64,000 bases of DNA from positions 32,001-96,000 of the IMG/VR virus record IMGVR_UViG_3300035696_000014; one strand, 5' to 3'. A program made the translations under genes and the position numbers. The notes under the pieces are model-generated. The model worked only from the letters and a program-made list of their open reading frames with translations. It made no database searches and was not told the DNA's origin. Shown one piece after another: positions 1-64,000 of this stretch. This DNA comes from a virus. Numbering within the stretch: the stretch's first letter is position 1; each line of letters begins with the position of its first letter.

Positions 1-132
1 GAACTGGATGACGTATTGCATGCCGGAGCAGGCGCCGCCCTTGACACCGAGACGGATGCCCCGTGCAGGGCGCTTGGCCAGCTGCTGCTTGAAGGCCCCC
101 AGGGCGTCGGGAGAAAACTCAATGATGGCCAC
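1..132 (-). CDS. iscA: IscA/HesB A-type Fe-S cluster assembly protein (partial, runs off window start)
   Basis: Not in ORF track; manual translation from GTG at 132: MAIIEFSPDALGAFKQQLAKRPARGIRLGVKGGACSGMQYVIQF, matching the A-type carrier motif RLGVKGGGCSGxxY. Confidence 0.8.
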   Translation of the reverse strand, partial: MAIIEFSPDALGAFKQQLAKRPARGIRLGVKGGACSGMQYVIQF

Positions 133-141
133 GATGGGGTA

Positions 142-170
142 ACCGTAAGGCCCATCGTGCAGATGTTTCA
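142..170 (-). promoter_or_regulatory. Class-1 promoter candidate TGAAA-N18-TACGGT
   Basis: Same spacing as the other copies; TGA is the stop codon of the upstream S66 peptidase. Confidence 0.5.
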
Positions 171-1121
171 GGCCATCGCGAAGTCGAAAGACACCTCGCC
201 CGTGTCAGCGTCCATGGTGCACTGGGCACCGACTGGAACAGGGATCGTCCAGGGCCCGTGCGAGAAGCTGTAGCCATAGACGCAGGGAGGCCCATCGCTG
301 AGGTACTCGACCAGGACGTCGTCGATGCTGGGCACCTTGAGCTCACGCTTCTTGGGCACGTCGCAGAACTCACCGACCACGATGCCGGCGACCTTGTCCA
401 GCACTCCCGCCAGCTTGCAGTGGATCAGCAGCCTTGCAATGACTTCACCGTCCTTGTGAACGTCCTCGATGAAGAGGATGGCGCCGGTGGGGTCTGGGCA
501 GAAGGGCGAACCAAGCAGGGTGCAGAAGGTGTCGAGATTGCCACCGATGACGTGGCCACGGGCCTTGCCCGGCGACACCGTCCTGGGCAGGTACTGGTTG
601 ATGCTGAAGGGTGCGTTGCCCCACACCCCATCGGTCATCATGAACTCAGTGGCGAAACGTAGGGACTCCTCGTCAGTGTGACGCAGGTAGTCACCCTCAT
701 CGATGCGGATCGCCGGGTACTGCCCGTTGATGCTGATCAGGCCCGAGCCCGCCAGGATGCCGTTGTTGAGGGCGGTGATGTCGCTGAGGCCGATCAAGGG
801 CCGACGGCTCTGGCGGATCGCGCCGTAGTCGAGGTAGGGCAACAGCTCGCCGCTGCCCATCCCACCCAGGCAGGTGTAGATCCCCTCGATGCCGGGTTCA
901 GTGAAGGCCCACATCAGCTCCTCAACGCGGTCCATCAGCGGTGCCGAGTGGATGTCGATGGTGTTGAGGTTCCTGACGCACTGGCCCAAGACGGGTTCCA
1001 GGCCGCACTCCTTGATGATGTCAAGGCCCGCGACGAGTTCGTCCGTCCTGATGGGCGAAGCAGGGGCAACAATGGCTACCCGTGCACCAGGGTTGATCCT
1101 CTTGGGCGCGATGTAGGGCAT
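168..1121 (-). CDS. ldcA: S66 family LD-carboxypeptidase (LdcA/MccF-like)
   Basis: PGARVAIVAPAS, IGLSDITAL (Ser), GGNL, LFIED (Glu), FSHG (His); start moved to ATG 1121, 6 nt after TACTTA. Confidence 0.9.
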   Translation of the reverse strand: MPYIAPKRINPGARVAIVAPASPIRTDELVAGLDIIKECGLEPVLGQCVRNLNTIDIHSAPLMDRVEELMWAFTEPGIEGIYTCLGGMGSGELLPYLDYGAIRQSRRPLIGLSDITALNNGILAGSGLISINGQYPAIRIDEGDYLRHTDEESLRFATEFMMTDGVWGNAPFSINQYLPRTVSPGKARGHVIGGNLDTFCTLLGSPFCPDPTGAILFIEDVHKDGEVIARLLIHCKLAGVLDKVAGIVVGEFCDVPKKRELKVPSIDDVLVEYLSDGPPCVYGYSFSHGPWTIPVPVGAQCTMDADTGEVSFDFAMA

Positions 1122-1127
1122 CGACCC

Positions 1128-1133
1128 TAAGTA
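1128..1133 (-). promoter_or_regulatory. Late-type promoter candidate TACTTA
   Basis: Same hexamer found before the structural genes. Confidence 0.55.
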
Positions 1134-1135
1134 TG

Positions 1136-2074
1136 TCACTGCGGTGGGATGCGGCGCCGGATCTCCTGCATCGCGAAGTCATACTTGATGGGCTCCGGGA
1201 ACAGGGCGGAGACCTCGAGCAGCTGCTCTCCCGTCAGCCCGGGCATCAACGACCGCAGGAACTCCTGGGCCCGGAAGCCACCCTGGAGGATGAACCTGCG
1301 CTTCAAGCGGTCGTTGTAGATCGCTTGCTTGATCCGCTCGTCAGCGATGGCAGTCTCTTCGCCCCACTTCTCTTTCCAGTCGAGGGCCTTGTGAACGCGG
1401 CCGTAGACGTGTTCCGCTGTCGCCGGTGTCACCGCGGTGTAGCCCTTGCGGTTGACCCACTTGAAGAAGCGGTTGATGGTCCACGGTGACGCCCAGGTCG
1501 ACACATGGAGCATGTTGCCGCTCTCCAGCAGCTCCCAGTGCTCGGGGGTCACGCACACGGTGTTGGTGAAGGCGACGGCACCGTTGAAGATGTCGAACGC
1601 ATGGATCTGCTCTTCCAGCGGCTTCACCCAACGGTGGACGACCTGGATGCGAGCGTCTCCCTCGACCAGGTACTCGACCGCAGCGCCCGTCAGGGTCGGG
1701 TTCACCTCGATGCCGTACTGCAGGCAGGCGTTGGGAACCCGAGCGTCGTTCATGAACCGGGTCACCGCCTCTTGCGACGGGAACCATACATCGATGTCAC
1801 CGCAGCCTGCGTTGACGAACTTGCCCTTGCCCTCCGTCTTCGACGGGTAGCCCAGGTGCCGGCGGACGTGCTGCTCGAAGTCCTCATCGCTCTCGCGGTT
1901 GTGCAGCAGGTAGTGCCGGGCCAGGATGGTGCCGAAGCCCCCGGCGATGTAGCCACCGTGCTCGAACATGATGCCCAGCAACCCACGGGTGGTGCCCTTC
2001 AGGATCCGCTGGTTCTTGAGGTCGTCCAGCAGCGGCATCGGGAGCTTGGTGTAGAAGAACTTCAGGTTTTCCAT
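1136..2074 (-). CDS. Putative nucleotidyltransferase (CCA-adding/poly(A) polymerase head-like)
   Basis: YIAGGF...GDIDVWF and FDIFNGAVAF (cf. DFTINA) motifs; start at MENLKFF. Confidence 0.6.
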   Translation of the reverse strand: MENLKFFYTKLPMPLLDDLKNQRILKGTTRGLLGIMFEHGGYIAGGFGTILARHYLLHNRESDEDFEQHVRRHLGYPSKTEGKGKFVNAGCGDIDVWFPSQEAVTRFMNDARVPNACLQYGIEVNPTLTGAAVEYLVEGDARIQVVHRWVKPLEEQIHAFDIFNGAVAFTNTVCVTPEHWELLESGNMLHVSTWASPWTINRFFKWVNRKGYTAVTPATAEHVYGRVHKALDWKEKWGEETAIADERIKQAIYNDRLKRRFILQGGFRAQEFLRSLMPGLTGEQLLEVSALFPEPIKYDFAMQEIRRRIPPQ

Positions 2075-2817
2075 GTGATGTCCTCCCATCCTTTGAACCG
2101 CTGCTGCATCACCTCGAGCGCCTGTGGGTTGATGTCGGCCAGGACGAAGCTGCGGCCGTGCTTGTGTGCCGCCTCTCCGGTGGTGCCGCTGCCGGCGAAG
2201 ACGTCCATGACAACGCCACCGGGCGGGCTGGAGGCAAGGACCGCGCGCTCGACGAGCTTGACGGGCTTCTGGGTCGGGTAGCCCGTCCGCTCCTTGGCTT
2301 GGGTGCCAACGATCGACATCCACCACACGTCAGTGGGCACCTTGCCCGCTTCCGCCCGCGCAGGATCCTTCTGCAGGCCCGGCGCCATGTACGGGATGCG
2401 GTCGATGGCATCCCAGTTGAAGATGTGCCGGTCCATGTCCTTAACGTAGACCAGGATGGTGTCGTGCTTGCGGGGCCAGCGGTCCTTGCCCCTGCCACCG
2501 TAGTCGTAAGCCCAGATCACTTCGTTCAGGAAGTTCTCGGCCCCGAAGATGTTCTCACAGGCGATGCGAGCATAGTGACACCATCGCCAGTCCAGGTGAA
2601 GGTACAGCGTGCCCGTCGGCTTCAACGTCCGGTGCAGCTCGTGGACGTGACGCCACAGGAACTCGTTGTAGTCACGTCGAGTGTCCTCGTACGACATGCC
2701 GTGAGCGGACTGCGTCACTCCCGTCCCAAAGGGCGGATCGATGTAGACCAGGTCCACGCTCTCATCGGGGGTCTGTGCCAGCACCCCCATAGCGTTGCAG
2801 TGCCAGACGGTGTTCAC
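2062..2817 (-). CDS. N6-adenine/N4-cytosine DNA methyltransferase (beta class)
   Basis: YIDPPF motif IV, YPTQKP, then DVFAGSGTT motif I. Confidence 0.92.
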   Translation of the reverse strand: MNTVWHCNAMGVLAQTPDESVDLVYIDPPFGTGVTQSAHGMSYEDTRRDYNEFLWRHVHELHRTLKPTGTLYLHLDWRWCHYARIACENIFGAENFLNEVIWAYDYGGRGKDRWPRKHDTILVYVKDMDRHIFNWDAIDRIPYMAPGLQKDPARAEAGKVPTDVWWMSIVGTQAKERTGYPTQKPVKLVERAVLASSPPGGVVMDVFAGSGTTGEAAHKHGRSFVLADINPQALEVMQQRFKGWEDITWKT

Positions 2818-3278
2818 GACCCAAACGGGTTCTCGATGCCTGACTCGACGAACTGCGGCGCGGTCGCCTCAGCAGGCTCAGCGCCGGTCTCCGGCGGAGG
2901 GGGCACGACGTTGGCCTGAGCCCTGGGCATCGAAGCCATCTTCGCCAGGATCTCTTCCATCTTCTTGGCGAGCTCGTCGGTCGCCGCAGTGCACTGCTCG
3001 ATGATCTGGTTCGTGGCCACCAGACGACGCACCATCTGCGCCTTCTTCGCCGGTGCCCACTTCTTGACGCCCTTCCGCTGCATCAGGTCCTCGAGGCGTT
3101 CCTTGCGAGAGGTTGCCGCCTGAAGCGTGTGCTGGACGTAGGCGAGCTGGTACTGAAGGACCATCGGGTGGTCCTGCGGGATCTCAGCTGGCGTCGGGCC
3201 GGTGATCGGCTTCGTCTCCGAAGAGTCTGACGGAGTCCGGACCAGGTGTCGGTTCTTCAGCAGGGAGGCTCGTGTCAT
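2814..3278 (-). CDS. Hypothetical protein
   Basis: ORF with phage-like codon usage; 4-nt overlap with downstream gene. Confidence 0.6.
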   Translation of the reverse strand: MTRASLLKNRHLVRTPSDSSETKPITGPTPAEIPQDHPMVLQYQLAYVQHTLQAATSRKERLEDLMQRKGVKKWAPAKKAQMVRRLVATNQIIEQCTAATDELAKKMEEILAKMASMPRAQANVVPPPPETGAEPAEATAPQFVESGIENPFGS

Positions 3279-4071
3279 GGGTCGAACCTACAACCCCCGC
3301 TGCCGTCTTTACACGCTCGACCATCTCTTCGAACGTCTTCTCGTCCTTCTCGATGACGACGAACCGACGACCCAGCTTGATCGCGGCGAGAGCCGTGGTA
3401 CCCGAGCCCGCGAATGGGTCGATCACCCACTCACCTGGGTTGGTGTGGACCTCGATTGGGATCTCCATGACACGTTGCTGCTTCTGGGCGTCATGGACCT
3501 TGCCCCGCATGATCTCGGTGATGTCCATCCAGACGTTGGTGCGGCGCTTCCTCTCGTCGTGGGCCGGGTACTTCTTGTTGTAGCCCGGATAGCCCCTCAG
3601 CTGCTCAAGGTACGGGACGTGGAAACACCTGGGCTTCTTGGCGTCGCCCTTGCAGATGTACGCCAGCTCCTCACGGGTGAAGAGGTAGTTGTGCTGGACG
3701 CCGTACCCGCGCTTCTTCGACCAGGTGATGAGGTTTGCCACCTCTAGGTTGCGGTGTTTTTTCTCGACCTCGGCCAGGTACCGGAAGAAGGGACGGAACC
3801 GAGGTACCCCGACACCGCCCCAGACGTAGAAGGCACCGCCAGGCAACAGGATGTCAGTCCAGGCCCGCGTCCACTCCAACATCCAGCTGACGAAGTTCTC
3901 CTCGTCATCGCCGACCTGGTCCCACTTGGTGTTGCGAAGGATGTTGCCGTAGGGCGGGTCGGCGATGATAAGGGGCACGTCACCTGTCAGCTCGCGGACA
4001 CGCACCCGGGTCGCCGACTCAGCCGAGTCAGCGCAGATGCAGTAACCAGTGCCGACCTTCTCGATCTTCAC
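3184..4071 (-). CDS. N6-adenine/N4-cytosine DNA methyltransferase (beta class)
   Basis: IADPPY, HDAQK, DPFAGSGTT; GTG start overlapping upstream TGA. Confidence 0.9.
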   Translation of the reverse strand: MKIEKVGTGYCICADSAESATRVRVRELTGDVPLIIADPPYGNILRNTKWDQVGDDEENFVSWMLEWTRAWTDILLPGGAFYVWGGVGVPRFRPFFRYLAEVEKKHRNLEVANLITWSKKRGYGVQHNYLFTREELAYICKGDAKKPRCFHVPYLEQLRGYPGYNKKYPAHDERKRRTNVWMDITEIMRGKVHDAQKQQRVMEIPIEVHTNPGEWVIDPFAGSGTTALAAIKLGRRFVVIEKDEKTFEEMVERVKTAAGVVGSTHDTSLPAEEPTPGPDSVRLFGDEADHRPDAS

Positions 4072-4880
4072 AGAACTTCGACGAGTCCCTGCAACGCGGG
4101 CTTGCCGTACTCGGCTGCGCCCACATGGCACTCGAGGTTGGGTGCGATCTGCCCGTCGTACTTGCCGTGCGTGTGGCCCGCCAGGACGGTGAACTTGACG
4201 TTCGGGAACGCCTTGGCAGCGTCCAGGAGCATGTCACCCATCATCTTGCTGGTGAACCACGGTGCAGCATTCCAGTCACCCTGCTTGCCCTCGTGGATGT
4301 GAGCTTGAGGCCAGGGCGGATAGTGGGTCAAGATGACCAGCTGCCGGTGGTAACGGACCGCCTGCTTGATCGAGTCATGGAGGTGAGTCACTCCCTCGTG
4401 GGCCAGCTTCCTGGCTTCAGCCACGATGGTCGACTTGGCTCCGTTGACAGCGATGAAGTCATGGATGGCGTGCCAGTCCGTCATGTCGAAAGTGCTGTTC
4501 TTCCACTCACCGTAGATCGCATCGTACCAGCCGTCATGGCCCAACACTGCGGTGGTGGGGGTCAGGGCAACGTACGGGATCGTCGGCAGGTACCGAAGAA
4601 ACGGGCTGGCGTTGGTCAGGGCCTTCATCTGCTTCCGGACGTCTTCGATGCGGGCACCGTAGTAGTCATGGTTGCCCAGGACGAAGTAGATGGGCCTCTT
4701 GGCGATGGTCTCCAACGCTCCCAAGTGGAACGCCAGCCTCTTGGCCACAGACAGGTCACCCGTCAGGAAGATCCCAGTCGGGCCGTCCTTGATCAAGCTC
4801 TCCCCGAACTGGATGATACGACGGTTGTCCTCGTTCAAGAAGTCGAGGTGGATGTCTGTTGCCCAAGCGTACTTGCCCAT
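4068..4880 (-). CDS. Calcineurin-like metallophosphoesterase
   Basis: DIHL, GD, GNHD, HYPP, GHTH motifs; ATG 7 nt after a -10 box. Confidence 0.9.
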   Translation of the reverse strand: MGKYAWATDIHLDFLNEDNRRIIQFGESLIKDGPTGIFLTGDLSVAKRLAFHLGALETIAKRPIYFVLGNHDYYGARIEDVRKQMKALTNASPFLRYLPTIPYVALTPTTAVLGHDGWYDAIYGEWKNSTFDMTDWHAIHDFIAVNGAKSTIVAEARKLAHEGVTHLHDSIKQAVRYHRQLVILTHYPPWPQAHIHEGKQGDWNAAPWFTSKMMGDMLLDAAKAFPNVKFTVLAGHTHGKYDGQIAPNLECHVGAAEYGKPALQGLVEVL

Positions 4881-4887
4881 GCGGTTG

Positions 4888-4916
4888 ATCATACCGCACC
4901 CGAGCAGACCTGTTCA
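4888..4916 (-). promoter_or_regulatory. Class-1 promoter TGAAC-N18-TATGAT (leaderless)
   Basis: Motif read directly; TGA is the upstream stop codon. Confidence 0.7.
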
Positions 4917-5573
4917 GACGTCGACCAGGGACTCGCGGAGGCTGGGCTCACCGTAGAGGTTCCGGAGCTTTTCCTTCAGCTCTACGTTGGTGTCGACGCC
5001 GTAGCGTTCCCGGTAGTACTTGAGCGTGTCGTGTGGCGATGCATTCTGGAGGTCATGGGCCTCGATCTCGTCGATCCTCAGGGCCATGTCGTCGGCAGTT
5101 GGGTGAAGCAGCTCCTCGTAGTCGGCCTGCGCAATCAACCGCTTGTGCAGACGTTCGGGGATGAGCCGCAGCATGTCGAGGTAGCACCTGCGATAGTGGT
5201 ACGCATCGCTCTTGAAGCACTTCTCCTTGAACTCCTCCGGAGGCTCCTCGGGCTGCTCATGCGGGCGTTCCTCGAGCCAGCGCTGCTGGACCAGGCCCGG
5301 GTCTGCCAGCCGGCAGTAGATGCGAACGTACCAGAACTTCTCCTTGTGCTGGCTGACTTTGATCGTCGAGATGTCCCGACCCACGTACTTCCGGGGTGCA
5401 TTGCACTCGGGCACCGTGTAGTTCAGGCGAGCGGCAACGAAGGCTGCCATGGGTCCGACCAGCTGGAAGTCTTCCTTGTTCTCGGTACAGGCGTCCATGG
5501 TGTGTCCTTGTTCAAAGCAGGTGAAGCACGTCTGGAGGTTGAACCCCGAGCACTGTTCTGTGATCGTCTTCAT
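4914..5573 (-). CDS. Hypothetical protein
   Basis: Start MKTITEQC overlaps RNA ligase stop (ATGA). Confidence 0.6.
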   Translation of the reverse strand: MKTITEQCSGFNLQTCFTCFEQGHTMDACTENKEDFQLVGPMAAFVAARLNYTVPECNAPRKYVGRDISTIKVSQHKEKFWYVRIYCRLADPGLVQQRWLEERPHEQPEEPPEEFKEKCFKSDAYHYRRCYLDMLRLIPERLHKRLIAQADYEELLHPTADDMALRIDEIEAHDLQNASPHDTLKYYRERYGVDTNVELKEKLRNLYGEPSLRESLVDV

Positions 5574-6358
5574 CCGAACATCCTGTCGTAGGCGCCGAGC
5601 TCGAGGCGGTTGGGGATGATGGGCCGGTCGTGCCAGTGTGTGTCCTGGTCGAGGATGGCGTTGGTGAACGAACCCCTGACGAACTTGTACCTGCCCAGGA
5701 TCTTGTCCTGGTCTTCCCACTTGATGTAGAGGCCCTCCATCAGGCGGGTCTGGTCTGTGTGGGCCCAGCCCTCGGTGGCGACGACACCCGCGGCTTCGGC
5801 AGCGTTGTTGAAGTTGAGCACCCACTCGTCGGAGATGAAGTTCGACCGTCCGATCATCGCTTCGAGCTCGTCGAGCTTCTTGAACTCGCCGACTGCCAGC
5901 ACCTTGACCGGGTGGACGATGTCTGACGCGAAGCGCAGCAGCTTGTCCCGAGCCGGGGTCGACAGGAAAGTGTTGGTCTCCAGGTCCAGGACGTCGAACT
6001 CCATGAAGTAGTGGGGCAGGGCGTCGTAGTACATCGTGTGCTTGGCGTACATCCACTCGCCGTACATGACGTAGCGAGTGTCCAGGATCTGCCGCAGCTC
6101 TTCCTGCCGGGCTGAGGCCCAGGTCTTCAGCAGGTCGAAGTGCCTCTCACGAGGACCACCTCGGAGGTAGTGCCCACGCGACTGGAGCAGGAGCTTGCCC
6201 GTCTCGTCGAAGCTGATGCCAGCGTTGGCGCCGTCGATCTTCTCCTCGATGACGAGCCGCTTGCCGACCAGCTCCTCCCAGGGAACCGCCTCGAGGTCGT
6301 GGTCGCCGTGTTGGAAACGGCTACCCCTGATGTGTTGGGTCCGCGGGTACTTGTACAT
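5570..6358 (-). CDS. ATP-dependent RNA ligase family protein
   Basis: KYPRTxH, EKIDGAN (motif I), GEW, FDV, EGLYIK, RYKFV. Confidence 0.88.
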   Translation of the reverse strand: MYKYPRTQHIRGSRFQHGDHDLEAVPWEELVGKRLVIEEKIDGANAGISFDETGKLLLQSRGHYLRGGPRERHFDLLKTWASARQEELRQILDTRYVMYGEWMYAKHTMYYDALPHYFMEFDVLDLETNTFLSTPARDKLLRFASDIVHPVKVLAVGEFKKLDELEAMIGRSNFISDEWVLNFNNAAEAAGVVATEGWAHTDQTRLMEGLYIKWEDQDKILGRYKFVRGSFTNAILDQDTHWHDRPIIPNRLELGAYDRMFG

Positions 6359-6608
6359 GACGCTCCTCGAGAAGCTGCAGGACAGTCTTCTCTTGACTGT
6401 ACCACGTTTTGAACTCGCTTTCACTCATGCCCAACCACTCGTGAGCCTTGACGTTCTGGTCGACGGGCTGACGTCGTTGCCAGTCCTCGTAGTCCTTCAT
6501 GACCTCGCCCTCTTCGGCAGTGCCGTGCTCGAGGCGGTCCATGAAGTCGGTCCAGTCGTGGTAGTTGTAGTCCGGCAAGAACGCTCGGCCTGACTTGTTC
6601 GTCTTCAT
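6321..6608 (-). CDS. Hypothetical protein
   Basis: ORF with AGGAGG RBS, coupled to neighbours. Confidence 0.6.
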   Translation of the reverse strand: MKTNKSGRAFLPDYNYHDWTDFMDRLEHGTAEEGEVMKDYEDWQRRQPVDQNVKAHEWLGMSESEFKTWYSQEKTVLQLLEERHVQVPADPTHQG

Positions 6609-6943
6609 CGGTCCCTCCTGCCCCTCTGCCGGCCCTGCGCAGCTCGTTCCTGTCGGATCTGCCGCGCCTCGGGCTTGTTGGGGATGTGCTCTCGCTTCGC
6701 CAGCTCCTCTTTGAGCTGGGCGATGGTGACTTCACTGAGCTCCTCCCAGTGGCCACCGATCAGGTCGGCGTCGACCGTGGTGACGGTGTCCTCTTCTTGG
6801 ACCTCGTCCTGGTCGGGGTACGGCGTGCCGGTGATGTCCTCGATGATGCCCGCCATGTGGCTGCCGCGGGCACGGGTCATCCGCAGCGCCTTCAGCAGCA
6901 GGCGAGTGTGGAGCTTCGGGAGAATGGCGGCGGTGACGGTCAC
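6605..6943 (-). CDS. Hypothetical protein
   Basis: GTG start after AAGGAG; alternative ATG at 6856. Confidence 0.5.
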   Translation of the reverse strand: MTVTAAILPKLHTRLLLKALRMTRARGSHMAGIIEDITGTPYPDQDEVQEEDTVTTVDADLIGGHWEELSEVTIAQLKEELAKREHIPNKPEARQIRQERAAQGRQRGRRDR

Positions 6944-7143
6944 TCTGGGATCTCCTTGAGGATGTTCACCGCAGCCTGCACGGCCAGGCGGTGGGTCCGC
7001 TGCATCGAGCACTCGTCGCTGCCCATCCCGCCACACGGTCCGTCGGGGTACGCGCACCAGCTGTCGTGGCCCGGTGATGCTGCAACGAGGTCCGCTAGGG
7101 CCTTGCGCAACCGGGTTCGCGGGCTGTCAGCTCGGACGGTCAT
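6940..7143 (-). CDS. Small Cys-containing hypothetical protein
   Basis: Fills gap between coupled genes; start uncertain. Confidence 0.4.
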   Translation of the reverse strand: MTVRADSPRTRLRKALADLVAASPGHDSWCAYPDGPCGGMGSDECSMQRTHRLAVQAAVNILKEIPE

Positions 7144-7312
7144 CTGGCACCACCATACCACGGCCGACGCAGAGATGACACACCCAGTGGCCCTGCTTCT
7201 TGCGCCACCCGTGTATCATCCCTTCTCGACACGCGAACTTGCGGAGCTTGCGGCAGATGGGGCACCTCTTGCGAAGGCCATGGGTGCCCCTCTTTGCCGC
7301 CGAGCCCCTCAT
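7127..7312 (-). CDS. Small basic zinc-finger-like protein
   Basis: CPIC...CHLC pairs; ATG overlaps PNK stop (TGATG). Confidence 0.45.
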   Translation of the reverse strand: MRGSAAKRGTHGLRKRCPICRKLRKFACREGMIHGWRKKQGHWVCHLCVGRGMVVPDDRPS

Positions 7313-8295
7313 CAGAAGTTCCCGGGCGCGACCTGGAAGCAGTGGAGGCCCATCTCGCGCCAGTTGTCGACGACCTGGTTCCGGTCGTCCAGCACGAAGA
7401 GGATGTTCCACTTGCCCTTGATCTCGTTGTCGAACATCTCGCGCTTGATGATGGCATCCTTTCGCATGTCACCGGTCTTGCGCATGTGGAGCTCGTACGG
7501 GATGCCAGGCAGGTGCTCTGCCAAGAACGTTTCCGTCGGCGCGCGGTACTTCTCCTCGCGGCCCGACGTGAACAGGATCTTGACGTCCTTCGCACGGCCC
7601 TTGGGAGCGACCGAGCAGAGGTAGGCGTACATCGCCTTGATGCACTCGACGACGGGCCGGTTGGGCGGGTCCTTGTCGCAGTTGGTCGCGTCGTAGGGCG
7701 ACCGGCCGTTGAGCAGGGACGTCGTCCCGTCCAGGTCGCAGTCGATGGTCGTCAGGAGGTTCGGGTCCTCCTGGTAGACCATGCCGTTGTCGCCACTGCC
7801 GCCCGGAGCCCAACGGGGCGGGTAGTAGGACTCCTTGTCGTTGAGCTTGCGGCCCTTGTCGAGGCCAGCGCCACGGGCCATGTCCTTGATGACCTTCTCG
7901 CCGACCTTGGCAAAGCCCTCGCGGCCTGCATCACGAGCGATGCAGGTCTCGACGCTCTCGTTGATGGCCATCTCGATGACCTTGATGTCACCGATCGACA
8001 TCGCCAGCTCGTGGAGCTTCTTGACCGTCTGCGGCACCAGGTGGGTGTCGTCGAAGATGACGTCGAAGCCCTCACGGATCGCCTGGCGAGCCAGCTCGTT
8101 CTTGAAGTTGCGGACCAGGTCCTCCCGCTCGTTGCGGTTGCCGCCGTACGGGTTGTTGCCCGGGCCGACGACCATCGACCGCAGGTCGTCCCGGTTGATG
8201 CGGACGAAGCGTCCCGGCTCCTTCTTGATGAGCTCGGCCGCCTTCCGCGACTTGCCGCAACCCGGCAAGCCTCGCATGATGATCATCGTTCGCAT
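7312..8295 (-). CDS. pseT: Polynucleotide 5'-kinase/3'-phosphatase (T4 PseT-like)
   Basis: P-loop GLPGCGKS, RINRDDLR; HAD domain DLDGT, SGR, DDR. Confidence 0.92.
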   Translation of the reverse strand: MRTMIIMRGLPGCGKSRKAAELIKKEPGRFVRINRDDLRSMVVGPGNNPYGGNRNEREDLVRNFKNELARQAIREGFDVIFDDTHLVPQTVKKLHELAMSIGDIKVIEMAINESVETCIARDAGREGFAKVGEKVIKDMARGAGLDKGRKLNDKESYYPPRWAPGGSGDNGMVYQEDPNLLTTIDCDLDGTTSLLNGRSPYDATNCDKDPPNRPVVECIKAMYAYLCSVAPKGRAKDVKILFTSGREEKYRAPTETFLAEHLPGIPYELHMRKTGDMRKDAIIKREMFDNEIKGKWNILFVLDDRNQVVDNWREMGLHCFQVAPGNF

Positions 8296-8816
8296 TACCC
8301 TCTCCTAAGTTTCTCGAGCTTCCTCTGCGCCTCAGCGAGTTCCTTCTCGGCCTCGACGACGGCAACCTTCTTCCAGTACGCTTCGTTCTTGAGCTTCTCT
8401 TCTTGCCGCTTCAGACGGGCCTTGGCGACACGCTCTTTCTGGTCAACGACCTTGACCTCGTGGACAACGAACTCGATGAGCTCGGGGACCGGGGCATTGG
8501 GTCGCTCGTTCGACAACGCGGTGATCTTGCCTTGTGCTGGTCCCTTCGTCGTCCACAGCCGACCGTCAGCGAGCTCCTTGACCCAACCGCTGCGGCGCCC
8601 ACCCTGAGCGTACGTTCGGTAGTACTCGCCTTTGTCGTTGCGGACCATGTAGAAGGTTGCCAGCACGGGCTTGGGCGCAGCGTGGTGCCTGTAGGCGCAG
8701 CCACAGAACCCATACCTGTTACCGGGTTCCCAACACGCGTAGCCGACTGCTTCAGCGTCCCGGTGGCTCGCCATTGGGTGCTGGCACTCTGGGCAGAAGT
8801 GGGGCGCCTCACTCAT
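8295..8816 (-). CDS. Hypothetical protein (N-terminal Cys/His cluster, C-terminal coiled coil)
   Basis: CPECQH...CGC; ATG 7 nt after TGCAA-N18-TAAGGT. Confidence 0.65.
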   Translation of the reverse strand: MSEAPHFCPECQHPMASHRDAEAVGYACWEPGNRYGFCGCAYRHHAAPKPVLATFYMVRNDKGEYYRTYAQGGRRSGWVKELADGRLWTTKGPAQGKITALSNERPNAPVPELIEFVVHEVKVVDQKERVAKARLKRQEEKLKNEAYWKKVAVVEAEKELAEAQRKLEKLRRG

Positions 8817-8856
8817 GCCCCAGACCTTATCTCAGGCCGGGACGGGTTTGCACTAT

Positions 8857-9348
8857 TCATTTCTCAGTGACGAGCGTACCAAAGACACGGTCCCAGACGA
8901 ATGACACGATGCCGAAATTCTTGTCCATGTTGGAGTGATGAATGAAGTGCAACCGTCGCAGCTTCTGGTAGGTCCGGAGGTGCATCAACGGGTGGCGCCT
9001 GACATGGAAGCTGTCATGGACCCAATCATTAAGGAACCCAAGAGTAGCGACGCAGGTACCCAAGACGGCTAGCATCCACCAAGGCCAGTGCAGGCTCCAG
9101 ACAATCAGAGCCGCAGACCCCATGAGGACCAACAACGGTGGAGTGAAGAGCAACAATCCGTTGTTGTACCACTTGGGAAACCTGTACCGGTCACTGGTCA
9201 GTTTTCCTGGTGGGTACTGTGTCAAGTGGTGGTCCATGTGAGCCCGGTGCAAGACCCACGTCCAACGCTGGTGCAGGGCCCAGTGTCCAAGATGGCCAAC
9301 AAGGCTCGCAACGATTAAGGAGATGATGAGAGTCAGCAAAAAGAGCAT
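8857..9348 (-). CDS. Sterol desaturase / fatty acid hydroxylase family membrane protein
   Basis: His boxes HWALH, HMDHH, HDSFH, HFIHH; NFGI, WDRVFGT; hydrophobic helices. Confidence 0.88.
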   Translation of the reverse strand: MLFLLTLIISLIVASLVGHLGHWALHQRWTWVLHRAHMDHHLTQYPPGKLTSDRYRFPKWYNNGLLLFTPPLLVLMGSAALIVWSLHWPWWMLAVLGTCVATLGFLNDWVHDSFHVRRHPLMHLRTYQKLRRLHFIHHSNMDKNFGIVSFVWDRVFGTLVTEK

Positions 9349-9396
9349 GGGCAGCTCCTCCCAGATAAGCTATGTATGCTCTCGCCAGCTGCCCAT
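9347..9396. promoter_or_regulatory. 10-bp perfect inverted repeat covering part of the RBS and the start codon
   Basis: ATGGGCAGCT (9347-9356) / AGCTGCCCAT (9387-9396); TACATA on minus strand in the loop. Confidence 0.7.
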
Positions 9397-10353
9397 TCAC
9401 CCGTGCAGGCGCAGGTACCGCTCGGTCAGGTCCACGTTGAACCGGTCGATCGCTGCACGATCGGGCTCCTTTCGGAGCGTCGATGTAGCGTACAGCTCTT
9501 CGGCCCTCGCCTCGAGCTTCTCAGCCGCCTCGACCAGAGCATCGTAATGGAGCAGCCCGTTACGGATGCCCATCAGGTACTCCCGCTCCGGTCCCGTCCA
9601 CTTGACGTGGACAGTGTGCTTCTCCAGGATCTCGATGCCCATCATCTCCAAGCGCATCAAGTGCATGCCGTGCTTGGTGTCGTACCCGAACTTGGCCTCG
9701 AGCTGAGCCCTCTTCGGGTTCCGCGTCTTGACCCAGTTGAGGTACTGGTCGTAGTGGGTCTTCGCCGCCTGGTATGCCTTCTCCCTGGTGAACAGGGTGA
9801 CGACGTTCTTGGGCAGCTCGACCTCCAACAGGCCCTGCTCGTGGAGGCTGTCAAACGCGCCGAGCTCGCCCTTGCTGACCTTCATTGTCTCGGTCAACCC
9901 GAACTCCTCACGGGTCGGCGGCGCCTTCGGCGGCTCAAGCAACCACTTGCGGTGCGTCTTGATCCTGTGCAGCTGTGCGTTGGCATAGCCCGCGAAGGTG
10001 AACTTCGCCTTCTTGGACAGGAAATCGTTGGCGCGGGCACGCAGCTCCTCACCGAAGCTGTCGATCTTGATGATGTCGGTCGGGTCGACGTGCAGCACCT
10101 CGATGATGTTCGGGTTGCAGTCCGCCGCCAACGCGCAGAACTTGTCGACAGAGTAGACGACCTTGTCGATGCCGTCGCTCTTGGAGCCCATGTGCTCCAT
10201 CTGTTCGAACTTCTGGGTGAAGCCGAAGTACGCTGCGGCGGGCTTGATGCAGACGCCCTTGAAGTCCTCATCGGACTCCGGCGTGTTCAGGCCGTAAGCG
10301 TGGCTACCGTGGCGGACCAGCAGGATGGTTCGTGCGTCAACATCGAAGTTCAT
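9397..10353 (-). CDS. Pol-beta-superfamily nucleotidyltransferase (T4 NrdC.11/YcgL-like)
   Basis: GSHAYGLNTPESDEDFKGV, NPNIIE, GYDTKHGMHLMRL. Confidence 0.85.
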   Translation of the reverse strand: MNFDVDARTILLVRHGSHAYGLNTPESDEDFKGVCIKPAAAYFGFTQKFEQMEHMGSKSDGIDKVVYSVDKFCALAADCNPNIIEVLHVDPTDIIKIDSFGEELRARANDFLSKKAKFTFAGYANAQLHRIKTHRKWLLEPPKAPPTREEFGLTETMKVSKGELGAFDSLHEQGLLEVELPKNVVTLFTREKAYQAAKTHYDQYLNWVKTRNPKRAQLEAKFGYDTKHGMHLMRLEMMGIEILEKHTVHVKWTGPEREYLMGIRNGLLHYDALVEAAEKLEARAEELYATSTLRKEPDRAAIDRFNVDLTERYLRLHG

Positions 10354-10362
10354 AGCCTGCTG

Positions 10363-10391
10363 ATCCTACCACGGGTAGGGCCAGAGGTTCA
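10363..10391 (-). promoter_or_regulatory. Class-1 promoter TGAAC-N18-TAGGAT
   Basis: Motif read directly; TGA is the HSP20 stop codon. Confidence 0.7.
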
Positions 10392-10856
10392 CTTTTGGGT
10401 GACAGTGACTTCGATCTTGCGAGACTTGGCCTCGGGCTTCTTCGCGAAGGTCAGCGTCAGGACGCCGTCCTCCAGGTGAGCCTTCGGGTTCGCTGAATCG
10501 TAGTCTTGGCGGACGAGCCACGAGTACGCTTGCAGGCGGTCCCCTCGCTTGGCTTGCACCGTGACCTCGTTGCCCTGGATCGATACGTCCAGGTCAGACA
10601 GCTTGACGCCCGGGAGATCAACGCTGATCTCCATCTTCTCGTCGTCGGCCCTCACCGTGTGAGAGCGCTGGGACACCGCCGAGAGCGGCATCGCTTGGCG
10701 GCTGGTGAAGAACAGGTCGGTGTTGAAGAGGTCATCGAACACGTCGTTCATCTCGTCCAGCAGGCCGAACGGTGTCAGGCCGTGTGGGCGGATCCGCTCG
10801 CGGCGAGCGATGGGGTTCGTGGGGGTGTGCTTGACGATCTGGGTGTTCTCGGACAT
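10389..10856 (-). CDS. Small heat-shock protein HSP20
   Basis: DLPGV...DVSI, AHLEDGVLTLTFAK, C-terminal IEV motif. Confidence 0.9.
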   Translation of the reverse strand: MSENTQIVKHTPTNPIARRERIRPHGLTPFGLLDEMNDVFDDLFNTDLFFTSRQAMPLSAVSQRSHTVRADDEKMEISVDLPGVKLSDLDVSIQGNEVTVQAKRGDRLQAYSWLVRQDYDSANPKAHLEDGVLTLTFAKKPEAKSRKIEVTVTQK

Positions 10857-10950
10857 GGTCTTGGTCTCTCCTTCCTTACCACCCGTTTGGGTGGCCGAGG
10901 AGGAAGATAGTACCGGTTCGTCCGGTCGTACAGGCCCCTTGTGCACTTTT

Positions 10951-11361
10951 TCAGTAGCCATTCTTGATGCGCTCGACGTTGGTTCTGCCCTTGTCGAGGT
11001 AGGCCTTGACCAGCTCCCGACGAGTGATGCCGCTGGCGATGACGAGTTCCAGGTACAGGTGGAGCGCATCGACCAGCTCTTCCAGGTACGCCTCACGGTC
11101 CACTTCCGGGATCTCTGTCGCCCGGTGAGACTTGGCGTTCTTCAGGTGCTGGCCCGCTTCGAACAGCTCCTCCATGAGGTGGTTCCTGATGTCTTTCAGG
11201 AACTGCTGGCCCTTCTTGGAAGTCAGGTCGGTCGGGAAGTCCGGGAAGTTGCGCTTTTCCTTGAGAAGGTACATGAAGTCCTCCTGCTGGTCCCACATCT
11301 CCTCGAGCTCGTTCCGCTTCGGAACGCTTGGACCCATGTTCATCGGCTCGTCTTCTCTCAC
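10951..11361 (-). CDS. All-alpha NTP pyrophosphohydrolase (dimeric dUTPase/MazG-like)
   Basis: EELFEA...EELVDALH acidic motifs; GTG start after GAGGGG. Confidence 0.75.
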   Translation of the reverse strand: MREDEPMNMGPSVPKRNELEEMWDQQEDFMYLLKEKRNFPDFPTDLTSKKGQQFLKDIRNHLMEELFEAGQHLKNAKSHRATEIPEVDREAYLEELVDALHLYLELVIASGITRRELVKAYLDKGRTNVERIKNGY

Positions 11362-11422
11362 GTCAAACCCCTCGCCTGGGAAGACCCAGGACAGCACTAG
11401 CAAGGCGCAGACGATGACCCAC

Positions 11423-11698
11423 TCAAGCGTTGTCACCGCCGCCATTGCCCGGAATGATGAACTTGTTGCCCTTCGTCTTGGCTTGGATCTCTCGAGCCTG
11501 GGACAGCAGCTTCTCGTGCATCTCCCTGACCTGCTTCTGGTACTCTGGACTCAGCACCAGTACATTCGGGTCTGTCTCGTCGTGGATGACGCGGATCTGG
11601 CGCAGCAGGTCGCTGCAATCGACCCCCGTCAGCATCGCTTCTTGGACGATCTGCACCACTCGGTGCCAGATGCTGTCCGCAAACTTCATCTCTTCCAT
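11423..11698 (-). CDS. Hypothetical protein
   Basis: MEEMKFADSIWHRVVQIVQEAMLTGVD...; phage-like codon usage. Confidence 0.7.
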   Translation of the reverse strand: MEEMKFADSIWHRVVQIVQEAMLTGVDCSDLLRQIRVIHDETDPNVLVLSPEYQKQVREMHEKLLSQAREIQAKTKGNKFIIPGNGGGDNA

Positions 11699-11718
11699 GG
11701 GTAGCCTCAGGCGGGATC

Positions 11719-12336
11719 CTACAACGCCCGCAATCGCTTGATACTGTCCCTGACGTCTTCTCCCGGCGTCGAGGGGCACTCGTTGCCAACACAGGTCCAT
11801 CCTGGGAGGTCTCGCCTGGCAAACAGCTCCAGCTTGTTGGCCTCCGGGAACATCACGTCGAAGCTGGAATGAAGGTGTTGGGGCTTCCGAGAGTGACCCA
11901 GGTTCGGGTAGAAGCAGACGCTCCGTTGGGAGTGGTCCTCCAACGACTTGTAGACGCTCTTGCCTGATGCACAGATCAGCGCTGTCTCGTGGGTCTGCCG
12001 GAACAGCCGCCCCATGCCGAAGGCCAGACACTGGTCAATGTACTCCATGTCATCTGGGATCTTCTTCTTGGTCTTGACCCAGATGAAGTTCTGCTTCAGC
12101 TTGAAGCCCCATGACTTGTAGACCTCGATACCTGACTCCATGAAGCTGCCCGGCACCCACAGGCCCAGCACGCAGCCCGCCGGGTCTGCAAGCGAGGCAA
12201 CGTCAAGGTCGATGATGTCCTTCATCGTCATGACGCCATAGTTGGCTGCCGCACCCCTCTTGGTCGGTGCCTTCATCTTCGCCAGCTTGTCGTCAAACGA
12301 CCAGGGCGGGTCGGCGATGATGACTTGGAACTTCAT
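11719..12336 (-). CDS. MT-A70 family adenine methyltransferase
   Basis: IIADPPW, WGF, WVK, GMG, HSRKP, LELFAR. Confidence 0.92.
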   Translation of the reverse strand: MKFQVIIADPPWSFDDKLAKMKAPTKRGAAANYGVMTMKDIIDLDVASLADPAGCVLGLWVPGSFMESGIEVYKSWGFKLKQNFIWVKTKKKIPDDMEYIDQCLAFGMGRLFRQTHETALICASGKSVYKSLEDHSQRSVCFYPNLGHSRKPQHLHSSFDVMFPEANKLELFARRDLPGWTCVGNECPSTPGEDVRDSIKRLRAL

Positions 12337-12986
12337 CGGTGGTACGCTTCCTGACACGGCTCGTTGAAGGCCGCGTGGCACACCGGACAGTTGCTGTTTG
12401 GGATCATGTTCATGTTGCTCAGCAGGGCCAGGATGCTGTCATGGACATCGTCGATGCTGTCGTGGTTGTCGACAAGGACATGGCCGGGCCAGTTCATGCC
12501 CGCATTGCGGTACAGGATCCTGACCTTCGATTGGAGATCGGTGTCTCGCTCGTAGCTGTCATCAGCCTGCTTTCGCTTGTAAGACGTCCCAGACAGGACC
12601 AAGACGACATCAGCTCGTTTGGCTCGGTTGAACATCCACTTGTTGAGCGACTCGTTGATGCCCTCGGCTGAGCCGTAGACCCAACCCGACAGGGCCCACC
12701 GGTCCAGGATGACGATCTCGTTCTCCTCGAGCAGCTTGGGCAGCTTGAAGACCTGGAAGTAGATGCGGTTGAGGAACTGGACGAACTGGAACGTGTTGGG
12801 ATGGCGCTTGGCCGCTCCCGATTCCAGCATCGAGTAGATCAGCTTGCGTCCGCGAGGGTGAGACTCCTTGGTGGGCTCGACCCTGATGGCCTTGACGCCC
12901 AACTCTACGAGCGCCGCGGCGAGGCGCTTGGACTGGGTCTCCTTGCCGACTTTGTCAGGCCCCTCGAAGACGACTAGCTTGCCCAT
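12333..12986 (-). CDS. tmk: Thymidylate kinase
   Basis: VFEGPDKVGKETQ P-loop, EP, LDRW. Confidence 0.88.
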   Translation of the reverse strand: MGKLVVFEGPDKVGKETQSKRLAAALVELGVKAIRVEPTKESHPRGRKLIYSMLESGAAKRHPNTFQFVQFLNRIYFQVFKLPKLLEENEIVILDRWALSGWVYGSAEGINESLNKWMFNRAKRADVVLVLSGTSYKRKQADDSYERDTDLQSKVRILYRNAGMNWPGHVLVDNHDSIDDVHDSILALLSNMNMIPNSNCPVCHAAFNEPCQEAYHR

Positions 12987-13159
12987 TAGATGCACCTCAA
13001 CACGATCTCGGTAATGGTCAGCGGGTGGTCGACATCAACTGGCTCCCCTGCTTTGACCCGTTCGACCCAGTCCCGTAGCCGTTGAGCAGTCTCACTCGAC
13101 AGCTTGCTCTCGGCGAGGATGTCCTCAGCTTGCTTGATGAAGAGGGCCGTGTTGTCCAT
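12986..13159 (-). CDS. Small hypothetical protein
   Basis: MDNTALFIKQ...; follows class-1 promoter; TAATG overlap with tmk. Confidence 0.6.
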   Translation of the reverse strand: MDNTALFIKQAEDILAESKLSSETAQRLRDWVERVKAGEPVDVDHPLTITEIVLRCI

Positions 13160-13167
13160 GTCTCCCC

Positions 13168-13196
13168 ATCCTACCCCTGTTCTGTGACCCAGTTCA
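13168..13196 (-). promoter_or_regulatory. Class-1 promoter TGAAC-N18-TAGGAT
   Basis: Motif read directly; TGA is the ThyX-like gene stop. Confidence 0.7.
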
Positions 13197-14147
13197 CTGG
13201 GCTGGGCGCGCGAGGAAGTTGGACTCGAAGGCCAACAGCTTGCGGTACTGGACCCAGCCCCGGAAGTTGCCGAGGAAGTGCTGTGCCGGGTTGAGGTCCA
13301 GTTTGTCGATGCCGTTGACACCAGAGAACTTGGCCTGCATCACTTCGACATCGTACCGGGTCATCGGTCGAGCACAGTGCTCGAAGGGTGACATGTGACC
13401 GTTACCCAACAGGCGATCGTGGAGCTGGATGTCAGCCTCAGGGTCATGCTTGCCGTCGTGGGTCAGGTACGACACTCGGGCACAGCGGCCGCTGCAGACC
13501 TTGACGGCATACTCCGGCGTCATCAAGTGGCACTGAGCGGGCACTGCTTCGTTCCACTCGGGACTGTCTTTGGGCAGCACGAACTCGGTGGGTTGCAACA
13601 GGGGCAGGTGCCACTGTTCGTAGTCCAACTGCTTCGGCTTCGAAGCATCCAGGGCTTGAACCATGTGCTCAGCGCCCCGACGCATCTCGGGCTGCGCCGC
13701 CTTGTGGCACCGCAGACCCCTAAAGTTGTCCCACTCCGTCGCCGTGACAATGACGGTGTGCCACAGCCAGGGCTCCAGGATCCGGTTGGCGATCTGCTTG
13801 TGGAGATCGATGTCCTCCATCTGGAGGCGTTCAACGTGGCGGACAGCGCTGTCACGGGCCCGAAGCCACTCAGCCTCTGCCTTCATCTTGGCCATCGGGT
13901 CGAGCTCGACCTCAGCTTCCATGCCCTTCTGGTTCTTGCCGAACCAGATCGGAATGAAAGGATCGTTGGTCACCCGCTGCAACATCGTCTTGACAGGGAT
14001 CGCCCGGCTCGACGCGCTGTTCCGGGAGAACATCCGGTGAGTGTTGAACTCCGCCAGGACGATCCTAGGGAAGTTCACTTCCAACGTGGTCAACCGGACT
14101 CCGTCCGGGCTCAAGCTGTCTGCAAGTACGCGGGCGCTGAATGCCAT
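13194..14147 (-). CDS. thyX: Flavin-dependent thymidylate synthase-like protein (phage type)
   Basis: AEFNTHRMFSRNSASSR, LRCHKAAQPEM, GHMSPFEH. Confidence 0.8.
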   Translation of the reverse strand: MAFSARVLADSLSPDGVRLTTLEVNFPRIVLAEFNTHRMFSRNSASSRAIPVKTMLQRVTNDPFIPIWFGKNQKGMEAEVELDPMAKMKAEAEWLRARDSAVRHVERLQMEDIDLHKQIANRILEPWLWHTVIVTATEWDNFRGLRCHKAAQPEMRRGAEHMVQALDASKPKQLDYEQWHLPLLQPTEFVLPKDSPEWNEAVPAQCHLMTPEYAVKVCSGRCARVSYLTHDGKHDPEADIQLHDRLLGNGHMSPFEHCARPMTRYDVEVMQAKFSGVNGIDKLDLNPAQHFLGNFRGWVQYRKLLAFESNFLARPAQ

Positions 14148-14156
14148 GCGCTGAAC

Positions 14157-14423
14157 TTACACCCGGCGGGTGAAGTTGAACAGGGCATCTTCCAGCACGT
14201 CGTAGACCTTCTCTTCGAGGTCCTCACACACGTCGTTCATCGCAGCGATCGCCTCACGTTGGTCGTTCGGGTTCTCGCTCTTCTGCAACATGATGTAGCC
14301 CTTGATTCGTTGCTTCAACCGGTCAACGAAGTCAGTCGTGTCCTGCCTCAGCGCCCATTCTGGGACGCCGTGGAGGTACTCCTCCTTGATGAGGTGCCTG
14401 AGCTCGCCGACAGTGATCTTCAC
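14157..14423 (-). CDS. Small protein with N-terminal MKIxxxxLxxLIxE motif (putative virion protein)
   Basis: MKITVGELRHLIKEE. Confidence 0.7.
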   Translation of the reverse strand: MKITVGELRHLIKEEYLHGVPEWALRQDTTDFVDRLKQRIKGYIMLQKSENPNDQREAIAAMNDVCEDLEEKVYDVLEDALFNFTRRV

Positions 14424-14803
14424 GCAACGGCCCTCTTGGGCTGGGCGCCTGACGTGGCGGGTGCTTCCTCGCGAGCGCCGCCCTTCTGGGCCTGTGCGAA
14501 CGCTTGGGTGACCGCTTTGTGGACGCCTGCCATCATCATCTCTGTTGCCTTGTCCGACGTCTGCTTGATGTGCTCGTACGCTTGATCGTCGAGCTCCCGG
14601 GTCTCGGGGTTGTACTGGCCCTTGGCCGCCAGCACCATGTTGTTCTGGACCGCGTTGCGGAACGGCTGTTCCAGTGCCGCCACGGCTTTCGCCATGTTGG
14701 GTCTGTCCATGATGTCCCGGACGGGTTCGTTGTTCTTGAAGTACGACGGAGAGATCGCCACCTCACGAATGAGCCGCCTCAGCGTGCCGACGCGGATCTT
14801 CAT
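14420..14803 (-). CDS. Small protein with N-terminal MKIxxxxLxxLIxE motif
   Basis: MKIRVGTLRRLIRE. Confidence 0.7.
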   Translation of the reverse strand: MKIRVGTLRRLIREVAISPSYFKNNEPVRDIMDRPNMAKAVAALEQPFRNAVQNNMVLAAKGQYNPETRELDDQAYEHIKQTSDKATEMMMAGVHKAVTQAFAQAQKGGAREEAPATSGAQPKRAVA

Positions 14804-14806
14804 GGG

Positions 14807-15154
14807 TCAGCCCTCGTCGCCGAAGTCACCGTCCACGAGCATCTGACGCACTTCGCGGACGTCGTTCTCGATCAACCGGCGAAGGTACTTGGTCGCTGCA
14901 TCCAGGCCCGCCCCGCCGTCGAACTCCCGGCCCTCGTAGAGGGGCGCTCCGGCAACGAACGTCTCGACCAGGTCTTGGATCGCGCCCTTCAGGCCCGGAC
15001 CCAGATCGACTGGCTTGGACTCGGTGATAACCTCTCCGGGCTCATCAACCTCAGCCAGGATGCGGTGACGCTCCTGTTGAGAAGCCGCAGCTCCCCTTGA
15101 CTCTTCCACGATGATCTCAGCGATCATCTCTTCCTGACGCTTCGTGAGCCCCAT
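14807..15154 (-). CDS. Hypothetical acidic protein (late-type promoter)
   Basis: AGGAG RBS, TACTTA upstream. Confidence 0.7.
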   Translation of the reverse strand: MGLTKRQEEMIAEIIVEESRGAAASQQERHRILAEVDEPGEVITESKPVDLGPGLKGAIQDLVETFVAGAPLYEGREFDGGAGLDAATKYLRRLIENDVREVRQMLVDGDFGDEG

Positions 15155-15165
15155 CTATGACACTC

Positions 15166-15191
15166 CTGAGCGATAAGTATAGCCCGCTCAG
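15166..15191 (-). promoter_or_regulatory. Late-type promoter TACTTA inside a 7-bp hairpin
   Basis: CTGAGCG / CGCTCAG arms flank TAAGTA (15174-15179). Confidence 0.6.
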
Positions 15192-17695
15192 CACTTGCTC
15201 CAGCCACACCGAGTGCCGTCCTGCTTCACCCCACCGACACACGAGACGCACCCCTGTTGGTAGACCAAGGTCTGTCCATCGCACTCAGGGCACTTTTTCT
15301 CGCTGGTGCTGGCGGTACCGTCAGCGATGTAGCCCTTCAGGACCCGGGCCACGACGGAGCTGAAGCTGGTGATGTCGCTGTGCTTGTCCTTGCGCAGCTG
15401 CTCGACCAGGAACTGCACTGGGACGCCATGGCGTAGGATCAGGCTGATCGCGCGCGTGAAGGCTCCGTACAACGGGTTGTCGAACAGGCTGACGACGTCC
15501 TTCAACATCAGCTCGTCATCGTCACCCAGTGGGATCCGTAGGTTGTAGGTGGTGACGCCGTCCTTCTTGCCGTTCTTGACGAGCAAGCCCTTCTTGACCT
15601 TCTTGGGGATCTCGACGTGTTCCGACAACCCAGCGAAGATCTCGTAGGGGCGATCGCCCAGCATGCCCACCAGGACCAAGTACTTCTCGCCGCTGACGCT
15701 GACCCTGTGGATCTCGCAGGGCAGCTCCTTGGGTCGCTTGGGGGCATGGCACTCGACGATGACTAGCGGCTGTCCGCCCTCAAGGGTTGCGGCCTCGTCA
15801 ACGATGACAGCATCACGTGAACCGATGCGGTAGATGGTGACGCCCTTGCAACCGGTCTCCCACCCGTGCCAGCACAGCTGTTCGACTGTCTCATAGGAGA
15901 CGTCTTTGGGCAGGTTGGTGGTGTTGCTGATGCTGTGGCAGATCCACTTCTGAGCCGCGGCCTGGATGTCGATCTTGCGGAGCCAGTCGATCTCCTCGAC
16001 AGTCGCGCCGTGGTAGGGCGACTTCTCGGGTTCAGTGCCGCCGGTGACCTCCATCCACTTCTTGAAACCGGGGTGCAGCAGGTCGTAGAACTGCCACGAG
16101 TCCCCGAGCTCATCGACTTCATCGATGCGAGCGTTCTTGTCAGCTTCAGTGATCTTGCGCTTGCGACGAGCTTTGATGAACAGCACTGGCTCACAACCAG
16201 ATGTCGTCTGTGTCATCAGGGACATGCTGCCTGCGGGTGCAGTCGTCGTGTTGGCGATATTGCGACGTCCGTACAGCTCGTAGTCCCGGCGCAGGTCCGG
16301 GTCCTCGTTCATGATGCGTTCAATGAACGGGTGTCCGCGCTCGACATCATGGTTGAAGATTGGGAACGCGCCGCGCTCACGAGCCATCTGCACGCTGGAG
16401 CGGTACGACGACAGAGCCAGTGTCTTGTAGATGAGATCGGTAGCGGCGATCGAGGCATCGTCACCGTACTTCAGACCCAGCATCGCAAACGCGTCGCCCA
16501 GGGCCGTGATGCCCAAGCCAGTACGCCGGCCGTTGATGGCAGCGTTCTTGATCTTTGTCCACAGGTCGTGCTCGACGCGTTTGACGTCGTTCGGTTCCGG
16601 GTCTGCGTCGATCTTCGCCAGGATGCGGTCAACGGCTTCGAGCTCGAGGTCGACCAGGTCATCCATCAAGCGTTGTGCCTTGAAGGTTGAATCCGCGAAG
16701 CGAGCGTAATCGAAACGTGCCTTGTCAGTGAATGGGTCGTTAACGAACTTCGACAAGTTCATCAGCAACAGGCGGCACGAGTCGTATGCCGACAGGGTGA
16801 TCTCGCCGCACGGGTTGGTGCTGATGCTGCCGTAACCGAACGCCTCATAGGCGTCAGCCGGGCCCATCGACTTGACCATGTCCCAGAACAGCATGCCAGG
16901 CTCGCTGCAATCGCGCATCGCCTTGACGATGTTGAGCCACACCTCTCGAGCGTCGACCCATTGCTCGATGACGTACTGCCCAGGCTTGGCATCAACTGGG
17001 AAGCGTTGTTGGTACTTCTCGCCGTTCTTGACGGCGTTCATGAACTCGTTCGTCATCCTGACGGAGACGTTGGCGCCAGTGACCTTCTTCTTGTTGCGCT
17101 TGATGTTGGCGAAGGTCAGCACCTCGGGGTGGTGGACGCTGATGGTCAGCATCAGGGCACCACGCCGCCCACCTTGGGCCACTTCACGGCAGGTGTTGGA
17201 GTACCTCTCCATGAAGACGCCGATGCCATCGGTGGTCCTGGCGGCATTGGCGGCTGGCAGACCACGGGGACGGATGGTGGACAGATCGAACCCCACTCCT
17301 CCCCGGCGTTTCATGATCTGGACCTCTTCCTGGTCCGTCTTCATGATGCCACCGTACGAGTCGTAGGGCGATTGGACGACGAAGCAGTTGCTGAGGCTTT
17401 GCACCTGGAATGGGTTGCCGATCGCGCTGAGGGGCCCACCTTGCGGCACCACCTCCCAGGACTTCAGCAAACGCTTGATCTCTTCCAGGGCCAGAGGGTT
17501 GGTGTACTTGCACTCGGCGCGGTAGAACTCACCAGCAGCACGGTCATGCATGTCGTCAGGGGTTCTCTCGTAGAGGACACCCTTCAGGTCCTGCAATGCG
17601 TACTTGCCGGCGAAAACGTCAGCAGCAAGTTCATCTCCCGAAAAGTATGAGACCGAGGCATCACGCACCTCGTCATAGGTGTACGTCGTCGTCAA
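15188..17695 (-). CDS. nrdJ: Class II (adenosylcobalamin-dependent) ribonucleotide reductase
   Basis: SLSNCFV, RRGA, TNPCGE, TTAPAG, C-terminal CPEC...CVSC; TTG start after AGGAGAGG. Confidence 0.9.
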   Translation of the reverse strand: MTTTYTYDEVRDASVSYFSGDELAADVFAGKYALQDLKGVLYERTPDDMHDRAAGEFYRAECKYTNPLALEEIKRLLKSWEVVPQGGPLSAIGNPFQVQSLSNCFVVQSPYDSYGGIMKTDQEEVQIMKRRGGVGFDLSTIRPRGLPAANAARTTDGIGVFMERYSNTCREVAQGGRRGALMLTISVHHPEVLTFANIKRNKKKVTGANVSVRMTNEFMNAVKNGEKYQQRFPVDAKPGQYVIEQWVDAREVWLNIVKAMRDCSEPGMLFWDMVKSMGPADAYEAFGYGSISTNPCGEITLSAYDSCRLLLMNLSKFVNDPFTDKARFDYARFADSTFKAQRLMDDLVDLELEAVDRILAKIDADPEPNDVKRVEHDLWTKIKNAAINGRRTGLGITALGDAFAMLGLKYGDDASIAATDLIYKTLALSSYRSSVQMARERGAFPIFNHDVERGHPFIERIMNEDPDLRRDYELYGRRNIANTTTAPAGSMSLMTQTTSGCEPVLFIKARRKRKITEADKNARIDEVDELGDSWQFYDLLHPGFKKWMEVTGGTEPEKSPYHGATVEEIDWLRKIDIQAAAQKWICHSISNTTNLPKDVSYETVEQLCWHGWETGCKGVTIYRIGSRDAVIVDEAATLEGGQPLVIVECHAPKRPKELPCEIHRVSVSGEKYLVLVGMLGDRPYEIFAGLSEHVEIPKKVKKGLLVKNGKKDGVTTYNLRIPLGDDDELMLKDVVSLFDNPLYGAFTRAISLILRHGVPVQFLVEQLRKDKHSDITSFSSVVARVLKGYIADGTASTSEKKCPECDGQTLVYQQGCVSCVGGVKQDGTRCGWSKC

Positions 17696-17780
17696 GTTCG
17701 CCCTCTCCTGGGTGACCGATAGTGGTGTGTTCAGGGGGCGAGCTGGCGCCGAGCCCGCCGGGAAGCTATGCAGCTCATAC

Positions 17781-19223
17781 CTATTCCGCTGCGGGGGCTG
17801 GTTCGGCGGCAGTCGCCAGTTTCTGCTCGGCGATCGCCTGTTCACGCTTCAGCTCCTCCAACTTCAGGCGAATCTGCTTCTTGGACTCCTTCTCGTCGTC
17901 TTCTGACGCCTTGGTGAAGCTCATCACGTTGCCAGAGACCGCGAACTTGCTCCTGGCTGTGTCGATCAACAACGGGTAAACAAGACCGTCTCGGCCGAAA
18001 CGGTTCTTGGCCACGCACAGGCGGCCCTCTCCGGTCGCTTTCTCGTGCGTCCGCCTGCTGAGGCTGAGGACTGCGTCAGCAACGAACGCCTTGCCGTACG
18101 CCTCGCTCATGTTGTTGAGGTCAACGACGTCAGCGCTGGAGCCCTCACGGTTGGACTGCGATGCGGTCCAGCCCGGGATGTGCTTCTCCTGCAAGAACGA
18201 CCGCAGCTCTTCGTAGATCAGCTTCAGCTCGTGCCGCAACGAATCGTACTGGCGGCTGCTGCGCATGATGTCAGCGTAGTCGATGATCAACAGATCAGGA
18301 CGGAAGCCCCTGAGGTCCAGGCGCTCGATGTGAGCTCTGATGGTGTAGATGCTGGCGGTGTTGGCCGGGAACTCCTTGATCATCAGCCGGCCCAGTTCCA
18401 TGTTCTTGTAGGAACCGATGATTTGGTCCTTGCTCTCGATGACGATGTTGCTGTCGATGTCGCAGAGGTTGGAGTCGTACCGTAGGCCCACCGCAGCTTC
18501 TGACAGCTCGAAGGTGTAGTGGAGGACGTTCTTCTTCTGTCTCAGGGCTTGAGCGCCCAACCACACCAGGAAGTGGCTCTTGCCGACGCCCGTGGGGGCG
18601 ATGACAACACCGAGCTCACCGGCGCCGAGGCCGCCATTGAGGACCTCCTTTCGGTCCAACTCATCGATGCCCGTCATCACGCAGTTGCGTTGCAGCCTGG
18701 TGAAGCGTGACTCGTAGTCAGAGAAGAAGTCGTGTCCAAGTGACGGTGTGGTGCCGACACACACTGCCTTCTTGATGCCCTCGACGATCTCTTCGTACTT
18801 GCCATCGTGCATCTTCTCGGCAGCCACCAACAGCTCGGCCTTCAAGGCCTGTTTGCGGCAGAAGTCCAGTGACTTCTCCTTGACGTACTGCAGGTCGCCT
18901 GACTCAGGGTTCGCCCGCATGCGGGTCAGGTACTCGATGATCTGGTCTCGAAGGATGACGTCGGTCCCCTGCTTCAGACCGTCCTTGATGATGGTGACCA
19001 GCAGCTGGAACGACGGGAAGACCTTGTACTGCTTCGAGTAATTGAAGTAGTTCTCGGCCAAGAACTGCAGGTACTTGAGGTCGAAGTACGAGACGTCAAA
19101 CACCTCCATCATCTGCTCAGCCCACTGCCTGTCGGTCAGCAGGGCCTGCATCACCTTCTCTTGGAAGGGTTTGCCGTACTGCGCAAAGTTGGCGTCGGTA
19201 CGGACGGGAGCGTGTTCGGTCAT
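17781..19223 (-). CDS. Replicative helicase (DnaB/T4 gp41-like)
   Basis: APTGVGKS, IDYAD, TASQSNR, KNRFG. Confidence 0.92.
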   Translation of the reverse strand: MTEHAPVRTDANFAQYGKPFQEKVMQALLTDRQWAEQMMEVFDVSYFDLKYLQFLAENYFNYSKQYKVFPSFQLLVTIIKDGLKQGTDVILRDQIIEYLTRMRANPESGDLQYVKEKSLDFCRKQALKAELLVAAEKMHDGKYEEIVEGIKKAVCVGTTPSLGHDFFSDYESRFTRLQRNCVMTGIDELDRKEVLNGGLGAGELGVVIAPTGVGKSHFLVWLGAQALRQKKNVLHYTFELSEAAVGLRYDSNLCDIDSNIVIESKDQIIGSYKNMELGRLMIKEFPANTASIYTIRAHIERLDLRGFRPDLLIIDYADIMRSSRQYDSLRHELKLIYEELRSFLQEKHIPGWTASQSNREGSSADVVDLNNMSEAYGKAFVADAVLSLSRRTHEKATGEGRLCVAKNRFGRDGLVYPLLIDTARSKFAVSGNVMSFTKASEDDEKESKKQIRLKLEELKREQAIAEQKLATAAEPAPAAE

Positions 19224-20197
19224 GTGGATTCTCCGGTCTTCTGTTGCAGGTTCTCGATGCAGTGGAAGGCGTAGAAGAAGTCCTCCACATCAAAGTCACC
19301 GATACCCTCTTTCACTAGTTGCTTCACCAGCCCCATCCTATCCGCCCGGGGGACGAAGTTCTGGATCCGGTGATCGATCTGCTGTTGCTGCTGTGCTGAC
19401 AACATGCTGCCGTCGAGGTAGACCAAACGCCAGTTGCGCTTGACGTCCTCCTCCTGCTCAACGATGCGCTCGTACTTGGGCGACTCGTCGATGTGGGCGT
19501 GAGCGTAGTCAATGACCTGTTGCAACAGCACATCCTCTTCGATGCCCAGGAACGGGAACAGCTTGGCAACCGTCTTGAAACCACAACCCTTGATGCCGGG
19601 AACGTTGTCGCCAGGATCACCGCACAGCGACTTCGCCAACGCAAAGTGTTTTGCCTGGACGCGAAATTCCTCCATGACAGTCTCTTTCGTGACGAAAGTC
19701 TTCTTGTGCAAGCTGTAGACCCGGGTATGGTCATCCAGCAGCTGGTAGAGGTCCTTGTCCGACGAGACGATGATCTTCTCTTCCGCCCGCATCGGTCCGC
19801 GGCATAGGTATGCGACCAGGTCGTCTCCTTCACAGTCAGAGACGTACAACTGGCACATGGGCGCGCACCTTGTCATGTGCAGCAGCGCTTCGATCTGGTG
19901 CTTCTTGTTGTCGTCGGTGTCGGGGATGTCGTCCTCGTAGAAGCGGTTCAGCTTCTCGGGCTTGCGGTTCATCTTGTACTCACTGTAGAGACGGCGACGC
20001 TTGGTCGATCCCCCTCCCTCCCAGCAGATGTAGACTGCCTTAGGCTGTGACTCGAAGACCACCCTTCGTAGCGTCTTCAGGAAACCGATGGTGCCTCCCA
20101 TCTGGTAACCGTGCGCCGACATCGTCGGGTATGCACTGTAGCTACGAACGAAGAGGTTCATCGCGTCGACGATCAGAACCGGACGCGTATTTGACAT
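19220..20197 (-). CDS. 5'-3' exonuclease / flap endonuclease (T4 RNase H-like)
   Basis: IVDAMN, YKMNR, EGDD, SSDKD, GDPGDNVPG. Confidence 0.9.
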   Translation of the reverse strand: MSNTRPVLIVDAMNLFVRSYSAYPTMSAHGYQMGGTIGFLKTLRRVVFESQPKAVYICWEGGGSTKRRRLYSEYKMNRKPEKLNRFYEDDIPDTDDNKKHQIEALLHMTRCAPMCQLYVSDCEGDDLVAYLCRGPMRAEEKIIVSSDKDLYQLLDDHTRVYSLHKKTFVTKETVMEEFRVQAKHFALAKSLCGDPGDNVPGIKGCGFKTVAKLFPFLGIEEDVLLQQVIDYAHAHIDESPKYERIVEQEEDVKRNWRLVYLDGSMLSAQQQQQIDHRIQNFVPRADRMGLVKQLVKEGIGDFDVEDFFYAFHCIENLQQKTGEST

Positions 20198-20204
20198 GTC
20201 CTAC

Positions 20205-20233
20205 ACTGTAACCCCGGACGGGCCGAGAGTTCA
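20205..20233 (-). promoter_or_regulatory. Class-1 promoter TGAAC-N18-TACAGT (leaderless)
   Basis: Motif read directly; TGA is the upstream stop; ATG 7 nt downstream. Confidence 0.7.
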
Positions 20234-20509
20234 GGCGGCAGGTTTGGGTGGATCCTTCGGCAGCAGAGCAGCGATCTCCATCACCAGTTGGGCGATGGGC
20301 TTCGCCAGATCATCTGCATCGAGGGTCACCTTTTCAGCTGGCGTCACGTGGAGCAGGTTGACCTGCAGCTTGCCGTTGTGTAGCGTCAGCGAATGAGAGT
20401 GCCTGGCTATGGGTGGGAAACGGCGGGTCAGGTGTTGCAGCAACGAGTGCGCGCCGCCCAACGATCCCGGGATGACCACCAACCGCTTGTCAGTCTCTGT
20501 CTCGTTCAT
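20231..20509 (-). CDS. Hypothetical protein
   Basis: Coupled ORF (ATGA overlap). Confidence 0.6.
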   Translation of the reverse strand: MNETETDKRLVVIPGSLGGAHSLLQHLTRRFPPIARHSHSLTLHNGKLQVNLLHVTPAEKVTLDADDLAKPIAQLVMEIAALLPKDPPKPAA

Positions 20510-20907
20510 TTCGTCACCAGCTTCACGTTGCCGAAGAAGCTCTCCCAGCAGTCACCGCTGGTGTCAAACTCCACGCACACTCGGATGTCCTCGTCGCCGA
20601 TGATGGTGTCCTTGATGACCTTGAACAGCTCAAAGTCGGCAACCATCTCTTGCGAGTGAGGGCGACGTTCGGACCGGCGCAGCTCAGCGTCTTCCTTCGT
20701 CTCCTTGCAATCACGCCAGGTCGGGCTCGTCGACAACAGCTCGCACAGCTTGGGCGACGCATGGATGTCACAGAAGCGCAGTTTCAGGTTGCGGCTGTAC
20801 GGGTTGCGCTGCTTGACAGCGTCGAACATCTCCTTGCGGCAGGCGACGATGGTGTCGACCAGCGTCTCGACCTTGGGAGAGATCTTCCAGGTGAGCTTGG
20901 AGTCCAT
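20506..20907 (-). CDS. Hypothetical protein, possible degenerate major-capsid A-domain fragment
   Basis: ETLVDTI...ASPKLCELL...FKVIKDT...IRV pattern resembles the adjacent ORF and gp23-like capsids. Confidence 0.4.
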   Translation of the reverse strand: MDSKLTWKISPKVETLVDTIVACRKEMFDAVKQRNPYSRNLKLRFCDIHASPKLCELLSTSPTWRDCKETKEDAELRRSERRPHSQEMVADFELFKVIKDTIIGDEDIRVCVEFDTSGDCWESFFGNVKLVTK

Positions 20908-21329
20908 CAGTCCTCCAGGATGTGCACCCGGCCCTGCTTCATCTGGGTGCGGCCGCCGAGCTTGTATTCGATCTCGACTTGGATCTGGAAGCGGTTCTGG
21001 TCCCTGTCCTCTTCGACGATCATCTGGCAGAGCTCGCCTCGTCCGTTCTCAGTGGGCTTGTAGAGGATCGACGCTTCGAAGAAGCACAGGGTGTCAGCGT
21101 CACACCGGACGAAGACGCGGTCAGCCTTGCAGCCAGCGTCCTTCTCCAGGTGGTTCCGCATGTCGATGACGGTCTCCACCAGGGTCTCGTACCACTCACG
21201 GACGGAGCCAGTGAACTTGGGCCCGATGCTGATGCCCTCGAGGCGGATCTGTTGCCCGCTCTGCTTGTTGACGAAGACACCGGGGTTGCGGTTCCAGAAG
21301 AAGACGCGTTGCAGGTTGGTTCGTTTCAT
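20907..21329 (-). CDS. Stand-alone fragment resembling a gp23-like major capsid protein
   Basis: FFWNRNPGVFVNK.SG, GPKFTGSVREWYETLVETVID, EASILYKP; ATG after GGGGAG. Confidence 0.6.
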   Translation of the reverse strand: MKRTNLQRVFFWNRNPGVFVNKQSGQQIRLEGISIGPKFTGSVREWYETLVETVIDMRNHLEKDAGCKADRVFVRCDADTLCFFEASILYKPTENGRGELCQMIVEEDRDQNRFQIQVEIEYKLGGRTQMKQGRVHILED

Positions 21330-21339
21330 GGTCTCCCCA

Positions 21340-21771
21340 TCATACTCCAGTCGAGCCCCATCCTCCAGCTCCACGCTTCGTCTCCGAAAGCTCGTCGGCC
21401 TCGTCGAACTCCGCCACGGTGACCGGGGCGAAGACGAACTGGCAGATGCGCTGGCCACGGACGATCTGCTGCTCGCAGTCGCTGGTGTTGTGCAGCAGGA
21501 CCTTCATCTCGCCGCGATAATCGCTATCGATGGTGCCTGGCGAATTGAGCAGGGTCACGCCCTGCTGGAGGGCGAGTCCCGACCGCGGCCTGCACTGGCA
21601 CTCGTAGCCCTCGGGTATCTCGAGAAAAAGTCCCGTGCCTACCAGGACCTTACCCCTTGGCGGGATGGTGACGTTTTCGTTGGAGCACACGTCACAGCCG
21701 GCCGATCCCGGCGTCTTGTAGACCGGGACCGGCACGTCTGAGCTTGCCCGCTTGATGCGGACGCGGATCAC
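21340..21771 (-). CDS. dut: Trimeric dUTPase
   Basis: AGCD, PRSGLA, GTIDSDYRGE, RICQ, RGAGGWGSTG. Confidence 0.95.
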   Translation of the reverse strand: MIRVRIKRASSDVPVPVYKTPGSAGCDVCSNENVTIPPRGKVLVGTGLFLEIPEGYECQCRPRSGLALQQGVTLLNSPGTIDSDYRGEMKVLLHNTSDCEQQIVRGQRICQFVFAPVTVAEFDEADELSETKRGAGGWGSTGV

Positions 21772-23012
21772 GCCGCTTCCTCGTCGCCGTCGTCAGCTGG
21801 GCTCTCGCCCTCGCTCACCAGCTCATCCAGGCTGGGCGGCTTCAGGGTGTAGGCAGCATCGATGATGTAGTCGACGAAGGGCTTGTACTGCACGTCCTTC
21901 ATCACCTCGTCGAAAGCGCTCTTGACGAACTTCTTCTCGACCAGCACTTCGCCCGTCTCGGCATCGCTGACAGTCAGGTCCTTCCAGGCCTGGGTGCCGT
22001 TGATGCTGAGCTCGCACTTGCGCTTGCCGTCCTTCGGGTTGATCTCGAACTCGCCGTGCACCTTGTTCTTGGAGCAGTAGTCCCGCACCTCGTCGAAGAT
22101 GTACTCGTGCTCGACGATCCCCTTGCCGAAGATGATGTCGAACTCGTACTTGCGGAACGGCGGCGCCACCTTGTTCTTCTTCACCGTCATGATGACGTGG
22201 ATGCCGATGACGTTGCCGTGCTTGTCCTTGACCTGCGTGCCGCTGGTGAGGCGGATGCGGACCGAGGCGTGGTACGGGATCGCCTTGCCACCCGGCGTCG
22301 TCTGCGGGTCACCGTGGGTGACACCGATGGCGTCACGCAGCTGGTTGATGCAGAGCAACGTCGCGTGGGTCTGGCCGATGACCCCCGTCACCTTCCGCAT
22401 GCCGCGGCTGATGATGCGGGCCTGGAGGCCGACGGTGTTGTCGTCGTACTCACCCTCGAGCTCCGCCTTAGGAGACGAAGCGGCGACCGAGTCCCAGATG
22501 ACGAGGATGGGCTTGTCCTTCGACGAAGCAATCGACTTGGCTTTCAAGACGACGTCTTCGACGATCTTGAAGACCTCCTCGGTGCAGTGAGTGTCGCAGT
22601 AGATGAAGCGCCGACCGATGTCGACCCCCATCGCCGCCAGCTTGTCGACCGGCGTCGCGTTCTCAGTGTCGATGTAGACGACCAGGCCACCCATCTTCTG
22701 GACGATGGCCGCGCACGCGTAGGCGATGTGCGACTTGCCGATCGATGGGGTACCTGCGACTTCGATGATGCGGCCCTCAGGGAACCCGCCACCCGCACAG
22801 TTGCGGATCGCGTAGTCCATCTGGATGCTGCTCGTCGGCAGCCACCGCTTCACAACCGTGGGCGCTTCGTCCTCACCCAGGTTGTACGCCACCCTCATGC
22901 CGAACTCCTTGTTGAGGTCCTTGATGAGGGTAGAGGTGAGCTCATCGAGCTCGTCCCTCTCCCTCTTCTTGGGCTTCACCTCGGAGTCGGCAGCTTTCGC
23001 CGCCTTCGCCAT
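21768..23012 (-). CDS. recA: RecA/UvsX recombinase
   Basis: GFPEGRIIE, GTPSIGKS, YIDTE, WDSVA, INQLR, TPGGKA, KNKVAPPF. Confidence 0.93.
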   Translation of the reverse strand: MAKAAKAADSEVKPKKRERDELDELTSTLIKDLNKEFGMRVAYNLGEDEAPTVVKRWLPTSSIQMDYAIRNCAGGGFPEGRIIEVAGTPSIGKSHIAYACAAIVQKMGGLVVYIDTENATPVDKLAAMGVDIGRRFIYCDTHCTEEVFKIVEDVVLKAKSIASSKDKPILVIWDSVAASSPKAELEGEYDDNTVGLQARIISRGMRKVTGVIGQTHATLLCINQLRDAIGVTHGDPQTTPGGKAIPYHASVRIRLTSGTQVKDKHGNVIGIHVIMTVKKNKVAPPFRKYEFDIIFGKGIVEHEYIFDEVRDYCSKNKVHGEFEINPKDGKRKCELSINGTQAWKDLTVSDAETGEVLVEKKFVKSAFDEVMKDVQYKPFVDYIIDAAYTLKPPSLDELVSEGESPADDGDEEAA

Positions 23013-23020
23013 GTGCTACC

Positions 23021-23920
23021 TCAGTCTTCCTTCGTCAGCTCGGCGAAGGCCGCGTCCAGGTCCGTTGCCTTGCCCGTCGGTGCTTCCGCGTCGAGGTCTG
23101 CGTCGGCCTTCTTGCCGCCGCCACGCCCACCACGCTTCGCTTCCGCCTTGGGAGCCTCTGCCTTCGCGGCGGGCTTCACCTCGGCCTTGACCTCGTTGAC
23201 CAGCTGGTCGAGCTCGTCCTGCGGCTTGTCACCGCGTGAGGAGCCGTCGCTGTTGTCGTCGGCGCCACCGCCGGCGAGCCAGTCGTTCAGGATCTTCTCG
23301 ATCTCCTGAGGCGTCTTCTGCCGGTACATGTCGTCGATGTTCGGCACCGCCTCGAGCCACTTCTTGGCCGTCTCGGGGTCGTCGGACAGCTTGGTCGACT
23401 TCGGACGGAAGCTGACGTCGGTGTCCATGAACTGCTTGCCCTGTGCCTGGGTGATCGTCACCTTCAGGTCGAAGCCCGCCTCCGGGTCCAGGATGTCGCC
23501 GGCGTCCTCGTCGGTGAAGAAGCCGAGCAGCTTCTGGTACACCGTCTTGCCGAACGACCACACCAGGACGCCCTTGTCCTCCTGGCCGCGGACGACGATG
23601 GGCATGTACGCCCTCATCTTCGGCTGGAGCTTCTTCGCCAGCAGGCGGTCTTCCGGCTTGCCGGTGCTGTACAGCTTCCGCAGCAAGTCGTTGATGGGAT
23701 CCGGCTTGCCGAACTGCGACGGCGCCAGGATGCCCGGGTTGTTGCCGATGTAGTAGAAGCGACGCTCGACGAACGGCATGCCGTCCGGGGTCGACTTCCA
23801 GGGGAGTCCCCTGACCTTGTACTCGCCAACCGTGGGCTTCCACAGCTGGACCGATGAGTTCTTGCGCTGACCGCTCAGTTCCTGGACCCGCTTGCGGATC
23901 GCTTCGAGATCGACTGCCAT
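23021..23920 (-). CDS. Single-stranded DNA-binding protein (T4 gp32-like)
   Basis: LWKP, WSFGKTVY, DPEAGFDL, acidic tail DLDAAFAEL; next to RecA. Confidence 0.85.
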   Translation of the reverse strand: MAVDLEAIRKRVQELSGQRKNSSVQLWKPTVGEYKVRGLPWKSTPDGMPFVERRFYYIGNNPGILAPSQFGKPDPINDLLRKLYSTGKPEDRLLAKKLQPKMRAYMPIVVRGQEDKGVLVWSFGKTVYQKLLGFFTDEDAGDILDPEAGFDLKVTITQAQGKQFMDTDVSFRPKSTKLSDDPETAKKWLEAVPNIDDMYRQKTPQEIEKILNDWLAGGGADDNSDGSSRGDKPQDELDQLVNEVKAEVKPAAKAEAPKAEAKRGGRGGGKKADADLDAEAPTGKATDLDAAFAELTKED

Positions 23921-23944
23921 TTCCTATTCCTCGTTCCTTTTCCT
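23921..23944 (-). repeat. Four AGGAA repeats in the SSB leader
   Basis: TTCCT on plus strand at 23921, 23927, 23934, 23940. Confidence 0.7.
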
Positions 23945-23979
23945 CACGGCATAGATGTCATCTGCGCCATGCAGATTGC

Positions 23980-24008
23980 ATCGTACCGTCAAGCCTGTTC
24001 TGTGTTCA
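23980..24008 (-). promoter_or_regulatory. Class-1 promoter TGAAC-N18-TACGAT
   Basis: Motif read directly upstream of the SSB gene. Confidence 0.7.
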
Positions 24009-24066
24009 AGCGCAGAGCGCAAACGTCGCCACCCTGCAATCTACGTTGCAGCGGCTCCGTTGGGCA

Positions 24067-24288
24067 TCACTTTCGGGACTTGTTTTTCTTTCGGCCAAGC
24101 CTGTCAGGGTCTGAACCCGCTGGCGCCGTGTATCCCGAGATCCCGCCCACTCCGGCGAACTCATCCATCCCCTCATCCGCTTCCCCGTCACCCTCTTGCC
24201 GACCGTCCGACACAAGCTGATTTGGCACCCTTGCGAGGTGCGCCTCTACCACTTCCCGAATGTACCGCACGAGCAATCGCTTGCCCAT
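24067..24288 (-). CDS. Small protein with LLxxYIREVVE N-terminus (late-type promoter)
   Basis: TATTTA 4 nt before ATG. Confidence 0.65.
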   Translation of the reverse strand: MGKRLLVRYIREVVEAHLARVPNQLVSDGRQEGDGEADEGMDEFAGVGGISGYTAPAGSDPDRLGRKKNKSRK

Positions 24289-24318
24289 GATCTAAATACA
24301 CCATCGAGGGCGGCTTGT

Positions 24319-24534
24319 CTAGGTTTTTGCCTTGGCGCAGGTGACATGATGGGCCAGCATGCGGCCGTACCCGTGGGGCAGCTTCTTCAGCTGTTCACGC
24401 CGATCCTGCGGGAACCAGTAGTCGGGGCAGGTGCACTCGACGGCGGCCTGAGCCTTGCACGCGAGACAGTTGTTGCGAGAAGCCAGAGCCTCGATGGTGT
24501 TCCAGGGCTCGCAAGTGTGTCCGCTGAAGCTCAT
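24319..24534 (-). CDS. Small Cys/His-rich hypothetical protein
   Basis: ATGA overlap with HD gene stop. Confidence 0.45.
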   Translation of the reverse strand: MSFSGHTCEPWNTIEALASRNNCLACKAQAAVECTCPDYWFPQDRREQLKKLPHGYGRMLAHHVTCAKAKT

Positions 24535-25148
24535 TCCGTCGGCCAGATGAGCCCGGGCTTCTCTTCCATCGTCGAGATGTAGTCGGCGGTCTGGACGCCG
24601 TAGACGAGGGGCCGGATCTTCAGGCAGTACTTCTTGTTCTCTTCGGGCTTGAAGCCGTCGTTGAGCTTGACGGCCAGCCACTCGTCCGTCGTCAGCTGGA
24701 TGCCGTAGTGCTGCATCACGAACAGCGAGCGGTCCGGGGTCGACAGGTACGGGAGGTCGTCGTTGTACTTGTACTCCTCGCCCATCTTGTCGGCTCGCCA
24801 CTGGTCGGTCTGGGGCAGGTAGAAGTCGTTCTCGCTGCCCTTGCCGGGCATGCCGACCTTGCCGATGTCATGGAACAGGGCCCCGATGATCATCGAGTCC
24901 TTCGGCAGCTTCCAGCCGTAGGCGTTGTTGAGGACGACGAGGTTGTTGAGCACCCGTAGCGAGTGGTCGACCAGTCCCCCGGCGAAAGCGCCGTGGTAGT
25001 CCCGCTTCGCCGACGCTGGGCACAGGCACAGCCTGTCCTCGAGATCGTCGAGCATCTCGGAAAGGGGCCGAGCACGGGTGCCCGCCTTCTCGCACAAGGA
25101 ACGAAACTTCTTCCAGTTCTGCTCGATCTGTTCCGGGGTCAACGACAT
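24531..25148 (-). CDS. HD-domain phosphohydrolase (YhaM-like HD)
   Basis: PAS...YHGAFAGGLVDHSL, HDIGK, TAD. Confidence 0.85.
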   Translation of the reverse strand: MSLTPEQIEQNWKKFRSLCEKAGTRARPLSEMLDDLEDRLCLCPASAKRDYHGAFAGGLVDHSLRVLNNLVVLNNAYGWKLPKDSMIIGALFHDIGKVGMPGKGSENDFYLPQTDQWRADKMGEEYKYNDDLPYLSTPDRSLFVMQHYGIQLTTDEWLAVKLNDGFKPEENKKYCLKIRPLVYGVQTADYISTMEEKPGLIWPTE

Positions 25149-25154
25149 GGCGAG

Positions 25155-25183
25155 ATCCTACCGTCGCTGTGCAGCCTTGTTCA
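25155..25183 (-). promoter_or_regulatory. Class-1 promoter TGAAC-N18-TAGGAT (leaderless)
   Basis: Motif read directly; TGA is the PolA stop; ATG 6 nt downstream. Confidence 0.7.
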
Positions 25184-26392
25184 ACACACTGGCTCGAGCC
25201 GCAGCGGGAAGTGCTGGACGTAGCCCTTGACCCTGACGTCGGTGATCTGTTGCACCGCCGGGAGCTCGTCGAGGTGGACGTCGATCAGCAGAGCATCGTG
25301 CAACGTCGCGACGGGCACCGACCTGGGCGCCGTCTGTTCTAGCCGCGTGATGACCTGGCTGAAGCCCAGCATGGTGACGTCGACACCCGTCGATTGCGCA
25401 TAGTAGTTGATGAGGACGTGGTCGAGGGGCTCGTCGACCTTGACGTGGCGCCCGTAGCGGTTCTCCAGGTGCCCCGTCGCGATGAACTGGGCCTTGATCC
25501 GCTTCAGGAGCTCGTTGGTGCGGAAGTACGCCTTCACCTGCTTGAGGAAGGTCTTCAGCTCCTTGCCCTCCATGCCGAGGTGCTTGCCCAGGACGTAGTC
25601 GTTCATCCCGTACAGCATGCTGATGACGGCACCCTTGACCACCTTGCGATCGCGTTGCAGCTCCCGGGCCATCATGCCGTAGAGGTCGGTCTCCTCACAC
25701 TTGCGGCCGTACTCGTAGAGGAGGATCCTGACCTCCAATGCTGCAAAGTCCAGAGCGAAGACCTTGCCTTGGTCTCCGTGCCGGCTGGCGATGACGTCAC
25801 GGTGTTCCCTCTTCAACGTCAGGATCTGCGGACCTGCATCGACGATGAGCCGCCCGGTCAGGGTGCCGAAGCGGTTGTAACAGATCGCGCTCGCGAAGCC
25901 GTCATCGTCAGGTTGGAACGACTTGACGGCGGGCACGTTGCCCTCCCCAGCCGCCACCAGCTCCCGCCAGCGTCCCCCGTTGACAGCCATCGGCTTCAGG
26001 CTGCGGAAGACGTAGTTTCCGGGCACCCAGACGGTCTTGTAGTAATCCAGCGGCGCCTTCTCCATGGCTGCCAGGCTACCGGAGATGATGTTTTTGGCGA
26101 AGGCACGGTGCTCCACCCCGGGCATCACCTTGGCCCAGGGCACCGGCTGGTTCCCAAGCGAACCTGACATCAGGGACATCGCCTGGGTGAACCTGGGCGG
26201 GGGCTCGGTGGGCAGGGCGATGTTGCCGAGCCGGAACGCGGTGTCGAGGCACCAGTCGCTGCTGTCCTTGCAGTGGCCGCTGAGCCACCAGGTGTCGGGC
26301 GGGACCTCAGTCACCCACTCGTATGTCCCATCAACGGCGACGAAGTGCCTGTCGGTTCCAAGGACTCGCTGGTCGATGCACAGGCGTGGCAC
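25181..26392 (-). CDS. Short family A DNA polymerase (polymerase domain only)
   Basis: TLTGRL, motif A DFAALEVRIL, motif B RKVVKGAVISMLYG, NYYAQS, motif C LHDAL; GTG start after TACGAT. Confidence 0.82.
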   Translation of the reverse strand: MPRLCIDQRVLGTDRHFVAVDGTYEWVTEVPPDTWWLSGHCKDSSDWCLDTAFRLGNIALPTEPPPRFTQAMSLMSGSLGNQPVPWAKVMPGVEHRAFAKNIISGSLAAMEKAPLDYYKTVWVPGNYVFRSLKPMAVNGGRWRELVAAGEGNVPAVKSFQPDDDGFASAICYNRFGTLTGRLIVDAGPQILTLKREHRDVIASRHGDQGKVFALDFAALEVRILLYEYGRKCEETDLYGMMARELQRDRKVVKGAVISMLYGMNDYVLGKHLGMEGKELKTFLKQVKAYFRTNELLKRIKAQFIATGHLENRYGRHVKVDEPLDHVLINYYAQSTGVDVTMLGFSQVITRLEQTAPRSVPVATLHDALLIDVHLDELPAVQQITDVRVKGYVQHFPLRLEPVC

Positions 26393-26426
26393 CACTCCAT
26401 CGTACCCACTTTGGGCACGCTCTACA

Positions 26427-29414
26427 TCAGGTGCTGGGGGCGCCCGGGACCGATGCGGCCAGGTTCGAGATGAAGTCCTGGATGCTGACTGGGTGCTCGA
26501 AGACGCCGTAGGCATCGGCGAAGGCAAAGACCCACTGGGTCTCGAACTTGCCGGGCCCGATGGTGTGGGTCAGGCCACCGATGCAGGTGTAGAGGTTGTC
26601 CAGCGAGGTGCCCGTCTGGAAGTCGATGAAGTACTTTTGGGCGACCATCGCAAGCGGGTTGCCGAGGGAGGTCAGGTTGAGGGTCGCCGGGACCACGCGC
26701 AGAGGGATGCCCATCCCGAAGCCTGAGCCGTTCGGGTGACCAGCGTTGTCCTGCGTCATCGTCGCCAGCATGTTGTTGGTCGACATCAATGGGTCCGCGT
26801 GCGACTGCAACGCTGCGTTGGTGACGGTCGAGCCGTTGCAACCGTAGCGGATGGTCGGGACCATCTTCGAGGCGATGTCCTTGATCTGCTGGTTGTTGGG
26901 CGGGTCAGTGAACTTCAGCAGGCCCGTCGCATCATCGTAGGTGGCGGGTGAGCCGTCGCCCGAGATGTTGTTGATGGCCTGTGCCAGTTGCTGGTTGTAC
27001 TTGGCCGCGTCTGCCGACGACATCTGGGCAGTGTCGGTCGCCGGAGCCTGGATGTAGCCCAGGCCCGTGGTGTCACGGAGCAGCAGGCCCACGGGCTTGT
27101 ACGGGTTCGTCACCTCGTCGTAGATGTGGATCCGCATGATGCGCTTGGACGCCATCGATTGGGCGCCAGCCGGTGCCTGGGTGTCGGCGTTGATGGCCGA
27201 GTAGGTGATGTAGTTCAGGATGTCAGCCTGGCCCGCGTCGGACGAACGCTGGTGCGAGACCTCGATGTACATCTTGACAGCGGGCTTCTGGAACGCACCG
27301 TACTTCGCCTGCCACTGGCCCATGAAGGAGTTCTTGCTGCCCGAATTGTCGACCTGCTTCGCCTCCGGGTTCTTCGGGTCCCAGGGCTTGTAGCCGGGCC
27401 GCATGCCGTAGCCGATGGCTCGCTCGTCCAGGATCTGGGCGTCGATGATGAGGGACAGGAAGTCCTCCAGCGTCATCCGCTCGCCACCCGTCCTAACGAC
27501 GTGGTCGCGGTACTGGTCCAGGAACATCTGCATGTCGATCGGGAACGCCGCGATGGACTGGCTGCTGATGGGCCCGCACTGCTCGTTGATCGGGTAGAAG
27601 AAGACCTGCAGCTCGTCGACGGTGTCGGCGCTGATCAGGTTCCTCATCGCAAAGACAGTGAAGATCTTGCCGAAGGACACCGCGGTCTTCCGGAACGTGG
27701 AGCTCGATGGGCTCTTGGGGGCCTGGTTGTACTGCGCCAGGGCCTGGCTCAGGTCCGAGGCGATCGTCGACTGGTTGACACCCGACTTCACTGCGTCTGG
27801 CAGGAACGGGTCAGGGCCGGTGATGCATTCCGTGAACATCGCCAGCACCGTGTCCGTCACCCGTGAGGCCAGGTTGTCGGGCAGGTTCATCTTGGTCGTC
27901 GCGTCGGTCTTGCTGTTCTTGTAGTAGTCGGTCAGCGTGGTGATCAACGTGTTGACGTCAGCAGAGTTGATGCCCTTGGTGTGGAGCAGGATGTTGCGGA
28001 GCTGCGTCACGCCCGACAGGATGTCGCTGATGTTCGAGATGTTGGTCGGCATCACGCCCTGCTCAGCTGCATCCAGCACCTGGAACGCTCGGATGTCCTT
28101 GTTGAGGCCGAGGATCGAGTTGCTGCCGTCGGTCGGGCTCAGGTTGTAGTCACGGCGGAACTTGGCGATCAGCTCGCCCACCTTGCGCAGGCTCTGGAAC
28201 TGGAACTGCAGGTCGTTGGAGTTGTCGCTGATCTTCGACGTCCGCATCTCGTTGACGCCCTTGGTGTAGAGCTGCAACGTCACCGTCATCTGCCCCACCT
28301 GGTCGAAGGAGAAGTGGCTGTTCTGGACGCCGTAGGCCTCCCGCACCAGCATGTTGTTGTTGACGAAGTCGAAGTACGGGTTGTCACCGGGCCGGACGGG
28401 CGCTCGCCAGCCGTAGGTCAGCCAGACGGTGACAGTCGGGTACAGGTCGGGCTTGATCAGCTCCGCCATCTCGCTGATGCGGCCCCTGTCATGGATCTTG
28501 ATCTGCACCTCAGCGGTGCGGTAGGTGTAGCAGCCCGCCTTCTGACCGACGGTCTTGATCGTCGCGTGTTCCAGGGTGGCGAAGGGCCGGAACGGATCGA
28601 TGACGTCGGTGTACCTGACGCCGCTTGAGCCCACCGACTGGTTGGGTTGCGGGTTCAGCATCGTCTGGGTCGCCGTGAACATCTCCATGCCCGAGTAGTC
28701 GATCTCGTCGACGGGCGGGCCGCCGTCAGTGGGAGACGAGCCTCCCGTCTGGTGGGCGCTGATCATGGCATCGTTGGGGGTCTTCGGGCTCGCAGCGCCC
28801 GTGGTGTCGACGGCGCCCAACAGGAACTTCAGGAGGCCGGGAGCCTGCAACGTGTTCTGGCTCGACCGGGTCTGGACGAACTCTACCTGCAGGAAGGGTA
28901 CCAGCTGGGCCAGCACGGTGCTGGGCATCGAGTTGAGGAAGATCTCGGCCTGTCGCACGTTGCGGGTCGACGGGCTGAAGAAGGGCGACCTGCTGACGAT
29001 CATCGACACGTCGAGCGGGTTGACGGTCGTCGGGGCAGGGAAGTCCTTGCCGACGATCTCGTAGATGCTGGCGATCTGCTGCGGGCTGCCCGTCGGGTCA
29101 GCGTACGTCAGCGATGCTTTCACGTTGCTGCCCAGGCTGGTGACGAAGCCCTGGGTGCTGTAGAAGTCGATGTACTGCGACGGATCGAAGTTCGAGCTGC
29201 CGTTGGACGCTTGTGACAGCATGTCCAGGCGGCTCTTCAGGTCGGCCGCGGTGTAGACGCCACGACCGGTGTTCGCCAGCAGGTCCTGCAGGATGCTGAA
29301 CGCGTCCTGGTACTGGACGTTAGGGTCTTGGCCCAGGTTGGGCGCCGGGGTGCCGACCATGTCAGCCGGAGTGAACTGGGTGAAGACGCCGTCGAGTGTG
29401 GTGAAGTCAGGCAT
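26427..29414 (-). CDS. Putative baseplate hub protein (gp27/late control D-like)
   Basis: Position after LysM gene; LTYGW and C-terminal LTHTIGPGKFETQ patterns. Confidence 0.55.
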   Translation of the reverse strand: MPDFTTLDGVFTQFTPADMVGTPAPNLGQDPNVQYQDAFSILQDLLANTGRGVYTAADLKSRLDMLSQASNGSSNFDPSQYIDFYSTQGFVTSLGSNVKASLTYADPTGSPQQIASIYEIVGKDFPAPTTVNPLDVSMIVSRSPFFSPSTRNVRQAEIFLNSMPSTVLAQLVPFLQVEFVQTRSSQNTLQAPGLLKFLLGAVDTTGAASPKTPNDAMISAHQTGGSSPTDGGPPVDEIDYSGMEMFTATQTMLNPQPNQSVGSSGVRYTDVIDPFRPFATLEHATIKTVGQKAGCYTYRTAEVQIKIHDRGRISEMAELIKPDLYPTVTVWLTYGWRAPVRPGDNPYFDFVNNNMLVREAYGVQNSHFSFDQVGQMTVTLQLYTKGVNEMRTSKISDNSNDLQFQFQSLRKVGELIAKFRRDYNLSPTDGSNSILGLNKDIRAFQVLDAAEQGVMPTNISNISDILSGVTQLRNILLHTKGINSADVNTLITTLTDYYKNSKTDATTKMNLPDNLASRVTDTVLAMFTECITGPDPFLPDAVKSGVNQSTIASDLSQALAQYNQAPKSPSSSTFRKTAVSFGKIFTVFAMRNLISADTVDELQVFFYPINEQCGPISSQSIAAFPIDMQMFLDQYRDHVVRTGGERMTLEDFLSLIIDAQILDERAIGYGMRPGYKPWDPKNPEAKQVDNSGSKNSFMGQWQAKYGAFQKPAVKMYIEVSHQRSSDAGQADILNYITYSAINADTQAPAGAQSMASKRIMRIHIYDEVTNPYKPVGLLLRDTTGLGYIQAPATDTAQMSSADAAKYNQQLAQAINNISGDGSPATYDDATGLLKFTDPPNNQQIKDIASKMVPTIRYGCNGSTVTNAALQSHADPLMSTNNMLATMTQDNAGHPNGSGFGMGIPLRVVPATLNLTSLGNPLAMVAQKYFIDFQTGTSLDNLYTCIGGLTHTIGPGKFETQWVFAFADAYGVFEHPVSIQDFISNLAASVPGAPST

Positions 29415-29417
29415 GCG

Positions 29418-29711
29418 TCACCCCACCAGCGACGCCACGTCACGCAGCGCCGGGACCTTGATGATGGTGCCGGGCGGCACCTGCAGCCCCCAACCGATGT
29501 TGCTGGCAGCAGCCAGGATCCACCAGTAGCGAGCGTCACCGTAGATGGCACCAGCCATGGTGTCCAGCCGCTCGCGGCCGCGGAGGACGAACGACTTGGT
29601 CTGCATCGACCCGTTCGCGATCGCTGCCTGGATCGCCTCCCGCGCGCGGCCCGTTCCACGGAGAGCTCCGTAGTTGAGGATGGGGGTCCTAGCGTAGCGT
29701 GAGAAGGGCAT
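29418..29711 (-). CDS. LysM/gpX-like baseplate wedge protein (gp53-like)
   Basis: ERLDTMAGAIYGDARYWWILAAASN...VPPGTIIKVP. Confidence 0.85.
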   Translation of the reverse strand: MPFSRYARTPILNYGALRGTGRAREAIQAAIANGSMQTKSFVLRGRERLDTMAGAIYGDARYWWILAAASNIGWGLQVPPGTIIKVPALRDVASLVG

Positions 29712-29718
29712 GGTTCAC

Positions 29719-32700
29719 TCAGGAAGAAGCGGGCGGGATGGGGGTCTGGCTCATGAAGCCGACCGGGTAGACCGGAGCGCGGTTGAAGCCGAGGTGGTCG
29801 ATGCCTGGGCTGATGTCGTGGACCGGTGCGAAGCCGATGGTGACGCGGCACATCTTGGGAGCGGTGCGGTTGAGGTCCGTCTCCCAGGTGACGTTGTCGT
29901 ACCAGTCGAAGTTCATCGACTCGATGAAGCCCGCCAGGCCCTTGCCACCGGTGTCAGCGAACGCCTTGGCGACCGCGTTCGGGTTCTGTGCCGTCGGGTT
30001 GGTGAAGGCGTCCAACGCAGTGACGAACGGAGCGACCGAGTCCTGGTAGACCTGGTTCTGGATCTGCGTCTGGGTCGTCAGGGTCGGTGTCAACGCGGTG
30101 GGCGGGATGACGTAGGTGCCGCCGATGGTCGGGCCCAACGGGTCGTTCGGGTCGTTGAGACGGTTCATGGCGCTGCTGATCAGCGGCACCAGCACGTCCT
30201 GATCGCCCGGTTCAGTGTTGAACTGCACCTGGCCCAGGATGTTGCCGCTGTCGTCGACGCCCGTTGCCTTGATTGTCAGCAGGCTGCCTCCTGCCACGCC
30301 ACCAGCGGAAGCGATGCCCGGGTTGAACTGCGCCGCGTTGGTGGGTGCTCCGCCGCCGCTGCTGACACCAGGGATGGGAGGTGCAGGAACGCTGAGGCCC
30401 AAGCCACCCGCTTGCGGAGGCGCCAGGTTGTACCAGCCGTCGGCAACGTAGTACGTCTCGCCGTTCGGGTGAGCCAGCGCGTTGGCCAGGCCCATGTCGT
30501 AGCTGTTGAGGATGCTCTGGTCGTAGGTGCTCTGGTTGACGAAAGACTGGCCGTCGACCTGGAAGTTTGGGTTACCCGCGCCGAAGAGCCGGGCCAGGTT
30601 GAACTGCGAGTAGTTGCTCTTCAACAGGTCACCCAACCGGATGCGGATCAGCGGGCTGGCGCCGATGAGCTGGCTGAAGGGCTGGGTGAAGACGTACTGG
30701 CCCGTCGCATCGCTGAGCTGCAGGCCCTGGGTGTACTGCGGGTAGACCAGCGTCACCAGCTTGTTGATCTTCAGCCACATCTCGTCGAAGTCGTTCTTGG
30801 ACGTCGCAGCGATCATGAAAGACAGGTTGATGCGACGTTCAGTCGACTTGTAGACGCGGACCGGGTCGACACGGCCGTAGCCGTCGGTCTTTTCGTAGGC
30901 CGCAGTGTAGTCATCGGTCAGCGACGTCAGGAAGGCATGGAAGCCCAGGAGCTCGTTGGTCCGCAGGTCGTGGAAGGAGAAGGGCACGTACTCGGCATCG
31001 AGCAGCGTCTCCATCCTCGACACCTCAGACGACGGCAGGCGGCCGCCCATGTCCGGGGTGGTGACGTACTTCTGCGTCTTGGTCAGGTCACCGTCAGACA
31101 ACGTGGCGTACGGGTTGAACTGGCCCATCCTGACCGCACCGGCCAGGCCCAGGATCGTCGAGGGCAGCAGGTACTCCGTCGGAGCCCGGTTCGATGCCCA
31201 CGCCAGCTTCAGGCTGCCCTGCAGGCGGTTCTTGTTGACGCCGCTGGCGTTGTCGTTGGTGATGGCGTCCATCTGCGACGTACGAGGGGTCGGACCCGTG
31301 TTGTCGACGTAGCTCTTGTTCAGGGTCAGGATCTGGTCGCCCAGCATCGCCCAGATGTTGATGGCAGCGACCACCTTCGACGACCTGATGGTGTCGATCA
31401 TCGACAGGATGGCGTTGATGACGTTCATCGGGTTGCCGCCGATCTTGGACAGCGACTGGCCGATGATGACGAAGCCCCTGATGATGGTCCTCGACACGGT
31501 GACCAGGTAGCCTGGTGAGTCGGTCGACGAGCTCGGGCCCAGGCTGAAGCCGATGCTGAAGCCCCCGCCGGAGGGCTGGGGCAGGCCGTAGAACGCGGCG
31601 AGCCCCGAGTTCATCGCGGTCTGCAACGGGTACACCGTCGGGTTGATGCCCAGCAACGCCCCGAAGTTGAGCGAAGCCAGGGCGCTGATGGCACCCAGGG
31701 GACCGCCGCTGGTCGAAGCGTTGGGCGGCTTGCTGGTCGGGAAGTACTGGCCCAGGGTGTAGCGGCCCTGGCTGTCCTTCATCGCCGTCTTCGTCTGCGG
31801 CGTCACCATGCCCAGCAGGATCGCCAGCAGGCCGATGATGACCTGGACCGCGGCGACCAGTGCCAGCATCAGGGTCAGCATGCCCAGGGCGTCGGTGCCG
31901 TCGAACGGGTCGTTGACGTCGTTGAGCTGGCCCCATGACTGGGTGCCGATGCTGAGGGTCGTCGCAGAACCGGTGACGTCATCGCTGGTCAGGCTCGTCA
32001 GGATGTCCTTGGCCTGCAGAACGTGTTGGTCGATCGTCGCTGCACCCAGCTGTGCGAAGCCGGGCAGCAACGCTGCCGCTTCCAGGCCCGCTGAGTTCGG
32101 GTCAGCGCCCGCTGAGGTGGCGCCCAGGGTCGTCGTTGCCCGGAGGCCCAACAACGGGCCGATGGTGGCCAGGCGGCCGACGGTGTAGGTCTGCGCGTTC
32201 GGGTCCCACTCGCCCAGCTTGCTCTGCACCGACAACGCGGGGTCGTAGTTGGTCCCGGGGTCGCTGACGTCGGTCACCTGAGCGAACGCCGCCGCAGCGC
32301 TGGTGAAGCGGTTGTTGGCCAGCACCGCGCTGGTGTACGGGTTGATGATCTTGGCCGAGGTGTCAGCGTGGCCGGGCAAGGGAGCCTTGGTCGCCGGTGC
32401 ATCGCCCGTCAGGTTGCTCGGGTTGCTGGAGACTGACGTCGAGGTGCCGGTGACGCCCGCGAGCAGGTCGTTGCCGTCGACCCCGCTGCTCGCTGCGATG
32501 CCCTTCTTGATCAGCGACTGGATCGTTGGGTACTGCGCCGACGGGTAGTCGAAGTTCGCCTCAGCGTTGCCAGCGAACGTGGCTGGATTCTGCGGCGGGG
32601 ACTCCAACGGCGAAGGGTTGCCCTTCGAATCGACAAGGGAAGTCACCTTGTCGGTGGTGCCGTCGCCGACCGGGTACCTGTTGGGCAGCGGCGGTGCCTG

Positions 32701-33042
32701 TCCCGGGCCCGCGCCCTCTTGGCCCATCGTCAGCCGCGACAGATACTGTGCCAGCGTCGTCAGCGTGGCAGGCTTGATGTCGAGCGGGTTGCCGTTCTGG
32801 TCAGTGAACGCTGCCGACACGTCGACGCCCTGCTTGTAGTTGCCCTGACTACCGCCAGAGCCACCAGAGCCCGTGTCATAGGTGAACTTCTGGGGAGCAC
32901 CGTTGCCAGGCACCGTCAGCGGGAAGCCGTTGTCACCCGTGTTGAGGCCCGACCCTGCGTTGGGCGCGGCGTTGGGCGGCGTCACCTGTGGGGTGATCGT
33001 CGTCGGGGCTCCGCTGTTGACGATGGGCTTCTTGTTCGCCAT
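29719..33042 (-). CDS. Large baseplate protein with tube-initiator (gp48/gp54-like) domain
   Basis: FHAFLTSLTDDY...YGRVDPVRVYKSTERRINLSF, PLIRIRLGDL, GFIESMNF. Confidence 0.65.
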   Translation of the reverse strand: MANKKPIVNSGAPTTITPQVTPPNAAPNAGSGLNTGDNGFPLTVPGNGAPQKFTYDTGSGGSGGSQGNYKQGVDVSAAFTDQNGNPLDIKPATLTTLAQYLSRLTMGQEGAGPGQAPPLPNRYPVGDGTTDKVTSLVDSKGNPSPLESPPQNPATFAGNAEANFDYPSAQYPTIQSLIKKGIAASSGVDGNDLLAGVTGTSTSVSSNPSNLTGDAPATKAPLPGHADTSAKIINPYTSAVLANNRFTSAAAAFAQVTDVSDPGTNYDPALSVQSKLGEWDPNAQTYTVGRLATIGPLLGLRATTTLGATSAGADPNSAGLEAAALLPGFAQLGAATIDQHVLQAKDILTSLTSDDVTGSATTLSIGTQSWGQLNDVNDPFDGTDALGMLTLMLALVAAVQVIIGLLAILLGMVTPQTKTAMKDSQGRYTLGQYFPTSKPPNASTSGGPLGAISALASLNFGALLGINPTVYPLQTAMNSGLAAFYGLPQPSGGGFSIGFSLGPSSSTDSPGYLVTVSRTIIRGFVIIGQSLSKIGGNPMNVINAILSMIDTIRSSKVVAAINIWAMLGDQILTLNKSYVDNTGPTPRTSQMDAITNDNASGVNKNRLQGSLKLAWASNRAPTEYLLPSTILGLAGAVRMGQFNPYATLSDGDLTKTQKYVTTPDMGGRLPSSEVSRMETLLDAEYVPFSFHDLRTNELLGFHAFLTSLTDDYTAAYEKTDGYGRVDPVRVYKSTERRINLSFMIAATSKNDFDEMWLKINKLVTLVYPQYTQGLQLSDATGQYVFTQPFSQLIGASPLIRIRLGDLLKSNYSQFNLARLFGAGNPNFQVDGQSFVNQSTYDQSILNSYDMGLANALAHPNGETYYVADGWYNLAPPQAGGLGLSVPAPPIPGVSSGGGAPTNAAQFNPGIASAGGVAGGSLLTIKATGVDDSGNILGQVQFNTEPGDQDVLVPLISSAMNRLNDPNDPLGPTIGGTYVIPPTALTPTLTTQTQIQNQVYQDSVAPFVTALDAFTNPTAQNPNAVAKAFADTGGKGLAGFIESMNFDWYDNVTWETDLNRTAPKMCRVTIGFAPVHDISPGIDHLGFNRAPVYPVGFMSQTPIPPASS

Positions 33043-33047
33043 GGGAC

Positions 33048-33320
33048 TCAGATCGAGCCAGAAACTGGTGCCTTGCTCGCGTCCTTAAGTACGTCCTGCC
33101 GCTCAGCCAGAGCCCTCCCAAGTTTGATGGGGAACTCCGGGTCCTGCTCCACAGCGTCGGAGAGCTGCTGGAACAGCGGGGTGAAGTTGCCGAGGAACCC
33201 CTCGACGATCCGCTGGATATTCTTCCTCTCCTCGGGCGTCCGGGCACGGCCCAGGGCCTCGCGGTACTGCGGGTTGTCCCTCAACATCTTGAGGACATCG
33301 TTACGGGTGGGGGCGCTCAT
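33048..33320 (-). CDS. Hypothetical protein
   Basis: Coupled to tape measure stop. Confidence 0.65.
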   Translation of the reverse strand: MSAPTRNDVLKMLRDNPQYREALGRARTPEERKNIQRIVEGFLGNFTPLFQQLSDAVEQDPEFPIKLGRALAERQDVLKDASKAPVSGSI

Positions 33321-36300
33321 GACTTGCCTGCCGATGCCGGGATGGCGGGCGGTCCAGCCGGAGTGTAGCTGGTCAGCGGCGCGGACAGCTTGCCGTTCGG
33401 GTCTCGGACCGTCGCAAAGTCGATGCGATCCGCGATGATCGATTGCTTCCTCAGGATCATCACCTTCTCGACCTCCCCAACATCCATTGTAACCTCGACG
33501 TTCAGGGTGATCTGCACTGCCTTGCTCGGGTTGACGGTGTAGGAGGTCTTGCCGCCGAGGCCCACAGCCTGGGCAACCTTCTCCAACCGTGCCTTGACGC
33601 TGACGATGTTGTCGCTGGACGCCAGGGCATCGTTCAGGGCGTTGGCCTGCTCGATCATTGCGCTAATCGCCGTCAGGGCCCCGACGACACCGCCCTTGCC
33701 ACCCTCGCCGCCCTTGATTGCATCAGCCAGGGCCGTCATGTTGTTGCCAAAGGACGCCATGCTGGCGGGGTTGATGGGACCCAGCTGCTTCTGGACGTCG
33801 CTAACGACGCCGAAGCCCGCGACCAGCGTCTTCGTCATGTCCCCCAACGAAGCGGTGTTGATCACCGGTACGTCGCCGCCTCCCTTGAGGTTGTCACCGA
33901 TGGCACGGGTCGCGTCGACCGATGCCTTCAGCACTTCGGCTCCCGCCTTCAGGCCCTCCAGCTGGCTGGCGTCGAGGCCCTTGGTCTGGTCAAGGACGCC
34001 CTTCAGGACGCCCGTCGTCAGCATGGGGAGCAACGTCGAGAGCTTGTCGCCCAGCAGGCCCATCGTCTTGGCCATGGCGTCGGTGTCCAGCTTCTCAACC
34101 TTGCCGCCGAGCAGGTTGAAGCTGCCGACGTTGATGAGGCCGGTGTTGACCGTCGAGGTGAAGGCTTTCATGGTGTCGCCCGACGGGATGATGTTCTTCA
34201 TCACGCTGGAGATGGCCGAGATGAGCTGACCCGCGACAGTGGCCTGCTTGGCCTCCTCTTCGGAGAACGGGATCGCCTTCAGCTGGTTGATGATGTCGAT
34301 GATGCCGCCCTTGCCGCCCTTGTCACCAAGGATCATCGTCATGATGCCGTCACGCATCTTCATCGCGTAGTAGTTGACGTCGGTCGCCAGGTCAGTGAAG
34401 GGCTTGCCACCGCTGAGCTGCACCAGGAAGCTGGAGCCCGCTTCGAAGAACTCAGGGGGCGGCGTCATCGCCGTCATCGCCTGGGACACCGCGGTCATGA
34501 TGGAGCTGAAGACCTGCGCCTTCTCGGCGATGCCCTGGCCCAGTTGCAGCTTCTTGACGCTGTCCAGCACCGTCTCGACGAGGCCGATGATGCCCTTGCC
34601 CCCGCCCTTGTTGCCGATCATGTCGTTGATCAGGCCCCGAGCCGCGGTGACCTTGTCGCTGAAGGACTCTGCCTTGCCGCTCAGCAGCTCGGTGAACGAC
34701 GGCGTCATCAGGCCGATGACCTTCACGATGGTGTCAGCAAAGGCCTGGATCGACTGCATGATCTTGAGGAAGGCGTCGATCTTCCGCTGGAAGTCCGGCG
34801 TCACCTGCATCTCGTTGAGCTCTTTGACGATGCCCATCGCCACGGTGGCCATGCCACCGACAGCAGCGACCAGTACTCCGAAGCCCGCTGCAGCGAGGCC
34901 CAAGACGATGGCCTGGGGACCTGTCACCAGGGCGCCGATGACAGCCGCAGCGGCGATCAGCGGGACCATCGCTAGGAACGTCAGGGACATCTTCAGCATC
35001 ATGTCGCCCGCCGCCGACAGCTCAGCCGGCGTTGCGGCCTTCTTCATCACGTAGGACAGGCCTGCGCCGACGAGGCCCACGATGCCGACCGCGGTCGACA
35101 GCACCAGGCCTCCCAGCAGCATGTCCTTGACGCTGCCCGCCTTGCTGACGATGCGGAGGGCCGCTGCCATCGGGATCGCCGCGACGACCATCGCGCCCAG
35201 CACCATCAGGGGAGCGACCACGTCCTTGGGGCCCATGTCGCCCATGATCTTCTTCATGGCCACGATGGCCAGCGCCATCTCAACGCCACCGATGGCCAAC
35301 GCAGTCGCGATGGCGACTAGCTTGGCACCCAGGGCCACGGCGTCCTTGATGCCCCAGCCCTTGCCGTTCTTGATGGCAGCGTCAGACTCCTTGGTGACAG
35401 CGCTAACCTGCTGCATGCCCTTGGCACCGCCGGTCGCCGCCTGCGCTGCCTCTTCGACCTTCGCGGCCTTGCCGACCAGGCCACCCAGCAGCTTGCCCGC
35501 GCCGGACAGCAGGCCGGGCACCACGATCTTCAGGAGGGTTGAGGTCAGGGCACCCAAGGCGGCACGGCCGAAGGCTGGACCGAACAGCAACGCCGCCAGG
35601 CCACCCAAGACGGGCTTCGCTGCGCCGGCGATGGCGTCCTTGTGCTTCTTCAGCATCTCGACGAACTTCTCGCCCAGCGTCTTGACCAGGTCCCACAGGG
35701 CGGGCGCCATCACCTGCCACGCTTCCTTCAGCGCCGCAACGATGGGCGTCAGGATCTCCTTCATGAAGCCGAGGCCGCCCGCTGCGGCACCGCCGACGGC
35801 GCCCACGCCGGGGATGGGCTCCTTGCCCTGGATCATGTTGGTGATGGAGCGGAAGCCCTCGGCCAGCGACTTGGCGACGAACTTGATGCCCTCCGCGGCG
35901 AACTTGGCGGCGAAGCGGAAGAACTTCTTGAAGCCGTCGAGCAGCTGCTTGGCACCCGCGCCCTCAGCGTTGAAGAAGTTCTTGAAGGTGTCCTTCAGGC
36001 CCGCCACCAGCGCCGGGATCGATCCCTTGACCGGATGCTTCGGGTCGTCGCCCTTGCCGAAGAACTTCTCGACGACCTTCCTGACGCCGTCGAACAGGCT
36101 GGTGATCTTCTTGGGGTCGAACAGCTTGTTGAGGGCGACGCCGATGTCCTTCAGGCCCGGCACGATCTCGACCAGGGCACGGCCCAGCTGGACGCCGATC
36201 ATGAAGACCTGGCGCAGGGCGATGCGGATCTTGTACATGATGCCGACGAACTCCTTCGACGACATGATGCCCTGTCCGATGCCCTTGACGAACATCTTCC

Positions 36301-37747
36301 AGAAGCCGCCCTCGAGGCCACCGCCTGACTGCACCATGCGCTCGATGGCGTCAGCCAGCTTCTGCATCGCCTCAGCCTGTGACAGGGTCTTCTTCTCAGC
36401 GGCGCCGCTCGCCTTCTTGACATCAGCCAGGGTCTTGCTCTGGTTCTTCATCGCGAAGGCGTTGTTGATGGCCTCATCGGTCAGGCCGGTGTTGTCCTTG
36501 ATCAGCTTGCGCTGGACGGCGTTGAGGTGGGCACCGTCGATGCCTGCCTGCTTGAAGCCCTTCCGCAGGAGCTCCAACGACTTGCCGACGTCGCCCTCAG
36601 CCGACGCCTTCATCATGCCCATGACGTCGATGTTGGCACCGAAGGCCTGCTGCAGCTTGGCAGCGTGCTCGGCAGCATCATCGAACGACTGGAAGGTGTC
36701 CAAGGTGCCCGTGATGTCCTTGAACTCGAGGCCCAACCTGTGGGCCTGAGCGACCGACTCTGCCAGCACCTTGGTCGACGTGGAGCCGAAGTGGCCCATG
36801 TCCTTCATGGCGTCGCCCATGTCCCGGGAGATGACCTTGGCATCGAGGCCGAAGGCATCGCCGAGCTCGTACGAGAACTTGACCATGTCCTTCAGGGTGC
36901 TGCCCGACGTCTTGCCGAGCGCAGCGCTCTTGAGGGAGACGGCCTTCATCGCTTCGCCCGACAGGCCGAGGCCCTTCTGGTACGCCAGGATCGCGCCGCC
37001 GTTCTCCTCCATCTCCTTGCGGAGCAGCAGGAACGACCGGCCCATCTCGTTGGCCAGCTTCTGGATGTACTCCAGGCGTTGAGCCATGTTGCCGAAGACG
37101 CGCCAGGTGCTGAGGCCGGTGTCCTTGAAGCCTGTCATCGACTTCGTGGTGTCGATGATGGCCTTGTTGGTCGGGCCGTAGAAGGCGCCGAACTCCTTGC
37201 GCAGGTTCTCCAACGCCTGCATCAGCTCGTTGCTGCCACCCGCGCCTTGGGCGGCCATGTCGATCAGGCCGCTGAAGATCTTGAGCGGGATGGCCAGGAT
37301 CGACGCGGTGATGCTGCCGATGCCGCTGACGAAGGAGCTGATGAAGCCGCCGACGCCCTTGGTCAGAGCGACGGTGTTCTTCAGGCCCTGGTAGAAGCCC
37401 GTCAACGCCGCGGTGCCGACCGCCACCGACTTGGGGAACTTGCCAGCGAAGTTCTTGCCCGTCTCATCCAGCTTCTTGCCCAGCTTCTTGAAGGTGCTCT
37501 CGCTGGCCTTGCCCGACTCGTCGAGCTTGCCAGTGAAGTCCTTCAGTGCTGTGTTCAGCGCCTGGATGCCCTGGACGCTGCCCTGGACGTTGAGTTGACC
37601 CAACGCCTGTGCGATCTGCGTCAGCGTCTGCTGTTGCGCGCTGTACGAGCCCTCGAGCTTCTCGGCAGCAGCGGCCATACGCTCGACCTGTGCGGCGAGC
37701 TTGGTCGTGAGGCCTAGCTGTTCGGAGAGTTCTTCCTTTGAGGGCAC
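33317..37747 (-). CDS. Tape measure protein
   Basis: 1476 aa, Ala/Gly/Lys-rich helical, central hydrophobic segments, between chaperones and baseplate genes. Confidence 0.85.
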   Translation of the reverse strand: MPSKEELSEQLGLTTKLAAQVERMAAAAEKLEGSYSAQQQTLTQIAQALGQLNVQGSVQGIQALNTALKDFTGKLDESGKASESTFKKLGKKLDETGKNFAGKFPKSVAVGTAALTGFYQGLKNTVALTKGVGGFISSFVSGIGSITASILAIPLKIFSGLIDMAAQGAGGSNELMQALENLRKEFGAFYGPTNKAIIDTTKSMTGFKDTGLSTWRVFGNMAQRLEYIQKLANEMGRSFLLLRKEMEENGGAILAYQKGLGLSGEAMKAVSLKSAALGKTSGSTLKDMVKFSYELGDAFGLDAKVISRDMGDAMKDMGHFGSTSTKVLAESVAQAHRLGLEFKDITGTLDTFQSFDDAAEHAAKLQQAFGANIDVMGMMKASAEGDVGKSLELLRKGFKQAGIDGAHLNAVQRKLIKDNTGLTDEAINNAFAMKNQSKTLADVKKASGAAEKKTLSQAEAMQKLADAIERMVQSGGGLEGGFWKMFVKGIGQGIMSSKEFVGIMYKIRIALRQVFMIGVQLGRALVEIVPGLKDIGVALNKLFDPKKITSLFDGVRKVVEKFFGKGDDPKHPVKGSIPALVAGLKDTFKNFFNAEGAGAKQLLDGFKKFFRFAAKFAAEGIKFVAKSLAEGFRSITNMIQGKEPIPGVGAVGGAAAGGLGFMKEILTPIVAALKEAWQVMAPALWDLVKTLGEKFVEMLKKHKDAIAGAAKPVLGGLAALLFGPAFGRAALGALTSTLLKIVVPGLLSGAGKLLGGLVGKAAKVEEAAQAATGGAKGMQQVSAVTKESDAAIKNGKGWGIKDAVALGAKLVAIATALAIGGVEMALAIVAMKKIMGDMGPKDVVAPLMVLGAMVVAAIPMAAALRIVSKAGSVKDMLLGGLVLSTAVGIVGLVGAGLSYVMKKAATPAELSAAGDMMLKMSLTFLAMVPLIAAAAVIGALVTGPQAIVLGLAAAGFGVLVAAVGGMATVAMGIVKELNEMQVTPDFQRKIDAFLKIMQSIQAFADTIVKVIGLMTPSFTELLSGKAESFSDKVTAARGLINDMIGNKGGGKGIIGLVETVLDSVKKLQLGQGIAEKAQVFSSIMTAVSQAMTAMTPPPEFFEAGSSFLVQLSGGKPFTDLATDVNYYAMKMRDGIMTMILGDKGGKGGIIDIINQLKAIPFSEEEAKQATVAGQLISAISSVMKNIIPSGDTMKAFTSTVNTGLINVGSFNLLGGKVEKLDTDAMAKTMGLLGDKLSTLLPMLTTGVLKGVLDQTKGLDASQLEGLKAGAEVLKASVDATRAIGDNLKGGGDVPVINTASLGDMTKTLVAGFGVVSDVQKQLGPINPASMASFGNNMTALADAIKGGEGGKGGVVGALTAISAMIEQANALNDALASSDNIVSVKARLEKVAQAVGLGGKTSYTVNPSKAVQITLNVEVTMDVGEVEKVMILRKQSIIADRIDFATVRDPNGKLSAPLTSYTPAGPPAIPASAGKS

Positions 37748-37775
37748 GCGTCACCCACCTACGGAGAAACGTATC

Positions 37776-38069
37776 TCAGAGGGGCCACGGGACGCCCAAG
37801 ATCCGCTCAAACTCCCTCGCAGATGCGTGTTTGAGGTCGAGCTTCTGCATGACGCTCTCGACAGTCGCTCCGGGGCGGTTGAGTTCATCCTGGAACCGTC
37901 GTGAGGCCATCAGAGCGTTGGAGACGGCCTGCACCTCGTGTGGAGAGCCCCTGACCTTCATGTTGACGGCCTTGCCGACCAACCAGGCCGCGGCGGTAAC
38001 GAAGAAGATCTTCCCGAGCAGATTCAGCTTCAGCTCGTTGATCGGTACCCGAGTGTCGATGTCGCCCAT
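37776..38069 (-). CDS. Hypothetical protein (late-type promoter)
   Basis: TATTTA 5 nt before ATG. Confidence 0.7.
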   Translation of the reverse strand: MGDIDTRVPINELKLNLLGKIFFVTAAAWLVGKAVNMKVRGSPHEVQAVSNALMASRRFQDELNRPGATVESVMQKLDLKHASAREFERILGVPWPL

Positions 38070-38084
38070 GGCCCTAAATAGGCA

Positions 38085-38339
38085 TCACGTGAACCGCCTG
38101 AGGCGGCTCGGTACCTGTGAACGGCCACGGCCCTGCATCGCACGGAGCTCCGGGCTGTTGGTGTGCAGCGCACGGGAGGGGCTGCCGCCCTCTGGGTCCT
38201 CGCCGTTGGGCCCATTCTTGTTGAGCTCTTTGACGATCCGCTCGATCCACCATCGTTTGATGGGAACCGGGAGATTGTAGGCCTCACCGGCCGTCAGCCC
38301 GCCGTAGTAGGTCAGCAGGAAGCAGGGCTCCCAGATCAA
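38085..38339 (-). CDS. Tail assembly chaperone C-terminal part (TTG start or +1 frameshift product)
   Basis: FLLTYYGGLT..EAYNLPV..KRWWI; frame is open upstream through TTTCTTTGG. Confidence 0.6.
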   Translation of the reverse strand: MIWEPCFLLTYYGGLTAGEAYNLPVPIKRWWIERIVKELNKNGPNGEDPEGGSPSRALHTNSPELRAMQGRGRSQVPSRLRRFT

Positions 38340-38346
38340 CTGTTCC

Positions 38347-39240
38347 TTATCGGCCGGCGTTAGGCCAAAGAAAGTTGACCCCGATCGGCATCGAGACCTC
38401 CTCCTCGTGGCCACACTGAGGACACGACACCTCTTGGCGCATGATGATGCCGGGCTCGTTGTCCCGGATGTAGTTGCGCAACGCCAGGGAGTCACGGGCG
38501 GGCATCAGGCGAACGAAGCCCGCGATCTTGCCGCGGTCCTCGATGCCGTCGACGGACTGGATGCTGTAGAGCAGGTTCGTCGTCACTGTGGACTCCGACT
38601 GCGTCAGCGCCAGCTTCTTCTGCTTCTCCTGTGTGGCGAGGATCGTCTCCTCGTCGTGGCCCGTCAGGAACTTGAACCTGACAACCTTCTGGCAATAGGG
38701 CAGCTTGAACTCGAAGAGGTTCAACCCCGGGGACACGGGTTCAATCCCCAGGCGCCGGATCGGCAGCTGGCCCAGGTTGAAGGTGCGGTTGGCCTTGGAG
38801 GCGCAGTCGGTGTTGCTGCACTCCAGCTCGGCGTCGTACTCGGGCCCGTAGCCAGTGATGCGGATGGCAACCATCAGAGCGTTGCGGTCACCCATCAGCA
38901 TGTCGCCCGGGTCGATGGCCTTGTTGACGAGGCACGACTTGATCAGTTCGGTGATGACGGTGCCCTTCTTCAGGTACGCTCGGCTCGTCAGGATGTCCTC
39001 CTCACGGGCTGTCATCGCTCGGATCTCAACGACCTCTTTGCCGTGCAGCGGTGACGCTGTCGGGTAGACGCGGCCACCGGACGGGAGCGGCACCGTCTCC
39101 ACCGGGATCTCGATCCCGAAGTCGGCCTTGAACTTGTCGGCCTGTGACAGTGCTTGGATGCCGGCCTGGACGGCCTGCGCGGGGGCCGGCTGCTCGCCGG
39201 CCTTGAAGACTTGGTTACGCTGTTCGCGTTCCTCAGACAT
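38347..39240 (-). CDS. Tail/baseplate assembly chaperone (T4 gp26-like)
   Basis: VPLPSGG.VYP, MTAREEDIL, GDRNAL, two Cys pairs, C-terminal NFLWP. Confidence 0.8.
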   Translation of the reverse strand: MSEEREQRNQVFKAGEQPAPAQAVQAGIQALSQADKFKADFGIEIPVETVPLPSGGRVYPTASPLHGKEVVEIRAMTAREEDILTSRAYLKKGTVITELIKSCLVNKAIDPGDMLMGDRNALMVAIRITGYGPEYDAELECSNTDCASKANRTFNLGQLPIRRLGIEPVSPGLNLFEFKLPYCQKVVRFKFLTGHDEETILATQEKQKKLALTQSESTVTTNLLYSIQSVDGIEDRGKIAGFVRLMPARDSLALRNYIRDNEPGIIMRQEVSCPQCGHEEEVSMPIGVNFLWPNAGR

Positions 39241-39317
39241 TGTGACTCCTAATGATCAGAAGGTACTCTCCTGCCACCAGAGCGTAAATGATACCCTCCC
39301 GAGATCGTGGGCTGTTT

Positions 39318-39524
39318 TCAGCACTTGAACAGCAGCGACGCATGCTTCTTTTCTTGCGTCCACCGTTTGTCGACCTCGTCAGCGAACTCTTCCCAGGTCC
39401 AACCGGCGAAATCGACCAGCTCGTTCCACTCGTCGATGTAGCCGGTGATGTCGAGCTTCCCGCTGGCATAGTCGTCAGTGAGCCCATCGAGCAACGCTTC
39501 GAGCTGGGACCACGACAGCTTCAT
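39318..39524 (-). CDS. Small acidic hypothetical protein
   Basis: ATG 6 nt after TGCAA-N17-TATGAT. Confidence 0.6.
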   Translation of the reverse strand: MKLSWSQLEALLDGLTDDYASGKLDITGYIDEWNELVDFAGWTWEEFADEVDKRWTQEKKHASLLFKC

Positions 39525-39539
39525 GGGCCGATCATACCC

Positions 39540-39887
39540 TCACCAACGCGCTTTTGCAGGGGTCGGTTCTTCGACCAACCGCCATACGTTGGCATCGCTC
39601 CTGAACCCTTGCTGCTTCTTCTCTTCGGGGGTCAACGGGACGACCACGTTGTGGTCTTGCAACGTCTCCAGCATCTGTTGCGTCCGGTCCAACGACCACC
39701 CGATGAACAGCGAGATGGCGCCCAAGTACGTGGGGCAGGCAACCCTATGCAGGTAGCCCACGATTATCTCGAGGGCGGCCTGTGGGGGCTGTTTTCCTTC
39801 CCTGAGCCATGATGCCATGAGCCCGACCATCCTCCCAGCGCCGGAGAGCGCGCCGCTGATACGTAGGTTCATCGACGAGGTCAGCAT
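39540..39887 (-). CDS. Hypothetical protein, possible winged-helix (start uncertain)
   Basis: LGAISLFIGWSLDRTQQMLETL helical pattern. Confidence 0.45.
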   Translation of the reverse strand: MLTSSMNLRISGALSGAGRMVGLMASWLREGKQPPQAALEIIVGYLHRVACPTYLGAISLFIGWSLDRTQQMLETLQDHNVVVPLTPEEKKQQGFRSDANVWRLVEEPTPAKARW

Positions 39888-39905
39888 GTAACATGCCCCT
39901 TCGTG

Positions 39906-40397
39906 TCAGAGGCTGCCCACGATGTCCCCAAAGAGGTCGGGGCGGGACTTGATCCACTCGTCGGCAGCCGCCGCGAGCTTCTCACCTTCGGGCGTCAGGT
40001 CGTAGAGCACCAGGTTTCCCTTCTTCCCGGCGACCTTGACGAAGCCACGCCGGAGGACGCTGTACCTCGCATGGACGGCGGGGTTCGGCACCATGCGTTC
40101 AGGAGTCCGGCGGAAGGTGCCGTCAGGGTCCTGGATCATGTGGCCCTGCTCGTTGCGCTCCCAGTCGCTTCGCATGACTGGAGAGGGAGCGAAGTAGTCG
40201 TGGTTGGAGGTCGGCTTGAACTCCTCGGGAGCGTGTCCTTCGAGAGCCGAGACCTTGCGCATGATCTCTTCACGGGGCAGCGGTCGACCGGCATGAGCGA
40301 TGACCCAACAGATCATGTGGGTCTTGTCGTCTGGGTGGCTGCGAGTGCCGACTGCCTCAGCCAGGAGATCACGTAGCTCGCGAAGCGTCAGTCTCAT
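39906..40397 (-). CDS. Protein with N-terminal MRLTxxELRxLLxE motif
   Basis: MRLTLRELRDLLAEAV; TACCTA 5 nt before ATG 40397. Confidence 0.65.
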   Translation of the reverse strand: MRLTLRELRDLLAEAVGTRSHPDDKTHMICWVIAHAGRPLPREEIMRKVSALEGHAPEEFKPTSNHDYFAPSPVMRSDWERNEQGHMIQDPDGTFRRTPERMVPNPAVHARYSVLRRGFVKVAGKKGNLVLYDLTPEGEKLAAAADEWIKSRPDLFGDIVGSL

Positions 40398-40430
40398 GGT
40401 CATAGGTATCTCACGCGCACCAGAAGCAAC

Positions 40431-40462
40431 AAGCCCCGGACATCGCGAACGAGCCGGGGCTT
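40431..40462 (-). terminator. Probable intrinsic terminator after tail tube gene
   Basis: AAGCCCCGG / CCGGGGCTT stem followed on minus strand by a weak U-rich tail (GTTGCTTCT). Confidence 0.55.
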
Positions 40463-40535
40463 GAGGGCAGGAACATCGCCATCTACCGGTGACAGGAGAA
40501 GCGGCGATGCCCGCACCGGGCGGGATTGCCCGGAA

Positions 40536-41024
40536 TCAGAACTGCAGGACTGCGTTGTCGTAGCGCAGGGTCAGCGAGATCTCCGCCAGCGTGCCGTCCT
40601 CGTAGGTCAGCTCGCCGAAGTTGCCTTCCTTGATCCAGGCGCCCTTGATGTCCCAGAGCTCGACGACGGTGCCGACCGGGTCCAGGAGCTTCATCTGGAT
40701 GTCACGCTTGTAGAAGTCAGCGTAGCCGGAACGACCGGACACCGACTCGAAGGTCAGGCGGATCCACTCCATGACCTGCTGCGCGCCCGAGGGTGCGATG
40801 GGGTCGTAGAGGGTCACAGCCATCTCGTTGAACTTCGTCAGACCGGCCAGGTACCGACGGGAGTTGATGAACGGGACCTCGACCTCGTCTGTTGCGATGG
40901 TCGGGCGAGCCGTCGTTTTCATGATGTACGCGTCGATGCCCTCGATCATGAGTACCCAGCGGTTCTTCCGCTTGGGCTCAAATTTGTTGGGCAGCATTGA
41001 CGTAACGTCGAGTGTCTCAGCCAT
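40536..41024 (-). CDS. Tail tube protein (T4 gp19-like)
   Basis: FEPKRKNRW, LYDPIAPSGAQQVMEW, GYADFYKRD, LDPVG.VVE.W, LRYD. Confidence 0.9.
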   Translation of the reverse strand: MAETLDVTSMLPNKFEPKRKNRWVLMIEGIDAYIMKTTARPTIATDEVEVPFINSRRYLAGLTKFNEMAVTLYDPIAPSGAQQVMEWIRLTFESVSGRSGYADFYKRDIQMKLLDPVGTVVELWDIKGAWIKEGNFGELTYEDGTLAEISLTLRYDNAVLQF

Positions 41025-41052
41025 GTCTCTCTCCTGTCACCGGGTTCGATCG

Positions 41053-41058
41053 TAACTA
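41053..41058 (-). promoter_or_regulatory. Late-type promoter TAGTTA
   Basis: Upstream of tube gene RBS AGGAG. Confidence 0.6.
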
Positions 41059-41070
41059 TCCGCTAGTCCC

Positions 41071-41391
41071 TCAGGCTGCCTTCTTCATCGCCTGCTGGGG
41101 TTGCTGGCCCTTCTTGGCCAGGCCCTTCAGCTGTTCGACGTACTTGCGAACCTCGGCAGCCTTGTTGAAGATGTCGCTGTGGATGCCCACCACGATGGCT
41201 TTTGCGGGGCCAGCGGGAGCGAGCTCGTGGGCCTGTTCGACCTTCTTGTTGAGGTTCTGCAGGTCCATCAAGATCGCATCGAGGATCCCATTGAAGTCGG
41301 GTTGCTTCTTGCCGAAGAGCTCCTGGAGGGCTTGCGAGTACTCCTGCTCCTCTTGGATCAGCTGCTTGAGGTCGCCGACGCGGATCTTCAT
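41071..41391 (-). CDS. Small protein with N-terminal MKIxxxxLxxLIxEE motif
   Basis: MKIRVGDLKQLIQEE. Confidence 0.7.
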   Translation of the reverse strand: MKIRVGDLKQLIQEEQEYSQALQELFGKKQPDFNGILDAILMDLQNLNKKVEQAHELAPAGPAKAIVVGIHSDIFNKAAEVRKYVEQLKGLAKKGQQPQQAMKKAA

Positions 41392-41585
41392 CCCAGGTCT
41401 CTTTCTGCGACAGCGAAGGCGAACTCCTCGTCAATCACTGTCTGCAGCTGGTCGGTTGTCAGGCGCCCTTCGGGCAGCACCGTCCGCGGGCGGGGGACCC
41501 AATCATCAGCCGTGGGGCCCAGTTCCAGCTTGCGCCGGACTGCCTCACGGATGATGTTGCGGAGCTGCTGCTTGGACACCCTCAT
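41388..41585 (-). CDS. Small protein with N-terminal MRVSxxQLRxIIRE motif
   Basis: MRVSKQQLRNIIREAV and an internal RLTTDQLQTVIDEE. Confidence 0.65.
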   Translation of the reverse strand: MRVSKQQLRNIIREAVRRKLELGPTADDWVPRPRTVLPEGRLTTDQLQTVIDEEFAFAVAERDLG

Positions 41586-41597
41586 GGTTCACCCAGC

Positions 41598-44500
41598 TCA
41601 CACCTGCTGCGAGATGTTGTTGGTCACCACGAAGTCGAGGGAGACGTACTCGAGCGACTTGGTGGGCTGGACGTAGATCTTGCCGCGGATGGTGTTGTTC
41701 TCGATGTCGAGCTGCGTCGTTGTCGAGGAGTCGATGACAACCTTGAAGTTCGACAGGCCTGCCTGGGCCTGGATCTTCTGCAGGACGGGGGTCACTGCGG
41801 CAGAGAAGGCTGCCAGGGTGGCATCCCTGTTCTGCTCGAACAGGATGGTATTGGCGATGTCCCGCACCTGCCGGCGGATCTCGATCAGCAGGCGGCGGAC
41901 GTTGACGCGATCCAGCGCCGTTGCGGCCTGCTGCAGCGTCTTCTGTCCCCAAACCACCACACCACCCTTCGGGTTGGTGCCGGCGGTTGCGTTGCCCGGG
42001 AAGGCAACGAGCGGGTTGATGTTGGCGTCGTACAGGGTGTCCATGTCAGCCTTCGCAAGCTTGACACGGGCCTCCAGGGTGGTCTGCAAGGCGCCGCGGG
42101 TGAAGCCGGCGGGAGCGAACCACGGGTGACCGACCGCATCGTTCAGAGCCAAGGCTCCAAGGACGACGACCGACGGGGCCACGAAGAGGTTGGTCTGCGT
42201 GTTCGGATCGGGCATCAGGACGTCGGGGAAGTATGCTGCACCGAAGCTGCTGTTGACAGCACGCTCCAGGAAGCTCTGCACCGTGTAGGTCACCGACGGC
42301 AACTGGGAGTCGTCAACCACCAGCTTGTCGTTGTTGTCGTACTGCTCGAGGTCCATCAGGTACATGCAGTCGAAACGCTGCTCACAGGTGGACAGGCCCT
42401 GGTCAGTGATGACCGGGTGCCGGATGCCAGGCACAGCCAGCAGCTCGATGTCGACGTTGGTGACGTCGCCCATGATGCTGAGACCGACATTGTAGGCCGA
42501 CACGCTGGCGCCGAGGTTGAAGCCACGGTTGCTGGCGTTCATGTCGTCTTCGACGGCGGTATTGGTGATCGCGCTCTCGTCGGGGTCGAACAGGTTGGTG
42601 CCGTCGAAGCCGCCCTGCACCAGGAACGACCACTTCAGGAAGCGACGGTTGGACTGGATGAAGTCGCTGGGCAGCAAGCCACGGGTTGCCGTGGCATCGT
42701 TGACCGGGATGTTGCCGTTGCGGACGTACTGCGCCGAGGCCCACTGGGTCGGGTCGGCGATGCCGGCCGAGTTGGTGACGACCTGGACGTTCATCAACGT
42801 GAACGCGTTGTAATTGAAACGATCGGCGTCGATGACCGCACCGTTGACAGGCGGGGCGCCGTTGTTGTCACCCACCCGCATGTTCTGCACGTCGGTGCGG
42901 AACTCGGGCTGGTAGCCGGCGAAAGCCTGTAGCGAGTTGTTGGCCAGGGTGCTGGCATTGGGGGTCGAGGCGTTGGTGACGTGCTCGAACTGCAGGCCCC
43001 AGTACAGCAGCGGGTTGACCTGCAGCTTGGCGCCCGTGCCCTGTGTCACGTTCTGTCGCAGCGGCACCGGGGGCTCGATGATGTCCGAAGCCCAGCTGCT
43101 GCCTGAGACAGACAGCGCTGAGTACGAGCCGGAAATGATGGGATCTGAGGGCTGAACCAGGCAGCCACCCGCCGTCACCAGGTGGTGAACGCCGCGGAGG
43201 CCGACCGGGAGAGCCGTCGGATCCAGTTCCCCAGTATCAACGCTGGGATCCACTTCAATGCGGATGTAGTTGGAGGCGTTGGCGTAGTTGCCGTCGACGA
43301 CCAGCTTCTGCGCGGTGGGACCACGGTCGAAGTCGAAGAAGGTGTTGACGTCACCGATCACCGCAGCGATGTACTGCGAGTCGCTCGGGTTCAGCGTCAG
43401 GCCGCGGAACTGCTCCAGGTACTGGGGCGCGGAATCGTTGTCGCCCCATGCACGGACGACGAGGTCGAAGGTTCCGTACTGGTTCGACGGGTCAGTCGAC
43501 AGCGCCGGGTTCTCGATCGACAGCTTGTACATCGTCGACACGCCGGTGCCATCGTCCAAAGCGTGGACGCGGAACAGGTTGTGGACCTTGCCACCGAAGG
43601 GCTGGCTGACGACCCACGGAGACATCGCGTGCTCGAAGCGATCGCGGAAGTCCTCGTAGTCAGGGACAGTGTCGCTGCCCACATCGCGGGCCAGCGAGCT
43701 GGTCAGGATGAACGCTGCGGGTTCAGCACCCGTGTTGTAGCTCGTTGCCGCACCAGCGCCGTAGCGCGGGTTGACGAAGCCTGAACCCGTTGCGACCGCG
43801 ACAGCCGGGTGGATGTCGTAGGTCATGTACAGGTAGTGACCCGCCTGGTCCAGGTTCTCGGGGTTAGTGTTCAGGACGTTCGCGTAGTAGTTGGGTGAGG
43901 TCAGGTCGAACGATGCGGTGATGACGTTCGGGAACAGCGGGCTGCCCTTGAGACCGTTCAAGAGGAGGACGAAGTCCTGCTTGGCGATCGAACCGTCAAA
44001 GAGGACCAGGTCACCGAGGCTGGAGCCGTTTGCCCGAGCGTTAGCGAGGTCTGTTGACAGCGGCGCGATGCTGCTGGTACCGGGAACGGACGATGACAGG
44101 GTCAGGACAACGCCCGACGCCGCCATCACGATGCCGCGGACAATCGGCACGCTGGTGCCTGCCGTCGCTGATTGCGCCTGTGCACCTGCTGCCGAGAAGT
44201 ACGTTGAACCGGCCGACTCCGACATGAAGCAGCCGAGGAAGTAGGTGCGGCCGTTGGGGCCTGCGCCGCCCCCAAGAGCGTTGACCGAGTTGGCGTAGGA
44301 GTTCGGGCTCAGCTCACCGTTGTTGGTGGGATCGGGTTGATCCTCGCCGACAGTGAAGCCAGCAGCGAGGACATCGCCACCACCCGTGGTGACGCTCTGG
44401 TTGGAGGGGGTGCCCTGCCGCGCAGTGCCCTGGCCCACGCCGAGGACACGGAGGTAGGTCAACGCTTGCGCGTTGCGGAGCCACTCCGTCACCGCCAGGG

Positions 44501-44702
44501 GGCCGAACTTCTTGCCGTCGGTGAGACCGAACTTCAGATAGAAGTCATTGACGACGCCCACCGTGATGGGCACGAAGGCCGGTCCCTTCAGGCTGGTGCC
44601 GATGACGCCTGCGGGGGTACCGGTCGGCTGTGTTGCCAACGGCTGCGACTGATCGATCTCTGTCGCTGTGACCCCAGGTGCGCCGAACTTGAGCTGTGCC
44701 AT
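41598..44702 (-). CDS. Tail sheath protein, paralogue 2 (gp18-like)
   Basis: PGV...EID, KGPAFVP, PWFAPAGFTRG, INP, WGQKTLQ, LDRVNVRRLL, FEQN. Confidence 0.93.
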   Translation of the reverse strand: MAQLKFGAPGVTATEIDQSQPLATQPTGTPAGVIGTSLKGPAFVPITVGVVNDFYLKFGLTDGKKFGPLAVTEWLRNAQALTYLRVLGVGQGTARQGTPSNQSVTTGGGDVLAAGFTVGEDQPDPTNNGELSPNSYANSVNALGGGAGPNGRTYFLGCFMSESAGSTYFSAAGAQAQSATAGTSVPIVRGIVMAASGVVLTLSSSVPGTSSIAPLSTDLANARANGSSLGDLVLFDGSIAKQDFVLLLNGLKGSPLFPNVITASFDLTSPNYYANVLNTNPENLDQAGHYLYMTYDIHPAVAVATGSGFVNPRYGAGAATSYNTGAEPAAFILTSSLARDVGSDTVPDYEDFRDRFEHAMSPWVVSQPFGGKVHNLFRVHALDDGTGVSTMYKLSIENPALSTDPSNQYGTFDLVVRAWGDNDSAPQYLEQFRGLTLNPSDSQYIAAVIGDVNTFFDFDRGPTAQKLVVDGNYANASNYIRIEVDPSVDTGELDPTALPVGLRGVHHLVTAGGCLVQPSDPIISGSYSALSVSGSSWASDIIEPPVPLRQNVTQGTGAKLQVNPLLYWGLQFEHVTNASTPNASTLANNSLQAFAGYQPEFRTDVQNMRVGDNNGAPPVNGAVIDADRFNYNAFTLMNVQVVTNSAGIADPTQWASAQYVRNGNIPVNDATATRGLLPSDFIQSNRRFLKWSFLVQGGFDGTNLFDPDESAITNTAVEDDMNASNRGFNLGASVSAYNVGLSIMGDVTNVDIELLAVPGIRHPVITDQGLSTCEQRFDCMYLMDLEQYDNNDKLVVDDSQLPSVTYTVQSFLERAVNSSFGAAYFPDVLMPDPNTQTNLFVAPSVVVLGALALNDAVGHPWFAPAGFTRGALQTTLEARVKLAKADMDTLYDANINPLVAFPGNATAGTNPKGGVVVWGQKTLQQAATALDRVNVRRLLIEIRRQVRDIANTILFEQNRDATLAAFSAAVTPVLQKIQAQAGLSNFKVVIDSSTTTQLDIENNTIRGKIYVQPTKSLEYVSLDFVVTNNISQQV

Positions 44703-44722
44703 CGCCTATTGCCTCTGCGCTC

Positions 44723-44794
44723 TAAGTATCGTATCGACGCGTTTGTGGGGCTTCGAAAGGAAACCGCCCAGGATTTGAGACAGGCGCCTAAGTA
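44723..44794 (-). promoter_or_regulatory. Two late-type TACTTA motifs between the sheath genes, one in a hairpin loop
   Basis: TAAGTA at 44723-44728 and 44789-44794; GGCGCCT/AGGCGCC stem. Confidence 0.6.
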
Positions 44795-44809
44795 AGGCGC
44801 CCATCCTGA

Positions 44810-47800
44810 TCACATGAAGGTGATGCCCGAGTTGGTGATGATGAAGTCAATCGCGATGAACTCGACCACTCGGGTCGGGACCACGACGATGCGACCGTTC
44901 ATCCGGTACTGATCAACGTCAGTCTGGGTGTTGTTCGTCGAGTTGCAGATGACCTGGAAGGCTTCGATGCCTGCCTGGGTCTGGATCAGGCCGAGCTGCA
45001 ACACAGTCTGCGCCGTGAAGGCGTTCTGGGTTGCGGCGTCGTTCTGCTCGAACTCCAGCTGCAGAGCGATGTTGCTGACGATGCGCTTGATCTCCAGCAG
45101 CAGGCGGCGGACGTTGACGCGGTCCAGCGCCGAGGAGGCTGCCTGGAGCGTCTTCTGTCCGAAGATGACGAAGCCCTGCCGCGGGAAAGTGGCGATCGGG
45201 TTGATGCGGCTGGTGTACAGCGTGTCGCGGTCTGCCGAGTTGAGGCGGACCCGCACGTTGGTGACGAAGTCCAGCGCCGCCCGGTTGAAGCCGGCCGGAG
45301 CGAACCACGGGTAGCCGATCTTGTCGTTGAAGCCGAGGGCACCCAGCGCCGCGATGGACGAAGGGACCTGGACGCGGCGGTTGTTGACGGTGTCCTGGAT
45401 GGTGACATCCGGGAAGTAGGTGCCGATGTAGTTGTTGTCGATGGCACGGGTGTTGAGGCCGACTGCCGTCTGATCAACATCGGGACGCGTGGAGTCGTTG
45501 TCGTACAGCCGGTTGCCCAGCTCGTCGTAGTTCTCCAGGTCCATGACGTAGAAGGCCAGGCCGTAGGTCTTCACCTGGGTACCAGCGTAGTCCGTCAGGA
45601 AGGGCTCACGGATGCCGGGCAGAACCAGGATGTTGTGGTTGACCTGCAACGGGTCCGTCATCACGTTGATGGCGGTGACGTAGGAGGAGACGGTCGAGTT
45701 CGACTGGCCGGTGCCGTTCTGGTTGGTCAGGAAGCCCGGCGGGACGTAGCCCGGGAAGGCGCCACCGGTGTCGTTGCCGAGACCGTAGCCCGGGCCCTCG
45801 AGGCCCGTCTGCTCCGGCGGCAGCGCGTTGTCGTCGAAGCTGGTCGCCTTGTCGTTCATGCGCCGAGCATCGGGGTCCAGGAAGTTGACGCCGTCCCAGC
45901 CGCCGGCCAGGAAGGTGGTGAACTTCAGGTAGGGAGCGAAGCGGTTGAACTGCTGCGGGGTGCCCTTGCCGAGCAGCGTCGCGAAGGTGACGCGGTTGTA
46001 CTGCAGCGATGGGTCGGCGTAGGTGTACGTCGCACCGTCCAGCTTGGCGTTGCGGATGTAGGCAGCCTCCTTCATCGAGGTGTCGATCGATGAGGTCAGG
46101 CCCGACAGGCCGGTGCCGCCGAGGGTATCGAAGACGTCAACGAAGTTGTTGGAGAAGGCGACCTTCGCCAGGCTGAACTTGTTGTCGTTGAAGGTGTCTG
46201 CGTCGGAGCCCTCAACGAAGGTGTCGAGGCCCGAAGCACCCAGGAACTGGGTGTACGAGGACAGCAACGCGTTGGGCAGCGTCTCGATGTTCGGGTTGAG
46301 CGGGATGTCCAAGCGCTCGAACTGCACGCCCCAGTAGTAGGGCGGGTAGCTGATCTCGGTCGAGCCCGGCTCACCGAACCACACTGCGGGCGAGGGTCGG
46401 TTGCCCTTCGTCACCTTGGTGCGGAAGGGGACCGGCGGCAGCACCGAGGCGGTCAGCGACTGAGCGCTGCCCTTCAGGATGCCGCTGACGCGGACCAGGT
46501 TGGATGCCAGCACCGAGAAGTCATCGAGGTTGCTGTTGGTCTTCAGGACCGAAGCACCGCGGAAGCCGAAGGGCAGCGCCGTGGCGGGCACCGTCTGGTT
46601 GTAGACGGCATCGGTGATGTTGACGCGGATGTAAGCCGACTGGTTGGCGTACTTGCCCGAGGCCACGATGCGACGCTCAGTGTTGATCGTCGCGTCGAAG
46701 TTGTAGTAGACCTTGCGGTCACCGATGACGGCACCGATGAAGTTGTCAGCTGTCGGGTCGAGGCTCAGGTTGTTGAACTGCTCCAGGACGTTCGGGTTGA
46801 TGTCGGTGTCATCCCAGCTGCGGACCTGCAGCGAGAAGGTGCCGTACTGGTAGTTCTGCGTCGTCGATGCCTGCAGGTTGACGATGCTGATCTTGTAGAG
46901 GTTGTTGGCGTACTGGCCGTCGTCCAGAGCCTCGACGTTGAAGAGGTCGTACTCCACCTTGCCGAAGGGCTGGCTGATGAAGTTCGTCGTCTTCGGGGTC
47001 TGGTACCGCGCATCGAAGGCGCCGAAGCTGGCCCGGAACGAGGTGTTGTCGAACCACGGGCTAGCAACGTAGGCAGTGTCCGGGTTGTTGGCGCTGACGT
47101 TGGCAGTGCCCGACAGGACCGCGGCGACCGTAGCAGTGGCGACCTCATCGTCGACCGCGAAGTCGGCGTAGAGCACGTGCTGGAACTCGACGAAGTTGTC
47201 GGGGTTGGTGTTCAGCAGCTTGGCGTAGTAGTTGATGTCATCCGGGTCGAACGACGCGGTGACGATGTGGCAGCCCGGGTTGCCGTCGTCGTTGTAGAAG
47301 TCGGAACCCAGTGCCGAGGAGATGATGAGCTTGAAGTAGCCGCTCGGGCTCGTTGCCGAGCTGCCCACCATCGCGCCGTAGTCAGCCAGGCTGTTGATGA
47401 AGCCCGCCGTCGAAGAGGCGCTGGAGAAGTCCTGTGCGCCGTTGGCGACCATCAGGCGGGCGCCCGAGGCCATCAGGACCATGCCGCGGATCAGGTTGGC
47501 GGTGCCGCCGTTGAAGCTGTCGTTGTCGGTGAAGATGGCGGGGCCGAAAGCCTCGTCAGACTGCACCGTGTGCTGTGCGGCCAGGAACTGGACCACGCCG
47601 GTGTGGCGGCCATAGGGGTCTGCGCTCTTCGGGTGCTTGCCAGGATCTGTTGCGCTGTAGGCGAAAGCCGGAGTGCCATCGAGGTGGAAACCAGCACCGA
47701 CGGTGCGGCCCGTGTCCAGGGTGCGGTTGATGTCAGCGCCCGTGGCGTTGGCACCTGCCCCTAGGATGCGCATGAAGGTGAGCGCGCTCCTGTTGGCCAG

Positions 47801-48028
47801 GAAGTAGTAGGCCGCGTACGGGCCGAACCGGGTCGGGTCCAGGGTGCCGAAGACAGCGTTGAACTGATCGAAGTTGCCGACCGTTACGGGGACGAAAGCA
47901 GGGCCGCGGTTTGCGGTACCGATGACCCCCGCCGGGACGCCCACAGGGTTCTGCGGCGACGGACCGGATTGGTCGATCTCCCGATCGTAAAAGTTGGGGG
48001 ACAGAAAGGTCTGCAGCGTCTGCGGCAT
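44810..48028 (-). CDS. Tail sheath protein, paralogue 1 (gp18-like)
   Basis: FLSP...REID, RGPAFVP, PWFAPAGFNR, INPIATFP, FGQKTLQ, LDRVNVRRLL. Confidence 0.93.
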   Translation of the reverse strand: MPQTLQTFLSPNFYDREIDQSGPSPQNPVGVPAGVIGTANRGPAFVPVTVGNFDQFNAVFGTLDPTRFGPYAAYYFLANRSALTFMRILGAGANATGADINRTLDTGRTVGAGFHLDGTPAFAYSATDPGKHPKSADPYGRHTGVVQFLAAQHTVQSDEAFGPAIFTDNDSFNGGTANLIRGMVLMASGARLMVANGAQDFSSASSTAGFINSLADYGAMVGSSATSPSGYFKLIISSALGSDFYNDDGNPGCHIVTASFDPDDINYYAKLLNTNPDNFVEFQHVLYADFAVDDEVATATVAAVLSGTANVSANNPDTAYVASPWFDNTSFRASFGAFDARYQTPKTTNFISQPFGKVEYDLFNVEALDDGQYANNLYKISIVNLQASTTQNYQYGTFSLQVRSWDDTDINPNVLEQFNNLSLDPTADNFIGAVIGDRKVYYNFDATINTERRIVASGKYANQSAYIRVNITDAVYNQTVPATALPFGFRGASVLKTNSNLDDFSVLASNLVRVSGILKGSAQSLTASVLPPVPFRTKVTKGNRPSPAVWFGEPGSTEISYPPYYWGVQFERLDIPLNPNIETLPNALLSSYTQFLGASGLDTFVEGSDADTFNDNKFSLAKVAFSNNFVDVFDTLGGTGLSGLTSSIDTSMKEAAYIRNAKLDGATYTYADPSLQYNRVTFATLLGKGTPQQFNRFAPYLKFTTFLAGGWDGVNFLDPDARRMNDKATSFDDNALPPEQTGLEGPGYGLGNDTGGAFPGYVPPGFLTNQNGTGQSNSTVSSYVTAINVMTDPLQVNHNILVLPGIREPFLTDYAGTQVKTYGLAFYVMDLENYDELGNRLYDNDSTRPDVDQTAVGLNTRAIDNNYIGTYFPDVTIQDTVNNRRVQVPSSIAALGALGFNDKIGYPWFAPAGFNRAALDFVTNVRVRLNSADRDTLYTSRINPIATFPRQGFVIFGQKTLQAASSALDRVNVRRLLLEIKRIVSNIALQLEFEQNDAATQNAFTAQTVLQLGLIQTQAGIEAFQVICNSTNNTQTDVDQYRMNGRIVVVPTRVVEFIAIDFIITNSGITFM

Positions 48029-48064
48029 TACCGTGCTCCTCTAGCGCGTGGTGAATCGCTAGGA

Positions 48065-48070
48065 TAAGTA
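48065..48070 (-). promoter_or_regulatory. Late-type promoter TACTTA
   Basis: Upstream of sheath RBS AGGAG. Confidence 0.6.
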
Positions 48071-48100
48071 CCACCCCCGCGGGACGAAGTCCACCTACGG

Positions 48101-49444
48101 TCAGTCCTCGACAGTCAGGATGGTCAGGCCACCGAGCGTGGCGTCAGCCGGCGAGAGCACTGTTTCGCCGGTGAACTGGTTGACGTTCCTGACGCGGAAC
48201 ATGCGTGTCACCACGCGGCCGTTGCGGTCGATACCAGTCACCTTCTTGAACTGCGGTGGCTGCGTGCCACGGGGCAACCTTGTCACTGCGGGATCATCAG
48301 GGTTGGTCACCGCGTCCTCGTTGGGGTAGTCCCGCGTCCCGCGCGTGAACCTTTGATCTGCACGTCGGACGGCCCAGTTGGGTTGCTGGTCGGTCTCAGT
48401 GCCCACGGTTGGCAACGTGGGGTCATCGGCTCCCAAGAACGGGGTGTCATAGGCCGGCGCGCCCGCATCACCCTCGGGGGTGCTGGTCAGGCCGACGCTG
48501 AACTCGATGGTCGGGCTCGACACGTAGCGCTTCAAAGGAACGGGCGCGCCCGGGACGCCCGTCGCGAGGATGTAGCCCGGGACCTTGACGACGAACTTGT
48601 ACTTGATCAGCCTCTCAACCTGCGAGTAGTCGTCGGTGTTGGCGTCGGATGACATCTGTCCCCCGTCGACGTTCGCCAGGAACCAGTAACCCTTCGGGGA
48701 GTCGATCCGCCAGACGTTGCCCTGTGGCAGGTACGAGGCGATCATCATCTCCAGCAGCTGGTTCATGTGGCTGGTGTACTGCGTCCAGAAGGTGACGTCG
48801 TACTGAGCAGTGAAGAACTGCGGCGCCGGGATGACGATGGTCTCCCAGATGTTGTTCTGCCGGTTGGGGATGAGCAGGCCTCCCTGTTGCACCGTCGGGT
48901 CCTGAGCGAGGTCGCCCACCGAACGTAGGGTGGTGAGCTGCATCGGGTCAGCCTGGTCTGGGTTCACCGCCAGGTTCTGCTGGTGCGGGATCAGCAGCCT
49001 GTTGACGAGCTGCTGGTAGTCCCGGTCAGTGTGATCGAGCTTACGACGAATGACGATCTCGCCCGTCTGTTGGTTGATGCCACGACCGGTGATGTCCTGG
49101 ACCGGGTCCTGGAAGATGTTGGTCCTGATGATGGTGACCAATGGCAGGATCAGGGCGCCGTTGCGGTCCTTGAGAGCGCGCATGCGCTTGTTCAGCGCCC
49201 ACTTCTCACCAGCCGCCATCAGCACCGGTACCTTACGGAGGCCATCGGGAGCGTCAGCACCGCCCTTGACGGCGAATGGGATCTCCTTGTCGAACAGGGT
49301 GAACAGAGCTTGGTCCACGTCGGTGATGCCGACGGGCGGGATCGTCAGGTCCTTGGGACCCGACTTGCCCTGGTAACCCGACTGCAGCGGTGGAACGCCG
49401 AGCCTGACCCGAGAAGCTGACTGCGAGTTGAAACGTGTCGGCAT
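48101..49444 (-). CDS. Tail terminator/completion protein (gp15-like)
   Basis: VPVL...GEKW, LILPLV.I.R, YDVTFWTQY..HMN; position after neck genes. Confidence 0.65.
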   Translation of the reverse strand: MPTRFNSQSASRVRLGVPPLQSGYQGKSGPKDLTIPPVGITDVDQALFTLFDKEIPFAVKGGADAPDGLRKVPVLMAAGEKWALNKRMRALKDRNGALILPLVTIIRTNIFQDPVQDITGRGINQQTGEIVIRRKLDHTDRDYQQLVNRLLIPHQQNLAVNPDQADPMQLTTLRSVGDLAQDPTVQQGGLLIPNRQNNIWETIVIPAPQFFTAQYDVTFWTQYTSHMNQLLEMMIASYLPQGNVWRIDSPKGYWFLANVDGGQMSSDANTDDYSQVERLIKYKFVVKVPGYILATGVPGAPVPLKRYVSSPTIEFSVGLTSTPEGDAGAPAYDTPFLGADDPTLPTVGTETDQQPNWAVRRADQRFTRGTRDYPNEDAVTNPDDPAVTRLPRGTQPPQFKKVTGIDRNGRVVTRMFRVRNVNQFTGETVLSPADATLGGLTILTVED

Positions 49445-49447
49445 GGC

Positions 49448-50143
49448 TCACTTCCCGCCCGGCTGGTTGGCCGGGTCATCTTCATCGTAGAAGGAGCTGT
49501 CACCTGGGAACTCGCCGCCCTTCTCGGACACCTCCTTGGCGCCGGTGATGGGCTTGTCGAGCACGGCGGGGTTCTGCAGGTCGCGGATGTCGCCGGTGAC
49601 ACCCTCCTTGTTGACAGCCTGGCCGCGCTGCTGGTAGAAGTCTGTCTGCACCGCGCCGGGGTCCGGGCGGCTGATGTCAGTGGGCCCGATGGTGAGCGCC
49701 TTGAACTGCGTCTCGCGGGCCTTGGTGCCGATCAGCTTGACGCCGTCCTTGTGCTCGGGCATGCCGTAGATGTTGCGCATGAAGAGCTTCTCTGTCACCT
49801 CGTAGAAGACGTCTGAGAAGGAGAAGAAGTCGCCGATGGCCGGGGTAATGCCCTTGTCGACCAGGTCACGCCACTGGACGTAAGCCTCGATCTTGAACTG
49901 TGCATCGACACCGAAGGGGGTGATCTTGGTGTCTGACTGGAAGTGGGTGTCCACCAAACAGTCCAGAACGATGGGCTTGTCGAAGGTCTTCTGAAGCGCC
50001 TCGTTGTAGAGGACATCGACCTTGGTCTTGTTCTCGTTGACAGCGTAGTAGTAGATCTTCTGCCCGACGACGTCCTTGATCAGCTCCTTGGTGATGTCGC
50101 TGATGAAGTTGAACTCCCGTGGCGTGAGGTACAGGCGTCCCAT
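49448..50143 (-). CDS. Neck/head closure protein (gp14-like)
   Basis: ELIKDVVGQKIYYY, LYNEA, IGDFF...FYEV; gene order 13-14-15. Confidence 0.65.
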   Translation of the reverse strand: MGRLYLTPREFNFISDITKELIKDVVGQKIYYYAVNENKTKVDVLYNEALQKTFDKPIVLDCLVDTHFQSDTKITPFGVDAQFKIEAYVQWRDLVDKGITPAIGDFFSFSDVFYEVTEKLFMRNIYGMPEHKDGVKLIGTKARETQFKALTIGPTDISRPDPGAVQTDFYQQRGQAVNKEGVTGDIRDLQNPAVLDKPITGAKEVSEKGGEFPGDSSFYDEDDPANQPGGK

Positions 50144-50146
50144 GGT

Positions 50147-51385
50147 TCACCCGAAAATGATGGCTTTGCCGTGCGGGATCGCGGTGTACTTCAACATCTG
50201 CTGCATCGCCTCTCCGATGTTGGCCTGAGACTTCAACAGGTTCTCATAGGTGAGCTTCTCCAGGAACTCCTTGAGGTTCGTCATCAGCCTCTCCTGGTCA
50301 GCACGGCCCTGTTCGATCAGCGCAGCGCCGTTCAACTGCAGGTCGGCGTTGGGGATCGGGATGACCTGGAACTTGCTGCGGTTGATGCCCAACAGCTCGC
50401 GGGCCAGCGCCAGCGCGTACTGCCTGATCCATTGCCTGCCCGGCGTGGTGATGGTGCTGTAGGGCAGGATGCTGAAGGGCACGTTCTCAGGACCGCTGAT
50501 GCCGTAGATCGAGTCATCAATGAAGTCAGGGTCAAAGACGCTGGTCGGCGTGTAGACGCGGACGTAGAGGTTGCCCATGCCGTATGGGCCCGATCCGATG
50601 CCAGCATCGTTGTATGACTGTGGCTGCGGCGAGATGCGTAGGTTGCCGCCGATCACCTCATACGAGTAGTTGGAACGCCTGACACGGAACGCTTCCTTCA
50701 ACATGCCGCGCCGGACGACGTCCTCGAAGACGGGCAACACGTAGAAAACGGTGCTGTTGACGTATGACTCGTAGTTGAAGTTGGTGGCCAGGAAGTTGGT
50801 GATGTTCGACGCGTTGAGCAGGAAGGTCTGCGCTGCGATTGGTTCGAAGTGAAAGACCTCCATGACGCGGAACTTGCCACGTGAGCCCGTGGGCAGGTTG
50901 TCGACCAACAGGCCCAGGTCTTCGGAGTACATGCCTCCAGACCGCGGGTCGTAGTTCACCGTTGCGTGGAGCTCGGTGTAGAGGTTGTAGTCCTGCTTGC
51001 CGGGCACCAGCTCAAAGAAGCCCAGGGTGTAGTCGTAGTTGCCACCGACGTAGGAGGCCTGCGCGTAGGCGTCGCTGAGGCGAAACAGGAAGTCCAGGTT
51101 CTGTTGCGGGTACTTGTTGGTCAGGTCAGTCGAGCCGGTGGGCTGCCCCAGGACGTTGGCGAGCTGGCTGATGATCTTCAGCTCCTGCACCATGCGACCG
51201 TACTCGAGGGTCGCCTGCTCCAAGCATGACCACACTTCCTTCTTCGTCAGCTCCACGCTGAGGATGTCGTCGCCCAGCATTCGCTTGGCAAACGTGACCA
51301 TCGCGTCAGCTTCGACCTGGAATGCTGCGTCCGAGTCGAAGAAGCCGAAAGGGGTGGGTTGGACGGTCTGGTTGAAGTTCGTCAT
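50147..51385 (-). CDS. Neck/head-tail adaptor protein (gp13-like)
   Basis: LG...LSVEL, WIRQYALALARELLG..RSKF..IPIP...LQLNG..L. Confidence 0.8.
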   Translation of the reverse strand: MTNFNQTVQPTPFGFFDSDAAFQVEADAMVTFAKRMLGDDILSVELTKKEVWSCLEQATLEYGRMVQELKIISQLANVLGQPTGSTDLTNKYPQQNLDFLFRLSDAYAQASYVGGNYDYTLGFFELVPGKQDYNLYTELHATVNYDPRSGGMYSEDLGLLVDNLPTGSRGKFRVMEVFHFEPIAAQTFLLNASNITNFLATNFNYESYVNSTVFYVLPVFEDVVRRGMLKEAFRVRRSNYSYEVIGGNLRISPQPQSYNDAGIGSGPYGMGNLYVRVYTPTSVFDPDFIDDSIYGISGPENVPFSILPYSTITTPGRQWIRQYALALARELLGINRSKFQVIPIPNADLQLNGAALIEQGRADQERLMTNLKEFLEKLTYENLLKSQANIGEAMQQMLKYTAIPHGKAIIFG

Positions 51386-51399
51386 CGCGGGCCCGGAGG

Positions 51400-51428
51400 T
51401 AACTATGGAGAGGGGATCAGCCTAGTTA
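51400..51428. promoter_or_regulatory. Back-to-back divergent late-type promoters (TAGTTA on each strand)
   Basis: TAACTA 51400-51405 and TAGTTA 51423-51428 in a 50-bp intergenic gap. Confidence 0.65.
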
Positions 51429-51435
51429 AGCGGCG

Positions 51436-52488
51436 ATGTCAGGCACTCCGTACATGGGGCTGGTGCTCCCGACCCCCGGTGTCACACCAGGGGGTTCTTC
51501 CGCGACTGCATGGGCGCCGATGTTGGTTAGCGCCTCGCTGGTGATCGACAGCCACAACCACAGCGCTGGTCATGGCGCTCCCATCGAGATCACCTACTTC
51601 CTGTCCCAGAGCTACTCGGGCTCCTACTCCAGCGGCTCGTGGTCTGGCGGGCACCCGTACTCAGGCAGCTTCACCGGCAGCGGCATCTTCACTCCAGTCA
51701 CCTCGACCTACACCGTCCCCTACTTCGAGGGCTACGGTGGCACCAACGTCAGCACCAACTCGTTGGGACAGATCATCATCAGCTCGTCGATGGGTGACAC
51801 CAACGCCTCGTACCTGCTCGTCAACCCAGACGGCGGAAAACCCAACTCTCGAGTCTTCGCGGTAACGGGAGGCTTGTCGGTCACCGACGGAGGCCCAGGT
51901 GGGAGCTACCTGCTGTCATCCTCTGCTCCCGTCTTCCAGAACATGGTGGGCCAGGGAGGGATCGTTGTCTCCCACGCGGGCCAGACCTGGTACGTTTCGT
52001 CATCAGTCCCCGTGACTGACACCTTCGTGGGGATCGGCGGCACTTCCGTCGTTGTCTCGGGCAGCGTCGTCACCATCTCTTCATCGATCAGCACGGCTCT
52101 GTCACAGAGCTTCTACGGCCAGGGAGCCACCTCCGTCCTTGTCTCTGGGAGCAATGTCTTCGTCTCGTCGTCGGTGCCCGTCAACACTGGGCCCAAGCTC
52201 AACGTGTCGACCTTCTTCTCCGCGGTGACCCCGAACGTCACCGCCAGCACGGGCCTGAACCTCATCGATGCAACGGGTGGCAACATCAACGTCTGCCTCC
52301 CGGATGCCACTCTCAACTCTGGACAGCCACTGTACGTCAAGCAGATCGACAGCTCGGGCAACACTGTCAACGTCAACACCGTCAATGCTGCAACGCAGCT
52401 CATCGATGGTGAGCCCACCCAATCATTCAACGTCCAGTGGACGACGCTGAGCATCATCGCATCGGGCAGCAACTGGTACATTGTGTGA
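51436..52488 (+). CDS. Ser/Gly/Thr-rich putative virion structural protein
   Basis: IDSHNH..G.G N-terminus, repeated GxGGxxVxxSGSxxxVSSS, C-terminal LPDA...IDG...NWYI domain. Confidence 0.7.
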   Translation: MSGTPYMGLVLPTPGVTPGGSSATAWAPMLVSASLVIDSHNHSAGHGAPIEITYFLSQSYSGSYSSGSWSGGHPYSGSFTGSGIFTPVTSTYTVPYFEGYGGTNVSTNSLGQIIISSSMGDTNASYLLVNPDGGKPNSRVFAVTGGLSVTDGGPGGSYLLSSSAPVFQNMVGQGGIVVSHAGQTWYVSSSVPVTDTFVGIGGTSVVVSGSVVTISSSISTALSQSFYGQGATSVLVSGSNVFVSSSVPVNTGPKLNVSTFFSAVTPNVTASTGLNLIDATGGNINVCLPDATLNSGQPLYVKQIDSSGNTVNVNTVNAATQLIDGEPTQSFNVQWTTLSIIASGSNWYIV

Positions 52489-52495
52489 GGTCTTC

Positions 52496-53716
52496 ATGAG
52501 CTTTTTCCCCAAGATCACCACTGCGCCGGCAGACGGCCCCAGCGTAGACGCTTTTGGTCGCCAACGTGTCGGCGAGCCTTTCACCCTGTTCGACAGCAAG
52601 CAGCTGATCGACGGGGGTCCATTGTTCTGGGCCACCCAGACGGTGTCTGGCAGCACCATCAACTGGATGGTCAATCGGTCATCAACGATCCTGACGACGT
52701 CAGGAACGGTGGGCTCCCAAGCGATCAGGCAAACCAAACGACGGTTCAACTACCAACCGGGCAAGTCGCTGTTCATCAACCAGACCTTCGTCATGGGACC
52801 GCCCGTGCCCGGCATCCGCAAAGACGTCGGCTACTTCGACGAGAACGATGGCATCTACTTCCAGCAGGACATGACTGGCACCCTGAACTTCGTCAGGCGT
52901 AGCAACGTCACGGGCCAGCCGGTCGACATCCACATCCCACAGTCACTATGGAACCTTGACAGGTTTGACGGAACGGGACCATCCGGCATCGTGCTAAACC
53001 CGGCCCAAGCACAGATCCTGGCGATCGACATGCAATGGTTGGGCGCAGGCCGTGTCAGGATGGGCTTTGAAATCAACGGCGTCCTGTTCTATGCACACCA
53101 GTTCAGCCACGCCAATCAGATCAACTCGGTCTTCATGTCGAAGCCCAACCTGCCAGTCAGGGCGGCCGTGATCTGCCAGAGCGGCTCACTCAGCGGCTCG
53201 CTAGAGCACATCTGCGCTTCTGTTATCTCCGAAGCGGGCTACGATCCCCCGGGCCTGATCTTCTCGGCCAACCGCAGCACCAGCTCGATCAGCGTCGACC
53301 AGAATGCCATCTACCCGTTGCTGTCGTTGCGGATGATGTCGGGCTCGCTGACAACCAACGTGCTCCTGCAGTCGATCCGCATCATCTCTGAGACAGGCAG
53401 CAACTTCCTGTGGCAGCTGTTCCTCAACCCGACCATCAACGGTGGCACTGACAACGCCAACTGGACAAAAAACTTCGGCAGCTCGCTGCAGTACGACATC
53501 TCTCGCACCACGGCGAACACTCTCAGCGGTGGCATCCTGTTGGACAGCGGCTACGGCACTGAAGCTGCCGACTTCGTTGCTCAGGCTGAGCCCTCGGTCT
53601 TCGCCTTTGGCTCACAGATCGACGGCACTCAGGACCAGGTCGTCCTCGGCATCACATACCTCGGCATGGGTTCCAGCAACATGCTGGGTGCAATGACCTG
53701 GCGAGAGCTGCCCTGA
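52496..53716 (+). CDS. Conserved phage beta-rich (lectin-like) structural protein
   Basis: DAFGRQRV..P.TLFD, RQTKRRFNYQPGKS, WLGAGRVRMG, MTWRE. Confidence 0.65.
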   Translation: MSFFPKITTAPADGPSVDAFGRQRVGEPFTLFDSKQLIDGGPLFWATQTVSGSTINWMVNRSSTILTTSGTVGSQAIRQTKRRFNYQPGKSLFINQTFVMGPPVPGIRKDVGYFDENDGIYFQQDMTGTLNFVRRSNVTGQPVDIHIPQSLWNLDRFDGTGPSGIVLNPAQAQILAIDMQWLGAGRVRMGFEINGVLFYAHQFSHANQINSVFMSKPNLPVRAAVICQSGSLSGSLEHICASVISEAGYDPPGLIFSANRSTSSISVDQNAIYPLLSLRMMSGSLTTNVLLQSIRIISETGSNFLWQLFLNPTINGGTDNANWTKNFGSSLQYDISRTTANTLSGGILLDSGYGTEAADFVAQAEPSVFAFGSQIDGTQDQVVLGITYLGMGSSNMLGAMTWRELP

Positions 53717-53732
53717 TCTCAACCGCCGTCCA

Positions 53733-54410
53733 TCACTTCTTGCCCCTCACGAACGATCGGGCCAGCTCGCGGATCAGCTCCTCGCCCTCGACGACCGCTG
53801 GACCCGCTGATCGCTGAGCATACCGCTCTTTCAGCGTTGTCGGTTGTCGCGCTGGGCCTGATGGCTTCGCGGCGCCGCCCGGGACTCGGGGGGCAAAAGG
53901 CTTGCTCTCGTCAACACGCTTCGGCGGGGGAGCAGGTGCTGGCTTGGGCTTCGCTTTGACTGGAGCTTCAACCACAATGGGCTTGGGCTCGGGCGGCGGA
54001 AGCGGCGTAGCGCTCTTGCGGTTGACGACGATGGGAGCCGACGCGGTCACGCTGACACGGGGGACTTCCTTCTTCGCCGGGACGCGGATCGCTTCTGCAA
54101 CGACCTTGACGGCCTGCTTCAGGTTGATGTTGAACTGGACAGGTGCAAAGTAGCGGTTCTCGATCAGCACCTCAACGCGGCTGAGGTACTGGCCTTCCTT
54201 TAGCTTGCCCTTCAAGATCGGCAGCATGAACTGGACGACGCCGTCATCAGGGGTCGGGCTGCCGCTGAACATCAGGGCCTGGTCACCTGACTCCTCGAGC
54301 ACCAGGCGCACCTTGGCCGGTGCCTGGTCGATGCCCTCGACACGGACCTTGAACAACAGCTCGTTGGCTTCTTCGATGTCGAGATCGATGGTTTCGAGGA
54401 AGGAGTCCAT
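53733..54410 (-). CDS. Hypothetical protein with Pro-rich linker (late-type promoter)
   Basis: TAGTTA (54417-54422) 6 nt before ATG. Confidence 0.7.
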   Translation of the reverse strand: MDSFLETIDLDIEEANELLFKVRVEGIDQAPAKVRLVLEESGDQALMFSGSPTPDDGVVQFMLPILKGKLKEGQYLSRVEVLIENRYFAPVQFNINLKQAVKVVAEAIRVPAKKEVPRVSVTASAPIVVNRKSATPLPPPEPKPIVVEAPVKAKPKPAPAPPPKRVDESKPFAPRVPGGAAKPSGPARQPTTLKERYAQRSAGPAVVEGEELIRELARSFVRGKK

Positions 54411-54424
54411 CGGCCTTAACTATC

Positions 54425-54787
54425 TCACTTCAGGCGCTCGACGGTGACCTTGATGTAGTCCCTGACCACCCTGACGCTCTCGGCCATGACGCTGGCGAAC
54501 CCACGGTCTTTCGACACGCGGACGCGGATCCAGCCCTTGATGGGCCGCTTGGGTTCAGTTCCGTTCGCCTCGATGAGCTTGGCCCAGACGATGACCTCGT
54601 CGAGCTCCGCCAGCCTACGCTTGGTGCCAGACTGCCCCAGCCTGAGACGCAGGGGCCGTTCGATGGCGGCGACGATCGCTGTGGGGACCCCGCCGTAGCC
54701 CTGCACCACCATGCTGCACAGGCCCGGGGTCCCGTTGGTCGCTGGACCCATGCCCCGGGTGATGATCTTCTGTGTTGTCTGGCTCAC
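54425..54787 (-). CDS. Hypothetical protein
   Basis: Coupled ORF (ATGA overlap). Confidence 0.65.
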   Translation of the reverse strand: MSQTTQKIITRGMGPATNGTPGLCSMVVQGYGGVPTAIVAAIERPLRLRLGQSGTKRRLAELDEVIVWAKLIEANGTEPKRPIKGWIRVRVSKDRGFASVMAESVRVVRDYIKVTVERLK

Positions 54788-55326
54788 GGCGGGTTCGGGT
54801 TGACCGGCGGCACCAGGACACGCTGGAAGACGTTGACCTGGTTCGGGGCCCCGGTGTCATCGTAGAGGTTGAATGTCGCCAGCAACGTGACGTTGTCGGG
54901 AGCGAAGAACAGCATCTGGTTGTTGACGATCTGCCACCTGCCGAAAGCCTGGTCGTACAGCGCCTCGATCGAGCCCGTGATGTGGTTGACCATGTTCCAG
55001 GTGTCGGCCACCTTCGGGTCGTTCTCTTCGACGTTGTACTGCTCGGTCGCGAACGAACTGGTCAGGACGAAGGTGCTGCCCGCGCACGAGGCGGTGACAG
55101 GAGGGCACTCCCACAGGACGCTGCCGTTGAAGTTGTCTGGGAAGCTGATGTCAACGGCGTAACAGCCGGAACCCGAGGCCAGCTCGTAGACCCCCGTCGT
55201 CGTCGGCCCGATCACTGGGTTGCCGAAGACATCGAGGACGGCGTACGTCACCCCCGATGATCCAGTCTGCCCAGACCGGAACTTCCCGAACTCGACGCTT
55301 CGAAGCTGTACGTTGGGCATTCCCAC
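54784..55326 (-). CDS. Hypothetical (probable structural) protein
   Basis: GVYEL..GSG.Y; GRWQIVNNQMLF...TLLATFNL.D. Confidence 0.65.
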   Translation of the reverse strand: MGMPNVQLRSVEFGKFRSGQTGSSGVTYAVLDVFGNPVIGPTTTGVYELASGSGCYAVDISFPDNFNGSVLWECPPVTASCAGSTFVLTSSFATEQYNVEENDPKVADTWNMVNHITGSIEALYDQAFGRWQIVNNQMLFFAPDNVTLLATFNLYDDTGAPNQVNVFQRVLVPPVNPNPP

Positions 55327-55327
55327 G

Positions 55328-55858
55328 TCAATCGTACCCCACGTCGCAGACCTTGGAAAAACTCACTCCAGACCGGCACAGTACCAATAGGTCGTGGGGC
55401 GTCGTTTTTTCTGGGTCCATTCCAGCCCACTCAGGAATCAACGTGCCGGTCGGGTCCAGCCTCATCACATAGCGGGCACAGACCAGGGCTTTGACGTTCG
55501 CCAGCGGGTTCTGGATCTTCCGACCCAGCCACTTGGCCACGATCACGATGACGTAGCCCAGCAAGCCCAGCTTGTCGTACCTCTCGCAGAGGAGCTGGAT
55601 CATGGGCCGCATCATCTCTTCGCTGACCTCGGGGACGATGGCATACTCGGCGACGAGCTCGTTGTCCTCCAACCATTTGCTCCTCGGCGTGATCTGGACG
55701 CCGGTCCGCCCCGTCTCGCCGTCGAGCGCGGAGTGGATCAGGACAGGTTCACCGAAGATCTCTGTGCCGAGGCAGACGTGGCTGGTGACGCTGTTCGTCA
55801 TCCAGCGGACCGACCTCGATAGCCAATGAGCCGATGTGGTGAAGACCAAGGACGGCAT
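55328..55858 (-). CDS. Permuted papain-like NlpC/P60 enzyme (YiiX/YaeF-like)
   Basis: SHV (His) precedes YD and LVCARYV (Cys), TPHDL tail. Confidence 0.7.
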   Translation of the reverse strand: MPSLVFTTSAHWLSRSVRWMTNSVTSHVCLGTEIFGEPVLIHSALDGETGRTGVQITPRSKWLEDNELVAEYAIVPEVSEEMMRPMIQLLCERYDKLGLLGYVIVIVAKWLGRKIQNPLANVKALVCARYVMRLDPTGTLIPEWAGMDPEKTTPHDLLVLCRSGVSFSKVCDVGYD

Positions 55859-55905
55859 TGCCCGCCTCCTCTAAAGAGTAGGTAGGCGACCCGGCGAATG
55901 GTCAC

Positions 55906-56670
55906 TCAGCCCTGGACGTACTCGAACCCGCTGAAAGCCACGTTGCTGGCGTTCGACGTCGTGGGGCACTCCCACACCGTGATGAGGGCCGGGCCCGCGA
56001 TGGCAACAGGGACCTGGATGTCGTAGTCGTTGCTCAAGCCTGCCAGGTGGACGACGGGGATGCTGACCTGCTGGCCCACCGTGTTGGCAGAGCCGAGGGT
56101 CTGTGCGACCAGGTACGAGTACCCCGAAGCCAGGGTGGCTCCGCCGTTGATCGACAGCAGGTAGCAGGTCTGGGTGCCGTTGACGTAGTGGTGACCCCAG
56201 AAGGTCTGGTTGTCAGAGGAGTTGATGCCGCCGATGACGGTGCCACCACCGTTGATACCGGTCATCAGCTGGATCGTCCCAACGTTTGCGCCGTCTGCGC
56301 CCGCTTGCTGGACGACCATGCTCTCGATGTAGAGGATGTCGGTGCCCACCGTGTTGACGGCCGTGGTGCCGTTGAGCTGGACGACCTCTGACTGCTGTTG
56401 GAACGAGGAGTTGAGGTAGTTGAGCTGCACGCTCCAGGCGCCCGCGCCGGTGCTGTAGACGTCGGCTGCGTTGGTCGACTTGATGCTACGTTGGCCCGTC
56501 GTGGTCGGGGGCGTGAAAGCCGTTGCGGTGACCTGCGTCCTGGTGCCCGCAGTGGCGGCAGCACCGTATGCTGCGACCCGTGATGCGAAGGTGACACCGT
56601 CGCCGATCGCTCCTACAGCAAGACCCCATGCGGCGTCTTCAGTGACCGTGCAACCTTGTAGTGCTCCCAT
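55906..56670 (-). CDS. Putative virion structural protein
   Basis: STNAAD..TGAGAWSV...EVVQLNGTTAV...NVGTI; beta-rich, downstream of fibre genes. Confidence 0.65.
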   Translation of the reverse strand: MGALQGCTVTEDAAWGLAVGAIGDGVTFASRVAAYGAAATAGTRTQVTATAFTPPTTTGQRSIKSTNAADVYSTGAGAWSVQLNYLNSSFQQQSEVVQLNGTTAVNTVGTDILYIESMVVQQAGADGANVGTIQLMTGINGGGTVIGGINSSDNQTFWGHHYVNGTQTCYLLSINGGATLASGYSYLVAQTLGSANTVGQQVSIPVVHLAGLSNDYDIQVPVAIAGPALITVWECPTTSNASNVAFSGFEYVQG

Positions 56671-56694
56671 TGGAAACCCCTACTACAAGTATTC

Positions 56695-59600
56695 TCATTC
56701 GAAGTAACCGTCAACAAAGACGCTGCCGCGAGTGACGCCTGGCGTGCCAACAGCGCTGGTGATGAAGACCTTGTAGGCAAGGTGCAGGTAGGTACCGGGC
56801 AAGCATACGATAGGCACCTTCGGGTACCAAGCGAGGTTGCCCTGAGCGGTGCAGAACAAGCCCGCCGCCTGCGTGGCGCTGGTGTACAGGATGTTGAGGC
56901 CGACTGGGAAGCGTTGGCCGCCACCGGTGCTGATGTTGCCGTTCGAGTTGTTGACGATGGCGAGCCACTCCAGGATGGGAACCCCGGTGACGCCAATGGT
57001 GGTTGACACGAAGGGCACCGAAAAGACGAGTCCCGTCAGGTAGAAGGTATAGGGCGACGGGACCTGGAAGGCGAAGACGCTGAGCGGGTTCTCGCTCGCT
57101 GTCGTCAGAGCGACGGCATAGTCGCCACCCAGAGCGTTGTAGCCCGCCACGGTGTTGCTGGGCGTCTCGGTCGACGGCGCCGCTATCATCGAGCTGGGCG
57201 TCTGAGCGAACGACGTCGGGTTGATGATGGAGCTCCGGCCCGCGCCAGCCAGCTGTTCTGCCCAAGGCTTGCTGGCGTTGATGTCGTACTGCCAGGCCTG
57301 GAAGCTGGCGATCTTGGTCGTAGTTGCCGTCGCAGGAGCGGTGCCGGTGTTGTAGACACGGGCGAAGGCAGGTAGGTGAGAGACGGCCGCCGCGACGCCC
57401 GGGACCGTCGGGCCCAGGGCCCAGAAGTAGTCGACCAACGGGATGCCAGACTCGCTCTCGATGATGAACCGTGCACCGCCGTCCTCGATCCACACCATGA
57501 AGATGTAGTAGGTCGACGACGACAGGGTCGCCAACACGGTCGATACCGACTCGTTGCCGCCGGTGCTGGTCACGGCGTAGACGTTGCCACCCGTGGTGAT
57601 CCGGAAGAAGGCACCATTGTTGACAGTGGCAGTGGTGCCCGTCGGGGCGCCGAAGCCCAGCTCGTTGACAGCGTTGGTGTAGTTGGCGACCACCGCCTTG
57701 AACGACAGCCCAAGCGGTGCCTGGTTGTACAGGGCGAACTGCCTGGTCGAGGTGATGATGGCATCGGTGTTGATCGTGGTGATGGCGCCGTTGTTCAGCG
57801 TCAGCAGGCCCGTCGTCTGGGCGATCGTCATCGTCGTTGTCGACTGGGTCCAGAGCCAGGAGTTGACGGTCGAACCCTCGACAAGGTCAGCCGCCAACAA
57901 CGTCTGGTAGCCGGGCAACACGTAGCCCAAGCGGTTGTAACGAGCGATGCGGCCCACGCCAGAAGACTGGCCGATGATGGGGATGCCCGTCTGGCCGCCC
58001 GCCGACATGGCGCTGCGGTCGATGACAGAGCCGAGGGGTTCGATCAGACCGGTGCCGATGTTCTCACCACCGATGAGGACTGGGTTGCCCGAAGCCGCAG
58101 CACCCGCCGCTGCAGCACCCACCGCGGTGACGGTGCCGCTGACAGCTTGGGTCGCTGGGAAGTTGTTGACGGAGACCTGAGAACCCAGGGTGACTGAACC
58201 GCTGACACCGACAGTGCCACCGTGCCAGAAACCCGACGGACTTGCGGCAGCGACGGTCAAGTTACCGTTCGGATCAGTCAGGATCGTTGTCGTCAGGCCC
58301 GAGTTGTTGACGCCACCGATCAGGACCGGGTTGCCGTAGGGCGCAGTGCCCGCTGGTGTCTCGCCGTCGACAACGATGAGGGGGGTTCCAACGATGGCGA
58401 CCTGGTCAACGGCGTTGTTGCCCGTCGCCGCGTTCCATACCAACGTAGCGGTACCCGAGGTGTATGCCGACATCCGGGCACGGACCTGGACCATGCCACC
58501 GCACTGGACAGCGACCATCTGGTTCGCTGAGGCGATCATGATCAGCGAGTCACCCGCGAAAGACCAGGCCTGAAGCTGCTGCCAGTTGCTGTCGCCCGCC
58601 TGGCCCTCGAAGATGATGCTGCCGACCCAAGTGCCTTCTAGGTTGAAGATGACGGTGCTGCAGCCACCCGTCGAGGCAACGACCGTGGCGTTCAACGCGC
58701 CCAGGTTGCCGGTACCGTTCTTGTCAACGGGTGCGCTGGATGACAAGAACGAGTTGGTGATAGCGACAGAGCCGCTGACGTTCTGTGTCGCTGGGAAGTT
58801 GTTGATGCTGAGTTGGCTGTTGCCGACGTTGACAGTTCCCGAGACGCCAACCGCGACGTCGTTGTAGACGCGGATGCCATTAGCGTTGCCAACGGTCACC
58901 GTGCCCGACACGTTCTGTGTCGCTGGGAAGTTGTTGACAGAGACCTGCCCTTGCTGGGAGACCGGGAGCGTGGCCGACGCCGAGACGCCCAACGTGGCGG
59001 GCCAGTTGTTGATGACAGCACCGACGGTGCCCGACACTCCCTGCGTCTCTGCGATCCAGACCTGCTGGTTGGTTGGGAAGGTGACGTTGGCCGTCACCGT
59101 GCCGCTGACGTTCTGCGTTGCCGGGAAGTTGTTGACGCTGATCTGGCCTTGCTGCGCAACGTTGAAGGTTGCGTTAGTGGACCCTGGAGCTACGTAGAGC
59201 GGTGCGTACGGCGCGTTGCCGACCGCGAGGCCCGCAGAACCCGTCGTTGACGTGGTGGCCGAGAAGGAACCCGTAACGCCAATGGGACCCTCGCTCCAGA
59301 TCTGGATGGGTGTCCCGCCCGCGGTGCCCTGGACGTTCTGTGTCGCTGGAAAGTTGCCAACGTTGACGGTTCCCGACACGTTCTGTGTCGCTGGGAAGTT
59401 GTTGACGGAGACTTGGCCCTGCTGTGAAACGGGCAACGTGGCCGAAGCGCTGACACCGAAGGTGGCGGGCCAGTTGCCGATGATGCTGGTCAGGGTCCCG
59501 CTGACGGGCAGAGCACCCTCACTCCAGACCTGGACGGGGGCTGCTGAACCCGCGGGAGCGCCTTGGATCGTTTGAGTGGCTGGGAAGTTGGAGACGCTTA

Positions 59601-60201
59601 CAGATCCTGAGATGCCGATCGAGCCCTCAGACCAGACCTGCAACGGAACGCCACCCGCAACTCCCTGAACGGGGAGCGTTGCTGACGCGGTGACACCGAC
59701 AGGTGCGGCTACCCACACCTCTTGGTTGGCCGGGAAGGTGACTGACAACGAGCCTGTCACGCCGACGGGTTCAGCGATCCAGACCTGCTGGTTGGCTGGG
59801 AAGTTGCCGACCGAGACGGTGCCGCTGACGCCCAGGGCACCCTCGCTCCAGACCTGGGCGGCACCCTTCTGCGAGACCGCCAACACACCCGACACCGCCG
59901 CCGTCGTTGCAACCATGTTGCTGGTCGCTTGGTAAGACGTGGTGAAGGTGGTGTAGTCGGTGTTGTTCTGTGCTTCCGAGTAGTCGGGTGCGAAGGCGTA
60001 AGTTGCCGCGAGCGCGGCTGGGACCAGCAAGCACTGGTACGCGATGGCGCTGTCCAACGCGAACACCGTGATGGTGGTGTCCGGGTTGGTCACGTACTGC
60101 ATGTTGAGGCCCTTGTTCTGAACGATCGTCAGAAAGTCGCCCCACCGCAGCGTGACCACTGCCGCAGCATTGAACTGGACTTGTTGGATGTACGAGCTCA
60201 T
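56695..60201 (-). CDS. Large repeat-containing fibre/decoration protein with C-terminal beta-rich domain
   Basis: Multiple NNFPATQNVSGTV / NWPATxGVSASA / QVWSEG repeats. Confidence 0.75.
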   Translation of the reverse strand: MSSYIQQVQFNAAAVVTLRWGDFLTIVQNKGLNMQYVTNPDTTITVFALDSAIAYQCLLVPAALAATYAFAPDYSEAQNNTDYTTFTTSYQATSNMVATTAAVSGVLAVSQKGAAQVWSEGALGVSGTVSVGNFPANQQVWIAEPVGVTGSLSVTFPANQEVWVAAPVGVTASATLPVQGVAGGVPLQVWSEGSIGISGSVSVSNFPATQTIQGAPAGSAAPVQVWSEGALPVSGTLTSIIGNWPATFGVSASATLPVSQQGQVSVNNFPATQNVSGTVNVGNFPATQNVQGTAGGTPIQIWSEGPIGVTGSFSATTSTTGSAGLAVGNAPYAPLYVAPGSTNATFNVAQQGQISVNNFPATQNVSGTVTANVTFPTNQQVWIAETQGVSGTVGAVINNWPATLGVSASATLPVSQQGQVSVNNFPATQNVSGTVTVGNANGIRVYNDVAVGVSGTVNVGNSQLSINNFPATQNVSGSVAITNSFLSSSAPVDKNGTGNLGALNATVVASTGGCSTVIFNLEGTWVGSIIFEGQAGDSNWQQLQAWSFAGDSLIMIASANQMVAVQCGGMVQVRARMSAYTSGTATLVWNAATGNNAVDQVAIVGTPLIVVDGETPAGTAPYGNPVLIGGVNNSGLTTTILTDPNGNLTVAAASPSGFWHGGTVGVSGSVTLGSQVSVNNFPATQAVSGTVTAVGAAAAGAAASGNPVLIGGENIGTGLIEPLGSVIDRSAMSAGGQTGIPIIGQSSGVGRIARYNRLGYVLPGYQTLLAADLVEGSTVNSWLWTQSTTTMTIAQTTGLLTLNNGAITTINTDAIITSTRQFALYNQAPLGLSFKAVVANYTNAVNELGFGAPTGTTATVNNGAFFRITTGGNVYAVTSTGGNESVSTVLATLSSSTYYIFMVWIEDGGARFIIESESGIPLVDYFWALGPTVPGVAAAVSHLPAFARVYNTGTAPATATTTKIASFQAWQYDINASKPWAEQLAGAGRSSIINPTSFAQTPSSMIAAPSTETPSNTVAGYNALGGDYAVALTTASENPLSVFAFQVPSPYTFYLTGLVFSVPFVSTTIGVTGVPILEWLAIVNNSNGNISTGGGQRFPVGLNILYTSATQAAGLFCTAQGNLAWYPKVPIVCLPGTYLHLAYKVFITSAVGTPGVTRGSVFVDGYFE

Positions 60202-62222
60202 TCTTCAGTCCAAATAATGGTGCAGTTGATGTTGAGACCCGACGTTAGTGCAGCACCGTTGCCCCAGTTGACAGCCAGGAGCTCGTTGGCGTCGTTGAGG
60301 ACGACACCTCCCATCTGGCTGAAGTCAAAGACGTACTCTTCAGTTTCCACAGTGCCTCCCGCTGGGACGAACATCTTGGCAGAAGCCAAGAAGCCCAAGC
60401 TGGAACCCAGCGTTGTCGGGTTGACAGTGTACGACGTCACTGTTGCCAGCGAGCCTGGGAAGTTGCTGTTCCAGGCCACGCCCGTTGAAGTGGTTGAAGT
60501 ACCGCCGCTGTCGAGCGTTGAACGCTTGATGATGTCGATCTCTTGTGAGGCTGCTGTCGATTGGATCGCGCTGAAGCGGATCTGCAACACTCGAACAGTC
60601 TTGCTGTTGGTCCCCGAGATGGTGATGATGTCGGTCGGGTTCGCTGATGTCGGCGACAGACTCCTGATGCCGACGCTGAAGGTAATGGGCCGAGCGGGCC
60701 TCGTCAGCAGGCTGCCCGAGTTGTCGGTCTGCAACGAGGTGATGTAACGGGCACCCATCGTCGACGATTGGACCGCTCCAGACATGAAGGTGCCACCCGC
60801 AACCAGCGGGTAACCCGAGAAAGTGCTGCCCGTCAGCTGCGTACCCGAGACAGCCAGAGTGCCGCTGACGGCGACTCCTCCAGTAAACCAGAACCCCGAC
60901 GGGCTCGATGCAGACACGCCGATAGTAGCGGGCCAGTTCTCGATGACTGCCCCGACAGTGCCGCTGACGTTCTGTGTCGCTGGGAAGTTGTTGACGCTGA
61001 TCTGCGATGCCAACGACACCGGAAGCGTTGCTGATGCAGAGACACCGATTGTGGCAGGCCAGTTGCCGATGATCGCGGTAACAGTGCCCGACACGTTCTG
61101 CGTGGCAGGGAAGTTGTTGACAGAGACCTGCGAACCCAGGGTGACGGAACCCGTCACACCAACTGGACCAGTGCTGAACACGGGCAGCTGGACCGAGGCA
61201 GTCACCCCCAGCGGGCCCTCAGACCAGACCTGCAACGGTGTTGTCGTGGTGATCGACAGGGTGCCGCTGACTGCCTGTACCGCAGGGAAGTTGTTGACGC
61301 TGATCTGCCCCTGTTGGGAGACCGGGAGCGTGGCTGATGCAGACACGCCGATGGTAGCGGGCCAGTTGCCGAGGTTGACGTTGCCCGAGACCTGGGTGCC
61401 GCCGGTGAACCAGAAGCCGCTGGGCGATGCTGCTCCCACCGAACCGCTGATGTTCTGTGTCGCTGGGAAGTTGTTGACCGAGACCTGCGAACCCAGGGTG
61501 ACGGTGCCGCTGATGCCCTGGGTGCCACCGTCCCACGTTCTCAGCGCAGTTGAACCCGTGACACCGATCGTTGCGGGCCAGTTCTGGATGACAGCACCCA
61601 CAGAACCGCTGACGTTCTGTGTTGCCGGGAAGTTGTTGACGCTGATCTGCCCCTGTTGGGAGACCGACAACGTGGCTGAAGCGCTGACACCGAAGGTGGC
61701 AGGCCAGTTGTTGATGACTGCCCCGACGGTGCCGCTGACCCCCACCGGGCCCGTAGAAAACACGGGCAGCTGGGTTGAAGCCGAGACACCAAACGCCGCG
61801 GGCCAGTTCCCAATATCGACGGTCCCCGAGACAGCCTGCACGGCCGGGAAGTTGTCAATGCTCAGCTCGCTGTTGCTGATGCTGACGGTGCCGCTGACGT
61901 TCTGGGTCGCCGGGAAGTTGTTGACGGAGACCTGTGCCGCCAAGGTCACGCTGCCCGTGACGCCAACGGGACCCTCCGTCCACACCTGCTGGTTGTTGGG
62001 GAAGGTGACGACTGCCGAGATGGGTGAGGTGACATCGACAGGGATAGAACCCGAAGTCGTGATGTAGAGCGCGCCCGCGGTGTCCGTCAACAGGATGTGA
62101 TCAGCGCCGTTGATGTCATTGCCCGCGACAACCTGCGGGCCCGAGCTCGTGACGGGCACCACACCGTCGAACATCGGCACGCCGATGAACGTGATCTGAG
62201 TGGGCGGGTTCGCCTGCGGCAT
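60198..62222 (-). CDS. Repeat-containing fibre/decoration protein
   Basis: Same repeat modules; C-terminal globular domain ending WTEE. Confidence 0.75.
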   Translation of the reverse strand: MPQANPPTQITFIGVPMFDGVVPVTSSGPQVVAGNDINGADHILLTDTAGALYITTSGSIPVDVTSPISAVVTFPNNQQVWTEGPVGVTGSVTLAAQVSVNNFPATQNVSGTVSISNSELSIDNFPAVQAVSGTVDIGNWPAAFGVSASTQLPVFSTGPVGVSGTVGAVINNWPATFGVSASATLSVSQQGQISVNNFPATQNVSGSVGAVIQNWPATIGVTGSTALRTWDGGTQGISGTVTLGSQVSVNNFPATQNISGSVGAASPSGFWFTGGTQVSGNVNLGNWPATIGVSASATLPVSQQGQISVNNFPAVQAVSGTLSITTTTPLQVWSEGPLGVTASVQLPVFSTGPVGVTGSVTLGSQVSVNNFPATQNVSGTVTAIIGNWPATIGVSASATLPVSLASQISVNNFPATQNVSGTVGAVIENWPATIGVSASSPSGFWFTGGVAVSGTLAVSGTQLTGSTFSGYPLVAGGTFMSGAVQSSTMGARYITSLQTDNSGSLLTRPARPITFSVGIRSLSPTSANPTDIITISGTNSKTVRVLQIRFSAIQSTAASQEIDIIKRSTLDSGGTSTTSTGVAWNSNFPGSLATVTSYTVNPTTLGSSLGFLASAKMFVPAGGTVETEEYVFDFSQMGGVVLNDANELLAVNWGNGAALTSGLNINCTIIWTEE

Positions 62223-62223
62223 C

Positions 62224-62706
62224 TTACGTGTACTCCGTTACCAGGCAGCTGCCAGTTGTCGAGGTGAAGACACCGTAAACAGTGCCGAGGTACCCGTACG
62301 GTGCTTCCCAATACGACCCCGGCCACAGGACTGTCGAGTAGCTCGATGTCGTTGCGGCCGCGTAGAGACGCAGGTAGAGGTAACCAGTGCTTCCCGGATC
62401 ATTGAAGACGCTGATACCTACCCTGCTCGTGTTGGTAGCTGCTAGCAATTGGCTGCTGAGACTCGCGGTGAAAGCTGTCTCAGTAGCGACGTGGCTCAGC
62501 TGCGGTTCGGTCTCGACCGTGCCGCCCTGGATGAAGACGGGCAGCGAACCGCTCGTAGTGACATAGACAGATCCCGAAGGATCCACCTGGATCGTCTGGA
62601 TGTACGCCGCCCCGGACGTGTAATAGACACCACCGACAACGTCGGGGATGCCGAAGAACGTGGAGCCAGTTACCTGGTCTGCGACGTCATCATTGGAGAG
62701 CGGCAT
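62224..62706 (-). CDS. Short paralogue of the adjacent fibre-like protein
   Basis: GGVYY...QVDPSG.VY.TT.GSLPV and C-terminal RVG...N...ATT.SY domain shared with the 62722 gene. Confidence 0.7.
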   Translation of the reverse strand: MPLSNDDVADQVTGSTFFGIPDVVGGVYYTSGAAYIQTIQVDPSGSVYVTTSGSLPVFIQGGTVETEPQLSHVATETAFTASLSSQLLAATNTSRVGISVFNDPGSTGYLYLRLYAAATTSSYSTVLWPGSYWEAPYGYLGTVYGVFTSTTGSCLVTEYT

Positions 62707-62721
62707 GCAGCCATCGTACTA

Positions 62722-64000
62722 TCAGCTGAGATCCGTGATCTGCAGAGCGCCGACGGCGGAGTTGAAGGTCACATCAACCTCACCTGGCCAAGCATAGGTG
62801 AGCTCGTAGTAGCTCTTTGCCGCCAACTGCACCGTGTAGCTGGTCGTCGTGGCTCCGGCACCGAACTTCAGGAACGCTGTCGAGGTGCCCTCGTTGTAGA
62901 AGCAGGCACCGACACGGTCGGGGTTCGGGGGCAGTGCCATCTGGTTGCCCGTCGCTGCGGTAACGCGGTAGAACGTACCCGACTGCGGCTGGTTCGTCAG
63001 ACGACCGATCGGGTCAGTGCGCAGCGGGCGCATGACGTTGTTCTGGTCGAGGCCGCCGTCCAGCAGCGGGAAGATCGGTGCGCTCACCGTCGAACCCGAC
63101 AGGTACGAACCGGTGACGCCGACGGTGCTCTGCATCCAGACTTCGAGTGGCTGGGTGATCGAGACGGTGCCGCTGACGCCAACGGGTCCCGTCATGTAGA
63201 CGGGCAGCTGGACCGAAGCGCTGACACCGACCGTGGCAGGCCAGTTGGTGATGTTGACACCACCGCTGACTGCCTGCGGGCCCGAGGTGTAGACGTTGAC
63301 AGAACCGGTGACGCCGGTCGGGCCACTGGTCCAGAAGCCGCTCGGGCTCGAGGCGCTGACGCCGACGGTGCTCTGCATCCAGACTTCGAGTGGCTGGGGC
63401 ACGTTGGCAGTGATGGTGCCGCCGGCGATGTAGACAGGCAACGAGCCCGTCGTGGTGATGTAGACCGCGCCGCTGGGGTCGACCTGCATCGACTGGACAT
63501 ACGCAGGCAGGCTGCCGACGTTGCCGGAGCCGTAGTAGACACCGCCGACCGTCAGCGGGAAGCCGTTGGCCGTCGAACCGGTGTGGATCGCGCCAGAGAC
63601 GGCGATCGGGCCCTCAGTCCAGACCTGGACGGGCTGGACGACGGAGACAGTGCCGCTGACACCGACCGGACCGGTGCTGTATACCGGGATCTGTGCAGAG
63701 GCCGAGACGCCGATGGTGGCTGGCCAGTTCTCGATGACCGCGCCGACGGTGCCGGACACGCCGGTCGGACCTGCCGACCAGAAACCAGAAGGAGAAGCGG
63801 GAGTGACCTCGAGCGAGGTTGGGAATGTGACGTTGGCGTTGATGCTGCCGGTGACGACGACTGCACCGCCCGACATCGACAGGTACTGGACCAGGCCAGT
63901 GCTTCTGTCAACGCCCGCGACCAGCTGCCCAATCGCACCAACTGGGAGGGGCATGCTACCCGACACGCCGTATAGGTTGCCGTTGCTGTCCGCTAGGAGC
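62722..64000 (-). CDS. Repeat-containing fibre/decoration protein (5' end outside window)
   Basis: Frame is open to the window end (LLADSNGNLYGVSGSM...); SPSGFW, NWPAT, VWMQS repeats. Confidence 0.7.
   Translation of the reverse strand, partial: LLADSNGNLYGVSGSMPLPVGAIGQLVAGVDRSTGLVQYLSMSGGAVVVTGSINANVTFPTSLEVTPASPSGFWSAGPTGVSGTVGAVIENWPATIGVSASAQIPVYSTGPVGVSGTVSVVQPVQVWTEGPIAVSGAIHTGSTANGFPLTVGGVYYGSGNVGSLPAYVQSMQVDPSGAVYITTTGSLPVYIAGGTITANVPQPLEVWMQSTVGVSASSPSGFWTSGPTGVTGSVNVYTSGPQAVSGGVNITNWPATVGVSASVQLPVYMTGPVGVSGTVSITQPLEVWMQSTVGVTGSYLSGSTVSAPIFPLLDGGLDQNNVMRPLRTDPIGRLTNQPQSGTFYRVTAATGNQMALPPNPDRVGACFYNEGTSTAFLKFGAGATTTSYTVQLAAKSYYELTYAWPGEVDVTFNSAVGALQITDLS

Follow-up and report, generated by a model that had tools for sequence, protein, structure and literature searches.

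The window, i.e., the whole 64,000-nucleotide stretch analysed here, belongs to a virus contig of 127,191 bp with an estimated completeness of 34%; its G+C content is 62% and nearly all of its genes lie on the minus strand. There, a packed string of minus-strand genes (23920–15188) encodes, in this order, a gp32-like single-strand DNA-binding protein (SSB; 23021–23920; Pfam gp32, E 8.8e-12), a RecA/UvsX-like recombinase (21768–23012; Pfam RecA, E 1e-60), a dUTPase (21340–21771; Pfam dUTPase, E 2.5e-30), three small proteins hereafter called ORF A, ORF B and ORF C, a 5'-3' exonuclease of the FEN/RNase H type (19220–20197; Pfam 5_3_exonuc_N, E 9.9e-29), a DnaB-like replicative helicase (17781–19223; Pfam DnaB_C, E 2.2e-15) and a ribonucleotide reductase, which is Pfam-supported as well. 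The gp32-like SSB gene is the first of the string and is preceded by a gap of 610 nt, and the blastn matches of the RecA-like gene are genes annotated as UvsX-like. The part of the contig carrying A and B was recovered in metagenome contigs from three peat runs and one soil run, one of these contigs covering positions 20037–21963 with zero differences.

ORF A (P0001; 20907–21329, minus strand; 140 aa) begins 10 nt after the dUTPase gene, with a GGGGAG box 3 nt 5' of its ATG, a start shared by its homologues. Its stop overlaps the start of ORF B (P0002; 20506–20907, minus strand; 133 aa) by one base (TGATG), and ORF B in turn overlaps ORF C (P0003; 20231–20509, minus strand; 92 aa) through an ATGA, the exonuclease gene following downstream of C. 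The preliminary description had placed A and B behind ssb, recA and dut genes; the translations of both ORFs contain the peptides that it quoted, and Pfam identifies the three neighbours as expected. As for the small proteins themselves, a Pfam scan assigned no family to C, nor any to A and B with a threshold as lax as E<=10, and a PHROG scan of the three assigned no family, yielding only two chance-level rows, both for B. At the locus, a scan for promoters and terminators found no promoter-like site and no excess of terminators, and TATAAATA, which we take to be the T4-type late-promoter box, has zero occurrences in the whole window. Given the tight packing with replication genes and the lack of terminator excess, A and B are probably expressed early or in the middle of infection, along with their replication neighbours and ahead of most of the capsid protein.

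The capsid protein of the phage itself (P0166, 640 aa; Pfam Gp23, E 1.2e-66) is encoded on the same contig, outside the window (G000:C1:103509-105431), and carries the same motif as ORF A. A direct BLASTP comparison of the two gives 48% identity for an alignment of 90 residues (capsid residues 453–541, E 1e-25), and hhalign aligns 36 small homologues of A with nine capsid proteins at a probability of 100% (E 1.9e-40), the match extending over residues 8–135 of A and residues 450–590 of the capsid protein. Run against the contig of the phage, the A-family profile recovers the capsid protein (E 4e-39) and B (E 0.0096) in addition to A itself. For A, AlphaFold2 gives a model with a pLDDT of 91.9, which points to the same origin: its best VIA-align match is 7x30_A of phage S6 (Z 11.9, rmsd 2.4, 111 aligned residues), T4 gp23 (7vrt) is matched at Z 10.9 over its residues 312–520, and the 50 matches listed consist entirely of capsids, encapsulins and cages based on these. 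Foldseek likewise returns the phage P1 head, T4 gp23, phage S6 and T4 gp24 as best matches of A (E from 4.5e-3). Sequence profiles retrieved nothing relevant from PDB chains, and the ESM Atlas gave no usable lead.

Both models consist of a strand, a long helix, a strand, a short helix and a closing sheet, and superpose on capsid A-domains, “A-domain” and “P-domain” being used here in what we take to be their sense in the HK97-fold literature. They align solely to the A-domain part of the capsid chains, and not to a complete HK97 fold. Altogether, A and B each descend from the A (axial) domain of the T4 gp23-type capsid protein found in this clade of uncultivated giant phages, and have been kept by selection as intact proteins of a single domain. 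This agrees with the A-domain origin first proposed for the two ORFs, which BLASTP, hhalign and VIA-align bear out, and the resemblance of A to the capsid is far above chance. The ORFs are small, as they were said to be, and amount to about a fifth of the capsid length (21–22%). The term “fragments” of the preliminary description does not hold, given that, according to the AlphaFold2 models and the family alignment, each ORF is a complete, compactly folded domain.

ORF B is a diverged paralogue of A devoid of the N-terminal WxRxPGxFVNK loop. BLASTP relates A to B at E 0.011, and hhalign relates the two families at a probability of 94.7% (E 5.6e-8). With the capsid proteins, B shows no significant pairwise similarity in BLASTP (E 0.43 against the capsid protein of the phage), and hhalign gives its family a probability of only 13%. 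Apart from itself, we found 11 homologues of B, of 131–150 aa and 59–72% identity. Its AlphaFold2 model (pLDDT 81.7) displays strands and helices in the same order as A, and all 50 matches listed by VIA-align are capsid or encapsulin shells (Z 9.6 to 5.9; best match with rmsd 2.7 over 107 aligned residues). The capsid likeness initially claimed for B therefore stands for its fold and for its profile relationship to the A family, and fails for pairwise sequence comparison with the capsid. B is an older or faster-diverged copy in which the fold alone has been kept, and the loss of detectable sequence likeness to the capsid weakens any mimicry role for this protein.

An exhaustive HMMER search with A yielded 258 representative clusters at E<=1e-3. 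Most are small proteins: among 162 hits that were examined, 108 are 111–170 aa long. There are also eight hits of 558–669 aa, and the six of these that were scanned all score as capsid proteins with Pfam Gp23 (E 9e-69 to 3e-79), A aligning at about residues 370–560 of these long proteins. A motif is common to the A family and the capsid proteins almost to the letter, [YF]W[SN]RxPGxFVNKxTG ... FTG[ST]VREWYETLVET, whereas the rest of the domain has drifted. Within the A family, the 16 invariant positions all fall in residues 12–52 and correspond to this motif recurring in capsid proteins; the commonest residue at a position has a frequency of 0.67 on average over residues 8–58 vs. 0.35 over residues 96–140, and the conserved residues are mostly W, F, Y, P and G. 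Moreover, many family members retain the C-terminal strand of the capsid without the P-domain segment that precedes it, which indicates that the domain was cleanly excised. Other forms of the family include a class of about 230–245 aa that carries an additional domain at the N-terminus, a fused tandem (P0101), proteins with Cys-rich inserts, a C-terminal extension or an N-terminal extension of 100 aa, and a member cut to 68 aa (L127). One member bears a putative Tat export signal, which was seen by eye with what we take to be the Tat consensus. A protein of 1560 aa with “11 repeats” (P0022), considered as a relative, turned out to be the low-complexity translation of a GC-rich repeat.

Phylogenetic analysis of 135 rows yielded a tree in which a branch with an SH-aLRT of 99 separates the 25 capsid rows, without exception, from the 110 small-protein rows, the A of the window falling within the clades of small proteins; hits of 171–215 aa and 261–500 aa, rows devoid of the motif, B-family proteins and P0022 were left out of this analysis. 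A subset of 37 rows recovers the same bipartition, with the 12 capsid rows separated at 99 and the 20 small proteins at 93. On this subset, an AU test of a clade chosen after the first tree had been viewed rejects the grouping of A with the capsid protein of its own phage (log-likelihood difference 112, p 8e-6). The idea of a local truncation of the capsid gene is thus contradicted by the tree; A belongs to an old family distinct from the capsid proteins.

A tblastn search of A and B against 50,697 deposited phage records returned nothing at E<=1. Small copies are absent from the four deposited genomes that come nearest (Microcystis phage Mel-JY01, Flavobacterium phage immuto, LR756508 and LR756511), which match the A profile only weakly, in capsid genes for three of the four. 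A search of structural models of viral proteins brought up small uncharacterised proteins of two cultured giant phages, Erwinia phage Y3 (125 aa, E 2.4e-3) and Pseudomonas phage Noxifer (138 aa, E 7.6e-2), from which free A-domain-like proteins may be more general. In a collection of bacterial genomes, there were 11 matches, all in metagenome bins; the nine that could be classified are capsid genes, and hence provide no clue to the host.

Small copies of a capsid domain might be decaying, functionless leftovers of a duplicated capsid gene, as the 68-aa member of the family would suggest. To examine selection, dN/dS ratios (NG86) were computed, giving 0.42 for A from a single usable pair (its comparison with L003 being saturated), 0.21–0.29 for B (four pairs) and 0.19–0.26 for C, to be compared with 0.06–0.11 for the exonuclease and 0.15–0.25 for RecA. 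The value of A is the highest of the genes compared, a point in favour of decay that comes from one pair; nevertheless, dN/dS is below 1 in all five usable comparisons for A and B. Reading frames that are intact over the 258 clusters, confident and compact folds with the P-domain segment cleanly excised, the coupled starts of the genes and a clade apart from the capsid proteins further argue against debris, so that this reading is effectively excluded.

We then compared the locus with its syntenic relatives, which form, with the window, a set of seven loci. In each of the seven, the interval from the dUTPase gene to the exonuclease gene contains a small A-domain gene, be it A, B or both. The order dut-A-B-C-exonuclease is found again in one relative (L085), three have dut-B-C-exonuclease without A (L083, L084 and L087), another features an unrelated 144-aa ORF where A would be (L086), and the last has A without B and C (L003). 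C adjoins B in each of the five related loci having B (five C homologues). In the lineage of the window, B is thus more constant than A. The complete relative to which L086 belongs (369,475 bp, with terminal repeats) has no A-type copy, its only match to the A profile being the capsid gene. In IMG/VR, 591 stretches encode relatives; the best 80 of these 591 comprise 69 full capsid genes, seven genes cut by contig ends and four small genes. A pattern anchored at the start retrieved 35 metagenome loci, 15 of which have small genes. A-type genes are accessory and mobile, moving between variable regions.

This distribution bears on the hypothesis of a capsid-assembly modulator, in which A and/or B would bind the capsid protein at the A-domain contacts of the capsomer, either to hold early capsid protein unassembled in a chaperone-like manner or to poison the capsomers of co-infecting relatives or satellites. 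The presence of A or B at the same place in the seven syntenic loci is compatible with such a role, as are the retention by A of the most conserved A-domain motif of the capsid, the C-terminal strand kept by many family members and the precedent of T4, in which gene 40, coding for a head-assembly helper, lies within a replication cluster between uvsX and the helicase gene. Yet, A-type genes are dispensable, since relatives do without them, the motif has been lost in B, a poison would also strike the capsid protein of the phage itself, and T4 gp40 has no sequence similarity to either family. On balance, we regard assembly modulation as unlikely. Complex prediction for A and the capsid protein of its own phage gave a score of 0.00 in two runs, without controls, and carries no weight either way.

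Elsewhere, the surroundings of A-type genes are different. In 12 out of 21 loci with a small gene, a gene similar to UDP-glucose/GDP-mannose dehydrogenases (UGDH-like, by Pfam) lies within 900 bp, in either gene order, and in nine of these 12 it is at most 41 bp away; not all 21 loci are independent, L094/L103 and L111/L123 being near-copies. The encoded proteins, which are 55–66% identical to the copy of L059, match the Pfam NAD-binding and central domains, with no match to the C-terminal domain. Among the remaining loci, three have the small gene after a dUTPase gene, as in the window, three have other neighbours, and three are too short to judge. A gene for an NMN adenylyltransferase (NMNAT)-Nudix protein lies within 1.3 kb of the small gene in four loci, Nampt is found in L093 and macro domains are found in L059 and L128; methyltransferases, a glycosyltransferase-like gene and a nucleoside 2-deoxyribosyltransferase are other neighbours. 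The 127-kb contig of the window itself has no UGDH-like, NMNAT, Nampt or macro gene.

One may consider, then, that the domain was exapted, and now assists or regulates, as a small partner or subunit, the truncated UGDH-like enzyme or the neighbouring pathway of sugar or DNA modification, its link with the capsid being gone. The recurrence of the UGDH-like gene at short distance, in both orders and with sequences only 55–66% identical to the L059 copy, favours such a partnership, and the methyltransferases, the glycosyltransferase-like gene and the nucleoside 2-deoxyribosyltransferase that also adjoin A-type genes fit in, as does the position of A after the dUTPase in a nucleotide/replication operon. 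The accretion of domains (N-terminal extension of 100 aa, Cys-rich inserts, C-terminal extension) suits a working protein family too. However, the contig of the window lacks the UGDH-like gene, the complete relative G001 has this gene without an adjoining small gene, and common descent in a single broad lineage may account for the two genes lying side by side. Besides, a capsid motif conserved almost to the letter would be unexpected after a change of function. We therefore hold exaptation to be rather doubtful, albeit worth pursuing.

The same loci speak to whether the small proteins are minor components of the virion, e.g., located on or under the capsomer, and encoded in the replication operon by an accident of gene order. 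The domain is capsid-derived and, in L095, a small copy shares a 9.75-kb locus with the capsid gene. Against this, the small gene is among metabolic or replication genes in 15 of the 18 judgeable loci, and its presence varies between close relatives. A structural role thus appears highly improbable.

The reading that we prefer, and to which we give a probability of about 0.35, is that A is a putative mimic of the capsid surface. A would imitate the exposed A-domain face of the unassembled capsid protein and would thereby occupy a factor recognising this face, most likely a host sensor of the capsid protein or a host protein directed against it, in which case A would be an accessory counter-defence antagonist. 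In other lineages, where the gene sits with NAD+ salvage genes, it could constitute a second layer against capsid-triggered, NAD+-consuming immunity. Several observations favour mimicry. Small proteins and capsid proteins conserve the motif equally tightly, although the remainder of the domain is drifting; the neighbours with which the gene is packed are of early type; and the gene is accessory and moves between variable regions, as counter-defence genes usually do. Moreover, capsid proteins are established immune triggers, and genes rebuilding NAD+ are nearby in other lineages. In the literature, capsid proteins are described as triggers of Avs7 and of the NADase Dsr1 (10.64898/2026.01.04.697583), a capsid protein as the trigger of CmdTAC, its binding being itself the triggering event (PMC11618068), and the Nampt and Nmnat pair (NARP2) as countering NAD+-depleting systems, including DSR1 (10.1101/2024.02.11.579819).

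Other observations go against mimicry. A mimic of the ligand would be expected to trigger a ligand-activated sensor rather than to block it, as the example of CmdTAC illustrates, and an antagonist would need extra properties. The conservation of W, F, Y, P and G residues may be explained by fold stability alone. B shows no mimicry in sequence, even though its gene varies less in presence than that of A in this lineage. In addition, the strongest neighbour signal of A-type genes leads to a sugar-nucleotide-type enzyme, the UGDH-like one, whose gene (the commonest neighbour, 12 of 21 loci) is not among known counter-defence genes, and the contig of the window has none of the UGDH-like, NMNAT, Nampt and macro genes seen elsewhere. 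Finally, the putative Tat signal would put one family member outside the cytoplasm. A more ambitious version of the mimicry reading is that A-domain copies made early form a widespread and hitherto undescribed class of counter-defence proteins, which would pre-load and blunt host capsid receptors of the Dsr1 or Avs7 type. In many giant T4-like phages, their genes would be linked on the genome to genes for NAD+ rebuilding, as a two-layer answer to capsid-triggered, NAD+-depleting immunity; in this general form, we consider it improbable.

Whatever the role of A, a lone domain of the HK97 fold persists as an independent protein across hundreds of sequence clusters. This family is new to Pfam and PHROGs and indicates that capsid domains are individually reusable; it also singles out, for experiments, giant phages of an uncultivated clade from peat, soil and aquatic sites. 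Capsid proteins, which are now known as frequent triggers of bacterial immunity, are hard to mutate away from sensors because they are essential. If mimicry were true, an early and freely evolving copy of a capsid domain would represent a different escape, and a new principle of counter-defence. As to exaptation, the repeated pairing with a truncated UGDH-like gene provides a concrete and testable lead.

Among the closest known systems is the T4-type capsid protein (PF07068, Gp23), A being homologous to the A-domain segment (about residues 450–590) of the 640-aa capsid protein of its own phage and sharing its invariant motif. Unlike this protein, A and B are devoid of the N-arm, the E-loop, the P-domain and the insertion domain, neither is scored by Pfam Gp23, both are encoded among replication genes, and the small-protein family of A is a clade apart from the capsid proteins. 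The T4 vertex protein gp24, a full-length paralogue of gp23, provides a precedent for a specialised capsid duplicate, and its structure (1yue) matches the models of A and B at Z 9.0 and 7.1, respectively; gp24, however, is a complete HK97-fold subunit in the shell, whereas A and B are each one domain. Encapsulins similarly reuse the HK97 fold outside viruses, and their A-domains match the A and B models at Z 7–9, but they keep the whole fold and assemble shells, which nothing suggests for A or B.

T4 gp40, the head vertex assembly chaperone, is comparable as a small head-related gene product encoded in a recombination/replication cluster, between uvsX and gene 41. As a positional analogue, it was set aside: compared by sequence alone, it reaches hhalign probabilities of 0.04% with the A family and 0.17% with the B family. 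Regarding capsid-domain copies as such, our full-text searches of the literature brought up no counter-defence protein of this kind, and neither a stand-alone capsid A-domain protein nor a capsid mimic acting in counter-defence. Counter-defence proteins acting through mimicry or sequestration nonetheless resemble A-type genes in general features, the latter being small, accessory, fast-evolving and probably early. Lastly, A-type genes share surroundings with enzymes of the types that make up NARP2, since in other lineages they are found near NMNAT-Nudix (within 1.3 kb) and, in L093, alongside Nampt.

The phage's own capsid gene lies outside the window, at positions 103509–105431 of the 127-kb virus contig from which the window is taken (G000:C1), and encodes a product of 640 aa, to which the closest deposited capsid proteins are at most about 50% identical. 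The completeness of this contig is estimated at 34%, and a syntenic relative, G001, is a complete 369-kb genome (369,475 bp) with terminal repeats; the source of the window is therefore an uncultivated giant T4-like phage. The metagenome runs in which it occurs are mainly from peat and soil. Across metagenome runs, the summed contig depth is very high in two bins of the window (21398–21554 and 22026–22182), and, because these bins are the most conserved stretches of the dUTPase and RecA genes, the excess most likely derives from genes of other organisms.

At 12 loci (L059, L093 and 10 others), a gene similar to UDP-glucose dehydrogenase (UGDH-like) stands directly beside the small gene for a stand-alone capsid A-domain, in a gene order that varies. 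Its product of about 320 aa is truncated, with the NAD-binding and central domains only, and was annotated as UDP-glucose/GDP-mannose-dehydrogenase-like (L059:6442–7422 and L093:8809–9771). The gene clusters around these pairs include methyltransferase, glycosyltransferase-like, NMN adenylyltransferase (NMNAT)-Nudix, Nampt, macro and PTH2-like genes. At L127 (642–848), a family member shortened to 68 aa adjoins an intact UGDH-like gene, and this copy may be a decaying gene or an assembly error.

Several members of the ORF A family depart from the usual architecture: P0101 (432 aa) is a single protein made of two fused A-domain copies, P0046 (246 aa) features a four-cysteine insert and a C-terminal extension, and P0147 (246 aa) has a twin-arginine-like signal at its N-terminus. 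One locus, L095, carries both a small copy (123 aa; 9265–9636) and a full capsid gene (624 aa) within one 9.75-kb stretch. Elsewhere, a GIY-YIG/NUMOD3 homing-endonuclease gene is found two genes away from the small A-domain gene (L128:420–1277), and a repeat-rich ORF of 297 aa occupies the interval between A and the exonuclease (L003:7424–8317). The slot of the small A-domain gene appears to be a mobile-gene hot spot.

Upstream of the SSB gene of the window, a gap of 610 nt contains a 73-aa ORF (24067–24288, minus strand), for which a Pfam scan returned no match. Judged by eye, its N-terminus, leucine/arginine-rich and of the “L-R-x-L-I-R-E” type, resembles those of larger ORFs adjoining small A-domain genes at three other loci (L003:6444–7361, L034:6421–7275 and L099:13440–14108).

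Finally, Foldseek searches of BFVD with the ORF A model retrieved similar, uncharacterised small proteins from two cultured giant phages, A0A2H4IBH4 (125 aa, E = 2.4e-3) of Erwinia phage vB_EamM_Y3 and A0A1Y0SV83 (138 aa, E = 7.6e-2) of Pseudomonas phage Noxifer. Each may represent an independent A-domain-like protein that occurs free, or the resemblance may reflect only a common small fold.
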